Shown here: one piece after another, positions 1-64,000 of the stretch
Position numbering within the stretch: the stretch's first letter is position 1
Layout of the letters: every line of letters begins with the position of its first letter
Origin: Candidatus Aminicenantes bacterium
GTDB lineage: Bacteria > Acidobacteriota > Aminicenantia > Aminicenantales > JAFGBC01
Assembly: GCA_963702005.1 (NCBI GenBank)
Contig: OY969696.1
Location: 4,000,001 to 4,064,000, forward strand
Length of the DNA stretch: 64,000 bases
Direction of reading: 5' to 3'
The notes under the pieces: generated by a model
The model's input: the letters and a program-made list of their open reading frames with translations, nothing else
Told to the model about the DNA's origin: nothing
The model's database searches: none
Program-made: the position numbers and the translations under genes

Positions 1-1
1 A

Positions 2-241
2 CGCGCGGCCGCCGAATACCGAAAACTCATGACCATCGACCCGTCGAACCAGGTTCGTTATCTCATCCATCCCCTCTACCATTATCGGCTCGGTCGGGTC
101 CTGGAGGAGAAGGGAGACAAGGCCGGCGCGGCGGGCGAGTACCGGAAATTCCTCGAATACTGGAAGGACGCCGACAAGAGCCATCCGGAATTGGCCGACG
201 CGCAAAAGCGCCTGGCCGCCATCGGCCGGAATTCCGGATAA
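2..241 (+). CDS. C-terminal end of a TPR-repeat protein (partial, runs off window start)
   Basis: Open frame from base 2. TPR-like helix pair YHYRLGRVLEEKGDKAGAAGEYRKFLEYWKDAD, a tail I associate with kinase-TPR proteins. Confidence 0.75.
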   Translation, partial: RAAAEYRKLMTIDPSNQVRYLIHPLYHYRLGRVLEEKGDKAGAAGEYRKFLEYWKDADKSHPELADAQKRLAAIGRNSG

Positions 242-363
242 GCAAGAGCCTGGGGTGGCCCGGCTCCCGGAGCTACTCAGGCGGCAAGAGGAATTGGATC
301 GGCCCAGGATATGACCTCGAGACATGAGTTAGTAAATATAATCTCGCGGAAAGGAAGGGTATC

Positions 364-2526
364 ATGAGAAAGCGTGCGATCACCATACTTTCATTTTGCT
401 CGGCCTACATCCTGATTTCGTTAACGGCCGGCGCTGATACGGCGCGGCCGACCGCCGGCGGGATTCCCGGTTCCGCCCTGGTCGCATCCAATTCCGTCCT
501 GGAAGCGGCCACGGCCTTCGGCAACGCGCCCCTCTATTTCATCCCCAATCAGGGACAGAAAAACGGCCGAGCCCTGTATTATGCCAAAGCCCGAGCCTAT
601 ACCCTTTGGCTGACCAAGCAAGGGCTCGTCTTTGATTCTTTGCAGCGAATCCCCGGGAAGGCGCAGAGTGATTATTGCCGCGACGTCTCGAGACTCATCT
701 TCAAGGGGGCCTCTCCAAGCGCGGACCTCGAAGCCGAAGGTTCGACAGGCTACACGGTCAGCTATTTCTATGGCAGAGACGCGGACGACTGGAAGACGGG
801 ACTGGCGGCATCGAAGGGAGTCATCTACAGAGGCGTCTATTCCGGAATCGACATTAAAATCTACGGCTTTGAGCGTGAGGTTGAGTACGACTGGATCGTG
901 GGACCGGGACGCGATCCCGGGAAGATCCGCATGGAATTCCAGGGCGTCCGCGCGACGCGGATCGATTCCGAGGGATCCCTGATCGTTGCAACGGCCTTTG
1001 GGGAGATTAAACACCGCAGGCCTTCAGCCTATCAAACCATCGGCGGACGGAAGGTCCCGGTCGAAGCCCATTTTCTTGAGACGGCCGATCGGGAATACGG
1101 ATTCCTGGTTGCCGATTACGACAAGACCCATGCCCTCGTCATCGATCCCTACGTCCTGACCTATTCGACTTACCTGGGCGGCTCCCAATATGATCGGATC
1201 ACCAAGATCGCGGTGGATTCGTCCAAAGCCATCTACGTCTCCGGCCAAACGGAGAGCAGCGATTTTCCGATCGCCGCCGGTCTCACGCGGGAAGTCGTTG
1301 TTCGGAAGGACGCCTTCGTCACCAAACTCTCGCCGGACGGACGGTCCTTGGTCTATTCGGCTTTCTTTCCCGCCAATTTTTGCGGCTTCATACGGCTCGC
1401 GGTCGACTCCGCCGGTTCCGCCTATCTGGCCGGGTCAACGGATTCCCGGTCTTTCCCGGTCAAAAACGCCTTTCAAGAAAAGACGGGCGGCTACATCGAC
1501 GGCTTCATCGTCAAACTCAAACCGAGCGGCCGGGGGATAGTCTATTCCAGCTATATCGGAGGGGGGAATAACGATTACGCCAATTGCATTGCCGTGGACG
1601 CGAAGGGATACGCCTATGTCGGAGGCCAAACCGGGAGTTACGACCTTCCGATCAAGAAAGCCTTTCAAAAGACGTATGAAGGCTATGACGACGGCTTCCT
1701 CCTCAAGGTCGCCCCGGAGGGCCGAAGCCTCGTATTCGCCACCTACTTCGGAGGATCGTTAAGCGACATTCCGACCGGCATCGGCCTGGGCCCGGACGGC
1801 GCCATTACGATCGGGGGAAACAGCTACAGCAGGGATCTCCCGTTGAAAAATCCTTATCAGAAGACTCTGAAAGGCAGTGCGGACTTCTTTCTCACCCAGT
1901 TTGCCCCGGATGGCCAAAGCCTGATATTCTCGACGTACCTGGGAGGTGGGAGCTGGGATCAATTGTCTTCGCTGGCCGTCGATAAAACCGGGCAGATCGT
2001 TGCCGTCGGTTTCACGAACGGCAATTTCCCCCAAAAAAAGCCCATCCAGCCGGCCCGCAAGGGCGCGAGGGAGGGAGTCGTGGCCATGCTCTCTGCGGAC
2101 GGCCGGAAGCTCCTCTTCTCAACTTACTTGGGCGGAGTCGGAAACGACGAATGCAGCGATGTCGCCGTGGACGGCTCCGGATCCATTTACGTCGCCGGAA
2201 CGACCTACAGCCGCGATTTCCCCAGGAAAATCCCCTACCAAAAAAGCCTGAAGGGACAAATCGACGCGTTCTTGACCGTCCTTTCTCCCTCCGAGCCAAG
2301 CCTAATTTTCTCAACCTTCCTGGGCGGAATCTACCATGATTGGGGACTTGCGGTCGGGCTGGATTCCGAAGGCCGTATCTATCTTGCCGGGGACACGAAT
2401 AGCCTCGATCTCCCCGTCGAGGGCCCCTATCAGAAGGGGTTCGGGGGCGGCACCGATGACGGATTCATCTCGGTATTCAGGGCGGAGACTGGATCTATGC
2501 TTCGAAAAGCTGCTTCGGGCCGATGA
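364..2526 (+). CDS. Secreted SBBP-repeat beta-propeller protein
   Basis: Signal peptide, FIPNQGQ N-terminal domain, then repeated YSTYLGG...IAVD..G..YV.G.T.S.DFP units. Confidence 0.9.
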   Translation: MRKRAITILSFCSAYILISLTAGADTARPTAGGIPGSALVASNSVLEAATAFGNAPLYFIPNQGQKNGRALYYAKARAYTLWLTKQGLVFDSLQRIPGKAQSDYCRDVSRLIFKGASPSADLEAEGSTGYTVSYFYGRDADDWKTGLAASKGVIYRGVYSGIDIKIYGFEREVEYDWIVGPGRDPGKIRMEFQGVRATRIDSEGSLIVATAFGEIKHRRPSAYQTIGGRKVPVEAHFLETADREYGFLVADYDKTHALVIDPYVLTYSTYLGGSQYDRITKIAVDSSKAIYVSGQTESSDFPIAAGLTREVVVRKDAFVTKLSPDGRSLVYSAFFPANFCGFIRLAVDSAGSAYLAGSTDSRSFPVKNAFQEKTGGYIDGFIVKLKPSGRGIVYSSYIGGGNNDYANCIAVDAKGYAYVGGQTGSYDLPIKKAFQKTYEGYDDGFLLKVAPEGRSLVFATYFGGSLSDIPTGIGLGPDGAITIGGNSYSRDLPLKNPYQKTLKGSADFFLTQFAPDGQSLIFSTYLGGGSWDQLSSLAVDKTGQIVAVGFTNGNFPQKKPIQPARKGAREGVVAMLSADGRKLLFSTYLGGVGNDECSDVAVDGSGSIYVAGTTYSRDFPRKIPYQKSLKGQIDAFLTVLSPSEPSLIFSTFLGGIYHDWGLAVGLDSEGRIYLAGDTNSLDLPVEGPYQKGFGGGTDDGFISVFRAETGSMLRKAASGR

Positions 2527-2566
2527 ATAAGGGGGCCCGGCCGGCTCGCCGCCGTCCAGACGGCTG

Positions 2567-4785
2567 TCAGGTGTTGAACAGAAAGCTGACCTTGAGCATG
2601 ATGATCCGGTCCTGGAGGTAGCCCGCTCCGCCCAGCTTCCGGGTCTCGTTGTAGATGAAGTAGAGGTTGGCGCCGGGCCTGTAGATCCAGCGGACTTGGA
2701 AGTTGCTTTTAAACAGCCGCTCGGCGTCGTTCCATTGGAGGTAGGCCTTGGCGTAGAGGTCCGGCGTGAACGAATAGATGAACCGCGTCCCCGCGATCGT
2801 CGTCGTGAACTTGCCGCCCGGAACGGGGAGGTCGAACCGGTTCCGGTTGAGAGTCAGCTCGAGGTGGAGGTTGCTCGAAAGCCTGAGGCCGGCCTGGGCG
2901 TCGAGGCCCAGGAAATGGCCGTTGTAGAACCCGCCGGCGTCGAGCTCGGACCGGAGGTAGGCGCTCTTGGTCCGGTCCGACTCGAAGAAGGCCGCGAAGA
3001 CGTCGTAGCGATAACGGCCGACCGGGATGGAGACGCCGTCCTTGATCTCGAAACTCTCCTCCAGGACCTCCAGGTTGCTGATAACGCCGGCGAACACGGT
3101 CGTCCCGTTCTGGAACAGGTTGAATAAGCCCGCCATATTGTTCCGCGACTCGACCCGGCCGGCGTGGTCCTCGATATAGGTCAGGTTGTTGAATAAATAC
3201 ATCTGGCGGAGGCCCAGGACGCCGGGCCGCGGGCTGACGCCCGCGTTCCAGCGCCACTTCCGGATGTCGGTGCGGGGGACGAAGCCCATCTCGGCGTTGA
3301 AGTTCCCGCCGATATCCGTGTAGGAGAGGTCGGACTGGACGAAGTCCGTCTCGTAGACGAAGTTGAGGTAGCCCGCCCAGTCCCGCCCCCGCTGGCCCGG
3401 CGAGTAGGTCTTGGCCAGGAAGCCGCCGGCCCGTACGCTCTCCCCGAAAGCCAGGTTGAAATCCAGCCCGCCCGCCCGGTTGAAGTCCGCTCCCCCGCTC
3501 CCGACGCCGTCCTTGCTGAGAGCCATGATCCCGACCGAGGATTTGGCGAAGATGTCCCGCTTGAGCCGGACGACGGCGTTGTTGGCCCGGCGGATGTCGA
3601 CCCGTTCCCCGTCCTCTTCATAGGACGTCCGATCGGTCAGCATGTCGAGGACGCCGAGCGTATAGGGCCCGGCCTTGCCGGTGACCTTGAGGCCGCCAAG
3701 GACTGGAATCTCCCGTCCGTCCTCGGACAATCCGATCGTCCGGCTGAAGAAGAGGAGCGTGGAGGGCGGCTCATGCTCCTGGAACCGCTCCCCGAACTTG
3801 AAGATGTCCGCGCCCTCTAAAAAGAACTCCCTCTTCTCGGGGAAAAAGAGGTCGAAGCGGGTCAGGTTGAACCGCTCCTGGTCCGCCTCGACCTGGGCGA
3901 AATCCGTGTTGACGGTCAGGTCGCCCGTCATGTTCGAAGTCAGGCGGAGCTTGAGGTCCATCCCCAGGTCGGCGATACCCCGGAACGGCTCCGGCCGGTC
4001 TTCTTTTTCCCCCCGCCGATGAGATAGGGCATGACTTGAACCCTCTCCCCCTGGCGGAGGCGGCGCAGCCCGGCCAGGTGCCCGAAGTACGACATCTTGA
4101 ACCGGCCGTACCAGCCGTAAGAACGCAGGATGGGCGTCCAGTAGCTTTCCTCGCGCTTGCGGGCGATGGAGCGGACGAAATTAATCCCCCAGTTCTGTTC
4201 GTCGGAGTCACGGAAGCGGAGGGTCGTGAAGGGAATGGCGATCTCGGCCGACCAGCCGGCGCCGTCCCGGCGGGTCCGGGCGGTCCAGATTCCATCCCAG
4301 TCGACGTTGAAACTGCCGCCTTCATCCCGGATCAGGGCGTCCTGCCGGGCGCCCAACGGATTGACCGCGAAGTAAAACGCGTTCCGATGGTCATGGAAGG
4401 TGTCGATGATGACCTCGAACGAGTCGTCGTCCTTGAGCTCGGCGTCCCGCCGCATCTCCCTGGCCACGATCCGGGACGGATCGCCGTCGAAGCAGACGAC
4501 GCCGATATAGAGGTTCGCGTCGTCGTAAAGGATGCGGACCTCGGTCCGCTCGCTGGCCGGGTCCCCTTCCCGTGGCTCCTTCTGGACGAAGCCGCCCACC
4601 ACGGGCGCGCCGCGCCAGGCCGGTTCCTGAAGGAGGCCGTCAACCCGGACGGGCCAGGTCGTCTTTTGGGCCTGGATGACGTAGCTCGAGGTGTCGATTG
4701 CCCCGGCAAGGTTCGAGACTAAGGCCAGGACGATGGCTGCGGCAATAAGGGCGGTATACCGGGCCTGGGATGTCTGCGCGGGCAT
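2567..4785 (-). pseudogene. CBM9-like plus DUF5916 outer-membrane protein, split by a frameshift at about 4004-4014 (ORFs 3940..4785 and 2567..3961)
   Basis: N-part has a signal peptide and CBM9-like motifs (VDGLLQEPAW, IDTFHD, WSAEIAIPF). C-part has the DUF5916 motif TVNTDFAQVEAD..NLTRF.LFFPEKREFFLEG. The frames join at a G6A5 run. Could be a sequencing error. Confidence 0.8.
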
Positions 4786-4938
4786 GGATGTCTCCAGCTC
4801 ATTCTTTTCAGAAGGCGGATTTTAAACTATTCGGCCGAAAAAGGGAAATGGGAATGCCGGCTACGGGGGGTAGGGATGGTCATGGACCTGCTTCCGGACC
4901 CGGGCGCGGCCTTATTCTTCCACGAACGGCGCCGCGGT

Positions 4939-6453
4939 CTACTGAATTTGGACGGCCGCGTAAAACGTATTCGTGCCTCGCCGGACGAGCAGGGCCGCCG
5001 TGTCGCCGCTTCTCAGCCTGGCAAAAAGGGCATCGAAATCCTTCACGGTCCGGACGGCCGCTTTATTGATCTCCTTGATTAAATCCCCTTGTTTGAGGCC
5101 CGCATCCTCGGCCGGGCTTCCGGAGGCGACGTCCGAAACGATGACGCCGGTTTCGTTCTGATAGCCGAGTTGATCCGCCAATTCGGACGTCAAATTCTGG
5201 ACGGTCATCCCGATCTTCTGGCTGCTCTGTTTCTCGGGCGGAATCTCCTCGGGCTTGGCGGCTTTCTCCGGCTTGGGACGTTCACCCAAGATGACGTCCA
5301 GCGTTTTTGTCGCGTTGTTCCGAAGGAGAACCACCTTAACCTTGGTTCCCGGCGCGATCTGCGCCGCCAGGTTGCGGAGATGCGTGCTGTTTTCGATTTT
5401 CTGGCCGTTGAACTCGACGAGGACGTCGCCCCGTTTGATACCCGCCTTGTCCGCGGGCCCGCCGGGCGTGACGTCGCCGACCAGGGCGCCCTCCGTCCCC
5501 TTGATGCCCATGGCTTTGGCCAGGTTGTCGTCAAGATCCTGCGGCAGCAATCCCAGGTATCCTCGAACGACTTTTCCTTTTCCGATCAGCTGCTCCATGA
5601 CCTGCCTGGCCATGTTGATGGGGATGGCGAAACCGATCCCGACGTTGGCTCCGGTCGGACTGCTGATGGCCGTGTTGATGCCGATCACCTTTCCGTCGAG
5701 GTCGGCCAGGGCTCCGCCGCTGTTGCCCGGATTGATGGAGGCGTCGGTTTGGATGAAGTCCTCGTAATCGGCCAGGCCGACCGAGGAGCGTCCTTTCGCG
5801 CTGATGATGCCGGCCGTGGCCGTGTGCATCAACTGGAAGGGATTACCGACCGCGATGACCCATTGCCCGACCTTGACCTCGTCCGAATTTCCCAGATCCG
5901 CTGCGGCGAGGTTGTCCGCGGATATTTTAATGACGGCAACGTCGGTTTGGGGGTCGGCGCCGACGATTTTAGCCGTGACCTTATTCTTGTCGCCCAGGAC
6001 GATGGTCAGCTTTTCCGCGCCCTGGACCACGTGGTTGTTGGTCAGAATGTATCCGTCCTTGCTCACGATGACGCCCGATCCCAGGCTGTGCACCGTCTGT
6101 TTCTGCTCTCCCTGACCGGGAGGGGTGCCGAAGAACCGTTTGAAGAAATCGTCGCCGAAGAAATCCCGGAAGGGACTCTCGGGCGAGGTGAACGGGTTTT
6201 GGACCACGACCGTTTCCTCGGCGAACACGGGGACCACGGATGGGCTGACCTTGCCCACGGCCTGTTCGAACACGGCGCTGACGTTGTCGAGCAGGGCCCG
6301 GGTCTGGACGGAACCGACGGCTTGCGGGCTTGCCCCAGACTGGGGTTGGGCTTGTTGCTTTTTTTGGCAGCCCGAAACCACAAACAGCATCAAGGCTCCA
6401 AGACCCAGCGCAAAAAACCGGACACGTCGGGATTCAGGTTTGTTAGCGAGCAT
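4939..6453 (-). CDS. degP: Do/DegP (HtrA) serine endoprotease, probable lipoprotein
   Basis: TNNHVV, DVAV and GNSGG catalytic motifs, two PDZ domains, lipobox VSGC. Confidence 0.95.
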   Translation of the reverse strand: MLANKPESRRVRFFALGLGALMLFVVSGCQKKQQAQPQSGASPQAVGSVQTRALLDNVSAVFEQAVGKVSPSVVPVFAEETVVVQNPFTSPESPFRDFFGDDFFKRFFGTPPGQGEQKQTVHSLGSGVIVSKDGYILTNNHVVQGAEKLTIVLGDKNKVTAKIVGADPQTDVAVIKISADNLAAADLGNSDEVKVGQWVIAVGNPFQLMHTATAGIISAKGRSSVGLADYEDFIQTDASINPGNSGGALADLDGKVIGINTAISSPTGANVGIGFAIPINMARQVMEQLIGKGKVVRGYLGLLPQDLDDNLAKAMGIKGTEGALVGDVTPGGPADKAGIKRGDVLVEFNGQKIENSTHLRNLAAQIAPGTKVKVVLLRNNATKTLDVILGERPKPEKAAKPEEIPPEKQSSQKIGMTVQNLTSELADQLGYQNETGVIVSDVASGSPAEDAGLKQGDLIKEINKAAVRTVKDFDALFARLRSGDTAALLVRRGTNTFYAAVQIQ

Positions 6454-6535
6454 CGAACCCTCCTGCGGATTTCATCATTTCAAAAAGATGGTAACGATTT
6501 TGAATAATAAAATCAAGATGAGCTAAAATGACTTC

Positions 6536-6880
6536 ATGATGTACGAACATAAGACGGATCAGCTTCTGCCGTTCCGGCAATTTGTCCGGCGCCTCTTGGC
6601 TCATATCTCCATCGCGCTGCTCATCATCGCCGGATCGCTCGGCCTCGGCGTCCTGGGCTATCGCCATTTCGAGCACTTCTCCTGGCTCGACTCTCTCCTC
6701 AACGCGTCGATGATCCTGGGGGGGATGGGGCCGGTTGGCATACTCCGGACGGACGGCGGAAAAATCTTCGCCTCGTTCTACGCCCTGTTCTCGGGAGTCA
6801 TCTTCCTGGTCGTCGTCGGGATCATGGTGGCCCCCGTCGGCCACCGCCTGCTCCATCGTCTCCACCTGGAGAGCCGATAG
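6536..6880 (+). CDS. Small membrane protein resembling two-TM ion-channel-like family
   Basis: Two hydrophobic helices flanking WLDSLLNASMILGGMGP. TAAAAT lies 6 nt before the ATG. Confidence 0.8.
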   Translation: MMYEHKTDQLLPFRQFVRRLLAHISIALLIIAGSLGLGVLGYRHFEHFSWLDSLLNASMILGGMGPVGILRTDGGKIFASFYALFSGVIFLVVVGIMVAPVGHRLLHRLHLESR

Positions 6881-6895
6881 CCGGCTGTTCGACCC

Positions 6896-8008
6896 TTAGA
6901 TCTTGATGAGGATTTTTCGCCGGTAGAGCCAGTAGCAGATCGACCAGAGCAGGGCCCAGGCCGCGACACTGGTGGCGATCTCCGCCGCGAGCTCTCCCGC
7001 CCAGCCGAAAGACACGGCCGTGAACGGCCGGACGATATGGGCGAGCCAGGCCGTCGCCCCGGTCTGGGTGAAAATGTAAATGAACAGGGAATTCATGCCG
7101 ACGATGTTGAAAAATTTCGTCCAGTTGCGCATGCCCTTGACATCGATAAACCAGTAGGAAAACGCAAGCATCAGAAGGCAGAATCCGCCGCTGGCGACGA
7201 CGAACGAGCTCGTGCAGATGCGCTTGATCATGGGCGAGAGGGGCGTGAGCGCGAACCCGGCGGCCACGCCCGCCAACCCCGTCACGGCAAGGATGCCGAT
7301 CTTTTTCTTGGCCGGCCGTCCGCTCATCAGCAGTTGACCTGCCAGGACGCCCCAGATCGTATGGGCCGCCGTCGGGATCGCGTTGAACGACACCCAGTGT
7401 CCGGCCGAGAGTTCTCCCGAAATCACCATGTCCAGCCATGACCCGAAGTTGTGGTCGGGCGTGAACGGCAGGTTGAAGCCCGGCAGCCAAAAGACGCGGT
7501 AGAGGACTTCACAGAGGAGGATCAGCCCGAAGCTCAGGGCGATCTGCTCGCGCGCCGGCCGCCTCATCATGAAGTAGGCGATGATCGTCGTCACCGAGAG
7601 CTGGGCCAGGACGTTCTGGAAACGGAAGGTGATCCGCCCGGGCTCAATGCAGTAGAGCGCCCAGCCGATGAGGAGGAGGAGCAGGGCCCGCACCACGGCG
7701 TGGCGCGTGACGCGGGCCCGGCTGTCGCCGCGCTTCTCCCGTTTGGCAACCGAAAAGGCCATGGCGGCGCCGACGATGAACATGAAAAAAGGCTGGACCA
7801 GGTCCCAGAAACGCAGCCCGGCCCAGGGATGGTGGTCGAGCTGCATTCCGATCGCGTGGAGGAGCGTGCCCTGGAGAGAGGGGTTGCGCAGGTGCTCATA
7901 GAGGAGCGTGCTTTCCCCGATCAGGAGGAACATCGTCAGCCCGCGGAAAAAATCCAGGGAAAGGAGCCGCTCTTTGATGGTTGCTGTCTCTGCCGATTGG
8001 ACGGGCAT
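6896..8008 (-). CDS. DUF5009 / heparan-alpha-glucosaminide N-acetyltransferase-like (NagX-type) membrane protein
   Basis: RLLSLDFFRG, H..W.G..FWDLVQPFFMFIVG, IKRICTSSF and GMNSLFIY motifs, multiple TM segments. Confidence 0.9.
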   Translation of the reverse strand: MPVQSAETATIKERLLSLDFFRGLTMFLLIGESTLLYEHLRNPSLQGTLLHAIGMQLDHHPWAGLRFWDLVQPFFMFIVGAAMAFSVAKREKRGDSRARVTRHAVVRALLLLLIGWALYCIEPGRITFRFQNVLAQLSVTTIIAYFMMRRPAREQIALSFGLILLCEVLYRVFWLPGFNLPFTPDHNFGSWLDMVISGELSAGHWVSFNAIPTAAHTIWGVLAGQLLMSGRPAKKKIGILAVTGLAGVAAGFALTPLSPMIKRICTSSFVVASGGFCLLMLAFSYWFIDVKGMRNWTKFFNIVGMNSLFIYIFTQTGATAWLAHIVRPFTAVSFGWAGELAAEIATSVAAWALLWSICYWLYRRKILIKI

Positions 8009-8126
8009 GGCGTAACCCTCGCCAAACTCCGGAGAATAGTATATCCGGAAGGGACCGATGTCAAGAACGCGGCGGCCGCGGCCGGTTCTGATCGCCTAAC
8101 TTAGCGGTCGACCTTTATTCGCAACG

Positions 8127-8160
8127 AAGGGCGGATGCCCGGTTTGGGCATGCCGCCCTT
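8127..8160. terminator. Intrinsic terminator-like hairpin
   Basis: AAGGGCGGATGCCC-GGTTT-GGGCATGCCGCCCTT directly after the stop of the 8163 gene, with a T-run on the + side. Confidence 0.6.
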
Positions 8161-8162
8161 TT

Positions 8163-9023
8163 TTATTTTGCGGGGAGTTTTTTCGCCCCGCGTTCCTTGA
8201 CGCCGCTCGGGGCGGGAGCGGGGATTTGCATATACCGTGGCCGGGCCAGGTAGAGCCGGCCCTCACCCTTCTCTCCTGTCGCCGGGTCGGTGAGCGTGAC
8301 ATCGATCGTGATCCAATCACCCGCGGCCGGTGCTTTGGGTAGGGGCGTCTGGATGAGATAGCCATAGAGAGCCTGGGTCGGGCTACTGGCCTCCTTGACC
8401 TTATTAACGCGAAGGACCTCCACGCTTTCCCCGTTCACTTTCACCGCGATATCCTTGGCCTGGAGATCGGGCGCGATGTCGATGAACGAAAGGCCGCCCA
8501 CCTTGTCCATCCCCCCGGCCTTGGTCACGGCAGCCACGGTCATGGTCAGGCTCATCGGCCGAAAATAGATCTGATAGGACGCATAGCCTCCCTGCGGCCG
8601 CCAGGCGTTCAGCGCATAGACTTCGAGCCTGTCGAAACGCGGGTCGATCTCGAGCTCGCCGAAGGCGGGCACGTTCCAGGCCCAGTATTCGAGATGCTTG
8701 ACGCGGTAGTCCTTGACGGCCGCGAGCGCGATGTACATCCCGGACTCGACGGTTAGGGAATAGCTCCCATCCGCGGCGCTTCGGGTCTCGGCCGCGTTTT
8801 CGAAGCGGGACGTCTTGAGCTCGATGTCGGCGCCCTCGACGGGTTTTCCGTCGAAATCACTGACGTGGCCGAAAATCCTGGCCCGGGCCGTGGAAGCAGG
8901 CTTTGGCCGAGCTTCGGAAACCTGTCGCCCATCCGACGCCGTGGGGACAACCGGCGACACGCCGAGGACCACGGCGATGACGGCCAAGCGCTTCATCCAC
9001 GCCATATTGGAAATGGTTTTCAT
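8163..9023 (-). CDS. Secreted protein with carboxypeptidase-regulatory-like (Ig-fold) domain
   Basis: GGAGGA RBS before ATG 9023, signal peptide, IFGHVSDFDGKPVEGADIEL...DGSYSL motif. Confidence 0.8.
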   Translation of the reverse strand: MKTISNMAWMKRLAVIAVVLGVSPVVPTASDGRQVSEARPKPASTARARIFGHVSDFDGKPVEGADIELKTSRFENAAETRSAADGSYSLTVESGMYIALAAVKDYRVKHLEYWAWNVPAFGELEIDPRFDRLEVYALNAWRPQGGYASYQIYFRPMSLTMTVAAVTKAGGMDKVGGLSFIDIAPDLQAKDIAVKVNGESVEVLRVNKVKEASSPTQALYGYLIQTPLPKAPAAGDWITIDVTLTDPATGEKGEGRLYLARPRYMQIPAPAPSGVKERGAKKLPAK

Positions 9024-9246
9024 TTTTCCTCCTCGTCGGTACTGGACCGGCAGTTCCATCTCCATAGTAACACACCTGCGGACCACGATATGTGCCTGAC
9101 TCCGTCGATAGCATCATTTCGTGATGGGTTTCATTGACTCGTTCCCTTATTTGCGAAATATGGTAAAGTACCTCATGTTTGAAGCCGGCAAACGGCTCCC
9201 GAAGAGGCGGACATCACACGGACCTACCCACGGCTCTTGGAGAGAA

Positions 9247-9300
9247 TCATGAAAAATATTCGACCGAGGTCTCTGCGGCTGGCAAGTATTCTTGGAAAGC
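9247..9300 (-). mobile_element. Relic of IS91-like transposase C-terminus
   Basis: Translates as AFQEYLPAAETSVEYFS*, similar to the relic at 12754-12876 (AYQEFFMAAEVGGDYF). Confidence 0.5.
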
Positions 9301-9529
9301 GGCCAGACCCGCCTTCTTGACTTTCCCCCTGTGGGCGTTGGTGTCGTTTTCTATTTCTCTGATGGTTTCAACTTCAACACAAGGTGAACTTTGTCTCCGG
9401 TCACAAAGAAGCGGTAACCGGGATTAATCCGGGTTTATAATGAAGAAAATTTTGAACGACGGTCGAAAAATATCGGAAAATTCTTTAAAATAACAGAATT
9501 GGATCATGAAGAAATTGGAGGTATAACTC

Positions 9530-10468
9530 ATGACGGAGGGTGGTTTAAAAATGAGTTCTGAGCATCAAATTCATGAAAAAAACGGAAAACGCTTCCTGAT
9601 CGCGTGCGCCTGGGCGCTGATGCTGCTGGTTTCCGATCTTCCCGACATCTTCTGCACCCAGTTTTTCAAACATGTCCCCAAGTGGCTTTTCTGGGGCAAG
9701 GTGGGGCTGCTGCTCCTGTTCCTGGGACTCAGCCTGCTCTACAAAGCCCTGCGCCCGCTCCGGCCATACGCTGCTTTCCTGGCCGTATTTTTCCTGGCCC
9801 TGGCGGCCTCGGCCTGGATCGGGAATCTGCCCGGATGGCAGCGTCGCTTCAGCGGACCGGGGGTTTCATTCAGCGCAGGCTACGTCGGCTTTCATCTGCG
9901 GGATCTGGCGGTGGCGGGGGCGGTCATCGCCGTACTCTGGCTCATGAAACGGAAGCGGAGAAATTTCTTCCTGGTCAAGGGCCAAATGGACGCGCCCATC
10001 AAGCCGGTGCGCTGGCTGGGCATCGGCGCGGGCAAATCGTGGCGGACCTTCGGCTGGATCTTCTTGATCGTCGCCAGTCTGGGAGTGGCGGTTCCCACCC
10101 TGCTGGGATTGAAGCTCTCGGGGCCGATCCTGTCGCGGGCGGTTTCGCTACTGCCGGCGGTGCTGCTGTTCGCCGCGGTCAACGCCTTCGCCGAGGAGGT
10201 CTATTTCCGGGCATCTTTTTTATCCACCCTGAACGAGGTCATCGGCCGAGGCCACACCCTGATGATCAGTTCGGTCTACTTCGGGCTGGCTCATTACCTC
10301 TACGGCTCGCCGCCCGGAGTGGTCGGGTTCCTGATGACCGCCTTCTTGGCCTGGCTGCTGGGAAAAGCCATGCTCGAAACCGGGGGTATCGGCTGGCCCT
10401 GGCTGATCCATTTCGTGCCCGACGTGGTCGTATTCGCCTCCTACGCCATCCTCTGGGTTCAGAGATAA
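9530..10468 (+). CDS. CPBP (Abi/CAAX) family intramembrane metalloprotease
   Basis: EEVYFR, FGLAH and final H motifs, multi-TM, GGAGG RBS. Confidence 0.9.
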   Translation: MTEGGLKMSSEHQIHEKNGKRFLIACAWALMLLVSDLPDIFCTQFFKHVPKWLFWGKVGLLLLFLGLSLLYKALRPLRPYAAFLAVFFLALAASAWIGNLPGWQRRFSGPGVSFSAGYVGFHLRDLAVAGAVIAVLWLMKRKRRNFFLVKGQMDAPIKPVRWLGIGAGKSWRTFGWIFLIVASLGVAVPTLLGLKLSGPILSRAVSLLPAVLLFAAVNAFAEEVYFRASFLSTLNEVIGRGHTLMISSVYFGLAHYLYGSPPGVVGFLMTAFLAWLLGKAMLETGGIGWPWLIHFVPDVVVFASYAILWVQR

Positions 10469-10530
10469 CGTTTCCCTCAAATAGCGCAAGCGGCGCGCGG
10501 GGAAAAACCGATCCATGATAAAATAAAATT

Positions 10531-11550
10531 ATGAAACTAACTGACACATCGTCGCAGACAGGACGCCGCCCCAAAACGCTTTTGCTTCTTCTTGTGCTTG
10601 CCTTCAGCTCTTTGACCGCCGGAGCCGACCATGCGGGCGCCGCGGTCCCCGACGCGGAACAAATCCTGGCTCAACCCCCAGGAACAGAGGATCAAACGCC
10701 CGGACCCGAACCAACGGATCAGGATCACCGCTGGCGATTCCTGCTCTCCGGCCTTGCCGGAACGAGCTCGGCGACCGGCGCTGATCCGGCCGATGGGCAG
10801 CATTCCACCGTCCTGCCCTGGACGGGTTTGCCGGGGAACGCCCTGGCCATGTTTTCCGGCTCCAAAGTCATCCTCCCTCTTTCGGCCGTGGCCGGGACAC
10901 TGCTGATCGTGGAAAGCGGCTTGGACACGCATATCCACAATTTTTTTGTCCGGAACACTTTTTTTGAGAACTCTTCGCATTGGGCCGTACACTGGGGCAC
11001 CCTTTTTCCGGTCATCCTGGGCGGCGGCCTGTTCGGCTCGGGCCTCATCGGCGGCTCCTCACAGCTCGCCGCGGCCGGCGGCGCCGTTTTGCAGTCCTCG
11101 CTCCTGGCCTTGTGCACGACGACCGCCCTCAAGGCCCTGACCGGCCGGCCCGGGCCCAGGCCGGTCATCTATGACGACAACGAAGCCAGCTCCGTCTTTC
11201 GCTTCGGGATCCTGCGCGGCGGCGTCTTTCACGGCTGGCCGTCCGGCCACATGACGGCCAACACGGCGGCGGTCACCAGCCTGCTCGCCTTTTATAAGGA
11301 CAACACCTGGCTGAACATCGCCGGCGGAACGTATCTGGGATATCTGTTCCTGAGCGTCATTTCCCACGGCCGGTCGTCGATGCACTGGTTTTCCGACGCC
11401 GTCGCCGGAACCTTGATGGGCTATGCCATCGGCTCGACCGTGGGACGGGATTTCCGCAGGAGATGGGATCACAAAAAGGACAAGCCTTCGGCCTTTTCGT
11501 TCAACGTCCTGCCCCCGGTTTTTTCGGTTTCTTTTGAGATCGCGCTCTAG
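10531..11550 (+). CDS. PAP2 family phosphatase
   Basis: K....R.P, PSGH and HWFSD motifs, N-terminal signal peptide. Confidence 0.85.
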   Translation: MKLTDTSSQTGRRPKTLLLLLVLAFSSLTAGADHAGAAVPDAEQILAQPPGTEDQTPGPEPTDQDHRWRFLLSGLAGTSSATGADPADGQHSTVLPWTGLPGNALAMFSGSKVILPLSAVAGTLLIVESGLDTHIHNFFVRNTFFENSSHWAVHWGTLFPVILGGGLFGSGLIGGSSQLAAAGGAVLQSSLLALCTTTALKALTGRPGPRPVIYDDNEASSVFRFGILRGGVFHGWPSGHMTANTAAVTSLLAFYKDNTWLNIAGGTYLGYLFLSVISHGRSSMHWFSDAVAGTLMGYAIGSTVGRDFRRRWDHKKDKPSAFSFNVLPPVFSVSFEIAL

Positions 11551-12554
11551 GGCGCGGGCGTCGAGCCCCGGCCGCCGCCCGCCTCCGCCGCGCGGACGAC
11601 CTTCTCGAGCGCGACGATGAAGCGCCCTTCAGAGCTGCCCGCGACGCATTCCGGCCACTTCCGCTCGAGCATGATCCTCACAACCGACGCGACGTCGGCG
11701 CCCTCGTACACGGACGTCCTCACCGACGGAAAGAACCGGGCCAGCGCTTCCCCCGCGCTTTCCTGCCGCCTGTTGAGGATCTCCTCGACCCGGGCCGCCT
11801 CGCCGACGCGCAGGCGCAGGAGAAGCTCGCTCGCGAACGCGCGCGCCGGGGCATAAGCGAGAACGCGCCGCGTCCCGCTGTCGCGGAAGAGAACATAGTC
11901 CACGCCCTTCCAGTCAAGAAGAAGGCGATCGACGAACGGATCCTGGAACCAAGGTCCGGATGCCCCTTCCGCCACGACCGGCTGCAACTGCACGGCCGTC
12001 TCGGGCGCCGTGAGGAGGTAAGCGAGGGACAGCCCGGCCGCGTAGTGCCTCGACGCGTTCACGTCGAAGGTCAGGAACCGGCGGCCGGGTACGTTGCGGC
12101 TGGCGCCCACCCAGAGGGCGTAGCCTTTCCACGCCGAAATCGGTCCCTTGCCAAAGGACAGGATCTCCTCGACCTCGCCCGCCGCCGGATCCACCGCCAC
12201 GAGCGGATCGCCCACGTCAGCGAGCGACGCGCCCGCGAGACGGCGGCTGATATCCTCGACAACGCTCGCTGTGTGGACCACGGTTCCACGGATCGCGGCG
12301 AGGATCATGTCGCGGTTCTTCTCGGCCACCTGACGTTGATGTTCGGCCTCCTGTCGTTGCCGGGCGTTCAGGGCGTCCACGCTGGACTTGATCAACTGCT
12401 GGCCGACGAATGTGACGAATCCTAGGATGAAAAGGCTGGCGACCATCCGCCGCGACGGTTTCTCCTGAACGGTCCTCGTGAGCGAGACCACAAGCGTAGC
12501 GGCCGCTCCGACGATCCCTAGAACGAGGCCGATGTTGTTCCAGAGGAATTCCAT
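11547..12554 (-). CDS. Hypothetical membrane protein (2 TM, coiled coil, CBS-like C-terminus)
   Basis: GGAGG RBS, two N-terminal TM helices. The C-terminus VYEGADVASVVRIMLE...EGRFI resembles a CBS motif. Confidence 0.7.
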   Translation of the reverse strand: MEFLWNNIGLVLGIVGAAATLVVSLTRTVQEKPSRRMVASLFILGFVTFVGQQLIKSSVDALNARQRQEAEHQRQVAEKNRDMILAAIRGTVVHTASVVEDISRRLAGASLADVGDPLVAVDPAAGEVEEILSFGKGPISAWKGYALWVGASRNVPGRRFLTFDVNASRHYAAGLSLAYLLTAPETAVQLQPVVAEGASGPWFQDPFVDRLLLDWKGVDYVLFRDSGTRRVLAYAPARAFASELLLRLRVGEAARVEEILNRRQESAGEALARFFPSVRTSVYEGADVASVVRIMLERKWPECVAGSSEGRFIVALEKVVRAAEAGGGRGSTPAP

Positions 12555-12753
12555 GCGAACCTCCTCTCGAGCAGAATGGCCGCGCGTGCTGATGCACGTC
12601 GCGACGGAAACTCCACAGAAGCTAGGCCGGCGGGATTGGCGATCGCATTAGCAAAAGGGGAGCCTCCTCTCCCAGCAGATAAGTTCTCCTTGCGATTGTT
12701 TCTCCCCCTCGTCCGGGATGATAAATCATGAAATGAAGGGATGTCAAGTTGAG

Positions 12754-12876
12754 CTAAGAATAGGGAAAATAGTCTCCGCCGACTTCTGCGGCCATGAAAA
12801 ATTCCTGATAAGCGAACCGAGGAGGGGGAGGCTTGTCCGCAACAAAGATCGGAATGATGTGGTCGATGATCCGGTC
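12754..12876 (-). mobile_element. Relic of IS91-like transposase C-terminal tail
   Basis: Translates as DRIIDHIIPIFVADKPPPPRFAYQEFFMAAEVGGDYFPYS*, followed by TTGACA-N18-TATCAT (12718-12747). Confidence 0.6.
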
Positions 12877-12915
12877 AGGCTAAAGATAACACCGCTCGCG
12901 GCTTTTATCTGTGTC

Positions 12916-13914
12916 TTACTCCTGGTGCAGGAAATCATTGACCGTGCGGATGAACATATCCGGCTGGTCGACAAACGTCATGTGGCCGCTCTTAGGCAGC
13001 ACGACCAGCTTAGAGCCGGCGATCGCCTTGTTCATTTCCTCCGAAAGCGAAGATGCGCACTCGTCATGGTCGCCGACCGTAATCAGAGTTGGCACCTTGA
13101 TGGAAGAGAGCCGGTCGCCGTATTCTACGGACTTGAGGTTCCCGTCGATCACGTATTCGCCGTGCGGGCCCCACATCTCGAGATACACATCCCAGGCCAT
13201 ATTGCCCGATGCGACCGGGTCATAGTTGGGATCGGGCCGATTCTGATAGAGGTATGGAAAGTAGCCCTCGCCCCACGCGGCAATCATATACTCGGATGTA
13301 TAGCGGCGTTTTTCGTACTCCTTTCCGTGACCGAAGAGGCCGGCCTTCTCCATGCCCTCGATCCGCTGCCGCAGTTCGGGGGCCATGTTTTCTTTCATGC
13401 GGCGGAACACCTCGTTCATCTTGATGGTACTATGGAAGGTGCTGCACAAGATCAGGTGCGTCAGGTTCTGCTGGTACTTGAGCGCGTAAGCCTGCGCCAG
13501 CACGCCGCCGCAGGAGTGGCCCAGGAGGCTGATCCGGCCGAGCCCGAGTGCCTGGCGGACGGCTTCGGTGTCCTCGACCATGTTCTCGACGGTGTAGAGC
13601 GCCGGATTCTCCAGCTTTTGCGAACGGCCCGAGCCGCGCTCGTCGATGAAGATGAGGCGGCTCGTCCGGGCCAGCGGCAGCAGGTACGGCAGGAAGTAGT
13701 CGTGCGAGGCTCCCGGTCCCCCGTGGAGGATGAGCAGCGGCTCGCCCCGGCCCAGGGCTTGGTAGTAGATCAAGACGCCGTGCGCGTCGACAAAGCCTTC
13801 CTCCACTTTGAGCACCGAAACGGCCGGGGCCGCGGGCGTTTCGCCCGAGGATTGCGGGTGCGCGAGGGAGAACATGCCGAGAACAACCAGCACCATCCAG
13901 ATCATCCGTTTCAT
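12916..13914 (-). CDS. pip: Proline iminopeptidase family alpha/beta hydrolase with signal peptide
   Basis: HGGPG, DERGSGRS, GHSCGG nucleophile elbow, SGH. AAGGAG RBS before ATG 13914. Confidence 0.9.
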   Translation of the reverse strand: MKRMIWMVLVVLGMFSLAHPQSSGETPAAPAVSVLKVEEGFVDAHGVLIYYQALGRGEPLLILHGGPGASHDYFLPYLLPLARTSRLIFIDERGSGRSQKLENPALYTVENMVEDTEAVRQALGLGRISLLGHSCGGVLAQAYALKYQQNLTHLILCSTFHSTIKMNEVFRRMKENMAPELRQRIEGMEKAGLFGHGKEYEKRRYTSEYMIAAWGEGYFPYLYQNRPDPNYDPVASGNMAWDVYLEMWGPHGEYVIDGNLKSVEYGDRLSSIKVPTLITVGDHDECASSLSEEMNKAIAGSKLVVLPKSGHMTFVDQPDMFIRTVNDFLHQE

Positions 13915-14081
13915 GGTTGTGACTCCTTTTCGATCATAGAAGGGAATTCGTTTTCGACTGGTTCGGCCCGCAGGCCCGATTTCGCCTCGACTTTCCCATC
14001 TCGCCACCGTGCGGGAGCATAAATTGAAGCTCAGAGCATGTCAAGGGCGGCTGGAGAGAGCGGAGAGACGGCTTGGAAAAT

Positions 14082-14138
14082 GAAATCCGTGAGAAAAGCG
14101 ACAACCTTCATCCGGCCGCCGCACTTGGGACAGAGCTC
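14082..14138 (-). mobile_element. Relic of IS91-like transposase C-terminal zinc ribbon
   Basis: Translates as ELCPKCGGRMKVVAFLTDF, followed by TTGACA-N17-TATGCT (14016-14044) and an ori-like CGAAAACGAATTCCCT (13941-13956). Confidence 0.6.
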
Positions 14139-14220
14139 ATCCTTGAATGACACGGCAGAAAACCGGTTTCACGATTCATGGTTCTTGACTTTTTTCGAGC
14201 GGGGACGATATGCTCTCCCC

Positions 14221-17052
14221 ATGAAAAAAACAACCCCTCTTGCCTGGCTTTTCTTGGCTTTCCTCTCCACCGCGTTGATCGTCTCCGCGGCCGCTCAGGT
14301 CAAGAATCCTTACTCCCCGGACACTCCCGAACCGGGGTCGGTCGAGGCGATCGCAAAATTCACAACCGAGGCACGCTTCGGCAACCCCTGGGTCGCCTAC
14401 GTGCCGGCGTCGGACACGGTGCCCTCACCAACGAAGTATCTCGGCCATGTCGTCGGGGCCGAAGGGGAGCTCTCGAGCACGGCCAAGATTTACGGCTACT
14501 TCCGCAAGCTCGCCGAAATCTCGCCGCGTGTCAGCGTTCAGGTCATCGGCCGGAGCGAAGAGGGAAGGGACATCCTCCTCTCGGCCATCGCGGACGAGGA
14601 AGGGATTCGCGATCTCGCGAGGTTCAAAGCGGCCACCGCCGCCCTGGCCGATCCTCGGAAAACCTCGCCTGAAGCCGCCGAGACTCTCATCGCGTCTGCC
14701 CGCCCGATCTATTACTTCAACGCCGGACTCCATTCGACCGAGACCGGCAGCCCGGAAATGGTCATGGAGCTAGCCTATCGCCTCGCCGTGTCCGAACAGC
14801 CGATGATCAAGAAGATCCGGAGCGAGGTCATCGTCCTCATCAACCCCGTCTCCGAACCCGATGGCCGCGATAAGGCCGTGGACTGGTTCTATCGTTACCT
14901 CAGGGGAAAGACGGATTTCGACCGCCTGCCGCCTGTCTCGCCCCCTTACTGGGGCCACTACGTCTTCCACGACAACAACCGCGACACGCACCAGCAGGCC
15001 CTCGAGCTGACGCGCGCCGTGACCCGGATGTTCTTCGAATTCCATCCGACCGTCATCCACGACCTCCACGAGTCCATCCCCCTCCTCCAGACCTGGAACG
15101 GCACGGGCCCGTACAACAACAACCTCGATCCGATCCTCATCAACGAGTTCTTCGAAATGGCCTTCGCCGAGATCGGCGCCCTGACCTCCATGGGCATGCC
15201 GGGCGTCTGGACGTGGGGATTCGGCGAGGGCTGGACTCACCATTACCTCGACTCGTTCGCCGTCAACCACAACAGCATGGGCCGCGGCTACGAGACGTTC
15301 GGGAATGCGACGGCCGAGACGATGGAGCGCGTCCTACGTCCGAACGAGGAGCGCTACGTCGGGCGGGCGGTCACGAGCCGGGAATGGTACCGGGCCCTGC
15401 CGCCGCCACGGAAGTTCCGCTGGTCGCTCCGCGACAACACGAATTACATGGAAAGCGGCTGCCTGGCCATTCTCGCTTACGCGTCCAAGAACGCGAAAGA
15501 GATGCTGCGCGATTTTTATCGCAAGGGCTACAACTCCTGGCAGAAAGGTGTCAAGGGAGGCCCCTTCGCGTTCGCCATTCCGGCGGACCAGGGGGACCGC
15601 AGGCGCGTGGCCCAGATGGTCAACCTCCTTCAGACGCAGGGGATCGAGGTCTCCCGGGCGTCCACGGGCTTCAAGGTCGAGGAGGGGGAGTTCGCCGCCG
15701 GGACCTATGTCGTGCGGCTCGACCAGCTCTACCGGAACTACGCCGTGGACCTGCTCCTTCCCCAGGAATTCCCGGCCGACACTCCTTACGAGCCCTATGA
15801 CGACGTTTCCTGGGCCCTGCCCGTCCACTACGGCCTCGAAGCCAAGCGGATCGATGACGCGAAAGTCAGGGACGTGCCGGTCACGCCGGTCCAGGCGGGG
15901 TTCGAACCCCAGGGCAAGGTCGGCGGAGCGGGACCCGTCTTCCTCATGAAAGACACGGGCCAGGAGGCGCTTCTGGCGCTCCGGAATCGCCTGGCGGCTT
16001 TTAAGGTCGAGATCGCCGAGAAGCCGTTCAAGTCGGGAGGCGTGGATTATCCGGCCGGGTCCTGGATCGTGATGGACGCAAAGGGACTGATGGATGCGCT
16101 GAACAGCGCCTCCGCCGAGCTGGCCGTGGATTTCGAGAGCGCGGCCGCCGTCCCCGAGGTTCCGCGACACGAGTCCAAGCTGCCGCGCCTCGCCGTCTGG
16201 CACACCTGGGCCGACACCGAGTCGGTCGGTTGGGTCCGCTACGTCCTCGACCGGGAGAAGATCCCGTATTCTTACATCCGCGACGACGATATCCGCGCGG
16301 GACGCCTCCGCGAGCGATTCGATATCATCCTCTTCGGCCACAACTATCTCGATCTCAAGGATCAGATCCACGGGATCGACAAGAAGTACGGGCCGATGCC
16401 CTACACGAAGACAAAGGAATTCCCGAGCCACGGGACTCCCGACGCGACCGACGACATCACGGGCGGGATCGGCTGGGCCGGCATGGCGAACCTCGAAAAG
16501 TATCTCGACGCCGGCGGGCAGCTCATCACGCTCGGCAACGGCTCGGCGCTGGCCCTCGACGGGGGGCTCGTCAGCGACGTCTACCGGAAATCGGGCGCTT
16601 TTTTCACGCCGGGCTCGGAGCTCAAGGTGAAGTTCGTGAGGCCCGACCATCCCCTGGCTTACGGCTACCCGGAGGTCACGTCGGCCTTCCGCAGGGGGAT
16701 GCCCGTCTATGATATCGCCGTCGCCGGCCGGCGCGGTGTCGTTCTCCAATGGGGCACAAAGCCCAGAACGGAGGACCGAGAGGAGGCGGAACCTGAAGCC
16801 GGCAAGCCGAAAGACGCCAAGGAGCAGGCAAGGAAGGATGAGGTCAAGATGCTCGTCAGCGGCGCCGTCAAGGGGGAAGACGACCTCGAGGGACGGCCGG
16901 CGATCCTCGACCTCCCGGCCGGCCGGGGCCGCGTCCTCGCTTACAACTTCAATCCGATCCACAGGGACCTGAACCGCTCGGACTACCGGTTCCTCTGGAA
17001 CGCGCTCCTCAACTGGAACGCCCTGCCGCCGGCTGAGAAAGCGGCTCGTTGA
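14221..17052 (+). CDS. M14 family zinc carboxypeptidase, secreted
   Basis: Signal peptide from ATG 14221, HSTE (HxxE), NP...PDGR, DNNRD and DLHE motifs, C-terminal GATase-like domain. Confidence 0.92.
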   Translation: MKKTTPLAWLFLAFLSTALIVSAAAQVKNPYSPDTPEPGSVEAIAKFTTEARFGNPWVAYVPASDTVPSPTKYLGHVVGAEGELSSTAKIYGYFRKLAEISPRVSVQVIGRSEEGRDILLSAIADEEGIRDLARFKAATAALADPRKTSPEAAETLIASARPIYYFNAGLHSTETGSPEMVMELAYRLAVSEQPMIKKIRSEVIVLINPVSEPDGRDKAVDWFYRYLRGKTDFDRLPPVSPPYWGHYVFHDNNRDTHQQALELTRAVTRMFFEFHPTVIHDLHESIPLLQTWNGTGPYNNNLDPILINEFFEMAFAEIGALTSMGMPGVWTWGFGEGWTHHYLDSFAVNHNSMGRGYETFGNATAETMERVLRPNEERYVGRAVTSREWYRALPPPRKFRWSLRDNTNYMESGCLAILAYASKNAKEMLRDFYRKGYNSWQKGVKGGPFAFAIPADQGDRRRVAQMVNLLQTQGIEVSRASTGFKVEEGEFAAGTYVVRLDQLYRNYAVDLLLPQEFPADTPYEPYDDVSWALPVHYGLEAKRIDDAKVRDVPVTPVQAGFEPQGKVGGAGPVFLMKDTGQEALLALRNRLAAFKVEIAEKPFKSGGVDYPAGSWIVMDAKGLMDALNSASAELAVDFESAAAVPEVPRHESKLPRLAVWHTWADTESVGWVRYVLDREKIPYSYIRDDDIRAGRLRERFDIILFGHNYLDLKDQIHGIDKKYGPMPYTKTKEFPSHGTPDATDDITGGIGWAGMANLEKYLDAGGQLITLGNGSALALDGGLVSDVYRKSGAFFTPGSELKVKFVRPDHPLAYGYPEVTSAFRRGMPVYDIAVAGRRGVVLQWGTKPRTEDREEAEPEAGKPKDAKEQARKDEVKMLVSGAVKGEDDLEGRPAILDLPAGRGRVLAYNFNPIHRDLNRSDYRFLWNALLNWNALPPAEKAAR

Positions 17053-17174
17053 AACCGGCCCGGGGTGTCGATATCACGGCCGGAAGCTTTTCTGCCGGGG
17101 GGAAGACTGCGGTTGAAGTGAAACGATCCCTCAGCTGCCATACTATTTTGGCACCTGTTTTAATCCTTGTTCTC

Positions 17175-18368
17175 CTAGGCGGATTCGAACGCTCGGGTGA
17201 GGTCGGCGATTAACTCTTGAGTATCTTCGATGCCCACCGAGTAGCGGATCAGCCCTTCGGGGATGCCCATCGCCTCGCGTTCCTCTACGGTGCATTCGAC
17301 GTGGCTCGTCGTCGCAGGGGGCCCGGCGATGGTCTCGACCGCGCCCAGGTTGGCGGCCCGGTGCGCCAGGCGGAGCTTGGGCAAGACACGTTTGACGGCT
17401 GCGGAGCCGCCCTTAAGCATGAAGCTCAGCACGCCCCCATAACCGCGCATCTGACGCCGGGCGATATCGTGATGAATGTGCGTTTCCAACCCCGGATAAA
17501 ACACGGCGGCGACGGCCGGATGGGTTTGCAGCCAGCGGGCGATGCGTAGGGCACTTTCGTTCTGCTGCTTGATCCTCAGGTGTAGCGTCTTCATCCCCCG
17601 GATTAGTAAGAAAGCCGCCATCGGGTCGAGGGTTGCCCCCGTGATCTCACGATAGTGATAGATGCGCTGAATCCATACGGGATCGCCGCAGACAACGCCA
17701 CCCAGCGCGTCTCCGTGACCGCCCAGGAACTTCGTTGCGCTGTGGATCACCAGGTCTGCGTCGAGGGCCAGCGGGTTCTGGTTGATGGGGGTGGCAAAGG
17801 TATTATCGGCCACCACGGTGGCCCCGACGCGGTGCCCGGCGGCGGCCAGCCGGGCGATGTCCATCACCTTGAGCGTAGGATTGGTGGGGGATTCCAGGTA
17901 GACGGCCTTGCAGCCAGGGGCGATGGCGGCTTCGATCTGTTCATGATCCGTCGTGTCGCAGAGGTCCACCCGGACGTTGAGGCGGGGCAAGAATTCTAGG
18001 AACAGCTTATTCGTGCCCCCATAGGTGTCCTTGATCGAGACGATTCGGTCGCCGGGCGAAAGCAGGGTGAACAGCGTGTTGCTGATGGCCGCCATGCCCG
18101 TGGCAAAGCTTGTCGCCGCCCGGGCGCCCTCGAGAAGGCGGACCTTGGTTTCAAATGCTTGTACGGTAGGATTGGTGTTGCGGGAATAGATGTGACCGGG
18201 CCTTCGGCCGAGGGCCACATCCAACCATGTGTCTACGTCGGGATAACCATAGGCGGCACTGTATACCACCGGCACCTGGGTCGCCCCCTGCACCAGGGAT
18301 TCCTCCTCGCCTCCCCACACGGACAGGGTGGCGGCCGAAATCTTGTTCACCGATGCGCGATCAGGCAT
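17175..18368 (-). CDS. Cystathionine gamma-synthase / Cys-Met metabolism PLP-dependent enzyme
   Basis: YSRNTNPT, ESPTNP, DNTFATP, HSATKFLGGH (PLP lysine), IRYSVGIED. Confidence 0.93.
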   Translation of the reverse strand: MPDRASVNKISAATLSVWGGEEESLVQGATQVPVVYSAAYGYPDVDTWLDVALGRRPGHIYSRNTNPTVQAFETKVRLLEGARAATSFATGMAAISNTLFTLLSPGDRIVSIKDTYGGTNKLFLEFLPRLNVRVDLCDTTDHEQIEAAIAPGCKAVYLESPTNPTLKVMDIARLAAAGHRVGATVVADNTFATPINQNPLALDADLVIHSATKFLGGHGDALGGVVCGDPVWIQRIYHYREITGATLDPMAAFLLIRGMKTLHLRIKQQNESALRIARWLQTHPAVAAVFYPGLETHIHHDIARRQMRGYGGVLSFMLKGGSAAVKRVLPKLRLAHRAANLGAVETIAGPPATTSHVECTVEEREAMGIPEGLIRYSVGIEDTQELIADLTRAFESA

Positions 18369-18459
18369 TTTTCTTTCTCCTCTTGAACCGAGCCGCATGA
18401 CGTATCGGATACCAATCATCCGCGAGAAATCCCGGCGATGTCAATGGAAATATCGGTTC

Positions 18460-18523
18460 AAAAAAATCCCCCTTATTCCCTTGAGGAGGGGGAAGAGAGA
18501 GGATGGTTTAAGGGGGATTGAAT
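18460..18523 (-). ncRNA. Candidate sigma-54-dependent small RNA (~64 nt)
   Basis: Starts about 12 nt after a -24/-12 promoter. 11-bp stem AAUCCCCCUUA/UAAGGGGGAUU ending in a U7 run, CU-rich interior, no ORF. Confidence 0.6.
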
Positions 18524-18533
18524 AAAAAAAAAT

Positions 18534-18549
18534 TGCAACTTTCATGCCA
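18534..18549 (-). promoter_or_regulatory. Sigma-54 promoter
   Basis: TGGCAT-GAAAG-TTGCA, matching the TGGCAC-N5-TTGCW consensus. Confidence 0.8.
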
Positions 18550-18620
18550 ATAGGGAGCCGGATTTTATTCCCTTTAGAAGACCGAGACAGGAGTGACCGA
18601 TGTTAAAAACTTCAGGGAGG

Positions 18621-18636
18621 GTAAAAAATGTTTACA
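18621..18636. promoter_or_regulatory. Putative enhancer (activator-binding) site
   Basis: GTAAA-N5-TTTAC palindrome starting 72 bp from the -24 element, the same spacing as the copy at 26353. Confidence 0.6.
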
Positions 18637-18690
18637 TCGGGGGGAGCGGCAAGAAGGGAAGGCCCCCCATTGCCGGCTGTCCGCCGCCGC

Positions 18691-19848
18691 TCAGACCGTA
18701 AGAAGTTCGTGGGAGCGAATGAGCCGCTCCCGGACCTTAAGGCCGAACGGGCAGGCTTTCTCGCAGGCGCCCCGGCAGGACCTGCAGTCGAGGGGCTTGC
18801 GGCCGGTCTCGAGCTCGGCGTAGTATCGGATGGCTTCCTTCTCCATCCCGTAGTCCTCGAAATACATGGCGTAGCGGAGGACCTCGTTGACGGCCACCCC
18901 GCGCGGGCAGGACGACAGGCAATCGGCGCAGCTGACCCGGCAGTAGCGGGAACCGGCCTCGCGCTGATAGCGGGCGATCGTCTGGAGGGCGGCCCGGTCG
19001 AGAGGCTGGTCGGAGGCGGCCAGATATTCCTCGACGTGGGCATAGCTGCTCATGGTCGGGATGCAGGTGTCGATGAGGGAGTTGCTCAGGACCCAGCGGA
19101 TGGCGGCTTGCGGGTAGCTGGTCTCCGCGTTGATCAGACCTTTGAGCCGCCCCTGCTGGTTCCCGGCGAAGACCTTCATGGCGACCGTCCCGATCCCCGC
19201 CTCGCGGACTTTCTGGACGAGGGGCTCGAGGGCCGGCCCTTCCATGTGGTTGTAGATGAACAGGACGACCTGGACGAAGGGCTCGGACAAAGCCTGGGCC
19301 AGAGTGAGCTTGGCGTTGTGGGTCGAGAATCCCGTGAAGCGGACCTTGCCGGCCTTCTTGAGCTCGGCGTAAGCGGCCTGGACCTCCTCGTTCTTGAGGA
19401 CGCCGAGGTCGCCGACGTTATGAATGAGGGCGACGTCGACATGATCGGTCTGGAGGCGCTGCAGGCTGGCTTCCATCCGGCGGATGATGGCGGCTCGATC
19501 CAAGTCCTTGGGAATTTGGAGGACGTGCTTGGTCGCGATGACGGCTTTGTCCCGGACCCCTTGGAGGGCTTGGCCCATAAAAGTCTCGCTCTGGGTCCTC
19601 AGGTAGCCTTCGGCCGTGTCGAAGTAGGTCACGCCGCAGTCGAAGGCGTAGCGGAGGACGTTGGGGTTGAAGAGGGAGATGGCGCCGCAGCTGACATCCG
19701 AGACCTTGAGTCCGGTCCTGCCCAACGAGTTGTATTTCCGGACCCGGGGCGGCTCCGCGTTTTGACCTAAGGCCGGGGCCCGGCCGGCCATGCCAAATCC
19801 CAATAAGCCGGAAGAGAACATGCCCAAGAAATTGCGACGGCTCGTCAT
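18691..19848 (-). CDS. Aldo/keto reductase with Tat signal and C-terminal Fe-S-type Cys motifs
   Basis: SRRNFL Tat motif, LGRTGLKVS, FDTAEGY, C-terminal C...C..C...CP clusters. Confidence 0.9.
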   Translation of the reverse strand: MTSRRNFLGMFSSGLLGFGMAGRAPALGQNAEPPRVRKYNSLGRTGLKVSDVSCGAISLFNPNVLRYAFDCGVTYFDTAEGYLRTQSETFMGQALQGVRDKAVIATKHVLQIPKDLDRAAIIRRMEASLQRLQTDHVDVALIHNVGDLGVLKNEEVQAAYAELKKAGKVRFTGFSTHNAKLTLAQALSEPFVQVVLFIYNHMEGPALEPLVQKVREAGIGTVAMKVFAGNQQGRLKGLINAETSYPQAAIRWVLSNSLIDTCIPTMSSYAHVEEYLAASDQPLDRAALQTIARYQREAGSRYCRVSCADCLSSCPRGVAVNEVLRYAMYFEDYGMEKEAIRYYAELETGRKPLDCRSCRGACEKACPFGLKVRERLIRSHELLTV

Positions 19849-19873
19849 CGACTATTTTCCTTTCACTGCTTAT

Positions 19874-20962
19874 TCACCGCTCGCGAAGACGGACGGCCAC
19901 GGGGCCGAGACCCTTGATTTTCTCCTTGATCGCAGCCGTCTCCTCGGGCGAGGGCATAAAGAACTCTATCCAAAGGACGTTCCCGCGCTGGGGATCGAAG
20001 GTCATGATCCGGGCGCCGGGCTGCCAGGCGTTGGCGCTGTCCGCTTCGCTGGCACGGGCGAAGAAGACCGCCTCCCGCTCCAGGTCCCCGATCCTCAAGG
20101 TCAGGCCCGCTCCCGAGGTCAATCCCGCCTTTTCGGCCTGCCCGGGGGTCCAGTTGGTGACGACGACGAAGCTCCCGCCCTGGTCGAGAAGGTTGAGGAT
20201 GTTGCCCTCGAGGACGCCGGCCGCGACCTTGACCTCTCCGGCATTGACCGCCGTCGTCGTGAAAAAGTCCCGGTCGAGGGGGACATCGAAAGAAACGTCG
20301 GATACCTCGGACAGGTTGCCGCGGCCTCCGACCAGAGACCGGAACCAGGATGAAGGCATCTTGACGCCCTGGAAGTCGCGGTAGGGTCCCATATCGAAAA
20401 ATTCTTCATAGCGGCTGCCGTCGGGATTGGTCCCGCGCAAGGCGACCTGGCGAAGAAGGCATCCGGCCGTGTCGAGGTCGAACTCGGCCGTCATGGGCGG
20501 AAGGGCCGCGCTGAGCCGGTAGAAGGACTCGGGCCCGAAGCGCCTGGTCCCTTCGAAGCGGAGGGCGGAGGCGAAGTTGCGGAGCGCGAAACAGCCGCCG
20601 AACAACTTCGCGTAGAGCGCAAAACGGGCTTTCTCGACGTCCGGGGTTTCGACCATCTCGTTGAGCCTGTTCCGGCGGATGAGATCACGGTCGACCAGAA
20701 TGACTTCGATGACGGCGGGCGGCAGGCCTTGGACGACGACCTTCATCGTCCCGGCCGGCGTGACATAGAAGACGTTTCCCCCCGCCGTAAGGGACAGATT
20801 CCGGAGCGAGGCCAGGCGCTCTTCCCCGCCGGCGGCGGCGACGTTCCGTTTCAGGATGTCAGAAACCGATACGACTGCTTGGCCCGGCCGGGCGAGGCCG
20901 AACGGAACCGCGGGGACGGCCAGGATCAGGAGGGTTGCCCAGACAATAGCGGACTTCCTCAT
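19874..20962 (-). CDS. Secreted hypothetical protein
   Basis: GGAGGT RBS, signal peptide, ILKRNVAAAGGEERLASL start typical of LolA-like fold proteins. Confidence 0.75.
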   Translation of the reverse strand: MRKSAIVWATLLILAVPAVPFGLARPGQAVVSVSDILKRNVAAAGGEERLASLRNLSLTAGGNVFYVTPAGTMKVVVQGLPPAVIEVILVDRDLIRRNRLNEMVETPDVEKARFALYAKLFGGCFALRNFASALRFEGTRRFGPESFYRLSAALPPMTAEFDLDTAGCLLRQVALRGTNPDGSRYEEFFDMGPYRDFQGVKMPSSWFRSLVGGRGNLSEVSDVSFDVPLDRDFFTTTAVNAGEVKVAAGVLEGNILNLLDQGGSFVVVTNWTPGQAEKAGLTSGAGLTLRIGDLEREAVFFARASEADSANAWQPGARIMTFDPQRGNVLWIEFFMPSPEETAAIKEKIKGLGPVAVRLRER

Positions 20963-21090
20963 CGAAACCTCCATGGCGGTCATTGTAGCGGATTCGTCGG
21001 CGGGGAGGAAGCCCTCGGACGAGCCGGCCTTCCCTTCCCGAGCGACCGGGGGCCGTCCTAGATTCCGATCCTGTCCCCAGGGGCCGGATC

Positions 21091-21204
21091 CTAACCTTTA
21101 AAGGAGTCGAACGAAAAAGGAACGGCTTTGCGCCGGACGGGATGGAGAGGAACGTATTTCATCCTCAGGAATTCCTCACTGAGGCGATCGACATCGGGTG
21201 TCAT
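21091..21204 (-). CDS. Candidate 37-aa small protein
   Basis: AAGGA RBS overlapping the upstream stop. Sequence MTPDVDRLSEEFLRMKYVPLHPVRRKAVPFSFDSFKG. Confidence 0.4.
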   Translation of the reverse strand: MTPDVDRLSEEFLRMKYVPLHPVRRKAVPFSFDSFKG

Positions 21205-21212
21205 GGCGTCCT

Positions 21213-21611
21213 TTAAGCGCTCCGGCCGGTCCGGGAATTCGACTCGAGCAGGCCGTCGATGGAGCGGTTGAAGGCCTGGAGGTCCAGCGGCTTGACGAAG
21301 AAATCGCTGATGGCCAAGCTCCGGACCTCCTCGCGGCGGATGAGGTCCGGGAAGGCCGAGATGAGGATGATCTTGCCCCGGTAGCCGGACTTCCGGAACT
21401 CGGCGATCATGTCCAGGCCGTTGGCGACGCCGTTCGCCCCGGGGAGCTTGAAATCGGCGATGATTAAATCCACGTCGGCCGTCCGGAAGCGGGCCAAAGC
21501 CTCCTGGACATCGCGGGCGAGGTAGACGAGATACTTCCGGCTCAGGATCAGGAAGAAAGTCTTCCGGATCGACTCGTCGTCGTCCACGACCACGATCCGC
21601 TTGGCATCCAT
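21213..21611 (-). CDS. Single-domain response regulator (receiver only)
   Basis: VVDDD, ADFKLPG phospho-Asp, ISAF and KP motifs. Confidence 0.88.
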   Translation of the reverse strand: MDAKRIVVVDDDESIRKTFFLILSRKYLVYLARDVQEALARFRTADVDLIIADFKLPGANGVANGLDMIAEFRKSGYRGKIILISAFPDLIRREEVRSLAISDFFVKPLDLQAFNRSIDGLLESNSRTGRSA

Positions 21612-21643
21612 ATCGCTTTTTTTCCTTTCCACGCTTCCTGAGA

Positions 21644-21659
21644 AGCCAGAATCGTGCCA
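21644..21659 (-). promoter_or_regulatory. Sigma-54 promoter
   Basis: TGGCAC-GATTC-TGGCT upstream of the receiver gene, with TTTACA half-sites at 21724 and 21732. Confidence 0.65.
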
Positions 21660-21753
21660 ACCCTGATGACCGGATTATCGGGGGAATCCGCCGGGGCCCG
21701 GCCGCGAGGAGCGCCGAAGATTATTTACAGGTTTACAGAAGGACGGGGGCACG

Positions 21754-23100
21754 TCAGGCGAGCTGAGAGAGGTCGATCTTGTACTCCTTGATCTTCTTGT
21801 CCAGGGTCGGGCGGCTGATTTGAAGGATCTGGCTGGCCCGGGTTTTGCTGCCCTTGGTCACGGCCAAGATGTGCTGGATGTAGCTCTTTTCGACGTCCTT
21901 GAGCGAGACGAGGTCCTTGGGAAAGACCTTTTTCTCGGCCGGCTCGAGCGGGAGGTTCTCCTTCTGGATGACGTCTCCCTTGGCCAGGATGACGGCCCGG
22001 GTCAGGGCGTTCTCAAGCTCGCGAACATTCCCCTTCCAGGGGAAATCGGCCAGGATCTTCATGACGTCGGAAGGGACCTTGCGGACGTTTTTCTTGAGGT
22101 CCCGATTGATCTTTTCCAGGAGATAGCCGACCAGGTCGGGGATATCCTCCCGCCGTTCGCGCAGGGAGGGGAGGTGGATCTCGACGACCTTGAGCCGGTA
22201 GTAGAGATCCTCGCGAAACCTTCCTTTCTCGATCAGGACGGAGAGGCTCTGGTTCGTGGCGGCGATGATGCGAGCCTCGGTCTTGAGGACCTTCTCGCCG
22301 CCGACCTTCATGAAGTCCCGGGTCTCGATGACCCGGAGGAGCTTGGATTGGAGGTTGGCCGAAACGTCTCCGATCTCGTCCAGGAACAGGGTTCCCTTGC
22401 CGGCGATCTCGAACTTGCCCCGCGTCTCGACGACGGCGTCGGTGAAGGCCCCCTTGACGTGCCCGAACAGCTCCGACTCGAGGAGCGTGTCCGTGATGGC
22501 CGAGCAGTTGATGACGATGAACGGTTCGTCCCGGAACAGGCTGTTGTAGTGGATGGCCTTGGCCACCAGCTCCTTGCCCGTCCCGCTCTCGCCCTGGATG
22601 AGGACGTTGGTCCGCGTATTGGCGACCGAGCCGATGAGCTTGAACACCTCGCGCATCGGCGCCGAGCGGCCGATAAGGTTGTCGATCGTGTACTCCTTCT
22701 GCATCTCCTCGACCAGATAATGGACTTTGTCCTCGAGCGAGCGGACCTGGAAGGCCTTGGCGATGGCCAGGTCGAGCTCCATGAAATCGAGCGGCTTGAC
22801 GAGGTACTCGAAGGCGCCGGCCTTGATGGCCTCGACGGTCGTCTTCATGTCGTCGAAGGCGGTCATGACCAAGACCAGGACCTTCTTGGTCCTGTCCTTG
22901 AGCTTGCGGAGGACCTCGAGCCCGTTCATGTCCGGGAGCCGGATATCGAGGATGACCAGGTCGGGCTGGATCTCGACCTGGCGGGCGAGGCCGTCCTCGC
23001 CGGCCGCGGCCAGATGAACCTCATAGCCCTGCTTGGCCAGGTGGGAGGTCAAGGTCCTCCCGACCAGGTTGTCGTCTTCGATGATCAGGATCGTTTTCAT
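21754..23100 (-). CDS. Sigma-54-dependent response regulator (NtrC/AtoC family)
   Basis: Receiver domain, GESGTGKE Walker A, ELFGHVKGAFTDA, LFLDEIG, WKGNVRELEN, Fis-type HTH. ATGA overlap with the kinase stop. Confidence 0.95.
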   Translation of the reverse strand: MKTILIIEDDNLVGRTLTSHLAKQGYEVHLAAAGEDGLARQVEIQPDLVILDIRLPDMNGLEVLRKLKDRTKKVLVLVMTAFDDMKTTVEAIKAGAFEYLVKPLDFMELDLAIAKAFQVRSLEDKVHYLVEEMQKEYTIDNLIGRSAPMREVFKLIGSVANTRTNVLIQGESGTGKELVAKAIHYNSLFRDEPFIVINCSAITDTLLESELFGHVKGAFTDAVVETRGKFEIAGKGTLFLDEIGDVSANLQSKLLRVIETRDFMKVGGEKVLKTEARIIAATNQSLSVLIEKGRFREDLYYRLKVVEIHLPSLRERREDIPDLVGYLLEKINRDLKKNVRKVPSDVMKILADFPWKGNVRELENALTRAVILAKGDVIQKENLPLEPAEKKVFPKDLVSLKDVEKSYIQHILAVTKGSKTRASQILQISRPTLDKKIKEYKIDLSQLA

Positions 23101-24554
23101 GCGTCCTCCTCGCCGGGCAGGGAGATCAGGAAGCAGCTCCCCCGCCCCCGCTTCTTGACGACCTTGATGACGCCGCCGTGCTGCTCGACGATCTTCCGGG
23201 CGTTGGCCAGGCCCAGCCCGAATCCGGCGGCTTTGGTCGTGAAGAACGGCTCGAAGATATTCTCCCAATCCTTGTCGGGGATGCCGCAGCCGTCGTCCCC
23301 GATCCGGGCCTGGATTCGCGTGCGCCCCTCCTCCCGGGTCCGCGACAGAATGATCCGGATTTCGCCCCCAGCCTCGACGGCCTCCAAGGCGTTGCGGAGG
23401 ACGTTCAGGAATACCTGCCGCATCTTGTCGCCGTCGACGGAGACGGCCGGCAGGTCCCCGGCCACGGACTTCTTGAGGACGATCCGCTTCTCCTCGAAGG
23501 ATTCGCGGAGGAGCTTGAGGGCCTCGTCCAGGACCGTCTCGAACGAGAAGCGCTCCTTCATCAGCTCCGAGGCCCGGGTGAAGCTCAGCAGCTCCTTGAT
23601 GAACTTCTCGATCTGACCGATCCCCTCCTGGGACAGGGCGATGTGCTCCCTTTCGACGGGGTCGAGCCGCTCGCTCTCCTGGATCTTCTGGATATTGAGC
23701 TTGACCGACGTCAGCGGGTTTCGGATTTCATGGGCGATCGTCGCGGCCAGCCGTCCGATCGAGGCCAGCTTCTCGGCCTGGACGAGCCGGCGGTTGGCGG
23801 CTTCCATCCGCTCCCGGGCTTGGAGGAGCTGGGCCGTCATCTCGTTGAAGCTCCGGGCCAGGTCGCCGAGCTCGTCCCGAGAGGCGAGGTTGATGCGGTG
23901 GGAAAAATCGCCCTTGGAGATCTGGACGGTGCCGGCCACGAGCTTCTTGAGGGGCCGGGTCACCCGGCGGGCGAGCAGGTTCGAAGCGATCAGGCCGACC
24001 AGGAACCCGCCCAGCCCGATCAACAGCAGGACGCGGCGGGTCCGGCGAACCTCGCGGGCCATGTCCTCCAGGGAATGGCCGATCTTGATCGAGCCCCATT
24101 TGGTCGGCACGCCCGAGGCGAAGATGGGAAGCTCGACCTCGAGGACGTTCTGGAGCTTGCCCCCGGTCAGGAGCGTCCGGGTCTGGAGCTCGTATTCCCC
24201 CTCAGCGACATCGGCCCGTAGGCCGGAGCGGGCGTAGATTTCGGGATAGGCCTGGATGGAAGCGTTGGCCGCCAGCGGTTTCCCGTATCGGTCGTAGATG
24301 ATGACATAGAGAAGGCGTTTTTCGATCTGTTCGTCGATCGTCTCCTGCATGGAGGCCGTGTCCCATTCCATAAGGGACCGCAGGTTGCGCGAGGCCAGGT
24401 ATTCGGCAATGATCAGGGTCCGGTTCTTGGTCTGCTCGAAGATCGTCCCGACCTCGCGCTTCTCGATGACGAACAGGACGGACCCGACCAAGACGGTCAG
24501 CAGGGCCGTGATCCAGGCCGCGAACCGCGTGTGGAGGGAAATCTTCCACTTCAC
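23097..24554 (-). CDS. HAMP-domain sensor histidine kinase
   Basis: Two TM with periplasmic loop, HAMP, AHEIRNPL H-box, N/G1/F/G2 boxes. Start is GTG 24554 or 24575. Confidence 0.95.
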   Translation of the reverse strand: MKWKISLHTRFAAWITALLTVLVGSVLFVIEKREVGTIFEQTKNRTLIIAEYLASRNLRSLMEWDTASMQETIDEQIEKRLLYVIIYDRYGKPLAANASIQAYPEIYARSGLRADVAEGEYELQTRTLLTGGKLQNVLEVELPIFASGVPTKWGSIKIGHSLEDMAREVRRTRRVLLLIGLGGFLVGLIASNLLARRVTRPLKKLVAGTVQISKGDFSHRINLASRDELGDLARSFNEMTAQLLQARERMEAANRRLVQAEKLASIGRLAATIAHEIRNPLTSVKLNIQKIQESERLDPVEREHIALSQEGIGQIEKFIKELLSFTRASELMKERFSFETVLDEALKLLRESFEEKRIVLKKSVAGDLPAVSVDGDKMRQVFLNVLRNALEAVEAGGEIRIILSRTREEGRTRIQARIGDDGCGIPDKDWENIFEPFFTTKAAGFGLGLANARKIVEQHGGVIKVVKKRGRGSCFLISLPGEEDA

Positions 24555-24564
24555 GTTCGTTCGT

Positions 24565-26190
24565 TCACCTTTCAAGCCAGACGTCTTTCGCGCTCAAAAA
24601 TTGCAGGCCGAGGGGCGGCAGCTTGACGTTCCGGACGAAGGGCTGGATGGACACCCGGCGCCGGATCGAGAACAGGGGCAGGACCGGACGCTCTTCGAGC
24701 AGGATCCGCTCGATGTCCCGGAACAGCTCGGTCCGCCGCGCCGAGCTCGGTTCGACTTGGGCCTTTTCGAGAAGACGGTCGACCTCGGCGTTGAAGTAGC
24801 CGATCATCCATTGATTGGCGATGGCCTTGGATTCGAACAGAGGCTGGATGATGTTCTCGGGGTCGGGAAAGTCCGTATTCCAGTCGAAGAACAGGAGGTA
24901 GGGCGTTTCAATCCTCTGGACGCTCGCCCAGTCCGAGACGGTCTGGAACTCGACCCTGATCCCCAGGGCTTCGAGCTGATCCTTGATCTCCCGGGACATC
25001 CTCTTCCGGTCCTCACGCTGGGTCCGGGCTTGGGCCACGGTCAGGACGGGGAGGTCGCGGGCGATGTCGATCCCGGCTTCGTCCAGAAGGGACCTGGCCC
25101 GCTTCGGGTCGTAGCCGTCCCGGTCGTCGATCGGGAAGAAGCCCGGGATCTTGACCGGGATGATGTTATTGGTGACCAGAGGGAGATAATAGGAGCCCGT
25201 GGCGGCCGCGGCCAGCCGGTTCTTGTCGATGGCCAAGGTCAGGGCCCGGCGTATGCGGGCGTCGTCGAGGGGAGGAATCCGGCAGCTGAAGGCGATGAAG
25301 CTAACGTCGAAAGATCCGTCCTCGACCACCTGGTAGGGAGGCTTGGACAACCTGTCCGAAAGACAGGGGAAGATGTGGACGTCCTGGCTTCGGAACTGGT
25401 CCTCCGTGAAGTGGGGGCTGAACTCCACGCCGTCCAGGTAAGCCTTCCGGCCGAAATAATCCTCGTTGCGATCCATCCGGATCCCGACGATATTGAGCTT
25501 GGGGTCCCTGATCCAATAGGCGAACTTGAACGGCCCGGTGCCCTGGGGCTTGAGGAAAAAGTCATCGCCCTGGGACAGGACGAGGTCGCGGGGCAGGATC
25601 TTGCAGAAGGACATGCAGAGGAGATAAAGCCCCGAGACGTAGGGATTCTTCCAATGGATCTCGAAGGTGGACTTGTCCTTGACGACGAAACCGGCGACGC
25701 CGTCGGCCCGTCCCTCAAAAAAATCCTGGGCGCCGACGATTCGGGGGAGGAAGTATTGACGGAACGTGGCGTCCGATTTTGGAGTGAGGAGTCTTTCGAG
25801 AGAAAATTTGACGTCATCGGCCGTGACCTCGGCCCCATGGTGGAACTTGACTCCGCGCCGGAGCTGGAAAGTGTACTTTCGGCCGTCCTCGGAAATGACC
25901 CAGTATTCGGCCAGGGCGGGAACGATATTGAGGTTGTTGTCGAGCCGGACCAGGCCGTCATAGATCTGCTCGAACACGAAAACATGACCCGGCAAGGCGG
26001 GGTCGAGCCGCGTATCGAGGCCGCTGGCAAAGGGCTTGATCCTCAGGGTGCCTCCCGTCCGCGGCCGATCCTCGCGACGGACGCCGGTCTGGGCCGCGAC
26101 CAAGGAAGATCCGAGGAACAGAGTCCCGATCAAGAACCAGGCCCCGATGCGCCGCCGTCGCTGGAATGACATGCCGACAGTCTTCACCAT
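24565..26190 (-). CDS. Family 5 (peptide/nickel-type) extracellular solute-binding protein
   Basis: LDPA, IYDGLV, PALAEYW.IS.DG..YTF.LR.GVKFH, GTGPFK, signal peptide. Confidence 0.92.
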   Translation of the reverse strand: MVKTVGMSFQRRRRIGAWFLIGTLFLGSSLVAAQTGVRREDRPRTGGTLRIKPFASGLDTRLDPALPGHVFVFEQIYDGLVRLDNNLNIVPALAEYWVISEDGRKYTFQLRRGVKFHHGAEVTADDVKFSLERLLTPKSDATFRQYFLPRIVGAQDFFEGRADGVAGFVVKDKSTFEIHWKNPYVSGLYLLCMSFCKILPRDLVLSQGDDFFLKPQGTGPFKFAYWIRDPKLNIVGIRMDRNEDYFGRKAYLDGVEFSPHFTEDQFRSQDVHIFPCLSDRLSKPPYQVVEDGSFDVSFIAFSCRIPPLDDARIRRALTLAIDKNRLAAAATGSYYLPLVTNNIIPVKIPGFFPIDDRDGYDPKRARSLLDEAGIDIARDLPVLTVAQARTQREDRKRMSREIKDQLEALGIRVEFQTVSDWASVQRIETPYLLFFDWNTDFPDPENIIQPLFESKAIANQWMIGYFNAEVDRLLEKAQVEPSSARRTELFRDIERILLEERPVLPLFSIRRRVSIQPFVRNVKLPPLGLQFLSAKDVWLER

Positions 26191-26265
26191 GATAATGAAT
26201 AATCAGGAAAAAAGCATCCTTTCCAAAATCCATAAACCACCGTTCTTTTCATCAGGACCTACAAA

Positions 26266-26281
26266 AGCAAACTTCATGCCA
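26266..26281 (-). promoter_or_regulatory. Sigma-54 promoter
   Basis: TGGCAT-GAAGT-TTGCT upstream of the binding protein / kinase / activator operon. Confidence 0.8.
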
Positions 26282-26352
26282 TAAAGGACTCCGGCCGGTC
26301 CCTGGAGATCGGCCGCAACATGAGGAAAATGAGATAAATAAGGCAAGGGAAC

Positions 26353-26368
26353 GTAAAGTTTATTTACA
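26353..26368. promoter_or_regulatory. Putative enhancer (activator-binding) site
   Basis: GTAAA-GTTTA-TTTACA starting 72 bp from the -24 element. Confidence 0.6.
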
Positions 26369-26397
26369 TATCCGGCCGTGGTAAAACGCTCCTTCGC

Positions 26398-27630
26398 CTA
26401 CCCGAATAGGACCTTGAGATCCCCGATCCGCTTCGCGATATCGACCCTGCGAACGCAGGTGGCGCTGCACTCCTGGCAAGACAAACAACCGGCCAAACCC
26501 CGATCCCGAGGAATGTTCTCGAGCGTCTGCCGGCACTGCCCAAAATTGGCGTAGACGGCCGCGTACATCCGGGCCCTCATCAGGCTTGGTATATCGGTTC
26601 CGCGGGGACAGGACGGTAGGCAGGAGCGACACTGGATGCAATAAGCAAGAGCGGCCGGGGACGTCTCTTTGAGGAAAGCGGCTTCCTCCGGCGTATAGTC
26701 GAGCCCCCCGGCGACGGACCAATCCGTATCGAGCTGGTCAAAGGTCGTGAATCCGGGGACGGCCGTCGCGATGAATTCATGACGGAGGGCCCACTTGAGG
26801 ACGGCCGTGTGGAGGATCGGGACTTCGTAGTACTTCTGCTGATCGCGGGGCAGTTCCTCCTTATACCAGTTCTGGGTGCACTGCGTCTTCATGGCGATGA
26901 GACCGATCCCCGCCGCGGAGGCGGCTTGCATGGCCGCCAGGAGGTCGCGATCCCCGGCCATGGCGTAGTTGAAAGCGGTCAAAACCACATCGTAGAACCC
27001 GTCGAGGCGCGCCGCCTCGAGGCATTCGGTCATACCCATGTGGGTCGAGAATCCGGCGAAGCGGATCCGGCCGCGCTTCTTGAGGTCGGACAGGGCGTCC
27101 CGGAACCCGGGATGGCGGATCTCCTCGGCCCGGCTGACGTCGTGGATGTAGAGGATGTCGACGGCGTCGGTCTGAAGGCGGACCAGGCTCTGTTCGGCCG
27201 ACCGGATGAACAGATCCTTCAAATCGGCGGCCGACAGGGAGCGCCGCTGCTCGCCCGGGATGAGAACCTTGGTCGCGATGACGGTCCGGTCGCGGACCCC
27301 GAGCTCCTTGAGGACCCGTCCCACCATCTGCTCGTTCCGGCCGCGGGCGTAGGCGCCGGCCGTGTCGAAGTGCCTCATCCCGACCTCGGAGGCCTTCCGG
27401 ACAAGCTCGGGGTTGTCCGCGTTCATAACCCCCATCGAGACGATCGGGAGCGTCAGTCCCGTCCGTCCCAGAGTCCGGGATAGGACGGGACCGGCCTTAT
27501 CCCGGGCCGGATGCGGGGTTCGGGTTTCGGCCCCCCGGGCCCAGCCGGCCGCCCCGGCGGCGGCCGCCGCCGCGCAGGCCGTTTTCGAGAAGAATTCGCG
27601 CCGTGTCATTCCTCGGGTCGGCGATGGCAT
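26398..27630 (-). CDS. Aldo/keto reductase with Tat signal and C-terminal Fe-S-type Cys motifs
   Basis: TRREFF Tat motif, LGRTGL, FDTAGAY, CIQCRSCLPSCP and CLSCQECSATC. Confidence 0.9.
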   Translation of the reverse strand: MPSPTRGMTRREFFSKTACAAAAAAGAAGWARGAETRTPHPARDKAGPVLSRTLGRTGLTLPIVSMGVMNADNPELVRKASEVGMRHFDTAGAYARGRNEQMVGRVLKELGVRDRTVIATKVLIPGEQRRSLSAADLKDLFIRSAEQSLVRLQTDAVDILYIHDVSRAEEIRHPGFRDALSDLKKRGRIRFAGFSTHMGMTECLEAARLDGFYDVVLTAFNYAMAGDRDLLAAMQAASAAGIGLIAMKTQCTQNWYKEELPRDQQKYYEVPILHTAVLKWALRHEFIATAVPGFTTFDQLDTDWSVAGGLDYTPEEAAFLKETSPAALAYCIQCRSCLPSCPRGTDIPSLMRARMYAAVYANFGQCRQTLENIPRDRGLAGCLSCQECSATCVRRVDIAKRIGDLKVLFG

Positions 27631-27648
27631 GGACGCCTCCTTCTTTTT

Positions 27649-28911
27649 CTATTTTTGAGAGCGCAGACGGCGGGAGACCTCGATGACGTTGCGGAAGACG
27701 CGCAGGGTGTTTCCGCTCCAGATCTTCTCGATCTCCCGATCGCTGAATCCGCGCCGGATGAGCTCCTCGCTGACGTGCACCATCCCGCTCACGTCGTTGC
27801 AGCCGGTGACTCCGCCCCCGCCGTCGAAATCCGTCCCGATTCCGACGTAATCGATGCCGATGACGCGCCGGACGTGGTCGATGTGGTCGACCAGGTCCTT
27901 GACGGTCGCCTTGTTTTCGGGATACTTCAGGTCGAGCGCCTCGTATTCCGCCCGGAGCTTTTTCCGGGTCTCCTCGTCCTTGATATCCCGGTAGGATCCG
28001 TAGGTCTTCTGAAGCTCCTGGAGGGCCTTGGTCCGCTCCGGGTTGGGCGGCGTCGCTTTGACGTAGGCCGACAGAAAACAGATCTGGATGACGCCGCCGT
28101 TCCGGGCCAGGGCGCGGAGCATATCGTCGCTGAGGTTGCGGGGGTTGTCGCAGACGGCCCGGGCGCAGGAGTGGGAGGCGAGGACGGGAGCCTGGGAAGC
28201 GGCCAGGATGTCGGCGAAAGATTTGTCCGAGGCGTGGGAGACATCGACGATCATCCCCAGGCGGTTGCATTCCCAGACGACGGAGCGGCCGAATTCGCTC
28301 AGGCCGTCGTCCTGGGGACGGCTCCGGTCGGTCGAGGAATCGCAGATATCGTTGTCGGCGGTATGAACCAGGGTCAGGAGCCGAACCCCCCGATCGTAAT
28401 AATCCCGGACGAGGCCGAGGTCCTTCCCGATCGGGTAGCCGTTCTCCATGCTGAAGAAGGCGATGAGCCGGCCTTGCTTTTTGAGCCGCAGGGCGTCTTC
28501 GGGCGTCAAGGCCGGGCCGATCAGCCCCGGATAATCGCGGCACATGCCCTGGACGGCTTCGATTTCCTTGAGGGCGGTCTGGCGGGCCGCTTCGTATCCC
28601 TCGGGCGTCCGCGGCCCCTGGCCGACGAAGGCGGCAAAGAATTCCGCGTCCAGGCGTCCCTCTTTCATGCGGGGGAGGTCGATCCGCCCGCTTCCCGGGA
28701 GAGACGGGTCGTGGCGGTCCCCGATTTTCCAGTCCGAGCGCATGATGTTGAAGGGCGTGTCGCAGTGGGTGTCGATGGACAGGATCCGGTCGTGGAGGCG
28801 GCGGGCGCGCGCCGCGATATCCTCCGGGGACTGGGACACCCGGCAAGCGAGCGCTCCCATTCCGAACACGATCACGCTTAGAACAAGGGGGCCGATTTTT
28901 CGCGAGGTCAT
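27649..28911 (-). CDS. Membrane dipeptidase (M19), probable lipoprotein
   Basis: DTHCDT, DVSH, ASHS, PRNLSD, DHIDH and GTDFDGG motifs, lipobox ALAC. Confidence 0.93.
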   Translation of the reverse strand: MTSRKIGPLVLSVIVFGMGALACRVSQSPEDIAARARRLHDRILSIDTHCDTPFNIMRSDWKIGDRHDPSLPGSGRIDLPRMKEGRLDAEFFAAFVGQGPRTPEGYEAARQTALKEIEAVQGMCRDYPGLIGPALTPEDALRLKKQGRLIAFFSMENGYPIGKDLGLVRDYYDRGVRLLTLVHTADNDICDSSTDRSRPQDDGLSEFGRSVVWECNRLGMIVDVSHASDKSFADILAASQAPVLASHSCARAVCDNPRNLSDDMLRALARNGGVIQICFLSAYVKATPPNPERTKALQELQKTYGSYRDIKDEETRKKLRAEYEALDLKYPENKATVKDLVDHIDHVRRVIGIDYVGIGTDFDGGGGVTGCNDVSGMVHVSEELIRRGFSDREIEKIWSGNTLRVFRNVIEVSRRLRSQK

Positions 28912-29028
28912 CGTTTCTCCTTTGCGGGGACGGCGGTCTCTCCTTAAGTTTGTGATTATAGCATAAACGGGGGGCAAGCGATCCGGGACGGGAGTCGACA
29001 CGTCCTCCGCGCAGGGGCGGCGACATCC

Positions 29029-31350
29029 TCAGAACGTCGTACCGACGGCAAATCGGAACGCGAAGTTGGAGGTCTCTCCGCTGAAGCGGCGGCTGTTATA
29101 GGCGAAAATGAGCCGGAACGGGACGCGGAGGGCGGGGACGAACACCCTCATCTCCAGGCCTGCCGAGGAGCACAGGTTCCCGAGGCTCACGGTCTCATGA
29201 CGGGCGAACGCATTCCCGGCATCGCAGAAAAGGATCGCGTAGAGCGGACCTCCGACCGGAACGATATATTCGGCGTTGAGCACCAGGGACTTTTCGCCGC
29301 CCACGTTGACCCCTTGATCGCTGCGGGGCCCGATCGAATAGATCTCATAGCCCCGGATGGACCTCTCCCCGCCCAGATAGAACCTCTCCCAGAAGGGGAC
29401 TCCCGAGCGCCCGGTCGGCTTCACGAACTCATACCGGACATGAAGGCCGAGCACGTTCTTGGCCAAGAGGGGATGGTAGAAAGTCCACTCGAATTGGGGA
29501 TTGATGAGATCGACCTCGCCTCCCAGGATCCCGCCCGCCAGCTTGCATCCGACCAGATAGAGCGTCCCCCGGGTCGGAGTCAAGGGGCTATCCACCGTAT
29601 TTCGGAAGAGGACCGCCGAGAGGCTGCCGATGTAGTAGTGCCCGTATCCGTAGCCCCCGCCGTAATAATAAGGATTATAGGCTGACGTCGCCTCATCGCT
29701 CGAGGAGCTGACCGCACCGACGTCCGTGTATTCGAACCCATAGGAAAGGTTCGTCATCCAGAAACCGACCGCCCGGACGCCCAGGTTGTACTTGATGCCT
29801 CGGGATTGCTGGCTGAACAGGCCGGGATAGTAGATGTAGCGATTGTAGATGTCGAAGCCCAGGCTCAGGGGCATGTCAAAAACGTAGGGCTCGGTAAATC
29901 CCAGCGAGTAGTTTTTGATGCGCTTGCCAACCTGGCCCATCAACTCCAGGTTTTCTCCCGTCCCCAGAAAGTTGACCGTCGAGTAGCTCAGGGAGATGAA
30001 GGTGCCCTCGTAGCCGCTGTAGCCGGCCGAAAACTGGATGTTGTTCCGCTGGAGCTCCTTGACGTTGACGGTGACGTCTAATTTGGTCGGGTCCCCGGGA
30101 TCGGGTTTGAGTTCCGGCTCTTTCTCGAGGTCGACGATGCCGAGCTGCTTGATTCTCAGGACGCTGTCCTTGAAGAGGGCCAAGCTGAAGCGATCGCCCT
30201 CCCGGATGAGCATTTCGCGCCGGATGACCTTGTCTTTGGTGAAGGTGTTGCCCTTGAATTCGAGCCGGTCGAGATGGGCGACCTCGCCTTCCTGGATGGA
30301 AAAAGTGACCTGGACGCGCTTGCCCTTGGGGTCGAGGGTTTCGACCGGGACGATCTGCGTGTAGAGATAGCCGAGGTTCCGGTAGAGCTCTCCGATTTTC
30401 TCGACGGCCTTTTCCCTGAGCTTGGCGTTATAGACGACGCCCTCCTTGAGCTTGATCATCGAGCGGAGGGCGGGAACGGACAAGATCTTGGGACCCTCGA
30501 TCTTGACGTCGCCGACCGTGTAGCGCTCGCCCGCCCGGATCGGGATGACGATGCGCTTCATCGCCTGTTTTTTTAGGAAAATGGTCCTCTTAGTCGTCTC
30601 CTCGATTCGGGGCTCGCCGAGCGTGGCTTCCATATAGCCTTTTTCCCTGAGCGCGGACTTCAAGCGGGACAAGTCTTCGGCGAGCTTGTCCGCCTTGAAG
30701 ACGTCCTTGCCGCCGATCCAGGACAGCAGGCCGTGCTTCTTGTTGTCTTTCATGGCCGCGGCCAGGACGCTGGAGTGGACCGGAGGGTCCCCTTCGAAAA
30801 CGACCTCTCCGACCCGATTCCGCGGCCCTTCCTTGATGTGAAAGACGATCCCCAGCTCGTTGTTGTCCCGGACGGAGCGCTCAACCCGGACTTCGCCGCC
30901 GGCGAGGCCCTTCTCGGCGAACATCTCCTCGATCGCCTTCGTGATCCGCTGGATCTTGCCGGGGCTGGCGTAGGAGTAAGGAAGCGGGTAGCGGTCCTTC
31001 TCCTTGAGCTTGCCGACGATGTCGTCGGCCTTGAGCTTTTTTCCGCCCTTGAAGCCGACCTTCTTGATCACCGGATTTTCCTCGACGATGATCCTGACGG
31101 TCTTTCCGGAGGATCCCTGGTCCGCCTCCATCTTGATATCGGCGAAAAAGCCGGTCGACCACAGAATCTTGAAGTCGCGCCGCAGCGCGTCTTCGTTGAA
31201 AAAGTCGCCCTCCTTCAAAGTCAGATAATAGAGGATCGTCTCCCGGGTCACTCGCCGGTTTCCGACGGTCTCGATGCGATTGACGATCTCTTGTCCGAAC
31301 AGGAGCGGCGCCCCGAAGACAAGGATCAGGAGTCCCACCGCCTTTTTCAT
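29029..31350 (-). CDS. bamA: Outer membrane protein assembly factor BamA (Omp85)
   Basis: Signal peptide, five POTRA domains (last: GNTFTKDKVIRREM), FYLGGERSIRGY loop, terminal F. Confidence 0.93.
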   Translation of the reverse strand: MKKAVGLLILVFGAPLLFGQEIVNRIETVGNRRVTRETILYYLTLKEGDFFNEDALRRDFKILWSTGFFADIKMEADQGSSGKTVRIIVEENPVIKKVGFKGGKKLKADDIVGKLKEKDRYPLPYSYASPGKIQRITKAIEEMFAEKGLAGGEVRVERSVRDNNELGIVFHIKEGPRNRVGEVVFEGDPPVHSSVLAAAMKDNKKHGLLSWIGGKDVFKADKLAEDLSRLKSALREKGYMEATLGEPRIEETTKRTIFLKKQAMKRIVIPIRAGERYTVGDVKIEGPKILSVPALRSMIKLKEGVVYNAKLREKAVEKIGELYRNLGYLYTQIVPVETLDPKGKRVQVTFSIQEGEVAHLDRLEFKGNTFTKDKVIRREMLIREGDRFSLALFKDSVLRIKQLGIVDLEKEPELKPDPGDPTKLDVTVNVKELQRNNIQFSAGYSGYEGTFISLSYSTVNFLGTGENLELMGQVGKRIKNYSLGFTEPYVFDMPLSLGFDIYNRYIYYPGLFSQQSRGIKYNLGVRAVGFWMTNLSYGFEYTDVGAVSSSSDEATSAYNPYYYGGGYGYGHYYIGSLSAVLFRNTVDSPLTPTRGTLYLVGCKLAGGILGGEVDLINPQFEWTFYHPLLAKNVLGLHVRYEFVKPTGRSGVPFWERFYLGGERSIRGYEIYSIGPRSDQGVNVGGEKSLVLNAEYIVPVGGPLYAILFCDAGNAFARHETVSLGNLCSSAGLEMRVFVPALRVPFRLIFAYNSRRFSGETSNFAFRFAVGTTF

Positions 31351-31361
31351 GTCCGGCCCTT

Positions 31362-32018
31362 TCAAGTCTTACCGAATCGGTAGAGAAGGCCGATGGTCAA
31401 CCCGAGAAAGTCCTGCTGGGTGAAGTCATCGGTCCCGAATTTGTCGACGTCCCGCGAAAACAGGTAGTGATATTTGAGCTCGGCGGTCAGGAAGACCTTG
31501 GAGAAAAGATAAGACTCGACGCCCAACCCGATGTTGAATCCCGGGCTGGTGTCCGAGAAGCTCTCGGCCGGTTGGGAGGGCGCCGGCCAGGCTTTTCCCC
31601 ACAGGGCCGTCTGGCTGAAGCGCCAGGGGTAAATCCCGATCCCAGCGGTCAGGTAGGGTTCGACCACATAGCCGGAGCCGAGGGAGAACGTCGCGTTCAA
31701 GGATATCATCTGGATATTGAGGGCGGGAGCCTGTTCTTTGTAGGCGTAGGGCCGCTGGGCTTTCTTGACCGACAGCCATTGGAAAGCATAGCCGGCATCC
31801 AGGGCCAGGTAATCGTTGACTTGATAGCGGAGCGCCGCGCTCAGGCCGGCCCCGATGTTGACGACGCTGGAAAGCTTCTCGGTATCGCTGTAGCTGCCGC
31901 CGACGGCCAGGATCCCTCCCGGGCTCAGCCTGAAGCTCAGCCGATTCCATAATTGGCCGGCCCCCGCTCCGGATACGATCAGCAGACAGACCGCCAAGCC
32001 CAAACTTATGCGCTTCAT
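31362..32018 (-). CDS. Small outer-membrane beta-barrel protein
   Basis: Signal peptide, amphipathic strands, PYLTAGIG, GFNIGLGVE. Paralog of 32607..33314. Confidence 0.85.
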   Translation of the reverse strand: MKRISLGLAVCLLIVSGAGAGQLWNRLSFRLSPGGILAVGGSYSDTEKLSSVVNIGAGLSAALRYQVNDYLALDAGYAFQWLSVKKAQRPYAYKEQAPALNIQMISLNATFSLGSGYVVEPYLTAGIGIYPWRFSQTALWGKAWPAPSQPAESFSDTSPGFNIGLGVESYLFSKVFLTAELKYHYLFSRDVDKFGTDDFTQQDFLGLTIGLLYRFGKT

Positions 32019-32028
32019 GATGGACACC

Positions 32029-32610
32029 TCAGCGGAGGCCGATGACCTCGATCGTCCAGGCATAGTCCTTGTTCTCCTCGATTTTGATCGTGGTCGACGC
32101 GACTTCCCGCCCGTCGCTGAGCCGTGTCGCCTTGAGATACCGCTCGCCCATGGGGACATCCATGATCCAGCGGTTTTCGTCGTCGGCCAGGTCGAACCGG
32201 TATTGACCGTCCATGGACACGGCCACGTCGATCCCCGAGTTGTTGGTGACGTTGATGTCGGGCGGGTTGTCGATCGTCCAGGAATAGTCGATCTTGGAGG
32301 TGACGTCGATCGTCGTCGAACCGATGACGATATCGGTCCCGGTCCGCTTGGCCGTCAGGACATGCTCATCGAGAGAGACGTCGTCGATCTCGATCGTCAT
32401 CTTGTTGGCGATCGTGAACTTGAATGCGCCGTCCATGTACAGGTCCGCGGCTTCCCCGTAATCATTGACGATGATGATATCGGCCTCTCCCCCGCTGGGG
32501 CTGGTCGGGCTCTTGCAGCCGGCCGCGGCCAGAGCCAGGGCCAGGATCCCCAAGGCGATCAGGCCGCTCCGCAGCGTCCGCGGCCTCAAGCCCGCCGGTT
32601 GGGCTTTCAT
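32029..32610 (-). CDS. Lipoprotein with two tandem ~70-aa beta-rich repeats
   Basis: Lipobox AAGC, internal repeat ending in DY.WTI, ATGA-coupled to the upstream barrel gene. Confidence 0.85.
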   Translation of the reverse strand: MKAQPAGLRPRTLRSGLIALGILALALAAAGCKSPTSPSGGEADIIIVNDYGEAADLYMDGAFKFTIANKMTIEIDDVSLDEHVLTAKRTGTDIVIGSTTIDVTSKIDYSWTIDNPPDINVTNNSGIDVAVSMDGQYRFDLADDENRWIMDVPMGERYLKATRLSDGREVASTTIKIEENKDYAWTIEVIGLR

Positions 32611-33314
32611 TTCTCGGCGTCCTCGTCGGTTTCGGCCGATTCGCCGCCGCCGAAATGAAAGACGAGTCCGGCCCGGATGCCCAGAAAACCCTGCCGGCCG
32701 AAGCCGTTCGTCCCGAATTTCGCCGCGTCCTTGGCGAACAGCAAATGATAGTCGGCCTCGGCCGAGAGGAACAGCCTCGACCAAAGCTTAATTTCGATCC
32801 CCAGCCCTCCGTTCAAGTCCAGGCTGGTCTTGGAGAACCGTTCGTCGCTGTTGTCGGGAACGGCCAGATACGATCCTCCAAAAGCTTGGGAGCTGACTCG
32901 CCAGGGACAGAGCCCCATCCCCAGCGTCAGATACGGCTCGACGCTTCCCCCCGAGGCGAGGAACACGGTCCCGCCCAGCGTATACATGGGGAGGACCAGG
33001 GCGGGTTTCTGGTCCGTATAGCCGGAGGGCCTTTTCTCGGCCTTGAGGAACATCCAGTTGTAGCCGTAGCCGGCGTCGAGGGCAAGATGGGGGGCAAGGC
33101 GATAGCGAAGGACGAGGCCGAGTCCGGCGCCGGGAATGACCGTGTCCCGAAGGGTTGCCGAATCGCTGTAAGCCCCGTGGATCGAGAGCAGCATCCCAGG
33201 ATGGAGGCCGATGCTGAGATAGCGTGCATACTCGGCCCGAGACGTTCCTACGGCCGGGATCGCCAGGAGCATTATGGCGATGAAACGTTTGATCACGGCG
33301 GCCCCGCTTGTCAT
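32607..33314 (-). CDS. Small outer-membrane beta-barrel protein
   Basis: Signal peptide, LDAGYGYNW, PYLTLGMG, NGGLGIE. ATGA-coupled to the upstream lipoprotein. Confidence 0.85.
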   Translation of the reverse strand: MTSGAAVIKRFIAIMLLAIPAVGTSRAEYARYLSIGLHPGMLLSIHGAYSDSATLRDTVIPGAGLGLVLRYRLAPHLALDAGYGYNWMFLKAEKRPSGYTDQKPALVLPMYTLGGTVFLASGGSVEPYLTLGMGLCPWRVSSQAFGGSYLAVPDNSDERFSKTSLDLNGGLGIEIKLWSRLFLSAEADYHLLFAKDAAKFGTNGFGRQGFLGIRAGLVFHFGGGESAETDEDAEK

Positions 33315-33898
33315 TGGATCGTCCATGTGTAATCCTTGTTGGCCTCGACGTCGATCGTGGTCGAGGCCACCTCCTTGCCGTCGCTGACCTTGAGCGCCTT
33401 CATGAAATGCTCCCCGAACGCGACATTCATGATCCAGCGGTTCTCTTCATCCGCCACGTCGAAGAGATACGTCCCGTCCATGGTGACCTTCAGGGACACT
33501 CCGTATTTGTTGGTCACGTTGATGTCCGGGGGGTCGCCGATCGACCAGGTGTAGTCCTGGTAGGCGGTCACGTCGATGGTCGTTTCATCGACGACGGTGG
33601 CCGTGCCGGCCCGCTTCGCCTGGAGGTCGTGCTCGTCGAGCGAGACATTATGGATCTTCTTGCTGTCGCCGTCCGCCACGGCAAATTGAAACGTCCCGCC
33701 CATGTAGATGTCAAGCGTCTCGCCGTAGCCGTTGCTGACGATGATTCGAGCTTGCTCATCGTCGCTGGTCGTGGTCGTGTCGGATTTGGGGCCGAAAATG
33801 CTCTCGCAGCCGGCCAAGACCAGGACCAGAATCGTGGTCACGATCAGAAGACCGATGCTCACAATAAAATCCCATTCAGGCTTCTTCCTGTGTGTCAT
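33311..33898 (-). CDS. Lipoprotein with two tandem ~70-aa beta-rich repeats
   Basis: Lipobox LAGC. Paralog of 32029..32610 (shared PPDINVTN, ENRWIM, EVASTTI). Confidence 0.85.
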   Translation of the reverse strand: MTHRKKPEWDFIVSIGLLIVTTILVLVLAGCESIFGPKSDTTTTSDDEQARIIVSNGYGETLDIYMGGTFQFAVADGDSKKIHNVSLDEHDLQAKRAGTATVVDETTIDVTAYQDYTWSIGDPPDINVTNKYGVSLKVTMDGTYLFDVADEENRWIMNVAFGEHFMKALKVSDGKEVASTTIDVEANKDYTWTIQ

Positions 33899-34030
33899 AT
33901 AAAACCTCGCCTCTCTATCGTCCTCTCGTTAGATGACGGCGGTCCGCGATCCATTCCGGCCCCGCGCAAAATAATTGACCGGGCCGGGTTTCAGGGAAGA
34001 GGGGAGCCGCCGTGCGCCGGACGGCCGCGG

Positions 34031-35388
34031 CTAATCGTGACGAAGGGCCTTGACCGGGTCGACCAGCGCGGCCCGGTGGGCGGGGTAGATGCCGGCGGCC
34101 AGGCTGACCGCGACGGCGAAGCCCAGCGCCCCGGCGAACAGCCACCAAGGAAAGGCGAAGTAATCGATGGCCGGGACGCCCTGCCGGGCGAGCAGGACGT
34201 TGACGATCCGGTTGATGACCCGGCTGACGACCCATCCCAGTCCATAGCCGAACAGCCCGCCGGCGAAGCCGATGATGCTCGATTCAAAAAAGAAGACGGC
34301 GCGGACGTCCCCGTCGCCGGCCCCGACGGCCTTCATGATCCCGATCTCGCGGGTCCGCTCCAGGATCGACATGACCATGGTGTTGACGATCCCCAGGGCG
34401 GCGACGAAGATGGCGATCATGCCGATCGCCGCCAGGATCATGTCCAGGTAGAAGAAAGCCCGGCGGACTTCGCTGAATTGGTCGGCCAGGGCGAAGGTCG
34501 AAAACCCCATTTTCTTAATTCGGGCTTTAACGGCCTCCAGATCCCGGGGAGAGGACAGCCGGACGTTGAGGGCGGCGTAGCCTTTCGTCCCCTCTTGGAG
34601 ACGAAAGATGTCCCAGATGCTGGTGAAGGGGAGCTTCTTGATCTTGCCGGCCGCCCCCGGCGGAATCATCAGCTCGTTCCAGACCGATCCCGGCCCAAAG
34701 CCGGTGCTCTCGCTGACGCCGACGATCCTGAACTCATAGGTCTCTTGGGAGACCGGGAGCTTCCCTCCCTGGAAAATCGAGGATAAATCCATGGGATTGA
34801 GACGGCCCAGGTCGAACGACACCGACGCGATCTCGATCGGCTTCCCGACGGCGGAGGCCGGATCCTTGATATCGAGGCGGCGGAGGAGATATTCGTTGAC
34901 GATGATCTCGTCGGCATCGTCCGAGAGATACGGTTTCCCCGACCTGAGCTTGATCATCCGGGAGGCCGCGATCTTGGCCGGCAGGATCTGGACCAGCCGG
35001 AACTCCTCGCGGCCGTTGAACCGGACCAGGGCGGGGAAGCTCAGGTCGGGATAGACGGAGTCGACGCCCCGGATCTTGGAGATATCTTCGAGCGCCCGGT
35101 CGTCGAGGGCGGTCTTGGCCGCTCCGGACGGGACTCTCCTCGGCTGGGACGGGTTGGGCCTGTCCGGGTCCGAGCCGCCCGGTCCCGACCCCGACGGGAA
35201 GACGGTGATCGCGTTGAAAAGCTCGAGGCTGTTAAAGGTCTCGGTCACGTTCTTCTGCATGCCGGTGCCGAAGGACATCATCGAGACCAGGGCGCCGATC
35301 CCGACCACGACCCCGGCCGTGGTCAGAAGGGTCCGCAGCTTCACCTTCCAGAGGTTCGACAGCGAGAGCTCGAGATGGTCGCGGAACC

Positions 35389-35392
<4 letters not shown>
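34031..35392 (-). CDS. MacB/FtsX-type ABC transporter permease
   Basis: KLRTLLT, large periplasmic domain, ERTREIGIMKAVGA, YPAHRAA..DPVKALR. Confidence 0.93.
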
Positions 35393-36117
<725 letters not shown>

Positions 36118-36175
36118 CGCATGTCCTGGACTCTTTTTAATACGTAAAAATTCCGCCCGGGATTATCGCCGACCG

Positions 36176-36221
36176 ACTGAAGCCCCGCGGACTTACGTCC
36201 GTGGAATCCCGCGAAGGGGAT
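36176..36221. repeat. Short (single-hairpin) copy of the palindromic element at 43194
   Basis: ACTGAAGCCCCGCGGACTTACGTCCGTGGAATCCCGCGAAGGGGAT. The last 34 bp are identical to 43285-43318. Confidence 0.8.
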
Positions 36222-36303
36222 CGACGCATTTGAAATCATTTGTTTTTTATTATAACGTAACTGTCCTTGAGGAAAAAATCCGCGAAGGAACGAGGAGGCG
36301 CCG

Positions 36304-38784
36304 ATGATAACCGCCTTGATGAAAATCATCCGGATCACCCTGGCCGTCCTGATTGTCATCCCGTCCCTGCTGTGCGCGTCCCTGGAAGTCCGGTCGGTGA
36401 CGAAGGCCCAAGACCTGCCCGAGCCCTTCTGCGGCGCCTGGCGGAGCGGGGATTGGCTCGTCTCGAACGGCCGGTTCCTGGCCCTCGTGGGCGGAACGGA
36501 CCGGACCCTCAAGACAACGCTCAACCTCCCGACCGGAAGCCTCAAGGGGAGCATCATCGGTTTCGTCCCGGCCGGAAAAGGATTGGCCAATACCTTGATC
36601 ATAGGCGCGCCGGCTCTCCTCATCAAGGACCGGACTCGATACCTGACTTATGAATCCGCGCGCCCTCTGCCGGGTCAAGCCGGCCGGACCCTGTCCTTGG
36701 AATGCGATGCCCGATACGGGGACGCGAACGGGCACAAGGCGCGAGTGAAGACGACCTATCGTTTCAGCGCCGGGTCGGACCGGATCGAGATCCTCTCGAC
36801 TTTGACCAATACCGGCAGCGCGGCCTTCAAGGACCTGGGCTTCTACATCTATTTCAACGCCCAGAGCTCCTATTCCTTCAATCCCTACAATCGGGAGCGC
36901 TTCCCCGGCCTCAATTTCCGGGTCTACCAGAAGCCCGGCCATTTTCTGGGCTGGATCAACCCTAATCCCCTGCCGTCCGAAGACGATCCCCTGCCCGGGA
37001 CCCTCGCGCCCGGAGCTTCCTACGCCGTCCGCTATTATCTGTTCGTGGACGAGAAGCCCGAAACCCTCCTGGCCTCGATCTACCGGGAACTCAATATCAA
37101 GCCGCTGACGGCCCGGCTGTTCTTCGAGGAGTATCGGGGCGATCGTCTGGAGGTCATCGTGCGCGACCCCGTTTCCACCTCGACCTTCTTCCGGGCTTTC
37201 CTCGAAAATCGGCCCGGCCAGGACGCCGTCCTTCCCGCGGGAATCTACGAGGTCACGGCCAATCTCTTCCCCGCCGTCGCCAAGAAATACTTGAACGTCA
37301 CGCCGGGCGTCGCGGCCGAATGCGTCTTCAAGGCCCCGGCGCTGGCTACCGTCAAGCTCAAGCTCCAGGACGGGCTGGGCAAGCCCGTCCCGGGCAAGGT
37401 CACCTTCATCGGCCTCTCCCCGACTCCGACGCCCTATTTCCAGCCCACTGATCCGATCGCGACCGGGCGGGGCTGGGAAGGGTTCAGAAATCACGTCTTC
37501 CCCAAGGCCAAAAGCGAGGAGGTCGCGCTCCCGGCCGGGAGCTATCTCGTGACGGCCTCCTGCGGTCCCGAGTATTCGATCGAAGAGGAGGTCGTGAGCC
37601 TCCTCGAAAATGACAGTCGCGAGATCGTCATGACCATCGACAGGGCAGTGCCGACGCCCGGCCTCATCGGCCTCGACCCCCATCTGCACACCCAGTTCTC
37701 GGACGGGAGCAATCGGATCCCGGACCGCGTCCTGTCCCTGGCCGCGGAGGGCGTCGACGTGGCCGTAGCCACGGATCACAATTTCGTCAACGATTACGCG
37801 CCGGCCCTGGCCGAGCTCGGGCTCCAAGACCGCCTGGCCGTCTTCTCTGGGACCGAGGTTACCGCACCCGACAACTTCATTCACTTCAACGTCTATCCCT
37901 TGACTCCGGCGCCCGACGAGGACAACAACGGGGCGGTCTCGGCCTTGGGAGGGAGCCCGGAAGCCCTGCTCGCGGCCGCCCGCGAGAAGTCGGCCTCGGC
38001 CCTGCGTCAGCTCAACCATCCCCGCTCCGGCAGTCTGGGCTTCTTCAACAATTACGACCTCGACCCGGAGGCGGCCGCCTCGGCCTCGCCCGGGTTCAGC
38101 ACGGACTTCGACGTCATGGAGGCCATGAACGGCCCGGTCTTCTACGGGGGAAACGATCGGGCCGTGGCCGACTGGCTTCATCTCCTGAACCGAGGCTATT
38201 TCTTCCCGGTCGTCGGCTCCTCGGACACCCATGCCATCGACGGCGAGGAGCCGGGCTATTCCCGGACCTATGTCAGGTACACGGGCGGCGAGGGCCGCGC
38301 CCTGGACCGGCCCGCCCTCTTCGACGCCGTCCGCAAAGGGCGTTCATTCGTCTCGAACGGGCCGATCGTCGAGCTCAAGGTCGACGACCGCGCCGAATCC
38401 GGGGATACCCTGACCAGCCGCGACGGGAAGGTCTCGGTCCAGATCGAAGTCCGTGGCGCGCCCTGGCTCGACGTCGACGAAGTCTGCCTGATCATCAACG
38501 GCGAACCGGGCCTCATATTCCCGGTCGAGCCTTCTCATGGCGCCGTGGGGAAGTTCCGCCAGCGGGTCGGCCTGACTCTCGCCCGCGATTCGTACATCGT
38601 CTGCCAGGTCATGGGGAGGCGGCCGCTCTATCCCGTCGTCCAGGTCAACGCCCGGAGCGCCGAAGAGGCGGCCCTGCCCTACGCCATCACGAACCCGGTC
38701 TTCATCGACGTCGACGGGAACGGGCGCTACGACGCGCCTCTCCCCCGCGAGATCCGGATCGGCGACGGGGCCCGGAAACCCTGA
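36304..38784 (+). CDS. CehA/McbA family (PHP-domain) metallohydrolase, secreted
   Basis: DPHLHT.FSDG, ATDHN, NHPR, GSSDTH, GRSFVSNGP, TNPVFID. Confidence 0.9.
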   Translation: MITALMKIIRITLAVLIVIPSLLCASLEVRSVTKAQDLPEPFCGAWRSGDWLVSNGRFLALVGGTDRTLKTTLNLPTGSLKGSIIGFVPAGKGLANTLIIGAPALLIKDRTRYLTYESARPLPGQAGRTLSLECDARYGDANGHKARVKTTYRFSAGSDRIEILSTLTNTGSAAFKDLGFYIYFNAQSSYSFNPYNRERFPGLNFRVYQKPGHFLGWINPNPLPSEDDPLPGTLAPGASYAVRYYLFVDEKPETLLASIYRELNIKPLTARLFFEEYRGDRLEVIVRDPVSTSTFFRAFLENRPGQDAVLPAGIYEVTANLFPAVAKKYLNVTPGVAAECVFKAPALATVKLKLQDGLGKPVPGKVTFIGLSPTPTPYFQPTDPIATGRGWEGFRNHVFPKAKSEEVALPAGSYLVTASCGPEYSIEEEVVSLLENDSREIVMTIDRAVPTPGLIGLDPHLHTQFSDGSNRIPDRVLSLAAEGVDVAVATDHNFVNDYAPALAELGLQDRLAVFSGTEVTAPDNFIHFNVYPLTPAPDEDNNGAVSALGGSPEALLAAAREKSASALRQLNHPRSGSLGFFNNYDLDPEAAASASPGFSTDFDVMEAMNGPVFYGGNDRAVADWLHLLNRGYFFPVVGSSDTHAIDGEEPGYSRTYVRYTGGEGRALDRPALFDAVRKGRSFVSNGPIVELKVDDRAESGDTLTSRDGKVSVQIEVRGAPWLDVDEVCLIINGEPGLIFPVEPSHGAVGKFRQRVGLTLARDSYIVCQVMGRRPLYPVVQVNARSAEEAALPYAITNPVFIDVDGNGRYDAPLPREIRIGDGARKP

Positions 38785-38811
38785 GTTCCTATCACGCCTG
38801 AAAGGATAGCG

Positions 38812-39435
38812 ATGCCATCCCATTCGGTTGACGGACCTAAGGCGGCCGGCGCGGAGGGATTTTCGCTGATCGGACCGCTCCGGCCGGACGCCTTCGCCAG
38901 CGTCCCCAACCTCATCACCCTGGCGCGCTTGGCCGGGTCCCTCGTCTTCTTTATTCTGGCCATCCTGCGCCAGAACCCGCTCTATAACTATATCGGGCTC
39001 GGCGTCCATTGGCTGGGCGATTTATCCGACGGCTACTACGCCCGGCTGTTCCGGCAGGAGACCGTCCTCGGCGCCGAGATCGATATCATCGCCGACCGGG
39101 TCGAGACTCTTTTCTTCTTCCTGAACTTCCTCCACGTCCGGCCCTGGCTGTTCCTGCCGGTGACCCTCTATCTCCTGGACTTCGCCTTCGTCGATTTCTA
39201 CCTCAGCAACCGCTTCCGCGCTTTCGGCCTCATCTCGCCCAACTATTTCTACGAGGTCGACGGCCGGGTCTATCGCTGGAACTTCAGCCCGGCCGGGAAA
39301 TTCGTCAACTCGACGGTCGTGACCCTCGCCCTCATTTTTCTCCCCCGGATGTTCTGGCCCCTCCCCGCGCTTCTCGCTTGCATTTTGATCGGAATTAAAT
39401 TATGTTCAATTGACATCCTTCGCAGAAAACGATAA
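38812..39435 (+). CDS. CDP-alcohol phosphatidyltransferase family protein
   Basis: PNLITLAR and DLSDGYYAR....T.LGAEIDIIADR signature. Confidence 0.9.
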   Translation: MPSHSVDGPKAAGAEGFSLIGPLRPDAFASVPNLITLARLAGSLVFFILAILRQNPLYNYIGLGVHWLGDLSDGYYARLFRQETVLGAEIDIIADRVETLFFFLNFLHVRPWLFLPVTLYLLDFAFVDFYLSNRFRAFGLISPNYFYEVDGRVYRWNFSPAGKFVNSTVVTLALIFLPRMFWPLPALLACILIGIKLCSIDILRRKR

Positions 39436-39457
39436 CCCTGACCGAGAAAGGAGCTCG

Positions 39458-40453
39458 ATGGAATCCAAGGCCCGGACCCGATCGCTGGCCCGGCGGGGCA
39501 TCGTCAATTTCATCCGACGGCGGCCCTTCTGCATCTCCTTCGAAGTCACTTACAACTGCAACGCCCGCTGCAAGCACTGCCATCTGGGCGGAAAGGCCAA
39601 CCCCCCCGATGAAGCGCGCGCGACGGCCGCCCGGTTCGGCGAGCTCAGCCGTCGTTTCAAGCCGGTCGTCGCCCAGGTCTCGGGCGGCGAGCCCCTTCTC
39701 CGCCCCGATATCGAGGACATCATCCGGGCCATCCGCGTCCCGGACCGCGCCCCTTACATCATCCTGACCACGAACGGCGCCCTCCTGACCCGGGCCAAGT
39801 ACGACAAGCTCATCGCCGCCGGCGTTGACGAATTCTCGCTGTCCTTTGATTATCCCGACGAGCGCCACGACGAGTTCCGGGCCATCCCCGGCCTGTTCGA
39901 GAAGATCCGGACGCTGATGGAAAGCTTCGGGCCGGACGAGACGAAGGCCGTCACCCTCTCGGGCGTCGTCCAGCGCTACAACTTCCGCGACCTCGAAGCC
40001 TTGGCCGAGCAGGCCCGGGCTTGGGGGGTGCGCATGAACTTCAGCACCTATACCTGGCTTCGGACCCAGAAGAAGGAGTACATGATCCCGGCCGAGGAAA
40101 TGGCCGAGTTCAAGGCCGTCGTCGGCCGCCTCCTCGAGCACAAGCGCCGCTTCGATACGATCTACACCTCGGAATACGTCTTCCGGAACATGATCGCCTT
40201 CTTCGAGAACGGATCGGTCCCGGACTGCCGGGCCGGCATCCGCTTCTTCGTCGTCAACCCGAGCGGGTCGCTTTCCCCCTGCGGACTGATCATCAAGGAT
40301 TATGCCTCGCCCCGCCAGATCCGGCGGGATTTCCTCAGGCACAACGACTGCACTTTCTGTTACACCTCGATCCGGGGCGGCTCGGAACGCCCCGTCAAGT
40401 ACCTCGTCAAGGACAACATCCACAGGCTCCGCCGCCCCGAGAAGGCCGCATGA
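39458..40453 (+). CDS. Radical SAM protein with Twitch/SPASM-like C-terminus
   Basis: CNARCKHC, SGGEPLL, TNG, C-terminal CRAG...PC...CTFC. Confidence 0.92.
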   Translation: MESKARTRSLARRGIVNFIRRRPFCISFEVTYNCNARCKHCHLGGKANPPDEARATAARFGELSRRFKPVVAQVSGGEPLLRPDIEDIIRAIRVPDRAPYIILTTNGALLTRAKYDKLIAAGVDEFSLSFDYPDERHDEFRAIPGLFEKIRTLMESFGPDETKAVTLSGVVQRYNFRDLEALAEQARAWGVRMNFSTYTWLRTQKKEYMIPAEEMAEFKAVVGRLLEHKRRFDTIYTSEYVFRNMIAFFENGSVPDCRAGIRFFVVNPSGSLSPCGLIIKDYASPRQIRRDFLRHNDCTFCYTSIRGGSERPVKYLVKDNIHRLRRPEKAA

Positions 40454-41163
40454 ACGACGGGAAAGAAAATCCCGCCCTCGAAAATCAGATTCTGGTCGAA
40501 GCGGAAAGGATTCCGCTCCCCTCCGAACGGGTCCGGCGCCGGATCAGGACGCTGTTGTTCATCTTCCAGCTCACGTTTGTCGCGACCTTGCTGACCCTGT
40601 GGATCGCGGCGCCCGCCCTCCGGCGGAGCAAGAGCCTGTGGATCCTGTTCTTTTACTGCTTCCCGGCCGAGTTTCTGGTCGCCACGGTCCCTCACGAGCC
40701 CGTCCTGCTTTTTTTCTCCAAATTTTACGGACCCATGACCATCGCCCTGGTCTCGATCGCCGGGACGGCCCTGACCGAAGTCATCAATTATTCCGTGTTC
40801 AGGTACGTGGCCGACCTCAAGGTCTTCCAGAAAATGCTCCAGAGCCGCGGCGTCCAAAAGCTCGTCGCCTGGTTCAAAAAAGCGCCCTTCATTTCGCTCT
40901 GGGTGGCCGGGTTCACGCCCATCCCCTTTTATCCGTTCCGTTTTCTGGTCGTCCTGGCCCGCTACCCCCTTTGGAAGTATATCCTGGCCGTCGTGACCTC
41001 GCGGACGCCCCGCTTCTTCATCCTGGGTTTGGCGGGCGGGGCTATCAAATTGTCCGATACCCTGCTCGTCCTGCTCATGGTGGTCCTGCTTTCGGTGGGC
41101 GTCGCACCCATCCTGGGCAAGCTGCTTAAAAAGAGGAAGAAGACTCCAGCCCCCGCGGAATAA
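40450..41163 (+). CDS. VTT/DedA-like membrane protein
   Basis: ATGA-coupled to the radical SAM gene, PHEP and FTPIPFYPF re-entrant-type motifs, SR..RF. Confidence 0.8.
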   Translation: MNDGKENPALENQILVEAERIPLPSERVRRRIRTLLFIFQLTFVATLLTLWIAAPALRRSKSLWILFFYCFPAEFLVATVPHEPVLLFFSKFYGPMTIALVSIAGTALTEVINYSVFRYVADLKVFQKMLQSRGVQKLVAWFKKAPFISLWVAGFTPIPFYPFRFLVVLARYPLWKYILAVVTSRTPRFFILGLAGGAIKLSDTLLVLLMVVLLSVGVAPILGKLLKKRKKTPAPAE

Positions 41164-41257
41164 TTCTGGGGACACACGACTTAATTCACTGCATTATTTC
41201 TGCAAATACGTCAATTATTTCCCCGGAATTAAGTCGTGTGTCCCCAGAATTATTCCG
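41156..41257. repeat. 102-bp MITE/REPIN-like element with perfect 32-bp inverted repeats
   Basis: CGGAATAATTCTGGGGACACACGACTTAATTC (41156-41187) and its exact reverse complement (41226-41257), with an AT-rich spacer. Confidence 0.85.
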
Positions 41258-41264
41258 GGGAATT

Positions 41265-41294
41265 TTGACATCTGGCGGGCCGAAGTGCTATAAA
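41265..41294 (+). promoter_or_regulatory. Sigma-70-type promoter
   Basis: TTGACA-N18-TATAAA with extended TG, upstream of the lipid kinase. Confidence 0.6.
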
Positions 41295-41318
41295 TACACG
41301 GCTTAGAGGCGTCACGGC

Positions 41319-42239
41319 ATGAGCTCCAAAACGGCGGCGATGGACAAGACGGCCTGCATCATCAACCCCCGGGCCGCCAACAGGAAGTGGCTGCGCCGGG
41401 GCAGGATGAGGGAAGACCTCCGCCGCGCCCTGCCCGGGCGCGTCCACGACACCCTGGGCGAACGGGAGCTGACGATCGGCCTCGCCCGCGATTCCTGCCG
41501 CGATTCGGACCTGGTGGTCGCCATCGGCGGGGACGGGACCGTGGCCGACGTCCTCCAGGGCATCCTCGACTCGGGCAAGACGAAGGACATCGTCTTCGGC
41601 ATCATCCCCTTTGGGAGCGGGAACGCCTTCCGCAAATCCTTCGGCATTCCCAAGAATCCCACCAAGGCCCTCCGCGTCCTGAGCGAAGGCGAGCCGCGCG
41701 AGGCAGACCTCATCCGGGTCGAGGACCGGGTCGCCGGGTTCGTCAGCGTCGGGGCCACGGCCGCCGTCACCGCGAAAAAACTCGACCACGAAATCCACGG
41801 CATGCTGGGGCACCTGCTGGCCGCGCGCAAGATGTTCCTGCTTCCCGCGACCGACAAGGAGGTCGAGCTCTTCGACGGCCTCGACGACAAAGGCGGGACC
41901 TTCCGGCACAAGACGCTCCGCAGCCGTTTCTTCGACTGCGTCATCGCCAAGACGAACTACTTCGGCTACAGCTGGAAGATCGCTCCCAAGGCCCGCGCCG
42001 ACGACGGCTTTCTCGACATCACCTTTTTCGAGCTCTCGCCGCCGCGCTATCTCCTATCTTTTCCCCTCATCTACTTCGGCCTGTTCCAGCGGACCCAGAA
42101 GCACTTCAAGGCTAAAAAGATCGTCATCAAAGGGAAAGAGCTGCCGATCCAATACAACGGCGAGTTCCTGGGCCGGCGGGAGCGGGTCGAGCTCGAGGTC
42201 TGGCCCAAAGCCGTCAGGATCCTCTGCCCCAAGACATAA
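41319..42239 (+). CDS. Diacylglycerol/lipid kinase family protein
   Basis: IINPRA, GGDGTV, IPFGSGNAF, DDGFLDI. Confidence 0.92.
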   Translation: MSSKTAAMDKTACIINPRAANRKWLRRGRMREDLRRALPGRVHDTLGERELTIGLARDSCRDSDLVVAIGGDGTVADVLQGILDSGKTKDIVFGIIPFGSGNAFRKSFGIPKNPTKALRVLSEGEPREADLIRVEDRVAGFVSVGATAAVTAKKLDHEIHGMLGHLLAARKMFLLPATDKEVELFDGLDDKGGTFRHKTLRSRFFDCVIAKTNYFGYSWKIAPKARADDGFLDITFFELSPPRYLLSFPLIYFGLFQRTQKHFKAKKIVIKGKELPIQYNGEFLGRRERVELEVWPKAVRILCPKT

Positions 42240-42319
42240 TCCATAATCGCCCCCGACCGTACCCTTCCCTGGTATAATAGGGCTGTCGAGATGTTGAATA
42301 TCATCCGCGAAGGAGGGCC

Positions 42320-43198
42320 TTGAGCGGAGCGTCGGGACCTGCCAAAGGCATCGGCCTGATCGTTTTATGCATTGTTCTCCTGTCCTCCTCCGGCATCGCT
42401 CTCGAGGACGGGGAGCGCTTCGGGGACGGACCGAGCGGAGAATCAGCGAACTGGTTTCGGGACGAAGGGGATTATCTCGTCCATTTGACTCTCCGGGACG
42501 CTTCCCCCAGAGATCCTCTATTGTTCGTTTTGAGCGATATGTCCTCGTTCGAGACATGCATCGGGAAGCGCCTGCGGCTGGGCTCTCCCGCCAAATGGTT
42601 CCACTGGGGGATCGATTTCAGCGTCTTCACCTCGTTGACCCGCTACGGCGTCTGGAATTTTAAGAACATTACCTGCGACGCCCGGTACGGCCTATTTGGC
42701 CTTTTTTATATAAAGCCGGCCATCCTGCTGCTCCGCCTGGGGCACGACTGCTCCAACTTTCTGCAAGGAGCCCCGGAGTTTTCCAAACCCATTAGGTTCT
42801 CCCAATATTACGTCTACGGCCAGCTTCTCTGGCCGATAAGTCTTGACTCTGTCCCGGGCATCAAATCGTTGAAACCCTATGCCGGAGTAGGGGTTTATCT
42901 TTATCAATATCCACAGTCCTACCATCTTCCCTTCGATTTCGGGCTTGGCATCGAATCCAAGGAGTTTCTTTTTCCCCATAAAACTCTTCATCTCGGGATT
43001 GAATGTTCCTTCAACGGCATGCAACGCTATGCGCCGACCTGCGGCCTGTTCCTGGGCTGGGGGACGTCGACAGAAATCAGCAATGCCCGCCTGCCGTTTT
43101 CCTTCGGCGTTTTTTATCAATGGGGGCAGGACGCCAGAGGCCAGTACTACGAACGGAAACGCCGGCTCCTGGGGATTAAAATCAACATGTTTTACTGA
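42320..43198 (+). CDS. Hypothetical outer-membrane protein, DUF1207-like
   Basis: Signal peptide, beta-rich, RLGHDCSNF resembles the DUF1207 H.SSH motif, aromatic C-terminus. Start uncertain. Confidence 0.6.
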   Translation: MSGASGPAKGIGLIVLCIVLLSSSGIALEDGERFGDGPSGESANWFRDEGDYLVHLTLRDASPRDPLLFVLSDMSSFETCIGKRLRLGSPAKWFHWGIDFSVFTSLTRYGVWNFKNITCDARYGLFGLFYIKPAILLLRLGHDCSNFLQGAPEFSKPIRFSQYYVYGQLLWPISLDSVPGIKSLKPYAGVGVYLYQYPQSYHLPFDFGLGIESKEFLFPHKTLHLGIECSFNGMQRYAPTCGLFLGWGTSTEISNARLPFSFGVFYQWGQDARGQYYERKRRLLGIKINMFY

Positions 43199-43318
43199 AG
43201 CTCCACGGACTTGCGTCCGTGGGATCTACTTTTTGCAGTCGTTGGAGCGCCTGTCCCCGAAGCGGGGAATTCGCTATTCCTCTACGGACTTACGTCCGTG
43301 GAATCCCGCGAAGGGGAT
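43194..43318. mobile_element. Non-autonomous two-hairpin element (IS200/IS605- or REP-like)
   Basis: Two subterminal hairpins, CCACGGAC-TTGC-GTCCGTGG and CTACGGAC-TTAC-GTCCGTGG, with no ORF. Related copy at 36176. Confidence 0.65.
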
Positions 43319-43330
43319 TGAGCGATTCAG

Positions 43331-44815
43331 TTAACCCCGTTTCATTTTTCGTTGATAGAGACGGCTCTCTCCCTTCCAGCCTATCAGCTCATAAGAAGGG
43401 TTTTGTTGGATCTGGAGGAGAAACTTATCAAACTCTTCCCTGGTATAGGGCCAGAGATTGACGCCCCGCTGGACGAGGATAAAGTCTTCTCCATGAAAAG
43501 CGGGCAGCATAACGATCGCCTTTCGCTTGGGGATATGAGGGATCAGCGCCGACTGGGCCGCCACTGAAGCCTCGGGGGGAATCCGGCCGATGAGCTCCAT
43601 GACGCCCGAATAAGTTGATAAGGCCCGATAGCGCGAGGGTTGAATGATCCTCCACAAGTTGGAGTTCGCCAGATTCAACAGCAGCAGTACGGCGGCCACG
43701 ATGGAAATGATAAACCGGATTTTCCGCCTCTTTCGGGAAGCCGCAAAATCCCGAACGTTCTTCATTCCATAGATCAAAGCCAGAAAAAGAAAAGGCAGGA
43801 AAGTCGCGCTGTAGTGAAGACCGAACGTATACATCTGGGGTATTTTGCTCAAGATCATCACCGCCAGCGGCGGTACAAGCAAAAGCGCGAAGGAAGACGC
43901 GAGGGGGAGAAACAGAAGCGGGAGAAGGATGTTGGCGGCCAGAATCCGGAAGAAGAGCCCGAAATCGACCCCTTGGAGGAGAATCCCGGGATGGCTGAGA
44001 ATAGTGCCGATCATCCGGAATAGGCTCCCGCCCTCCTGGCCATAGATGGCCCCATAGAGATAGAACCCGGCCCCCCCGGCTTGATGGCGAAAATAGGGAA
44101 TGATGAATCCTAAAGTCAGCAGAATATAGCCAAGAGACAGCGCGGACGTCAACCACCCCAGCCGTTTTTCCTTGAGCTTATAAACGGCAAATATCCCAAA
44201 AAAGAAGAGATAGATTCCGATATCTTCTTTCACAAGGAGGGCGAGGCTCAGGAACAAAACAAACATGAGGGGCTTCTTTCGGATGGCCAGGAAATAGAAC
44301 GCTCCCAAAAAGAAGACGGGAAAAAGCAGCTCGGTATGAAAATCATGCATCAAACCGATCAGCAGCTGTCTAAAGAAGAGATAAACGACAGCCACGACGA
44401 CGGGAAGAAACCGATCCTGGAAGACGTTTCGGGCGATAAGATACAGGAACCAGGCCGAAAATCCGATGGCGATCACCTCGATATAGAGCAGGATCAGAGG
44501 CCCGGGAAAGACGATATAAAGGGGAATCAATAAAAAAAGAATCGGAGTGAAATGGAGCGCAAAATGGCTTTCCCAGCCTTTGACGCGGCCGGGCGTGTAG
44601 GACAGCGTGCCCTGGTCCCTTTCCCATCGGCCGAAGGCATACTGGTGAAAAGGGTCGGCCATGACCTCTCCCTTGAGGGTGTAATGAAAGCCGTAGTCGA
44701 CGATGGAAAGGTCACAGGCATTCGTGCCGAACGATAGATGTTGGAGGGTTTTGAAACCGCAAAAGACAACCATCCATACTCCCAAAAATATCATAAAGAA
44801 TCGCTCGGCCTTCAT
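43331..44815 (-). CDS. DUF2079 family membrane protein (GT-C-like)
   Basis: HFTPILFLLIPLY, DFH, KED and HY motifs, many TM segments. Confidence 0.85.
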   Translation of the reverse strand: MKAERFFMIFLGVWMVVFCGFKTLQHLSFGTNACDLSIVDYGFHYTLKGEVMADPFHQYAFGRWERDQGTLSYTPGRVKGWESHFALHFTPILFLLIPLYIVFPGPLILLYIEVIAIGFSAWFLYLIARNVFQDRFLPVVVAVVYLFFRQLLIGLMHDFHTELLFPVFFLGAFYFLAIRKKPLMFVLFLSLALLVKEDIGIYLFFFGIFAVYKLKEKRLGWLTSALSLGYILLTLGFIIPYFRHQAGGAGFYLYGAIYGQEGGSLFRMIGTILSHPGILLQGVDFGLFFRILAANILLPLLFLPLASSFALLLVPPLAVMILSKIPQMYTFGLHYSATFLPFLFLALIYGMKNVRDFAASRKRRKIRFIISIVAAVLLLLNLANSNLWRIIQPSRYRALSTYSGVMELIGRIPPEASVAAQSALIPHIPKRKAIVMLPAFHGEDFILVQRGVNLWPYTREEFDKFLLQIQQNPSYELIGWKGESRLYQRKMKRG

Positions 44816-44830
44816 ATGAGTCCACTTCTT

Positions 44831-47279
44831 TTAGGGCGGGGGCCGCGTTCCGAGTCTTTTAGAAGGGGTCCTCACCGAATGGCGTTCTCCGGGACCGACC
44901 CGGATGAGAAGCCAGGAGACGTCGCGGCCGTTGTCATCCTTGCCCGCCATGGCTGTTCGCGCCGTCCCATCCATGATGAGCTCCGCCCAGCGGCCGGGAA
45001 AAACGGCTTTCCAGACGAGCTCGGGACCGGCCGAATTCTCGAACGCCGTCTCGTCCTTCATCAAGTGCCGGACCTCGATGGTGTTTCCGAAGACCGGGAT
45101 GTTCTTGAGCTCGGCCCACTCGGTTTGCGCCGTCAAACCCGACCGGGTGGCCACCAGCCTCTCCCGCGCGTCCGGCTGCACGCCGAACAGCCCCGTCGCG
45201 ACGGCCCCGATGACTGCGAAAGACGCCTCCGGATAGTCCCGTCGCCGCGTCCTCGGGTCGCAGATTTTCAGGAGCTCGGCGTAAGCCGCGTCGTTAATGC
45301 CGTAGCGATAATAGACCTCGGGCAGGTAGGACTCGATCTCGATCCCCTCGGGACTCTTGTCGAGAAGGCCGTCGATTGTTTTTTGCCTCTGCGGCCCCGG
45401 CGGAATAAGCCCGAAATAGAGGGGAAAGAGGCCGCTCCAGAACATGTCTTCGAACATCGGTTTTCGGCCCTGGAGGAAGACGGCGGCGAAACGGCCCAGA
45501 CGATCGCTCCACCAATTCTTTCCAAAATACGCGCGCAGATGATCCGCCTTTTTGAAATATCGGGCGGCGGCTTTCGGCTCCCCCCGGAGCGCGAGCATCT
45601 CCCCCAAGGAACGATAGGCCCTGGCTATGGCGGCGATGAGGTCGCTCCCCATCATCGTCGTGTCGGAGGCGGGGCCCTCATCGTAGCTCCCCAGACCCCG
45701 GTTCCCATCCTCGGGCCGGTGCTCGGGAATTCCGTCGCCATCCTTGTCCCAAGCACGAATATAGCCGTCGACGGTCAGCTCATAGAATGTCCTGAATTCC
45801 GGCCCATCGATATAGGTCCGGTCCCCGGACCACAGGAACTGCCTCCAGCAGGCATCCAGGACGTCGAAGTTGGCCGGCAGGTTGTACCAGAAATCCCGGT
45901 CGTTCTTGTAATCCACGGGCGCGGGCCGGTCATATTTATCGATCTCCCAGTACGAACAGAAATCGCGGGACTTCGAGACGGCCGCGGCGAACTTGCGGAG
46001 CATGTTCAGGTTGAAAAGGGCCAGGCCCAGGACATGGCCGCCCGCGGCCTGGTGAGAGACGTCCCTCATGCAGAATGCGAAACGCCCCGGCAGCGCGGCT
46101 TCGTACCAGTCGCCGACTGCGTCCCCGGTCTCCTCGGCCGGAAAGACGTAATCCAACGCCCGATCCTTCGCCCAAGCAAAAGCCGCCGCCAGCTTCGGGT
46201 CGGAGGTTTCCAAACGCAACGGGCTTTCCGGCCGAACGGACGGGCGGAAGCCGCCCGGCGGCTTCAAGGCCATCGCCAACGGTTTGTTTCTGTCGCAGAC
46301 GATCCTGCCGTCCTCGATATCAAGCTTCGCCGCCTGAAGGGACGAACGGTGTTTCCCCGGCTGGACATGCTCTTTCGCCCCGAAAGGATGGGTGAAGTAG
46401 AACAGGAACGCCTCTTTCCCCTGGACGAGAACCTCGCCGTGCCGTCCGATGTCCGCGTCATCGGGCCGCGTTCCCGGGATGCCCGAGGATCGTATGGGGT
46501 TGTTCGGTCCATTGCCTGAGGTCGGCCGAGCGCAGGACGGCCATCCCCTGCCAGCGGTCGACGACCATCCAGTAGGCCCCCTGCCACCAGAAGACCGCGG
46601 GCCCTTCCTGGGCTTTCTCGGTGACGACGGGGCCCTGGACCTTCCAGCGGAAAAGGTCCTCACTGTCCGCCGCATATATGTGCGATCCGTTGGTTTCGTC
46701 TTTATACCACATGCGCCAACCTCCGCCCGGCTTCGCGTAGACGAAGGCGTCGATGACCCGTTCCGAGCTCAGCGGGACGACGGCCTCGTATTTCCAGGTC
46801 GCGAGGTCGTTGCTCGTGTAATGGACGATGTGCCTGTCCCCGCTCCAGTCGGCCGGGACGCCCCGGACATAAGCTAGATACATATGATAAATCCCGCCCT
46901 GCTCGACGAGGCAGGGCGCCCAGAACGTGTTCCGGCCGGGCTCGAATTCAAGTCCCTTGGCGGTCCCTCGATAGGTCCAGGTCAGACCGCCGTCCGCCGA
47001 CGAGGCGATCCCGATGTCGGTCCCGTGACACCAGCGGACGCCGTCCTGGGCCGCCGGATCGTTGGCCCGCCGGTTGGTGTAGAAGATCCACCAGGCCCGT
47101 TCGCGATCGTTCCAGATGAGGGAAGGATCGGCGGCCCCGTCGTAGACGGGGTCCCGATAGAGCGGCGCGGGCGCGTTCCGCGGCGGAACCGCCGCGGTCT
47201 CCGCGCCCAGGAGGGAGCCCAGGATCAGAATCGGCCAAAGCCGCGCGGCCTTGCGTCTCATCGGAACTCTCCCGTTCAT
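44831..47279 (-). pseudogene. GH43-like beta-propeller fused to a six-hairpin glycosidase-like domain, frameshifted at about 46470-46485
   Basis: N-part: YDGAADP, FWAP, RVIDA, EGP. Removing one base gives a continuous ILG.PGTRPDDADIGRH...FYFTHP leading into the WYEAALPGR.AFCMRDVSHQ domain. May be a sequencing error. Confidence 0.75.
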
Positions 47280-47878
47280 TTTTTCTTGCGGGGAGGCCGG
47301 GGCATCAGGATGGCGCCGGTCTTGAAGTCGCCCAAGATCTCGGCCTTCCCCTCCAGAAAGAGGCGCCCGACCAGGGCGCCGGTCGCGGCGTCGAGCTCAT
47401 GGTCGGAGGCCCCCCGGCGCAGGCCTTTGAGCCCGAGCTTTCTCAGCCCGCGCAGCAGACCGTCATGATCGCGCTTCGCCCTGGGCATATGCCAGATGTC
47501 CTGCGCTCCGCCGGGATACATCTCGACGACGCGGATCCCTTTCCGTCCCAGAAGACGCCGCAGCCGAATCCCGCGCTCGGTCAGGCCGCGCATCGGCCCC
47601 AGCGTGATCGGGAAAAAGGGGATGCCTCGCCTCCTGAGCTCCAGGTCGCAGGGCCGGTAGTGCTCTCCGTTCCGGTCGTCCATCGAGCGACGGCCGGGGG
47701 GGAGGTTCAGGGGCGCGTCGACGGCGACGAGGGAGGGAGCGGCCGCCAGAATGTAGTCCTTGATCTCATCGTCGGAGAAAAGGAGGCGCGTCTCAGCCCG
47801 GAGGCCGCTCAGAAGGCAGGCGCCGGTCGGCCGGCGGGCGGCCCCGGCCAGGTCGATCCCAATCACAATCGGGGACAC
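47276..47878 (-). CDS. DUF429 family protein (RNase H-like fold)
   Basis: IGIDLAG, VDAPL, R.CDLEL, EMYPG, HELDA. Confidence 0.85.
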   Translation of the reverse strand: MSPIVIGIDLAGAARRPTGACLLSGLRAETRLLFSDDEIKDYILAAAPSLVAVDAPLNLPPGRRSMDDRNGEHYRPCDLELRRRGIPFFPITLGPMRGLTERGIRLRRLLGRKGIRVVEMYPGGAQDIWHMPRAKRDHDGLLRGLRKLGLKGLRRGASDHELDAATGALVGRLFLEGKAEILGDFKTGAILMPRPPRKKK

Positions 47879-47884
47879 GACGAT

Positions 47885-48817
47885 TTATGACTCGAGGATG
47901 ATGGCGGCTTCCCGCAGCGCCTGGACCGCGGCCTCGGGGAAGGCCCGGCCGGCCAGCCGCTCGAAGTCCTTGAAAGACCGGATCGTCTCCGTCCCCAAAG
48001 TCGCCTCGCCCGTCGTCCGGAGCCGGTCGAACAGGCTGGCCAGGGCGATCAGGCTGCTTCCCTTGGGGACTTCGGCCAAGTTTTTTTCGATCCGGTCGGC
48101 GTCCTCGACATAGTGCCGAACATAGCCGGAAAGGAGCGGCTCAACCTCCTTGAGCAGGGAAGCCGTGGTGCTGAGAAGGACCTGCTCGCGGCTCCCGATT
48201 TTCGTCCTGGCGCCCAGACCCCCCGAGCGGATGAATTCGGCGACCTCCTCGAACAAGCGCACGCTGCTTCTAAGCTCGCCCGTCCCGACCAGCAGGGCGG
48301 CCGACTTGACGTTCTCGATGTCGCCCCTGCTCATCCCGGCTTTCTTGGCCAGCATCCCGGCCAGCAGCGACACGCGCAGGGAAGGGGGCTTGTCCTCGTC
48401 GGCGACCTCGAAGTATTTGAGGAGGACGCCCAGGACTCCGACATAGGCCTTCTGCATGCTGTCGATCTTGCGTTCCCGCTCGTCGGAGACGGTCCCCAGC
48501 AGGGCGCCGGTCAGGATCAGGAATCCGCCCCAGGCCAGCAGGCTGATGAGATCGTCCAGGGATAAGGTGGCCTGCCCGCGGGAGAGGAGCCGCGTATACA
48601 GGAAAAAGCAAAAGACGAGCAGGACGCACAGGGTCGCCATCAGGACGGCTTTTCTCTTCCCCAGGTAGTAGCCGGCCAGGATGACGGGAAGGAAGAAGAA
48701 ATTCAGGAACGAAACCTTATAGGTGACGAGGAGCCCGATCAGGACGATGCCGGCGACGACGAGAAGGATGATGAAGAGCTCGAAATGGAGGCGGATAAAG
48801 GCGATAAGACGGTGCAT
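47885..48817 (-). CDS. Membrane protein with degenerate HD-GYP-like domain
   Basis: Four N-terminal TM, then SLRVSLLAGMLA...SAALLVGTG...VPKGSSLIALASLFD, which follows the HD-GYP layout without the HD dyad. Confidence 0.7.
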   Translation of the reverse strand: MHRLIAFIRLHFELFIILLVVAGIVLIGLLVTYKVSFLNFFFLPVILAGYYLGKRKAVLMATLCVLLVFCFFLYTRLLSRGQATLSLDDLISLLAWGGFLILTGALLGTVSDERERKIDSMQKAYVGVLGVLLKYFEVADEDKPPSLRVSLLAGMLAKKAGMSRGDIENVKSAALLVGTGELRSSVRLFEEVAEFIRSGGLGARTKIGSREQVLLSTTASLLKEVEPLLSGYVRHYVEDADRIEKNLAEVPKGSSLIALASLFDRLRTTGEATLGTETIRSFKDFERLAGRAFPEAAVQALREAAIILES

Positions 48818-48872
48818 GATCGTTAGCTTGTTTATACCACCTGAACCGGAATCAAGTCAAATCATCGACACC

Positions 48873-48901
48873 CATACTAAGCCGTTTTCCGGCTTAGTAT
48901 G
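48873..48901. terminator. Perfect 12-bp hairpin downstream of the OsmC-family gene
   Basis: CATACTAAGCCG-TTTTC-CGGCTTAGTATG. No clear U-tract. Confidence 0.45.
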
Positions 48902-48937
48902 AGTACTGCAAGGCTGGGCTCGGCGTCGGCGAACGAG

Positions 48938-49342
48938 TCAACCGATCCGGGCTTCCATGACGAAGGCGGGCGGCTTGGCGAGATAAGCCTTGACGGCGCA
49001 GGCCTCGGCGGCCTTGACGGCGGCCGCTTTGTACTTGGCCGGGAATCCGGCCGGGAGGAGGATTTCGATCGTGATCAGATCGATCATCTTCGTCTTCGCG
49101 TTCCGGCTCGTGCTCATCCGGATGGATAAGCCCTCGGTCGGGATCGCCCGCTCCTTGGAAAAGGCCAGGACGTAGTACCCGGCGCAGGTCGCCAAGGAGG
49201 CCAGGAAGAGGTCGAAGGGCGAAGGCGCGCTGTTTTCGCCGCCCGCCTGGACGGGTTGGTCGGTCTTGATCGTGAACCCCTTGACCAAGGCGTCGACCTT
49301 GACCCCGCCCGGGAAGCTGACCAGGATGTCCTTTTCGCTCAT
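48938..49342 (-). CDS. OsmC family protein
   Basis: TDQP..AGG...PSPFDLFLASLATC and a second Cys (CAVK). AAGGAG RBS. Confidence 0.9.
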   Translation of the reverse strand: MSEKDILVSFPGGVKVDALVKGFTIKTDQPVQAGGENSAPSPFDLFLASLATCAGYYVLAFSKERAIPTEGLSIRMSTSRNAKTKMIDLITIEILLPAGFPAKYKAAAVKAAEACAVKAYLAKPPAFVMEARIG

Positions 49343-50139
49343 GGCGTCGCTCCTTTGTTCTTTGGGTTCTCTTGAGTCGGCCGGTCCGGCTGCCGGGCCG
49401 CCTGCGAAAACACGGCCAGCAGCAGCCGCCTGTCCTCGTCGGTCAGGGCCAGTCGCCCGAAAAGGTCGGAGAGCCTCTCCCCCATGTGCCTCCGGTTCGC
49501 GGCGTGGAGGAAGCCCCCGGCGTCGAGCTTCTCGATGATGAGCCGGAGGAATCGTTCCTGCTCGCGCCTGGGAAGGGGACGGGACTCGCGGCGCCGCCGG
49601 AGAGGAGACGCCCGCCGGCTCCGGCTGAAGAGCGCGAAGAGCGTCAAGAGCACGGCGCCGGCCAGGTTGTAGGAGGGCTGTGAGGCCGCTTGGGGAATCG
49701 TAAACCTGAAGTTGGAATGACGGAGCTCCACCGAGGTCAGCCCGGTCCGTTCGTTCCCGAAGAGAAGTCCGATCCGGGCCAAGGACGGCGCGGCCAAAAT
49801 CCGGTCGAGAGCCTCCTCCCAAGAAAGGATCTCGAAATTTTTGCGGCTCTTCGCGGTGCCGGCGAAGACGAGATGGAGGTCGGCGACGGCCTCCGCCAGG
49901 TCAGGAAATATCCGGGCCCGGTCGAGGATCTTCCCGGCGTGGACGGCCGTTTTATGAGCGGTGGGGTCGAGGGGTCCGGTCCGAACGAGGCGCAGCTCCG
50001 TGAATCCGGTGTTCGCCATGGCCCGGGCGGCCAGGCCGATGTTCTCCGCGCTTTCGGGCCGGCAGAGGATAACGGCAAAGCGCCCTGCGAAGGCGGAACG
50101 CCCCGGGGCCGGCCGTTTCCTTTCGGAGCCTCGTATCAC
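49339..50139 (-). CDS. TrmJ/TrmH family RNA methyltransferase
   Basis: P...ENIG.AARAMAN.G, LLFGNERTGL and SYNLA SPOUT motifs. Confidence 0.88.
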   Translation of the reverse strand: MIRGSERKRPAPGRSAFAGRFAVILCRPESAENIGLAARAMANTGFTELRLVRTGPLDPTAHKTAVHAGKILDRARIFPDLAEAVADLHLVFAGTAKSRKNFEILSWEEALDRILAAPSLARIGLLFGNERTGLTSVELRHSNFRFTIPQAASQPSYNLAGAVLLTLFALFSRSRRASPLRRRRESRPLPRREQERFLRLIIEKLDAGGFLHAANRRHMGERLSDLFGRLALTDEDRRLLLAVFSQAARQPDRPTQENPKNKGATP

Positions 50140-50193
50140 CCGTTTATTATACCGGACTTCGGCCCTGAACAAGCAACGGCCGGCGCGGGCGGT

Positions 50194-51060
50194 TCAGGCT
50201 TTCATCGAATCGATCAACTGCCGCAGCAGCGCGAAGTCGGTCTCCCGCCGGTAAAGGGGCTCTTTTCTGACTTGGTAGGCGCTTAACGTCTCTTCAAAAG
50301 GCTTCTTCTTGTCATTGAGATAAAAAATCCCCAGCGGGAGCGTGTCGGTCTCGATCGCCCGCCGAAACGCCGCCTGCCGGTCATAGGGATCGTGGGTCGG
50401 CTCCAGATAGCCGATGCGCTCTTTGAACCACTGATAAGTGTTGACCTTGTTGAATGAAACGCACGGCTGGAGAATATCGACCAGCGCGTAGCCGGCTCGA
50501 TGCTTCAACGCTTTTTGCAGGATCGCCACCGTCGCTTCGACATCCGCGCAGTAAGCCCGGGCGACAAACGAGGCGTCGAGCGCTATCGCCACCGCCAGAG
50601 GATTGAAAGGCGCTTCGCTGACCCCGTCCACCTGGACCGGAGTTCTGAAATTCAACTGGCTGGTCGGCGAAGCCTGCCCCTTGGTCAGGCCGTAGACCAT
50701 GTTATTATGGACGATATTGACGATCCCCGGGTTTCGGCGGATCGCGTGGATGAAATGGTTCCCCCCTTCTCCGTACATGTCGCCGTCGCCGCTTTCGGCG
50801 ATGACCACCAGGCCGGGATTGGCCGCTTTGATCGCGGTGGCCGGGGGAAGAGCCCGCCCGTGCAAGCCGTTGAAGATATGGGTTTTCAGGTAGTGGGGCG
50901 CCTTCGCCGCTTGGCCGATTCCGGAAACGATGACCAGATTTTCCGGCTCGATGTCCAGGCCGGCCAGCGCCTCTTTCAGGATCGTCAGGATCCGGAAATT
51001 CCCGCAGCCCGGGCACCAGGCGATATCGATCGGCCCCGGATCAAAGTCCTTTTTTTCCAT
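50194..51060 (-). CDS. korB: 2-oxoacid:ferredoxin oxidoreductase beta subunit
   Basis: [25 protein letters not shown] motif, [11 protein letters not shown]. Confidence 0.93.
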
Positions 51061-52748
51061 TAGGCTATCGCCTCAATCTTGGCGCTCAGGGCTTCGACCG
51101 AAAAAGGCAGCCCGTCATAGCGGAGGATCTTATGACCGACATCGAACCCGGTCTGAAGCTTGAGCAGTTGGCAGAACTGGCCGGTCGCGTTATTTTCGAC
51201 CGCGATCAGCTTAGAGGCCTTTTTCAGATATTTCGACGTATCGGGATGAAGCGGATAGACCTGACGGAAATGGAGACAGGCCGTCCCTTTCCCGCCCAGT
51301 CGCGCCAGCGCCTCCTTGATGACGTTCCCGTTCGATCCCCAGCCGAGGATTAAAGTCCGATAATCGGCCGGCCCGGTCAGCTCCGGCGCCAGCGCCGCGG
51401 CGGCCAGTCCCTCTTTTTTCTTGAGCCTTTTATCGACGATGCGGACCCGCCAGTCGAGGTCTTCGCTGATATGGCCGTCCGCGTCATGTTCGTCGCTGTC
51501 GACGGCCACCAGGCCGCGGCCGTAGCCGGGAATGGCGCGCGGCGAAACGCCGTCTTCGGTCAAAGCGTAGCGTTGATAGCCCGGCTCCGACTCGACGAAG
51601 TACTTCTCGGCCGGGCCGGACGGCTCCAGCCCGGGGACATTGTAATAAGAATCCATCAGGTATTGGTCGGTCATGATGAAAACCGGCACTTGGAAGCGGT
51701 CGGCCAGGTTGAAAGCGTGGCGGGTCAGGTCGAAGGTTTCTTCAATGCTCCCCGGCGCCAGGATGGCGCGCGGAAATTCGCCGTGGCCGGCATAAAGCGC
51801 GAAGCTGAGGTCAGCCTGCTCCGTCCTGGTCGGCAATCCGGTCGCCGGCCCCGGCCTTTGGCCTAAATTGATGACGACCGGAAGCTCCAGCATCCCGGCC
51901 AGGCTTAAGCCTTCGACCATCAGAGCAAAACCGCCCCCCGAACTGGACACCAAGGCCCGCGCGCCGGCGTACCAGGCCCCGAGCGCCATGTTCATCGCCG
52001 CGATCTCGTCTTCCGCCTGCTCCACGACAAGGCCGAAAGTCTTAGCCTGCTGGGCCAGAAAAGTCATCACGCCGGTCGCCGGCGTCATCGGATAGGCGGC
52101 GATAAAATTGCAGCCGCCGGCCAGCGCTCCCAGCGCCATCGCTTCCGCCCCGCTCAGCAACGGCTCGGCGGCCGCCTGGGGATCGGGCTGGACATCGAAT
52201 CGTATGTTCAATCCTTGCCCGATCAGGTAACCGGCCTGGGCCGCCTGGACGTTGTTTTCGATGGTCGCCCGGTCTTTGCGCGAAAAATAGCGACGGAGAA
52301 AACTTTCGACGGTCTCGCGGGCGACCGAAAAAAGCCCGGCCACGACACCGATCGCGATCGTATTGGCATAGAGCTTGTCGCCGATCTCCAGGGCTTTAGC
52401 GCTGAATGGAACTTCAACGATCCGGCAGACCCCCGCTTCGCAGGTTTCGTCGATATTGTCCTTTTCGCCCAGGATCACGGTCGAAGAAGCGATCCTTTTT
52501 TGGAGATGCGAAGTCCGGCCCTTGTCGAGCGGTATCAGGATATCGATCCGGTCGCTGTAAGCCGCCACCCGTCGGGAGGAGACTCTGATCGAGGTGGAAT
52601 TGACCCCGCCCCGGATGCGGGACATATACTCTTTAGTGGCGAAGACGTGATAGCCGCTCAGCTTGAGAAGCCGGGTCAGGACCTGCTCGATCGTCTGGAT
52701 CCCCTGGCCGGCTTCGCCGCACAGGACCAGAGAAACGTCATCGGGCAT
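51060..52748 (-). CDS. korA: 2-oxoacid:acceptor oxidoreductase alpha subunit
   Basis: [39 protein letters not shown]. Confidence 0.93.
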
Positions 52749-52905
52749 TCTTGTCGTTCTCGGCCACGAACTTCTTGATATCTTCGATATGCTCGAGGAT
52801 CAGCTTGGCCTTGGTGAGGCCGAACGAGAACGGAAATTTCTCGCCCTCATTTCTCTTCAACACCAGCAACGGATTCCCCTTATATTCGGAACGTTCGGCG
52901 ATCAT
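52738..52905 (-). CDS. Small hypothetical protein (55 aa)
   Basis: AAGGAG RBS, EYKGNP..VL....KFPFSFGL.KAKLILEHI.DIKKFV, overlaps the korA start. Confidence 0.8.
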   Translation of the reverse strand: MIAERSEYKGNPLLVLKRNEGEKFPFSFGLTKAKLILEHIEDIKKFVAENDKNAR

Positions 52906-52971
52906 CGCGCGCTCCTTTCCTTGCCCGGAACGATTATACCTCACTGAATTCAATAGAAGATAGTCGTAAAG

Positions 52972-53921
52972 CTAATAACGAAAGCGGTAGTCGTCCACGG
53001 CCCGGAGAAAGGCCAGGATGTTTTCCCAGGGCACTTCGGGCTCGAGGACATGGGTCGGGCATGGGAAGTAGCCGGTCGGGCCGAGGACATCGATCGTCCT
53101 CTGGACGGTCTTATAGACGTCGTCGGGCGAGGAGAAGGGCATCGTCGTCTGCGTCCCGACCCCGCCCCAAAAGATCAGGCGGTCCCCGAACGTTTTCTTG
53201 ACCTCGGCCAGGTCGAGGCACTCCGGCTGCAGGGGGTTGAGCACCGTGACCCCGATCTCGACGAGGTCGGGAATGATGTCACGGCAATTGCCGTCGCTGT
53301 GGTAACAGACGGGGAGGTCGGGCCGCGCCTCGCGCGCCGAGCGGATGACCGCGGCGTGCCGGGGCTTGAACCATTCGCGATACATTCCGGGGCTCATGAG
53401 CATGGCCCTCTGCGTCCCCAGGTCGTCCCCGATCTTGAGCATGTCCACGCCCGCCTCGGCGAAGCGCCGCGCCTGGAAGCGGCGGATCGAGGTGATCCGA
53501 TCGAGCAGATATTCGGCGAAGGACGGGTTAAAGGCCAGGTCACTGAACAGCTCGGCCATCCCCCGCAGGTGCCAGGCGATCTCGAAAATCGTCCACTCCA
53601 TGAAACCGATGACGAACAGCCCGCGCTCGTGGAGGTGTCGGATTCGGCCCTCAAGATGCGCGTGCCGCGCCGGCGGCGTCAGGTCGGGGAAAGGATAGCG
53701 CTCGAGCTCCGCGATCGAGGCGAGCCGGAGCATGGGGTGTTCGAGCCGAACGAAGTGGTACAGCGAGCCGTCCCTGACGCCGACGCCCCATTCTCCGACC
53801 TCCCAACCGGCCGGGTTCCAGAAGCGCGGCAGGCCGTCCGGAAAATAGGCGCTGAAATCCGCGAGGTCGATCGGCGGCGCGAAAAAAACATCTGCTCCTC
53901 GATCAAGCGGCGCATCGGCAT
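52972..53921 (-). pseudogene. Uroporphyrinogen decarboxylase (UroD/MtaA) family protein, N-terminus disrupted
   Basis: GDDLG.Q, HSDG, LNPLQP, PTH.LEPEVPWEN. Homology extends to about 53890 (EWGVG, HPM), but the RBS-preceded ATG 53921 is out of frame at a T7 run. Confidence 0.75.
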
Positions 53922-53957
53922 CCGATCCTCCGGTCCGGGGCCGCAGGGAGCGCCCCC

Positions 53958-54065
53958 TTACCCTCCGCCCCTGAGCGCCGTATCGTACATGGCCACGATA
54001 TTCTCCGGCGGCGTGACGGCGCTGATGTCGTGGCTCGATGCCAGAATGTAGCCGCCGCCGGTGGC
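53958..54065 (-). pseudogene. C-terminal fragment of a second UroD-family gene
   Basis: Translates as ATGGGYILASSHDISAVTPPENIVAMYDTALRGGG*. Confidence 0.75.
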
Positions 54066-54512
54066 CTCGAATTCGATTTACCGCTCACCTTCAATAAGTT
54101 CGAGTGGGACAGGCGGGCCGAATATACGGTTTATCCCGACGACCATATCGGCCGTCCTCGGGGCGCGGCGCTCGCCCACCCGACCGCGGACCAGGCCGTC
54201 CCTCCGGCGGGGCGGCCTTTCGGGCTCGACGACCACGCCTGGGGTTCCAACGACTTCCGAAGCTCGAAGCGGGGAATCTATTGGGCCAGGTTATCCGGTC
54301 CGGGCGGTTCCGTCCGGGTCGTCTCGGACGGGACGCAGACCGTCCGCTGCGCGGTCACGTCCCACGAAGTCTCGCTCAAGGTGCTGGACTTCTACGGCGG
54401 ATCGGGAGGACCCAAGGAATGGTCGGTCCTCGGCTTTCACTACGGGGCCGGCCGGCTGATAAAAACCGGAGAGACGGTCAAGGGCACGGTGAGGCTGAAG
54501 CTCATAGAATGA
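54060..54512 (+). pseudogene. C-terminal fragment of a GH2/beta-galactosidase-like gene
   Basis: W.R.....YPDDHIGRP.G.A and NDFRSSK..I..A.L motifs, no start or RBS. Confidence 0.6.
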
Positions 54513-54514
54513 AG

Positions 54515-54799
54515 CCCGGCCGGTGTCTGGGAAGACCGGATATGGGCTGGCCGCCGGCTCTCTTCCTCCAGAGTCTTCAGGTCATAAGGATCGAACCGCC
54601 GCTTCCAGCGATAAAACGTTTGGGCGGAGATCCCAAAATAACGGCAGGTCCGACGGGCGTTCCCGTATCGGCCGTAATACTCGAACCAACGCAGCCGCTT
54701 GGCGGCTTCTCGCGTGATTGTCCCCTGACGAACGATGGACCGGATGTACTCCGAGCCTGGGATGATGAATCCATGGTTTGCAGGGGGCTTTACGTACAT
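54515..54799 (-). mobile_element. Truncated IS481-like transposase (N-terminal HTH only)
   Basis: RLRWFEYY....NARRTCRYFGISAQTFYRWKRRF....L.EESRRP. No integrase core. Confidence 0.75.
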
Positions 54800-54827
54800 G
54801 GCGACACCTATCATAGCCCATGGTGTT

Positions 54828-55361
54828 GGCGCCGTAGCCGCCGCCAACGCTCACCATGCCGACTTCGATGAGCGTGAGCCCAATCAACGTCACCACCGTG
54901 CCGGTGACAATTGGCGTGATCACCGCGCTCGCGTAGCGAATGAACCGGCTGGCGAGCATCACAACGAACTCTCCGGCGAAGCACAGCCCGAACACGACGC
55001 CGAGCGCACGTTGCGGGCTCGCGCCGGAGGCCATCACGATGCCCGCCGCGGAGATCACCGGCGCGATGAACGTGAAGCTCGTTCCCTGAATGCTCAGCAG
55101 CCCGGAGCCCACGGGCCCGATCTGGCGTGTCTGCAGAATCGTGGCGGCATCGGACACGAACAAAGACATGCTGACGAGATACGCCGTCTCCGCCGCACCC
55201 AGTTTCAGCGCGCCGGCGATCAGCAGCGGCGGCGTCACCATGCCCACGAACGTCGCGAACACGTGCTGAAGCGCGACGAGCAGCGTCTTCTACAGCGGCG
55301 GGGAATCGTTCAGACCATAGATGAGGTCCGTGCTCGCGGCGGCAGGCTTCTGCGCGGCCAT
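54828..55361 (-). pseudogene. Xanthine/uracil (NCS2) permease, nonsense-mutated and truncated
   Basis: LIYGLNDSPPL*KTLLVALQHVFA (TAG at 55290-55292), GSGLLSIQGTSF, P.VTG.VV..IGL.L. Cut after GGGYGA. Confidence 0.85.
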
Positions 55362-55375
55362 GCGTGGCTACGGCG

Positions 55376-56509
55376 TCACTTGTCGTACGGAGGAGTGCGG
55401 TCGCGATATCTCGCCCAGTGCCCGACGATCTCGTTCACCACCACCGAGCCCACGCGATACGCCGCTTCCACCGAAGCGGAAAGACCTACGTATCCCTCGT
55501 TCTCGCGCAACAGGTGTTCGGCTGCGGTCATGCCGCCCGGCGGCTGCATCGTGAAGTTGCTGGCCGTGCGCAGAACCATCACCCGGTCTTTGTTCACCTT
55601 GCCAGTGGGATGCAGATACGTGAGCGCCCGATACGTACCGGTGTCTTCCATCGCGGAGGTGACGAAGTTGCCTTTGCCCTCCGTCCAGTAGCTCACCCAG
55701 CGATCGGCCCACTCGTTGAGAATCTTTCCGTGCCAGAACGTCATGGCCGCCAGGTTGTCGCCCTTCAGCACGAACGGCGGCTTCTGCGCATTCGGATAGC
55801 CGGTGTATTGCGCGCGCTCCTTCTGCAGCGAAGGGTCGTCATCCAGCACGACGTTGCGAGTCATCTGATACGCCCACTCGGTGAGCGCGCCATTCAGATG
55901 AAACATCTCACCGGTGGGCTCGGGCTTTTTCGGGTCGTAGGGCTTGCGCGTGTCGCGCGCGAAGTAACCCGTTGGCCAGTCCGGTGGCATCTCGCGCGCG
56001 TCGATCTCGTGTGCGAGATCGCCGTCGACGAGATATTCAGCCCAGGCGGCGGAGCCGATCGAGGCATCCTGCGGATCCACGCCCGCGATGCCGGCCACGA
56101 GCCAGTACGCGTGCGAGAGATCGAAGCGCGGGTCCGTGCCGAGCTCCATCACCGCAGTGGCAGAGTTCGCCGTGCCCATGCCGGTGACCATGCCGAGCAC
56201 GCCGGTTTCGCGATTGAAATAGAGGTCGTGGTGATGGGCGAACAGAAAGCGCTCGTTGAGCTTTTGCCGCTCGTGCCACAACTGGAATTCGCCGGCGACA
56301 TCGCCCGAGTCCGCCCCGATTTCAAACATCGTGACGACCACGACCCTGACCTCGATCGGCCTCGTGTCGCTCGCCTTCGCAGGCGTGGCGGCCTGCATTC
56401 CGGAAGTGGACGCACAGCCCGCAAGCACACACGCTGCTGCCGCCACCAAAGCGGCACGCAGCAGCGTGTGAAGCCTGAAGGATAGGAAATTCCTTTTTTC
56501 GTGCAGCAT
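55376..56509 (-). CDS. Purine nucleoside permease (NUP family) lipoprotein
   Basis: VVVTMFE.G.D.GD..GEFQ.W, DPRFDLS.AYWLVAGIAG, AMEDTG, LRTASN, lipobox LAGC. Confidence 0.9.
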   Translation of the reverse strand: MLHEKRNFLSFRLHTLLRAALVAAAACVLAGCASTSGMQAATPAKASDTRPIEVRVVVVTMFEIGADSGDVAGEFQLWHERQKLNERFLFAHHHDLYFNRETGVLGMVTGMGTANSATAVMELGTDPRFDLSHAYWLVAGIAGVDPQDASIGSAAWAEYLVDGDLAHEIDAREMPPDWPTGYFARDTRKPYDPKKPEPTGEMFHLNGALTEWAYQMTRNVVLDDDPSLQKERAQYTGYPNAQKPPFVLKGDNLAAMTFWHGKILNEWADRWVSYWTEGKGNFVTSAMEDTGTYRALTYLHPTGKVNKDRVMVLRTASNFTMQPPGGMTAAEHLLRENEGYVGLSASVEAAYRVGSVVVNEIVGHWARYRDRTPPYDK

Positions 56510-56560
56510 GAAAACGCCGGCTTCAGGCTCGAAATCAACCCTTCCCCTCACAAAATGAGG
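56480..56560 (-). mobile_element. IS91/ISCR-like oriIS end
   Basis: CGAAAAAAGGAATTTCCTATC followed by CTTC, matching the TTCCTAT terminus of IS91-family oriIS. Confidence 0.5.
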
Positions 56561-56632
56561 ATATCCCGGCCGTAGTCGATCGCGCCGATCGAGAGCGGCG
56601 GGGGGTGTCCGGTTCGATAGCCCCATCTTAAG

Positions 56633-57106
56633 TTATTTGCTCTTGCGGATCTTCTCCAGCGTCGCTTTGGCCTCGGGAACCTGGGCCAGGAAAGCCGTAA
56701 GCTTCTGGCAGGGGTATTCGGCGCAATAGGCGCAGTTTTGAACTTTCTTATCCCTGGCGCACTTGCGGATCTCACAGATGCGGCAATAATTGAAGATTCT
56801 CTGCGAATCGCTGGGGCAACCGTCGCAGTTGACGTCTTCGGGTTTTATCTTGGATTTAAATTGCTCCGACCACTTTTTCGCCGTTTCCGCCCGCATCGCG
56901 TCGTCGTTCTTCTGGGTGGCGATATAGGCCGGGCATTCGCTACAGGTGATCCCGCAGTAGGCTATCATTTTCTCCTGAGGCTTCTTGGGCTGACCTTCCT
57001 GCCGGGCCGATGATCTCGCGCTCCGGAACAGCAACGGGATGCCCAAGCCGGCGAGCGTCATTTTCAGACATGTCTGGCAGAACTCCTTACGTGTTTGCGT
57101 TTTCAT
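56633..57106 (-). CDS. DUF3795 family Cys-rich protein with export-like leader
   Basis: CGITCSECP, CDGC, CEIRKCA, NCAYCAEYPC. AAGGAGGTGA RBS. Confidence 0.88.
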   Translation of the reverse strand: MKTQTRKEFCQTCLKMTLAGLGIPLLFRSARSSARQEGQPKKPQEKMIAYCGITCSECPAYIATQKNDDAMRAETAKKWSEQFKSKIKPEDVNCDGCPSDSQRIFNYCRICEIRKCARDKKVQNCAYCAEYPCQKLTAFLAQVPEAKATLEKIRKSK

Positions 57107-57298
57107 AGCATCACCTCCTTGTACGGTTTCCTGGCCGACAGCCAGGCCAGAGTCATTATTGTATTCCATGATACGGCGTTTCATCATCAAAAATCAAACC
57201 GCTGAACATCGCGGAACACGAGAATGGGTACAGAAGCCGGCCCTCCATGAAGTACTCGCGGGCTCAGTCCGGCCTGAGACGGTCGGCTTCGGCGGAAA

Positions 57299-58165
57299 TC
57301 AGCGAGCCTTAGGGACTTTGAGTTCGATGAGCTCGCGGACCTGGCGGACGAGCTCAGGGACGGTTGTTTCGAAAATGATCTTGCCCTTCTCTTTTGTGGC
57401 CAGAGTCGGGTCGCCGTAGATTCCGGTCGGACTGTAATTGCCCTTGCCCTTCGGGTCGCGGGTAAGGCCTCTCCGGTCCGGACGAGGGTCAAAATCCTTC
57501 ACCGCTTTGGTCATGTCGACTTTCTCGGGGGCAACATAGAGCATCATCGACGTCTCTTCCTCGTCGGCATGAGTCCCCCCTTCCTGTTCGAGAAGGCCCT
57601 CGGGAAGCTGCTCCTTCTCCTCGAACAGCCCCGTGTACCAGAGGAGGATTCCTGATTTCTCGAGTTCATCCTTGGCCTCGCCGAGGGGAAATCGAGTGGA
57701 GATGCCGAAGTTGAGGATATAGAACTTCTTGATCCCATAGCCGCTCATGGATCGGCAGATATCGACGACGAAGCTCTTGAATGTCTCCCGCCCGATGGAA
57801 ACGGAGCCGGGGTATTCTAAAAACGAGGGGTAGAACCCGTACTCGATCGTGGGAAGGACGGCCACCGGCACCTCTCGAATCACCCGGTCCCTGAGAGCCT
57901 CGGCCAGGATGAAGTCCGTGTTGAGGGGGAGGTGGGGACCGTGTTCCTTGGACCTGGCTCCCAAGGCGATGAGGACAACGTCGTATGTCTTTAATGCTTT
58001 TTCGGCCTCAACCCAAGTCAGGTTTTCGAGAAGGACGGAGCTTGTTGATCTCTGCTGAATGGCGGAAGGAGTCTTCTCGTACGGGGCCGCGGTCCAAGCG
58101 GCCGACACCCCCAACGCGACGAATAATGGAATAAAGACCGTCAAACCCCGTTTTAGGCCGCCCAT
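57299..58165 (-). CDS. Creatininase (creatinine amidohydrolase) family protein
   Basis: EHGPHLP..TD, HADEEETS, GIYGDP..AT.EKG, hydrophobic leader. Confidence 0.9.
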   Translation of the reverse strand: MGGLKRGLTVFIPLFVALGVSAAWTAAPYEKTPSAIQQRSTSSVLLENLTWVEAEKALKTYDVVLIALGARSKEHGPHLPLNTDFILAEALRDRVIREVPVAVLPTIEYGFYPSFLEYPGSVSIGRETFKSFVVDICRSMSGYGIKKFYILNFGISTRFPLGEAKDELEKSGILLWYTGLFEEKEQLPEGLLEQEGGTHADEEETSMMLYVAPEKVDMTKAVKDFDPRPDRRGLTRDPKGKGNYSPTGIYGDPTLATKEKGKIIFETTVPELVRQVRELIELKVPKAR

Positions 58166-58408
58166 ATTCCACCCCCTCGGTTGGATAAGGAATTATTTAT
58201 TCTCGCGGGTTCCCTCTCCCATTCTTCCCATCGGAATCCCGGCGCCTTCCCGCCGAGACGTCATGGACCCAGAGCATATATTCCGGCCGAACTTGTGTCA
58301 AGGTCGGCCGGAATCCTTCCCCTTCCGATTGATCGCTCCCATTTTCTGTGATATTAAGAAAGGACGAAAATTAGCTGCTATAAAGAATCAAGCCCCGCGG
58401 GAGATGAC

Positions 58409-59767
58409 ATGAAAACGAAGCGCATATCTTATAAGATATTTATCGACATCGCCCCGGCCGTCGTTGTCCTCGCCGTCCTCGTCATCTTGACCTTCCTCGG
58501 CCCGGCCCTCAACGCCCAAGAAACCGCACAGAATCAATCCCCGCCCCGCCTCAAGTTCTCCTTCATCGAGCGGATCCGCCAGGAGAGCTCGGACAACGTC
58601 ACCAGCCTCAACGAATCTCTCGCCGACAGCTCCGCCTACATCCGCTTCCGGACGAGTCTGGCCGCCCAATGGCTCCCCTCTCCCAAGCTCGAGTTCGCCG
58701 TCAAGCTCACCAACGAAAACCGCTACTACATCGCGCCCAAGTCCGACCCCAGGCTCAAGAAAAACTACGACATCAACGAGGTCTTCTTCGACCAGCTCTA
58801 CCTCCGCTGGAAAAAGCCGGCCGAGCTTCCTTTCACACTGACCTTAGGCCGCCAGGACGTGCAGCTCGGCGAAGGCTTTATCATCTTCGACGGCGGGCCG
58901 CTCGACGGCTCCCGTTCGGCCTACTTCAACGCCGTCCGGCTCGATTGGGCAGCCGGCCCCAAGACGACCTTGACGAGCTTCTACCTGAGCCAGCCCCGGA
59001 CCGACAAGCTCCTGCCGCTCATCCACGATGTCGGCCAGAACATGGTCGAGCAGGACGAGGCGGGTTTCGGCCTCTACGGCCTGGGTTCCCTCGCCAAGCT
59101 CAATTGGGAAGCGTACCTCTTCCGGAAGACGATCCGCCGGACCGGCCCGCTCCCCGGCTCCGGGATCACCAACGTCGGCGGGAGGATCCAAGCTCCATTC
59201 GGCCCCCGCCTGTCCCTCACGACCGAGGCCGCCCTCCAATCCGGCTCCTACGGCGACAAGGATCGCATCGGATTCGGCGGCTATTTCCACATGGACTTCA
59301 AAACTCAGGCCGCCCCGCCCTGGCCGACCGTCCTGACCTTGGGGGGAATCTACCTCAGCGGAGACGACCCGGCCACATCCGACAAATATGAGGGCTGGGA
59401 TCCGGCCTTCAGCCGCTGGCCGAAGTGGAGCGAGTCGCTCATTTACCTCTTCGCCCGCGAAACCCGCCCCGCCTTCTGGACGAACTTCGTTTCCCTCCAC
59501 GGCACCCTCAATTTCAACCTCCGGGACAACCTCCGTCTGATCCTGACCTGGCATCGTCTTTGGGCGGCCCAAGCGACTCCGGCCACGGCCACCCTAAGCG
59601 GCGTCGGCAAGGACCGGGGCGACCTCTTCCTGGCCCGCTTGAATTTCGAAATCAGCAAGCACGTCTCCGGCCATTTCCTCTGGGAAAGCTTCCGGCCGGG
59701 CGACTATTATTTCCGCGGAGCCCAGAGCTACGCCTGGGTCCGCTTCGAGCTCATCTTCCGCTATTGA
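58409..59767 (+). CDS. Alginate-export (AlgE-like) outer-membrane beta-barrel
   Basis: Signal peptide, LGRQD..LGEG, DGSRS..FNA.R, YLSGDDP.T, C-terminal FRY. Confidence 0.8.
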   Translation: MKTKRISYKIFIDIAPAVVVLAVLVILTFLGPALNAQETAQNQSPPRLKFSFIERIRQESSDNVTSLNESLADSSAYIRFRTSLAAQWLPSPKLEFAVKLTNENRYYIAPKSDPRLKKNYDINEVFFDQLYLRWKKPAELPFTLTLGRQDVQLGEGFIIFDGGPLDGSRSAYFNAVRLDWAAGPKTTLTSFYLSQPRTDKLLPLIHDVGQNMVEQDEAGFGLYGLGSLAKLNWEAYLFRKTIRRTGPLPGSGITNVGGRIQAPFGPRLSLTTEAALQSGSYGDKDRIGFGGYFHMDFKTQAAPPWPTVLTLGGIYLSGDDPATSDKYEGWDPAFSRWPKWSESLIYLFARETRPAFWTNFVSLHGTLNFNLRDNLRLILTWHRLWAAQATPATATLSGVGKDRGDLFLARLNFEISKHVSGHFLWESFRPGDYYFRGAQSYAWVRFELIFRY

Positions 59768-59799
59768 CCGGTCGAACCGAAACATAGAAGGAGGCAAGC

Positions 59800-61242
59800 A
59801 TGGCGCTCAAGGTCATCGTGCTGGCCGCTTACGTGGCCCTCATTATCGCCATCGGCGTCCTGCGCGGGCGCAAGACGAAATCCTTCTCCGACTTTTTCCT
59901 GGGGGGCGGGACGATCGGTCCCTGGATGACGGCCTTCACCTATGGCGCGGCCTACTTCTCGGCCGTCCTGTTCATCGGGTTCGCCGGGAAAGTCGGCTGG
60001 GGCTTCGGCTATTCCGGCCTGTGGATCGCCGTCGGCAACGCCCTGATCGGAGTCCTGGCCGTGTGGTGGATCATGGGCGAGCGGGTCAAGAAGATGGCGG
60101 CCGAGACCGGCGCCGCGACCATGGGCGAGTATCTCGAGAAGCGCTACGGGAGCCCCTTCCTCAAGCTCTTCTCGTCATTCTCCATCTTCGTCTTCTTCGT
60201 CCCCTACTCGGCGGCCGTCTTCATCGGCCTCTCCTACCTGTTCAAGCTCAACTTCAACACCGAATATTGGCAGGCCCTGATCTTCATGGGTGTCTTCACG
60301 GCCGTCTACATAGTTCTGGGCGGTTACAAGTCCATGACCATGATGGACGTTCTGTTCGGGATCCTGATGCTCATCGGCGGCATGGTTATGGCCTTGAGCG
60401 TCGTCTCTAGGACGGGCGGGATCGCCTCCGCGACGGCGCAACTCCAAGCCATCAATCCCAAGCTCACGGCCCTCGTCGGACCGCCCGGCTGGTGGCCGCT
60501 CTTCTCGCTCGTCTTTCTGACCTCGGTCGCGCCTTTCGGCATGCCGCAGCTCATCCAGAAATTTTACGCCGTCAAGGACCGGCGCTCGATCCGGATCGGC
60601 ATGATCATCTCGACCCTATTCGCGCTTCTCCTCTCCGCCGTCGCCTACTTCTCGGGGAGCGTGACCCGTCTTTTTCTTTCGCCCGAAACGGCCCCGGCCG
60701 CTTTCGCCAACGGAAAACCCGTCTACGACGCTCTGATGCCCGAGATGCTGGCCCGGGTCGTTCCCGGCCCGCTCTCGATCCTCATTCTTCTTCTTATTCT
60801 TGCCGCCTCGATGTCGACGCTGGCCGCCCTCATTCTCATCTCCAGCTCGGCCGTCGCCAAGGACTTCTACGCGGGCTTTATCAATCCCAGGGTATCGGAC
60901 CGGACCCTGACCCGGATGATGAGGGGGCTGAGCGCCCTGTTCGCGGCCCTGTCGGTCGTCTTCGCCTGGCTCCGGCCGGCGACGATCGTCTCGATCCTGG
61001 GGATCTCCTGGGGCGCGATCGGCTCGGTCTTTCTGGGGCCGTTCGTCTGGGGGCTGTTGACCAAACGGGCCAACAAGCTCGGCGCCGTCGCGGGCTCCAT
61101 CCTCGCTCTGGTCGTGTGCGTCGTCCTCTATGTCCGGGGCATGTCCTCGCCCGAAGCCGGGACGATCGGAATGATGGTCTCGCTCGCGGCCGTCCCGCTC
61201 CTGAGCCTGTTCGGGGCGCCACCTTCCCCAGAACATAAATAA
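59800..61242 (+). CDS. Sodium:solute symporter family protein
   Basis: DFFLGG..IGPW, SAVLFIG.AG, GMPQ...KFYA, AASMST, about 13 TM. Confidence 0.93.
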   Translation: MALKVIVLAAYVALIIAIGVLRGRKTKSFSDFFLGGGTIGPWMTAFTYGAAYFSAVLFIGFAGKVGWGFGYSGLWIAVGNALIGVLAVWWIMGERVKKMAAETGAATMGEYLEKRYGSPFLKLFSSFSIFVFFVPYSAAVFIGLSYLFKLNFNTEYWQALIFMGVFTAVYIVLGGYKSMTMMDVLFGILMLIGGMVMALSVVSRTGGIASATAQLQAINPKLTALVGPPGWWPLFSLVFLTSVAPFGMPQLIQKFYAVKDRRSIRIGMIISTLFALLLSAVAYFSGSVTRLFLSPETAPAAFANGKPVYDALMPEMLARVVPGPLSILILLLILAASMSTLAALILISSSAVAKDFYAGFINPRVSDRTLTRMMRGLSALFAALSVVFAWLRPATIVSILGISWGAIGSVFLGPFVWGLLTKRANKLGAVAGSILALVVCVVLYVRGMSSPEAGTIGMMVSLAAVPLLSLFGAPPSPEHK

Positions 61243-61288
61243 CCCAGGGCGCGATCCACGTCGAAAAGGAAACCCCCTTGGACCAATC

Positions 61289-62189
61289 TTAGAAACTCCG
61301 GCGGCAGATGCCGCCGCTCCAGGTCCCGACGTAGACCTTGCGGCCGGCGGAATCAATCGCCATCCAGGTGATATTATACTGTGCATAATCTATGGGAAGA
61401 CCCGGGCTGAGGTCCTCCCAGGTCGTCCCCCCGTCGCCGCTGTAGAAAACGCCGGTTCCGGCCGCAAGGACTTCGTTCGAACTGGAGGGATTGATCACGA
61501 TCCAGCGGCTGGACGACGGGCTGTTCGCGATCTTCGTCCAGGTCGAACCTCCATTCGTGCTCTTGTAAATCCCTTGATTAGAGATCCCGCCGGTGTAGAG
61601 GGTCTTGGGCGAGTCCGGCGCTATGGCGATAGAACTGAATACGGGCCCCGGGCCGGACGATGGGGAGGCGATAGGGCCCCAAGCGACGCCGCCGTCCGTG
61701 CTTTTATAAAAGACCGGAATCGAAGACGCCGTCACTCCGGCGACATAGACCGTATTGCTGTTGGAAGGGTCCAGGACCACGGCCGTCGCGTAACTGTAAT
61801 TGTCGTCCCTGATCTTGGTTTGGGTCCACTTCAGCCCCCCGTCCGTCGAGCGGGAAATCCCCATGACGGCCTTGCCGCCGACCAGGATGGAGCCGGCCGC
61901 GAGGACCCGATCCTTGTTCACGGAGTCGGCGACCAAGACCTGTCCCAGCGCCGCATATGAGGAATAGGGGAGAACTAGATCGAAGCTCTTTCCGCCGTTA
62001 ACAGACCTGAAGACGCCCCCGGCGTAGGCCGACAGATATATTCGGTTCAGGTCCGCAGCCGAGACGATGAGGCTAGAGATGGAGGAGTTCCCCGGGTTGG
62101 CACCGAGTCTCGTCCAACTGCCGCCGGCGTTTAAGCTCTTGAAGAAGCCAAAGTCGTAGGCCGCGGCATAGAATGTCCCGGCCGCGCCT
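61289..62189 (-). pseudogene. BNR/Asp-box repeat beta-propeller protein, N-terminally truncated
   Basis: Repeated (K/R)S.(D/N)GG..W motifs. No signal peptide or RBS, and it abuts another fragment. Confidence 0.7.
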
Positions 62190-62357
62190 CGGGAGTTCCT
62201 GAGCACTGGGGCGGCGGCCGCGGCCGGCGTGATGATCGTGCCGCGCCGCGTCTTAGGCGGCCCGGGCTATTCGGCGCCGAGCGATGCGTTGAACGTCGGC
62301 TGCGTCGCCGTCGGCGGCCGGGGGTTCGCGGATACTCAGGCGGCGAGCACTGAGTAG
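62190..62357 (+). pseudogene. N-terminal fragment of a Tat-exported Gfo/Idh/MocA oxidoreductase
   Basis: Translates as REFLSTGAAAAAGVMIVPRRVLGGPGYSAPSDALNVGCVAVGGRG...*, with no in-frame start. Confidence 0.7.
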
Positions 62358-62532
62358 CGGCGGACGGCGGATACCAACCGAGTTCGGAACCGTTCACCAC
62401 GGACTCGGCCTTCCGGCGGGGAACGGAGGGACTTTTGTAGAAAAACAAACGGGATTATGGATATTGTCTCTCATTTTGTGCGATAAATAGATAAAGAGTT
62501 TTCCTTAAGACATCTAGTTGGGAGAGGCCGAC

Positions 62533-63666
62533 ATGAGCCGACTCCGCGTCCCGATCAAGAAACCAAAGCCCGATATCGGGCACTTCCTGGCGGCGATGAG
62601 CGGGAAGACGATCCCGGAACAGGTTCCGCTGGTCGAGTATCTGATCGACAACGCCGTCATGAAGCCCATCCTGACGGACCTGTTGGGCCGCCGCTGGGTG
62701 GACGCCTCGGACAAGACCGAATACATGGGCGGCCAGATGGACTTCTCCCGGGAAAACCTGAAGACCATCGACGCCTGGCTCGACAATCAGATCGCCTTTT
62801 GGCTGCACATGGGGTATGACTTTATCCGCTGCGAGGTGAGCCTGCCCCTGCCCGCCGTCTCGCTCGTCACGCGCGATACGGCGCGGGGGAACGAAAGCGC
62901 GAACCGGGCCTGGCAGGGACTTCATGAGGGCTTGATAAAATCCTGGGAGGATTTCGAGAAGTATCCCTGGCCCCAGGTGAGCGACGACAATTTCTACATT
63001 CACCGTTATATCTGCGACCACCTCCCGGACGGGTTCGGCTTCATCACCTGTCACGCCGGCGGCGTCTATGAGCACGTCTCCCGTCTCATCGGATATGAAA
63101 CCCTCTGCTATCTGCTGTATGACGACCCGGGCCTTGTCAAGGCGGTCGCCGACCGGCTCGGCGAACTCATCTTCAAATACAATGCCTTTCTCCTCGAGCT
63201 CGACGGGCTGTCGGTCATTTTCCAGGGCGAGGACTTCGGCTACAATACCCAGACCCTGATCCCGCCGGACGACATACGGAAATTCTTTCTGCCCTGGCAC
63301 AAGAAGTTCGCGGATCAGAGCCACGCCAAGGGGAGGCCGTATTATCTCCACAGCTGCGGCGAAGTCTCCGCAATCATGGAGGATCTCATCCGGGATGTCC
63401 GGATCGATGCCAAGCATTCCTTCCAGGACAACGTCCTCCCGGTTTGGGAGGCGAAGAAGAAATACGGCGACCGGATCGCCATCCTGGGTGGCGTCGACGT
63501 CGACAAACTGGCCGGCCTCCCGCCGGATGAGCTCCGAAAATATGTCCGGACGGTGATCGACCGCTGCGCGCCCGGCGGGCGCTTCGCGGTCGGGGCCGGA
63601 AACTCCATCCCGAGCTATATCCCCGTGAAGAATTATCTGACCCTGCTCGACGAGGCCCTTCGTTGA
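62533..63666 (+). CDS. Uroporphyrinogen decarboxylase (UroD/MtaA) family protein
   Basis: GEDFG, LHSCG, KHSFQD, LGGVDVD, G.GNSIP.YIP..NY. GGAGAGG RBS. Confidence 0.9.
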   Translation: MSRLRVPIKKPKPDIGHFLAAMSGKTIPEQVPLVEYLIDNAVMKPILTDLLGRRWVDASDKTEYMGGQMDFSRENLKTIDAWLDNQIAFWLHMGYDFIRCEVSLPLPAVSLVTRDTARGNESANRAWQGLHEGLIKSWEDFEKYPWPQVSDDNFYIHRYICDHLPDGFGFITCHAGGVYEHVSRLIGYETLCYLLYDDPGLVKAVADRLGELIFKYNAFLLELDGLSVIFQGEDFGYNTQTLIPPDDIRKFFLPWHKKFADQSHAKGRPYYLHSCGEVSAIMEDLIRDVRIDAKHSFQDNVLPVWEAKKKYGDRIAILGGVDVDKLAGLPPDELRKYVRTVIDRCAPGGRFAVGAGNSIPSYIPVKNYLTLLDEALR

Positions 63667-64000
63667 AAGGCCAACCTCACCCCGGCAAACTCCGTCTCGC
63701 CCCGGTCCTCCGGCTTTCGACGGCGGAACCCTGAAACTTTTTCGATTTAAAAAGGCTATGGGAAAAGAAAGAGGCCTAACCACCGAGAAGGCAGCTTCGT
63801 TTTGGCCAAGATAGTCAAAAACGAAACTAGCCTCTCGCACAAGGTCGAGAAAGGAAAGAAGTAACGAGTATAATAAATGATCAATCCTATCTTGAACTCT
63901 GTGACTGTCTCAAAAATGAAATCTTGCAGGAATCAAGGCTGAATAAGTGCTTGATAGGTACTTATGTACTAAATTCGCAGATATCTATGAAATAGCGGAC

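Follow-up and report, generated by a model that had tools for sequence, protein, structure and literature searches.

The question raised by this locus is whether the minus strand between an aldo/keto-reductase/Fe-S gene (stop at 18691) and the gene of a cystathionine-gamma-synthase-family PLP enzyme (678 bits to the family model, above cut-off) holds a small RNA gene of its own, or signals that belong to the neighbouring genes. The window, i.e. the whole stretch of 64,000 nucleotides that was analysed, comes from a Candidatus Aminicenantes bacterium. An earlier note on this DNA had read the segment as a sigma-54-driven small RNA displaying an anti-Shine-Dalgarno loop. The elements of the locus are as follows.

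18621 to 18635, no strand assigned: candidate activator site, the palindrome GTAAA-CATTT-TTTAC, 86 nt upstream of the promoter counted from first base to first base
18534 to 18549, minus strand: sigma-54 (-24/-12) promoter TGGCATGAAAGTTGCA, read as TGGCAT-GAAAG-TTGCA, from its match to the consensus and its GG-N10-GC spacing
18460 to 18523, minus strand: predicted 64-nt small RNA AUUCAAUCCCCCUUAAACCAUCCUCUCUCUUCCCCCUCCUCAAGGGAAUAAGGGGGAUUUUUUU, its 5' end placed by the -12 element, its 3' end by the U-run
18509 to 18519, minus strand: 5' arm of the outer (terminator) stem, AAUCCCCCUUA, from the fold; invariant in the congener G001
18481 to 18508, minus strand: pyrimidine-rich tract AACCAUCCUCUCUCUUCCCCCUCCUCAA, made up of a 14-nt bulge, the inner 5' arm and a 9-nt loop
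18465 to 18475, minus strand: 3' arm of the outer stem, UAAGGGGGAUU, from the fold; one change in the congener
18460 to 18466, minus strand: U7 run of the intrinsic terminator, from the sequence; conservation with G001 stops here

Both the GTAAA-N5-TTTAC site and the near-consensus sigma-54 promoter were found where the earlier note had placed them. The promoter has the GG-N10-GC spacing, rpoN is present in the genome (200 bits) and a candidate activator site lies upstream. From the position of the -24/-12 element, transcription is expected to start near 18523, and the stretch between the promoter and this point is rich in T. Neither motif is common. The pattern TGGCAY-N5-TTGCW has two matches in the window against 0.01 +/- 0.10 expected (100 shuffles), and GTAAA-N5-TTTAC also has two, against 0.01 expected from shuffles. 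For both motifs, the two matches are the site at the RNA gene and a site in front of a two-component operon. Genome-wide, 27 strict matches to the sigma-54 promoter were counted. The palindrome occurs six times in the genome with the N5 spacer and at most once at every other spacing from N0 to N11, and four of the six copies sit 59-81 nt upstream of a sigma-54-like promoter.

The two-component operon that carries the second pair of motifs lies upstream of the RNA gene and consists of the following elements.

26353 to 26367, no strand assigned: second GTAAA-N5-TTTAC palindrome, before the operon, as far from its promoter as the palindrome at the RNA gene; conserved in the congener
26266 to 26281, minus strand: sigma-54 promoter of the operon, TGGCATGAAGTTTGCT, from a motif match
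24565 to 26133, minus strand: first gene of the operon, a family-5 solute-binding protein of the peptide/nickel type (Pfam SBP_bac_5, 6.4e-70)
23097 to 24554, minus strand: sensor histidine kinase (HAMP, HisKA, HATPase_c), with AtoS as best NCBIfam model, under cut-off
21754 to 23100, minus strand: NtrC-family response regulator/sigma-54 activator, from its domains (receiver, AAA+, HTH_8)

The NCBIfam Opp, Dpp and Nik models all scored under cut-off on the binding protein. For the activator, the best NCBIfam model was AtoC with 453 bits against a cut-off of 714 bits. This NtrC-family protein is the putative activator of both the RNA promoter and the operon promoter. The proposal that the small RNA is an output of the neighbouring two-component system is strengthened by the palindrome, which lies at an equal offset before the RNA gene and before the operon in two genomes; the motif evidence points to shared control. 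In the congener, too, palindrome and promoter precede its own binding-protein/kinase/activator operon. The other two promoter-linked palindromes in the window's genome precede the gene of an ABC-transporter ATPase and the gene of a 901-amino-acid M1-family peptidase; the positions of these two sites are C1:3027142 and C1:4224003. The RNA is probably one arm of a small regulon of four promoters with a theme of peptide acquisition, a theme suggested because a peptide-type binding protein, an M1 peptidase and an ABC transporter are found together in it.

The 64-nt string given in the earlier note is exactly the minus strand from 18523 to 18460. Its minimum-energy fold of -20.2 kcal/mol holds the 11-bp outer stem AAUCCCCCUUA/UAAGGGGGAUU followed by U7 and, within it, the UUCCC/GGGAA inner stem that had been proposed to expose a C-rich loop. 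Read from the 5' side, the layout is the outer stem, a 14-nt 5' bulge, the 5-bp inner stem and the 9-nt loop CCUCCUCAA, with the U7 run at the end. Bulge and loop are unpaired with a probability of at least 0.9 in the ensemble. The energy of the hairpin is unexceptional (z = -1.18; 26 of 200 shuffles fold equally well), therefore the structure by itself proves nothing. An 11-bp stem with five G-C pairs followed by U7 is, however, what an intrinsic terminator is predicted from; a simple terminator scan with a loop limit of 3-8 nt overlooked the hairpin. Of the 28 nucleotides in the tract, 24 are pyrimidines, and they include two anti-Shine-Dalgarno-like CCUC(C) motifs.

The statement that the segment holds no ORF stands as far as conserved frames are concerned. 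A 34-codon frame (18545-18441) does cross the RNA; its ATG lies inside TGGCATG, upstream of the predicted transcription start, and reads CAC in the congener. A search of the RNA strand against Rfam 15, which the earlier note had named as a check, assigned no family. The best scores were at most 16.6 bits with E of at least 0.45, and the Betaproteobacteria toxic sRNA RF02278 reached 14.6 bits (E = 7.4) against a gathering threshold of 50 bits. Ten loci covering the three types of RNA described below likewise gave zero Rfam matches at E of at most 0.1.

Conservation was examined at two distances. Among close relatives, a BLAST search with the 221-nt module in 40 genomes gave a match in the congener G001 only. 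A further genome of the same genus, G002, is 83% complete and gave no BLAST match to the module; its activator contig stops at the activator gene. Between the window's genome (G000) and G001 the identity follows the predicted elements: 13 of 15 bases in the palindrome, 40 of 71 in the spacer between palindrome and promoter, 15 of 16 in the promoter (where G001 reads TGGCAC), 58 of 64 in the RNA and 30 of 91 past the T-run. Five of the six changes in the RNA fall at unpaired or tail positions, and one (U to C) opens the innermost pair of the outer stem. The inner stem is not retained as such in G001. Covariation of the stems, which had been suggested as a check, gave zero compensatory changes in a comparison that comprised only two distinct sequences.

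Two metagenome contigs carry the G001 version of palindrome, promoter and RNA, and a 22-nt stretch, AUCCUCUCUCUUCCCCCUCCUC, is unchanged in G001 and in both contigs. These came from pattern scans of public data, in which one of five genome-contig stretches and two of 16 metagenome stretches were true matches, the remainder being unrelated C-rich repeats. Palindrome, promoter and RNA are thus kept in one congener and two metagenome contigs. The surroundings are not kept. In the G001 lineage, five genes separate the reductase gene from the RNA, and the last of them, a lactate permease gene, is the upstream neighbour; an S9-type hydrolase gene lies downstream, with its ATG 28 nt after the T-run in G001. 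The G001 hydrolase has no match in G000, and the PLP enzyme of the window has only paralogues of 33-34% identity in G001 and G002.

At the larger distance, activator orthologues with 70-93% identity are present in 135 of the 151 genomes of the order. We examined 20 regions of about 19 kb around such orthologues. The strict palindrome precedes the operon in 17 of them and a sigma-54-type promoter in 19. In 15 of the 20 a further sigma-54 promoter was found on the same strand downstream of the activator gene, and within 19-138 nt of it comes a conserved run rich in C and U, with a hairpin behind. The five regions without this downstream promoter, CU run and hairpin are from families f6 (two), f7 (two) and f9 (one). 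The pattern of a palindrome, 50-80 nt and a promoter was found in 115 of the 151 genomes, usually one to three times each, and zero times in the reversed control. The window RNA has the same context: palindrome and sigma-54 promoter lie on the activator's strand, downstream of its gene. As a side observation, an ECF-type sigma factor gene in f9, judged from its N-terminal sequence, may also belong to the regulon.

The RNA bodies found at these positions are of different types. Type A, from f4, consists of UUCCCGAUACCCUUCCAUAACCCUCCUUCUUUUUGUUCC and a G+C-rich hairpin (19 sequences). RNAalifold gave ten pairs for it, one of them with a compensatory change (nine C-G, eight U-A). The type A covariance model has matches in 44 of 44 f4 genomes, mostly one per genome, and 25 of the 27 strongest matches share contig and strand with the activator gene and are found just downstream of it. 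A 38-nt single-stranded stretch of f4 is almost invariant across genera. Several of the f4-type terminators are without a good U-run.

In type B, from f3 and f9, a small 5' hairpin is followed by ...CAACUCUCUUCCUUUCAGUGGGGAGGCG, a variable loop, CGCCUCC and a U-run; in f9 the core is CCCUCCUUUC. The type B motif was found once each in 29 of the 151 genomes (24 of 27 in f3, four of six in f9 and one of 20 in f7), and zero times in the control. In 22 of the 29 it shares contig and strand with the activator gene and lies downstream of it; the remaining seven come from different contigs of fragmented assemblies or from a genome without a listed activator match. An RNAalifold consensus for the f3/f9 alignment was discarded, since the alignment was misaligned and the structure unreliable.

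For the window type, a covariance model (R1) was built from two sequences. In its own genome R1 matches the RNA locus only, and over the 151 genomes it gives strong scores in G000 and G001 only. The next 18 loci were rejected as ordinary gene-end terminators, none of which has a sigma-54-like promoter within 200 nt. The f4-type covariance model gave no match at the window RNA locus, and nhmmer profiles of types A and B, run over the whole genome, did not match this locus either. A short identity, CUCUCUUCC, between the window RNA and type B of f3 was seen by eye only. The bodies are unalignable, so that any common descent would have to be argued from position, promoter and composition. We regard the window RNA as the probable f1 version of a family defined by context, to which it is tied by position, promoter, palindrome, composition and terminator. 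This family comprises at least three body plans and is found in about half of the 151 sampled genomes.

All three types of RNA carry a near copy of the 16S rRNA tail. The 3' end of the 16S rRNA in the window's genome is GGAUCACCUCCUUUC; the CU-rich cores that resemble it are CCCUCCUUCUUU, CUCUUCCUUUC and CCCUCCUUUC, and in the window RNA CCCCCUCCUC.

Several known systems share parts of this design. LuxO-Qrr of Vibrio and GlrR-GlmY of enterobacteria are cases in which an NtrC-family regulator and sigma-54 drive a short regulatory RNA that ends in a terminator. The sequences and folds of Qrr and GlmY are unrelated to the window RNA, with no Rfam match at E of at most 10, and the LuxO model scored 378 bits on the activator against a cut-off of 800. 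The small RNA CrcZ of Pseudomonas has a length of roughly 400 nt. In the description of CbrA/CbrB-CrcZ in PMC5113210, CrcZ is an RpoN-dependent small RNA whose gene immediately follows that of the NtrC-family activator in every genome of the group; it has A-rich AAnAAnAA motifs and acts by binding of Hfq/Crc. Like CrcZ, the window RNA has a predicted RpoN promoter and a gene downstream of that of an NtrC-family activator, as judged from sequence and position; unlike CrcZ, it is CU-rich, has 64 nt and carries no AAnAAnAA motif in the unpaired tract. Furthermore, the activator is not CbrB, its best NCBIfam model being AtoC under cut-off.

In RsaE/RoxS of the Bacillota, unpaired motifs rich in C pair with ribosome-binding regions rich in G. 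From the C-rich-loop RNAs of that phylum the window RNA differs in phylum, fold and promoters, and the likeness lies in the C-rich unpaired motifs. UCCC loops are also mentioned for RNAIII in a section of PMC4615179. The tract itself also resembles that of the cuckoo/alpha-r14 RNAs of Alphaproteobacteria, in which CcsR1-4 corresponds to RSs0680a-d and NfeR1 to SmelC397 (relevant passages of PMC4615179 and PMC10746234). In these passages an unpaired mimic of the 16S anti-Shine-Dalgarno sequence is described, and its pairing with many ribosome-binding regions is proposed or shown (PMC4615179, PMC10746234). Cuckoo RNAs are built of 2-4 hairpins side by side, and every loop shows the exact motif CCUCCUCCC (PMC4615179); their promoters depend on RpoHI/II or LsrB, and the NfeR1 promoter is presented without a sigma-54 signature (PMC4615179, PMC10746234). 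The window RNA is also a small RNA with an unpaired anti-Shine-Dalgarno mimic. In contrast, it has one compound hairpin that doubles as terminator, it carries CCCCCUCCUC and AUCCUCUC, and its promoter is of the sigma-54 type. With a single hairpin, the loop CCUCCUCAA placed after CCCCC, and the exact 9-mer CCUCCUCCC absent from the 64 nt, we do not count it as a cuckoo RNA.

The reading that we favour, with moderate confidence, is a stand-alone, activator-driven sigma-54 RNA whose 16S-tail-like tract would repress a subset of mRNAs. The NtrC-family activator, encoded 3.2 kb upstream, would bind the GTAAA-N5-TTTAC palindrome and fire the sigma-54 promoter at 18549-18534, with a start near 18523; termination at the 11-bp stem and U7 would then give an RNA of about 64 nt. 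The terminator hairpin would keep the 28-nt pyrimidine tract open, and the tract would base-pair with a subset of mRNAs at their purine-rich ribosome-binding regions, lowering translation of these mRNAs. In this reading we infer that the RNA is transcribed, where it starts and ends, that the activator binds the palindrome and how the RNA pairs. Three Nanopore metatranscriptome runs of the same sample or study placed zero contigs on 17000-27000, an outcome that is neutral as to expression. Pairing of the tract with Shine-Dalgarno sequences is plausible by analogy with the cuckoo/alpha-r14 RNAs, as portrayed in the relevant passages of PMC4615179 and PMC10746234. Additionally, the genome contains an Hfq-like gene (29.4 bits; cut-off 27).

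The target prediction that had been suggested as a check yielded no specific target. RNAduplex energies over 3195 predicted start regions were no better than those of 30 composition-matched shuffles, the best being -39.7 against -37.5 +/- 2.9 and the 20th best -31.9 against -30.2 +/- 1.1. Two candidates with exact complementarity of 11-14 nt overlap a start codon, C1:1557034 and C1:780277, and both were rejected. The first has no clear orthologue in G001; the G001 orthologue of the second has a purine-rich leader in which the pairing register is lost.

A wider version of the same idea, which we find doubtful, is that the conserved solute-binding-protein/kinase/NtrC system uses a single-copy mimic of the 16S tail as an order-wide, global post-transcriptional arm, comparable to CbrAB-CrcZ as a switch of peptide catabolism. 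The RNA would then compete with ribosomes for Shine-Dalgarno sequences at large, or titrate a CU-binding protein, and its body would be free to be rebuilt per family while the tail mimic and the terminator persist.

Three other explanations were weighed. The RNA may be real and under two-component control and still act as a sponge for a CU-preferring RNA-binding protein, as CrcZ does for Hfq/Crc, which we consider unlikely. The architecture resembles that of CbrAB-CrcZ, where an RpoN-dependent RNA gene lies directly downstream of the activator gene, at least in the sections of PMC5113210 concerned with that arrangement. Both the 38-nt near-invariant stretch of f4 and the repeated GCCCUUCUUU in g19 variants would suit a protein platform, and the duplex scan gave no outstanding mRNA partner. 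Against a sponge speak the single short tract of the window RNA and the lack of a candidate CU-binding protein; CsrA, which binds GGA and not CU, was not found in the 94%-complete genome. The likeness to the 16S tail is, moreover, more simply explained as Shine-Dalgarno mimicry.

Improbable in our view is the explanation that the sigma-54 promoter serves the downstream gene, here that of the PLP enzyme, through a leader with a leaky terminator, the short RNA being a by-product. The next gene is co-oriented with the RNA in the window and in G001, and a ribosome-binding site further down could, in principle, be masked by the CU tract. The PLP gene had been credited with an independent TTGACA-N18-GATGAT promoter. 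Such a candidate is present at 18444-18415 (10 of 12 positions), but shuffles give 0.8 +/- 0.9 per 3 kb, so leakage into the PLP gene in the window is possible, this candidate being no better than chance. In G001 some read-through into the next gene is likely, since the next ATG follows 28 nt past the T-run and a promoter of its own would not fit.

The genes downstream are, however, unrelated among genomes and on the opposite strand in two: in G019 and G097 the RNA is followed by a convergent methyltransferase gene, G106 has a NUDIX gene at this place, and G056 has one that resembles a Mur ligase. With only 4 nt ahead of the hairpin there is no space for an alternative antiterminator. When read-through RNA of the window is folded, the hairpin is a separate domain without pairing to the PLP ribosome-binding site; the read-through folds gave no significant long-range pairing, and the idea that the downstream ribosome-binding site is masked in cis was rejected. 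Ranked by pairing with the tract, the start region of the PLP gene comes 2177th among 3195. The claim of a stand-alone transcript is thus supported in so far as the next genes are unrelated or convergent, while its other half, a promoter of the next gene's own, lacks statistical support. An independent, conserved non-coding RNA gene, predicted to run from palindrome to T-run, is well supported by genome comparison, because the next genes vary, conservation ends at the T-run and the hairpin folds alone.

Very improbable, finally, is a hairpin that merely terminates the upstream receiver/hypothetical/reductase unit next to a non-functional promoter and palindrome: terminators of the AAUCCCCC...GGGGGAUUUUUU type are common in the order, as the 18 further R1 loci illustrate, and the sigma-54-like promoter before the receiver gene (21659-21644) could send transcripts to the hairpin, but none of these 18 loci has a sigma-54-like promoter, two rare motifs occur here jointly at the offset of the operon promoter, they are conserved in G001 despite a different upstream gene, and the arrangement recurs across the order. 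With an independent RNA gene, transcripts from the receiver-gene promoter may end at its terminator too, by analogy with the cbrB-crcZ co-transcript, which is given as possible in the part of PMC5113210 on this operon.

Judged from sequence, the predicted RNA family is new and its design is known, namely a small RNA that a two-component system drives through sigma-54 and that has an anti-Shine-Dalgarno-like seed. A full-text search of Creative Commons PMC papers and bioRxiv preprints found no paper on a regulatory RNA or on sigma-54 for Aminicenantes. These bacteria are abundant and uncultured degraders of proteins and peptides. For them the locus would provide a defined circuit that is testable outside the organism, with a sensor kinase that has its own binding protein, an NtrC-type activator and a predicted 15-bp site. 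The regulon would comprise four promoters, those of the operon itself, the M1 peptidase, the ABC transporter and the small RNA. A two-component system with a sigma-54 RNA beside the activator gene would mean that this design reaches well beyond the Proteobacteria, and the family would be a further example of an RNA whose body turns over within a conserved regulatory context.

A sigma-54-like promoter is present directly 3' of the gene for the NtrC-family activator (21754-23100, minus strand), the third gene of the two-component operon, and 5' of a receiver-domain gene. The features of the window considered here are listed by position.

26398-27630, minus strand: aldo/keto-reductase gene with a C-terminal 4Fe-4S dicluster domain
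~21725-21737: half-sites TGTAAAC/TGTAAAT, accompanying the sigma-54-like promoter
21644-21659, minus strand: sigma-54-like promoter TGGCACGATTCTGGCT, with one mismatch in the -12 element
21213-21611: stand-alone receiver-domain gene (132 aa), downstream of this promoter
18691-19848, minus strand: paralogue of the gene at 26398-27630, with the same domain
14038-17052, plus strand: gene whose product (1004 aa) has an M14 zinc-carboxypeptidase domain, convergent with the PLP-enzyme gene

In most of the 20 regions around activator orthologues a promoter likewise lies about 100 nt past the activator gene, and next comes an ORF the size of a receiver (about 135 aa); G097 is the only genome among them in which this ORF was confirmed to encode a receiver.

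The two-component cluster is bracketed by the paralogous aldo/keto-reductase genes, and a homologue is found in a contig of the congener lineage (L052:609-1823). The M14 carboxypeptidase gene is another peptide-degradation gene adjoining the small-RNA locus.

Longer RNAs of type A, the CU-rich RNA of family f4 for which we have a covariance model, were found at loci L177 and L178 (genomes G125 and G145) and at L156 and L157. They carry an additional 5' hairpin, in which compensatory changes are seen (GCACCUUGAGGG.../...CCCUCGAGGUGC versus GCACCCCGAGGGA.../...UCCCUCAGGGUGC). In two genomes the longer RNAs also contain a short ORF of 16 codons that has a Shine-Dalgarno site, GGAG (MADRKTKRSTHPEGRK, MADIKGKRSAHPEGWK); its frame relative to the conserved CU motif is not kept in other members. 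The RNAs of f4 genus g19 (L159-L173) are about 275 nt long, with a GGGGAGGGAGA...UCUCCCUCCC hairpin and repeated GCCCUUCUUU units in the tail, upstream of the terminator, and are matched weakly by the type-A model (E about 1e-5) at the syntenic position.

The combination of palindrome and sigma-54 promoter is also found in front of protein-coding genes. Outside the window, the same genome (G000) holds two more such sites.

G000:C1:4223915-4224017: locus L193
G000:C1:3027076-3027156: locus L194

One lies 5' of a gene encoding an M1-family peptidase of 901 aa, the other 5' of an ABC-transporter ATPase gene. The M1-peptidase site is also present in the congener G001 (two contigs), and in genomes of family f9 similar-looking N-termini come after the same pattern. 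At three f9 loci (L185, L186 and L189; genomes G017, G010 and G023) the pattern precedes a putative ECF-type sigma-70 factor gene, so labelled from the look of the N-terminus by eye, and this arrangement suggests a regulatory cascade.

By eye, the 27 strict sigma-54 promoters of G000 lie mostly in A+T-rich gaps, 30-90 nt 5' of GGAGG-type ribosome-binding sites, and the products of the genes behind most of them begin with what resemble signal peptides. Judged from these sequences, the organism seems to make heavy use of sigma-54 for its secreted and envelope proteins.

Follow-up and report, generated by a model that had tools for sequence, protein, structure and literature searches.

A candidate envelope-stress operon with a second BamA and two lipoprotein-barrel gene pairs in Aminicenantales

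In the window, by which we mean the whole stretch of 64,000 nucleotides that was analysed, the minus strand carries five consecutive genes, for lipoprotein A, barrel A, lipoprotein B, barrel B and a full-length BamA (BamA2), with a promoter-type motif ahead of them:

33929..33957, minus strand: GGAAT-N19-TCTAA, a promoter motif of ECF type; the lipoA ATG follows after 30 nt
33311..33898, minus strand: lipoA, 195 aa; signal helix followed by LAGC
32607..33314, minus strand: barA, 235 aa; its ATG and the lipoA stop overlap as ATGA (alternative upstream ATG at 33326)
32029..32610, minus strand: lipoB, 193 aa; AAGC; ATGA overlap with the barA stop
31362..32018, minus strand: barB, 218 aa; 10-nt gap after lipoB
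29029..31350, minus strand: BamA2, 773 aa from its ATG; 11-nt gap after barB (the listed open reading frame begins upstream of this ATG, at TTG 31365)

Neighbouring genes of this cassette are linked by an ATGA overlap or a gap of 10-11 nt, and our reading of the sequence agrees with the gene order, ATGA overlaps and gaps of about 10 bp described in an earlier note on this DNA. Such tight translational coupling suggests that barrels and lipoproteins form outer-membrane modules. An M19 dipeptidase gene lies downstream of the cassette and a MacB-type ABC pair upstream. The note had remarked that the usual bamA neighbours are missing; skp, fabZ and lpxA are absent at the cassette and present beside the other BamA copy of the genome.

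LipoA is a predicted lipoprotein: a signal helix and an LAGC lipobox are followed by a Thr/Asp-rich linker and by two beta-sandwich domains of the prealbumin/Ig-like type. The lipobox cysteine, Cys31, is the same in all 30 aligned homologues. The AF2 model (mean pLDDT 87.1) has a low-confidence linker and, after it, two beta-sandwiches of seven strands each, at residues 50-120 and 126-194. The halves of the protein share 45% identity over 69 aa (E 4e-19) and each ends in DYTW(S/T)I, in keeping with the two-repeat lipoprotein that had been proposed. LipoB is a paralogue with a short linker (58% identity to lipoA over 147 aa, E 1e-63), a relationship that had also been recognized; the Ser/Thr-rich tether ascribed to both proteins is present in lipoA but not in lipoB, whose linker is the shorter KSPTSPSGGE. 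Types A and B have orthologues in other genomes, in the same order, and the mature N-terminus of the A-type lipoproteins is conserved as CESIFGP. No Pfam or NCBIfam family matches lipoA above its cut-off. Its 106 homologues carry no source name or are called hypothetical, save for three stray automatic names, and where the source states an organism (four rows) it is Aminicenantes in all four. The domain is also found 5-8 times within proteins of ~850 aa, and some paralogues of the lipoproteins stand alone, without any barrel. Judged by the model, lipoA has a generic fold, two prealbumin/Ig-like sandwiches in tandem.

BarA, which has a signal peptide, is an OmpA/OmpW-like outer-membrane barrel of eight strands whose C-terminal tail is acidic. 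It matches PF13505 with 43.4 bits (cut-off 28.7), its AF2 model (pLDDT 85.6) has 8 long strands, and in Foldseek it comes closest to the OmpA transmembrane domain, NspA and OmpW. BarB, which matches PF13505 with 51.5 bits and lacks the acidic tail, is its paralogue, as claimed before (45% identity over 211 aa, E 2e-60), and the genome has no further member of this barrel subfamily.

Six Omp85 matches occur in the genome, two of them full BamA equivalogs. BamA2 is therefore not the only BamA, a possibility that the earlier note had raised against its own proposal; it is a second full BamA beside BamA1, whose housekeeping gene lies 1.6 Mb from the cassette in lolCE-lolD-bamA1-skp-fabZ-lpxA. With 62% identity to BamA1 and 474.9 bits against TIGR03303 (cut-off 297.15), BamA2 has five POTRA stretches and an Omp85 domain in Pfam, and retains the IRGY loop-6 motif and all other BamA hallmarks. 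The barrel region of both Aminicenantes copies includes a stretch rich in Tyr and Gly, and their consensus sequences differ diffusely rather than in particular loops, the loops not having been mapped onto a structure. Across genomes the two are about equally conserved (identity to the genome studied here, G000, is 60-71% for BamA2 and 59-67% for BamA1). Eight cassette-linked BamA2 sequences make up one side of a tree branch (SH-aLRT 99, in 'quick' IQ-TREE runs), and the lineage is old. Only three of its 773 residues are fixed and clade-specific and all hallmarks are kept, and therefore a 'dedicated' specificity of BamA2 is not supported by its sequence.

The same gene order recurs in seven further Aminicenantales genomes, one of them frameshifted, and the core order is kept across a divergence equivalent to at least four families. 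The expectation that the pairs are conserved beside BamA is borne out at nine of 11 informative loci, with lipoprotein and barrel travelling as a unit. Among 41 sampled genomes of the order, five have the cassette, and each of the 36 without it has exactly one ~775-aa BamA match above 360 bits; the sole other high-scoring frame in this sample (2,167 aa, in G033) reaches 315 bits. Second ~775-aa BamA copies are seen only in cassette carriers (G000, G011, G016 and all five of G041-G045). In G002, which is 83% complete, BamA1 was looked for and not found, and the cassette-linked copy is the sole canonical-type BamA seen.

Some loci depart from this layout. At the G011 locus, the BamA is a younger copy of BamA1 (76% identity) and stands with two barrels and one lipoprotein directly behind the sigma operon described below. 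An AU test, for a group chosen after the tree had been seen, rejects placing this BamA with the BamA2 clade (p 0.0008), so that co-regulation of some BamA with these genes arose twice or was kept through gene conversion. The recent housekeeping copy in the same place also argues against a 'dedicated' activity specific to BamA2, and with it against the assembly role that the note had proposed. At G016:C11, lipoprotein, barrel and lipoprotein occur with no BamA within about 7 kb; the ratio of barrels to lipoproteins thus varies (2 to 1 in G011, 1 to 2 here). The G008 copy sits behind lolCE-lolD, and its genes have probably re-associated with the housekeeping bamA1. Frameshifts break cassette-linked genes of G016:C15 and G011 and may be assembly errors or decay. 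The flanks vary as well, the ABC pair and the M19 peptidase being found in G000 and G002 only.

What is new here is an ECF-type promoter motif common to the cassette and an ECF sigma operon. Ahead of lipoA, it falls in the 132 nt between the FtsX-permease gene and lipoA and is the only match in the window (0.04 expected from shuffles). The 4.3-Mb genome has five sites of the strict form; one immediately precedes lipoA and another the ECF sigma gene itself, which fits autoregulation. Across 10 aligned upstream regions GGAAT and TCTA are invariant and the spacing is fixed, and in eight genomes the motif ends 27-32 nt before lipoA (strict form in seven, TCTAG variant in G042). It was not found, even allowing one mismatch, at the G008 and G016:C11 cassette copies, nor was it found in the 18-kb bamA1 locus. 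The motif-preceded sigma operon encodes an ECF sigma factor (80.5 bits against the superfamily model, cut-off 42.9), an anti-sigma-like small membrane protein, a periplasmic Spy/CpxP-like LTXXQ protein (37.7 bits in Pfam, cut-off 24.3) and a lipoprotein of ~290 aa; the anti-sigma assignment is weak (23.7 bits, cut-off 100). It lies at most 10 kb from the cassette in seven of ten cassette genomes (G011, G016:C15, G041, G042, G043, G044 and G045) and about 0.7 Mb away in G000, and was not found on the 12-kb contig of G002. In G044 and G045, a homologue of its lipoprotein stands between barB and bamA2, behind a motif copy of its own. The earlier note had missed this regulatory layer of a conserved ECF-type promoter and a linked sigma/Spy-like operon.

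Together, these data suggest a model to which we give an even chance: an envelope-stress operon specific to Aminicenantales, which would co-induce a spare general BamA and two barrel-lipoprotein outer-membrane modules. We infer that the motif is a promoter and that its sigma factor, encoded elsewhere in this genome and beside the cassette in most relatives, reads GGAAT-N19-TCTAA ahead of lipoA, with lipoA-barA-lipoB-barB-bamA2 transcribed as a single unit. The locus was not found in any RNA run.

The alternative that survives best, unlikely but not negligible, is a BAM holo-complex in which barrels and lipoproteins are accessory subunits of BamA2 and not its clients, each small barrel docking on the BamA barrel and holding the N-terminus of its lipoprotein, as BamG and BamH do in Bacteroidota. 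There, according to the accessible text of two reports, BAM consists of BamA, BamD, the integral outer-membrane protein BamG and surface lipoproteins (BamH-K or BamH/BamM), with BamG binding the back of BamA and anchoring BamH (PMC12578637; PMC12611786). This is a precedent for a barrel and lipoproteins that partner BamA; moreover, the cassette order is fixed and translationally coupled in eight genomes, its genes are joined to a different BamA in G011 and probably to bamA1 in G008, the conserved CESIFGP recalls what is reported for BamH (PMC12578637), and the Tyr/Gly-rich stretch is reminiscent of the Tyr-rich EL3 of Bacteroides BamA. However, BamG as described there is a 14-stranded FadL-type barrel, unlike the 8-stranded OmpA/OmpW-like barrels here, and the lipoprotein folds are other ones. 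The association with BamA is a candidate one here, and the genes are accessory and not universal, 36 of the 41 genomes managing without the cassette. The BamA-less locus G016:C11, the inconstant ratio of barrels to lipoproteins and the near lack of clade-specific residues for a private docking surface also speak against a holo-complex.

The surface-structure or adhesin export system of the earlier note, in which each barrel displays its cognate lipoprotein and BamA2 is a dedicated assembly factor, now seems improbable. It would fit the paired and coupled genes, the recurrence of the domain in ~850-aa proteins and the make-up of the lipoproteins, whose Ig-like sandwiches in tandem follow a flexible tether that is acidic or rich in Ser/Thr, as is often seen in surface proteins. 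But there is no match to an adhesin, pilin or secretion family, the structural matches are generic, and a barrel of eight strands offers no lumen that a folded domain could occupy. BamA2 is not specialised in sequence, and lipoprotein paralogues occur without a barrel. The ECF-type promoter and the linked ECF sigma/Spy-like operon point to an envelope-stress module rather than to a surface-structure locus.

We give equally little credence to the idea that BamA2 is mainly a backup or decoy, sustaining insertion when a toxin, peptide or phage blocks BamA1, with barrels and lipoproteins as ordinary members of the stress regulon that have no special tie to it. BamA2 does appear to be a complete BamA under a separate promoter, and Klebsiella BamK, whose outer surface is unlike that of BamA, is reported in the accessible text to confer resistance to BamA-targeting macrocycles (PMC13059784). 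This leaves unexplained why the pairs stay with a BamA gene through the rearrangements in G011, G008, G044 and G045, and the consensus sequences of the two BamA proteins differ diffusely. A chance neighbourhood of a duplicated bamA and unrelated outer-membrane genes, for which the variable flanks might speak, is very improbable and already disfavoured by the core order conserved across families, the motif at a fixed distance, the sigma operon linked in seven genomes and the confinement of second BamA copies to cassette genomes.

The envelope-stress model has partial counterparts in known systems. In E. coli, the Sigma-E regulon takes in bam genes, skp and degP, and Sigma-E, which is of the ECF class, has an anti-sigma factor in the membrane and an autoregulated promoter of the GGAAC...TCnAA type. 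The sigma factor, anti-sigma-like membrane protein, type of motif and putative BAM target are similar here, but the sigma factor is under the RpoE equivalog cut-off (87 bits vs 236), and the target would be a separate paralogue, the bamA1 locus being motif-free, whereas E. coli targets its housekeeping bamA. E. coli BamA also assembles RcsF, a lipoprotein with a flexible N-terminal linker tied to envelope-stress signalling, with OmpA, OmpC or OmpF; a similar partnership is suggested here by gene pairing, but the cassette lipoproteins are related to RcsF neither in sequence nor in fold. The classic Bae regulon also includes Spy, and an LTXXQ/Spy-family gene belongs to the putative regulon here. 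The nearest parallel appears to be bamK of Klebsiella pneumoniae, a BamA paralogue that, in the accessible text, is activated by BaeSR, an envelope-stress system, and is able to replace BamA (PMC13059784). Both are full-length BamA paralogues beside an essential BamA under an envelope-stress regulator, presumed in our case. They differ in the regulator (a two-component system there, an ECF sigma factor here), in the phylum, here Aminicenantes, and in the two presumably co-transcribed lipoprotein-barrel pairs, which that text does not report for BamK. BamA is likewise duplicated within single genomes of Pseudomonas and Myxobacteria, where differential regulation or substrate specialisation has been proposed; a fixed lipoprotein-barrel cassette or an ECF promoter is not described in the accessible part of that report (PMC4104836).

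If the envelope-stress model is correct, induction would supply Aminicenantales cells with a second general-purpose BamA insertase and two 8-stranded barrels, each with its partner lipoprotein. BamA2 would insert the co-induced barrels, and would raise or back up the capacity for barrel insertion in cells with a damaged envelope or an impaired BamA1.

The five genes lipoA, barA, lipoB, barB and bamA2, together with a predicted promoter motif, form a compact unit on the minus strand of the window (29029-33957). ATGA overlaps join lipoA to barA and barA to lipoB, and the remaining two junctions are gaps of 10 and 11 nt. The two lipoproteins are 58% identical to each other, the two barrels 45%. 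The earlier note had described the locus accurately, apart from start codons that needed small corrections. The features of the unit and its flanks are:

27649-29001, M19 dipeptidase, downstream of bamA2
29029-31350, minus strand, BamA2, a full-length BamA of 773 aa
31362-32018, minus strand, barB, 218 aa
32029-32610, minus strand, lipoB, 193 aa
32607-33314, minus strand, barA, 235 aa
33311-33898, minus strand, lipoA, 195 aa
33929-33957, minus strand, predicted ECF-type promoter motif, within the 132 nt that separate the permease gene from lipoA
34031-35392, minus strand, FtsX/MacB_PCD permease, directly upstream of the cassette
35389-36117, minus strand, MacB-type ABC ATPase, upstream of the cassette, with LolD-like scores below cut-off

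Among the loci compared, the ABC pair adjoins the cassette only in G000, the genome of the window, and in G002, another sampled genome. The same is true of the M19 gene just downstream of bamA2. We therefore rejected both as parts of the system, the ABC genes also because the promoter motif stands between them and lipoA. G044 and G045, from a set of five extra cassette genomes (G041-G045), have an M19 gene too, ~40% identical and ~3 kb upstream of lipoA. A scan of 28800-36400 for sigma-70 promoters and terminators gave nothing above shuffled sequences, and no such site falls in the gap upstream of lipoA.

BamA is essential and an antibiotic target. BamA2 has five N-terminal POTRA stretches (PF07244, 171.8 bits) and a C-terminal Omp85 barrel domain (PF01103; 162.2 bits, cut-off 24) that spans residues 465-778 of the listed ORF. 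It passes the BamA equivalog TIGR03303 (cut-off 297.15) with 474.9 bits, as does the housekeeping copy BamA1 with 472.9 bits. In a pairwise alignment, both copies read SIRGY at the loop-6 motif (V/I)RG(F/Y), which passages of a report on the Bacteroidota BAM give as a feature of the BamA family (PMC12611786). G000 is a single contig of 4.31 Mb with six Omp85-domain matches, and since a second full BamA is among them, the window copy is not the only one. BamA1 lies at genome positions 2,421,866-2,424,193 (7867-10194 of the extracted locus L010), is 62% identical to BamA2 and stands in the order lolCE-lolD-bamA1-skp(OmpH)-fabZ-lpxA, an arrangement that recurs in 26 of the 26 other genomes with a canonical locus examined, complete or as far as the contig reaches. 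This neighbourhood, a trait of context rather than of biochemistry, is missing at BamA2, which is followed by the M19 peptidase. The absence of the usual bamA neighbours from the window locus thus stands, with skp, fabZ and lpxA adjoining BamA1 instead.

Two side observations concern the wider Omp85 set. A third BamA-like class of ~915-970 aa (G000:C1:1425214-1427961, plus strand, on the one contig of the genome) has matches in all 41 sampled genomes of the order and in most of them exceeds the TIGR03303 cut-off, by itself or together with adjoining stretches; the three further Omp85 matches of G000 are shorter. In addition, BamA1 and BamA2 share, within the barrel region, a stretch rich in Tyr and Gly, for example SAYNPYYYGGGYGYGHYY (BamA2 residues ~553-575, window 29626-29694, minus strand), whose residues recall extracellular loop 3 of Bacteroides BamA, rich in Tyr, Gly and Asn according to passages of PMC12578637.

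The suggestion that the window Omp85 could be a dedicated assembly factor finds no support in the sequence of BamA2, which is not visibly specialised. Only three positions (R177, Y507 and N559) are invariant in BamA2 but uncommon in BamA1, in a comparison of 7 BamA2 with 22 BamA1 sequences, and the consensus sequences of the two clades are 64-88% identical per domain. Orthologues of BamA2 are 60-71% identical to the window copy and those of BamA1 59-67% identical to G000 BamA1, similar ranges that speak for similar constraint on the two. A generalist insertase that is regulated differently would be a better fit for BamA2 than a dedicated one.

We examined 41 genomes of the order and the five extra ones. 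Genes of the cassette type were found in 10 genomes, at 11 loci, and on one 2.5-kb fragment. The order lipoA-barA-lipoB-barB-BamA2 is conserved in G000, G002, G041, G042 and G043. G044 and G045 share it, with an extra lipoprotein gene inserted before bamA2, as does one contig of G016 (G016:C15), with genes broken by frameshifts. The arrangement in G011 is BamA-barrel-barrel-lipoprotein. A second G016 contig (G016:C11) carries lipoprotein-barrel-lipoprotein and has no BamA within ~7 kb. In G008, lolCE-lolD is followed by a gap of ~800 nt, lipoprotein-barrel-lipoprotein and the contig end, and a separate contig begins inside a BamA1-type gene and continues with fabZ-lpxA; on the strength of these two contigs, the cassette of G008 may precede the housekeeping bamA across an unassembled junction. 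BamA adjoins the pairs at 9 of the 11 loci, one of the others being without BamA and one ending at a contig edge, so the juxtaposition of lipoprotein-barrel pairs and BamA noticed in the window is a conserved one.

The frameshifts split lipoA, barB and BamA2 in G016:C15 (locus L035) and BamA in G011:C15 (locus L036). The housekeeping loci of both genomes are mostly intact, bamA1 of G011 being split too. The cassette frameshifts may be assembly error or decay. Several of the comparison genomes are fragmented MAGs, and some cassette contigs (loci L047, of 2.5 kb, L041 and L043-L046) are filed as Bathyarchaeia, Clostridiales or Eubacteriales MAGs, at odds with their content, likely through mis-binning or automatic labels.

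Exactly one ~775-aa BamA match above 360 bits is present in each of the 36 cassette-less genomes among the 41, where the sole other high-scoring frame is one of 2,167 aa in G033 (315 bits). Such ~775-aa matches number two in G000, two in G011, and one plus fragments in G016. All of the five extra genomes (5/5) have two BamA each, one with lolCE-lolD upstream and fabZ-lpxA downstream, the other with the cassette. In G002, which is 83% complete, the cassette-linked BamA is the only copy found. A quick IQ-TREE tree of 34 BamA sequences places eight cassette-linked copies, all except that of G011, on one side of a branch with an SH-aLRT value of 99, which makes BamA2 an old paralogue. The cassette-linked BamA of G011 is 76% identical to the BamA1 of the same genome and nests with BamA1. 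Holding all nine cassette-linked copies together is rejected (AU p = 0.0008), a test weakened by the fact that the group was named after the tree was seen. A younger copy of BamA1, or a converted one, occupies the place of BamA2 in G011.

The barrels belong to a known fold class. They match OMP_b-brl (Pfam PF13505) with 43.4 and 51.5 bits against a cut-off of 28.7, and a signal peptide is present. The AF2 barrel model has eight long strands (pLDDT 85.6), with the OmpA transmembrane domain, NspA and OmpW as best Foldseek matches (E 7e-9 to 1e-5). OmpA proper was rejected as an assignment, since only the barrel part matches, the C-terminal peptidoglycan-binding OmpA_C is missing and the NCBIfam OmpA model gives 22.1 bits against 277. 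The T9SS protein PorG was rejected for barB (25.1 bits against a cut-off of 130). An acidic tail past the last strand is found in the barA type and not in the barB type. A word-based homologue search with barA yielded 6 proteins only, and the barrel relatives were therefore taken from the loci.

The lipoproteins lipoA and lipoB match no Pfam or NCBIfam family above cut-off; DUF4397 was rejected for lipoA (17.9 bits against 30.6). They have a predicted signal peptide ending in a lipobox, the cysteine of which (Cys31 in lipoA) is invariant in 30/30 aligned homologues. The A-type lipobox reads L-[AS]-G-C in 11 of the 14 sequences with a C-E/D-S mature start (the others have I-N-C, I-C-C or Q-T-G-C), and the mature A-type N-terminus is conserved as C-E-S-(I/L)-F-G-P followed by an acidic run. 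Position -1 is R, H, T or F in several B-type sequences (for example LIRC, LAHC and LVTC; window 32515-32535, minus strand), residues that are unusual for signal peptidase II substrates. The AF2 model of lipoA, built on a 30-sequence alignment (mean pLDDT 87.1), begins with an N-terminal helix; Cys31 is followed by a linker of low confidence, and then come two beta-sandwiches of seven strands each, 45% identical to each other. Foldseek, VIA-align and ESM Atlas returned nothing more specific than prealbumin, Ig-like or PEGA-like sandwiches and clusters without names. The fold matches include the PepT1 extracellular domain, pilins and domain II of carboxypeptidase D, as single domains with Z up to ~9. 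As all of these are generic, we claim no specific family for lipoA.

A profile search of 1.84 billion representatives gave 376 proteins at E <= 1e-3, among them ~190-aa relatives and proteins of ~850 aa. The latter (protein matches P0153, P0161, P0165 and others) consist of 5-8 tandem copies of the ~70-aa lipoprotein sandwich domain and have weak matches to BiPBP_C, DUF2846 and DUF4397; one match of 1,666 aa additionally matches PEGA. A pattern scan of the genome contigs with a single protein found no relative. The pattern search worked with a 14-row alignment, the 30-row alignment being too diverse. In the samples searched, the lipoprotein family is restricted to Aminicenantales: it is present in 9 of the 41 order genomes and in 6 of a 401-genome sample of the phylum, of which five belong to the order and one is a weak single-domain match. 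Four of the nine positive order genomes (G013, G019, G028 and G033) have a lone distant paralogue (31-37% identity) and no barrel. G000 itself has a third paralogue, 39% identical to lipoA, at G000:C1:3410476-3411043 (minus strand; 8477-9043 of locus L015), with no barrel, BamA or ECF motif nearby.

Evidence for common regulation comes from the region upstream of lipoA, where a two-box motif, GGAAT-N19-TCTAA, is invariant in the aligned sequences. In 8 genomes it ends 27-32 nt ahead of the lipoA start; 7 of them have the strict form, and G042 has the variant TCTAG. The 64-kb window contains one match, against 0.04 expected from shuffles. The whole G000 genome contains five strict matches, a count that is not unusual by itself, as neighbouring spacer lengths give 1-5 each. 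Of these five sites, one immediately precedes lipoA and another an ECF sigma gene at 3.325 Mb, and the motif also precedes the sigma gene in G042, G043, G044, G045, G011 and G016:C15. In a census of 17 loci (252,292 bases), 19 sites were found, all within 8 loci with a BamA-linked cassette and standing before sigma, ~290-aa lipoprotein genes or lipoA. The cassette copies without a linked BamA2, in G008 and G016:C11, have no motif even when one mismatch is allowed. One more copy was seen in G044, before an HlyD-family membrane-fusion gene (L084:4694-6058); together with the MacB-type exporter beside the cassette, it makes an efflux link to the ECF regulon possible.

The ECF sigma gene of G000 (1769-2320 of locus L083) matches TIGR02937 with 80.5 bits against 42.9, as well as Sigma70_r2 and r4. 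It is followed by a gene for a 137-aa anti-sigma-like protein (a weak match, 23.7 bits against 100), which is found after sigma in 8/8 operons compared, by an LTXXQ gene (Spy/CpxP family, 37.7 bits against 24.3) and by a gene for a 299-aa lipoprotein of no family. This sigma operon lies within 10 kb of the cassette in 7 of the 10 cassette genomes: directly downstream of bamA2 in G041, directly upstream of lipoA in G042, and divergent from lipoA in G043 and G016:C15. In G011, sigma, anti-sigma-like, LTXXQ, lipoprotein, BamA, barrel, barrel and lipoprotein genes follow each other on one strand. In G044 and G045, the operon is ~6 kb downstream of bamA2 and lacks its fourth gene; the cassette contains a homologue of that gene instead, preceded by a motif copy of its own. 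The distance is ~0.7 Mb in G000, and the operon is not on the contigs seen of G002 and G008. The ~299-aa lipoprotein family occurs in 32 of the 41 order genomes; if this family is a marker of the complete operon, the sigma module is more widespread than the cassette, which then looks like an accessory member of the regulon. In two cassette-less genomes (G010:C249 and G023:C1), a homologue of this lipoprotein lies ~6-7 kb from the housekeeping bamA1 cluster, a spacing that hints at a looser neighbourhood of sigma module and BamA. A search of sequencing runs for the locus gave 15 DNA runs, four of which contain half or more of the sequence words and are labelled as wetland metagenomes, and no RNA run.

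Together, the best-supported explanation is that the cassette would be an envelope-stress operon. The ECF sigma factor, whose own operon includes a Spy/CpxP-like periplasmic protein, would drive the cassette and so yield a spare BamA, two small barrels and their paired lipoproteins together. We infer both the promoter and its sigma factor from sequence. The tight translational coupling and the constant pairing suggest that the barrel and the lipoprotein of a pair act together, and we favour the idea that the pairs are outer-membrane modules, co-induced and dependent on the additional BamA. The chief alternative makes the pairs accessory subunits of BamA2. Its precedent is the Bacteroidota BAM, where, according to passages of two reports, an integral protein, BamG, attaches to the rear of BamA and keeps hold of the surface lipoprotein BamH by its N-terminus (PMC12578637; PMC12611786). 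The barrel subunit of that complex is, however, a 14-stranded FadL-family protein (PMC12578637; PMC12611786), whereas the barrels here have eight strands and OmpA/OmpW-like matches, for which reason we rejected them as a BamG-type subunit. Moreover, the pairs are kept without BamA in G016:C11, the ratio of barrels to lipoproteins varies, and BamA2 lacks private residues. A complex prediction for barA (28-235) and lipoA (31-195), run with alignments, scored 0.00 (mark 0.32) and gave no answer, and so speaks neither for nor against a contact. We consider it unlikely that the cassette is a complete inducible alternative BAM, in which ECF-sigma activation would, under stress only, lead BamA2 to bind two 8-stranded barrels at the wall of its own barrel, each clamping the conserved N-terminus of a tandem-Ig lipoprotein, the Bacteroidota-style design of BamA, outer-membrane protein and lipoprotein having been independently invented from unrelated parts. 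What the earlier note had seen as a unit does exist, is conserved and goes with a BamA paralogue, but its reading as a surface-display or adhesin export system found no specific support. The context speaks for a stress module under ECF control rather than for adhesin export.

With its BAM genes, the sigma-E regulon of E. coli offers one parallel. A literature search found no description of the cassette, with the proviso that supplementary files of the cited papers may list further contexts of BamA paralogues; the predicted ECF regulatory link is new, and the cassette would represent a BamA paralogue under stress regulation, with two previously undescribed gene families as its companions. The closest parallel is bamK of Klebsiella, described in passages of PMC13059784 as able to substitute for its paralogue BamA and as activated by the BaeSR envelope-stress system. 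In the same way, BamA2 would be a spare copy under an envelope-stress regulator, here in a distant uncultured lineage and with a different, predicted one.

BamK under BaeSR is the one experimental answer we found in the literature to the question why extra BamA copies are kept. The Aminicenantes locus suggests that the same spare-BamA logic evolved in a distant lineage with a different regulator. The predicted pair of promoter and sigma factor is simple enough for a heterologous host, and the two conserved barrel-lipoprotein pairs, with a lipoprotein family unnamed in any library, are candidate clients or partners of BAM.
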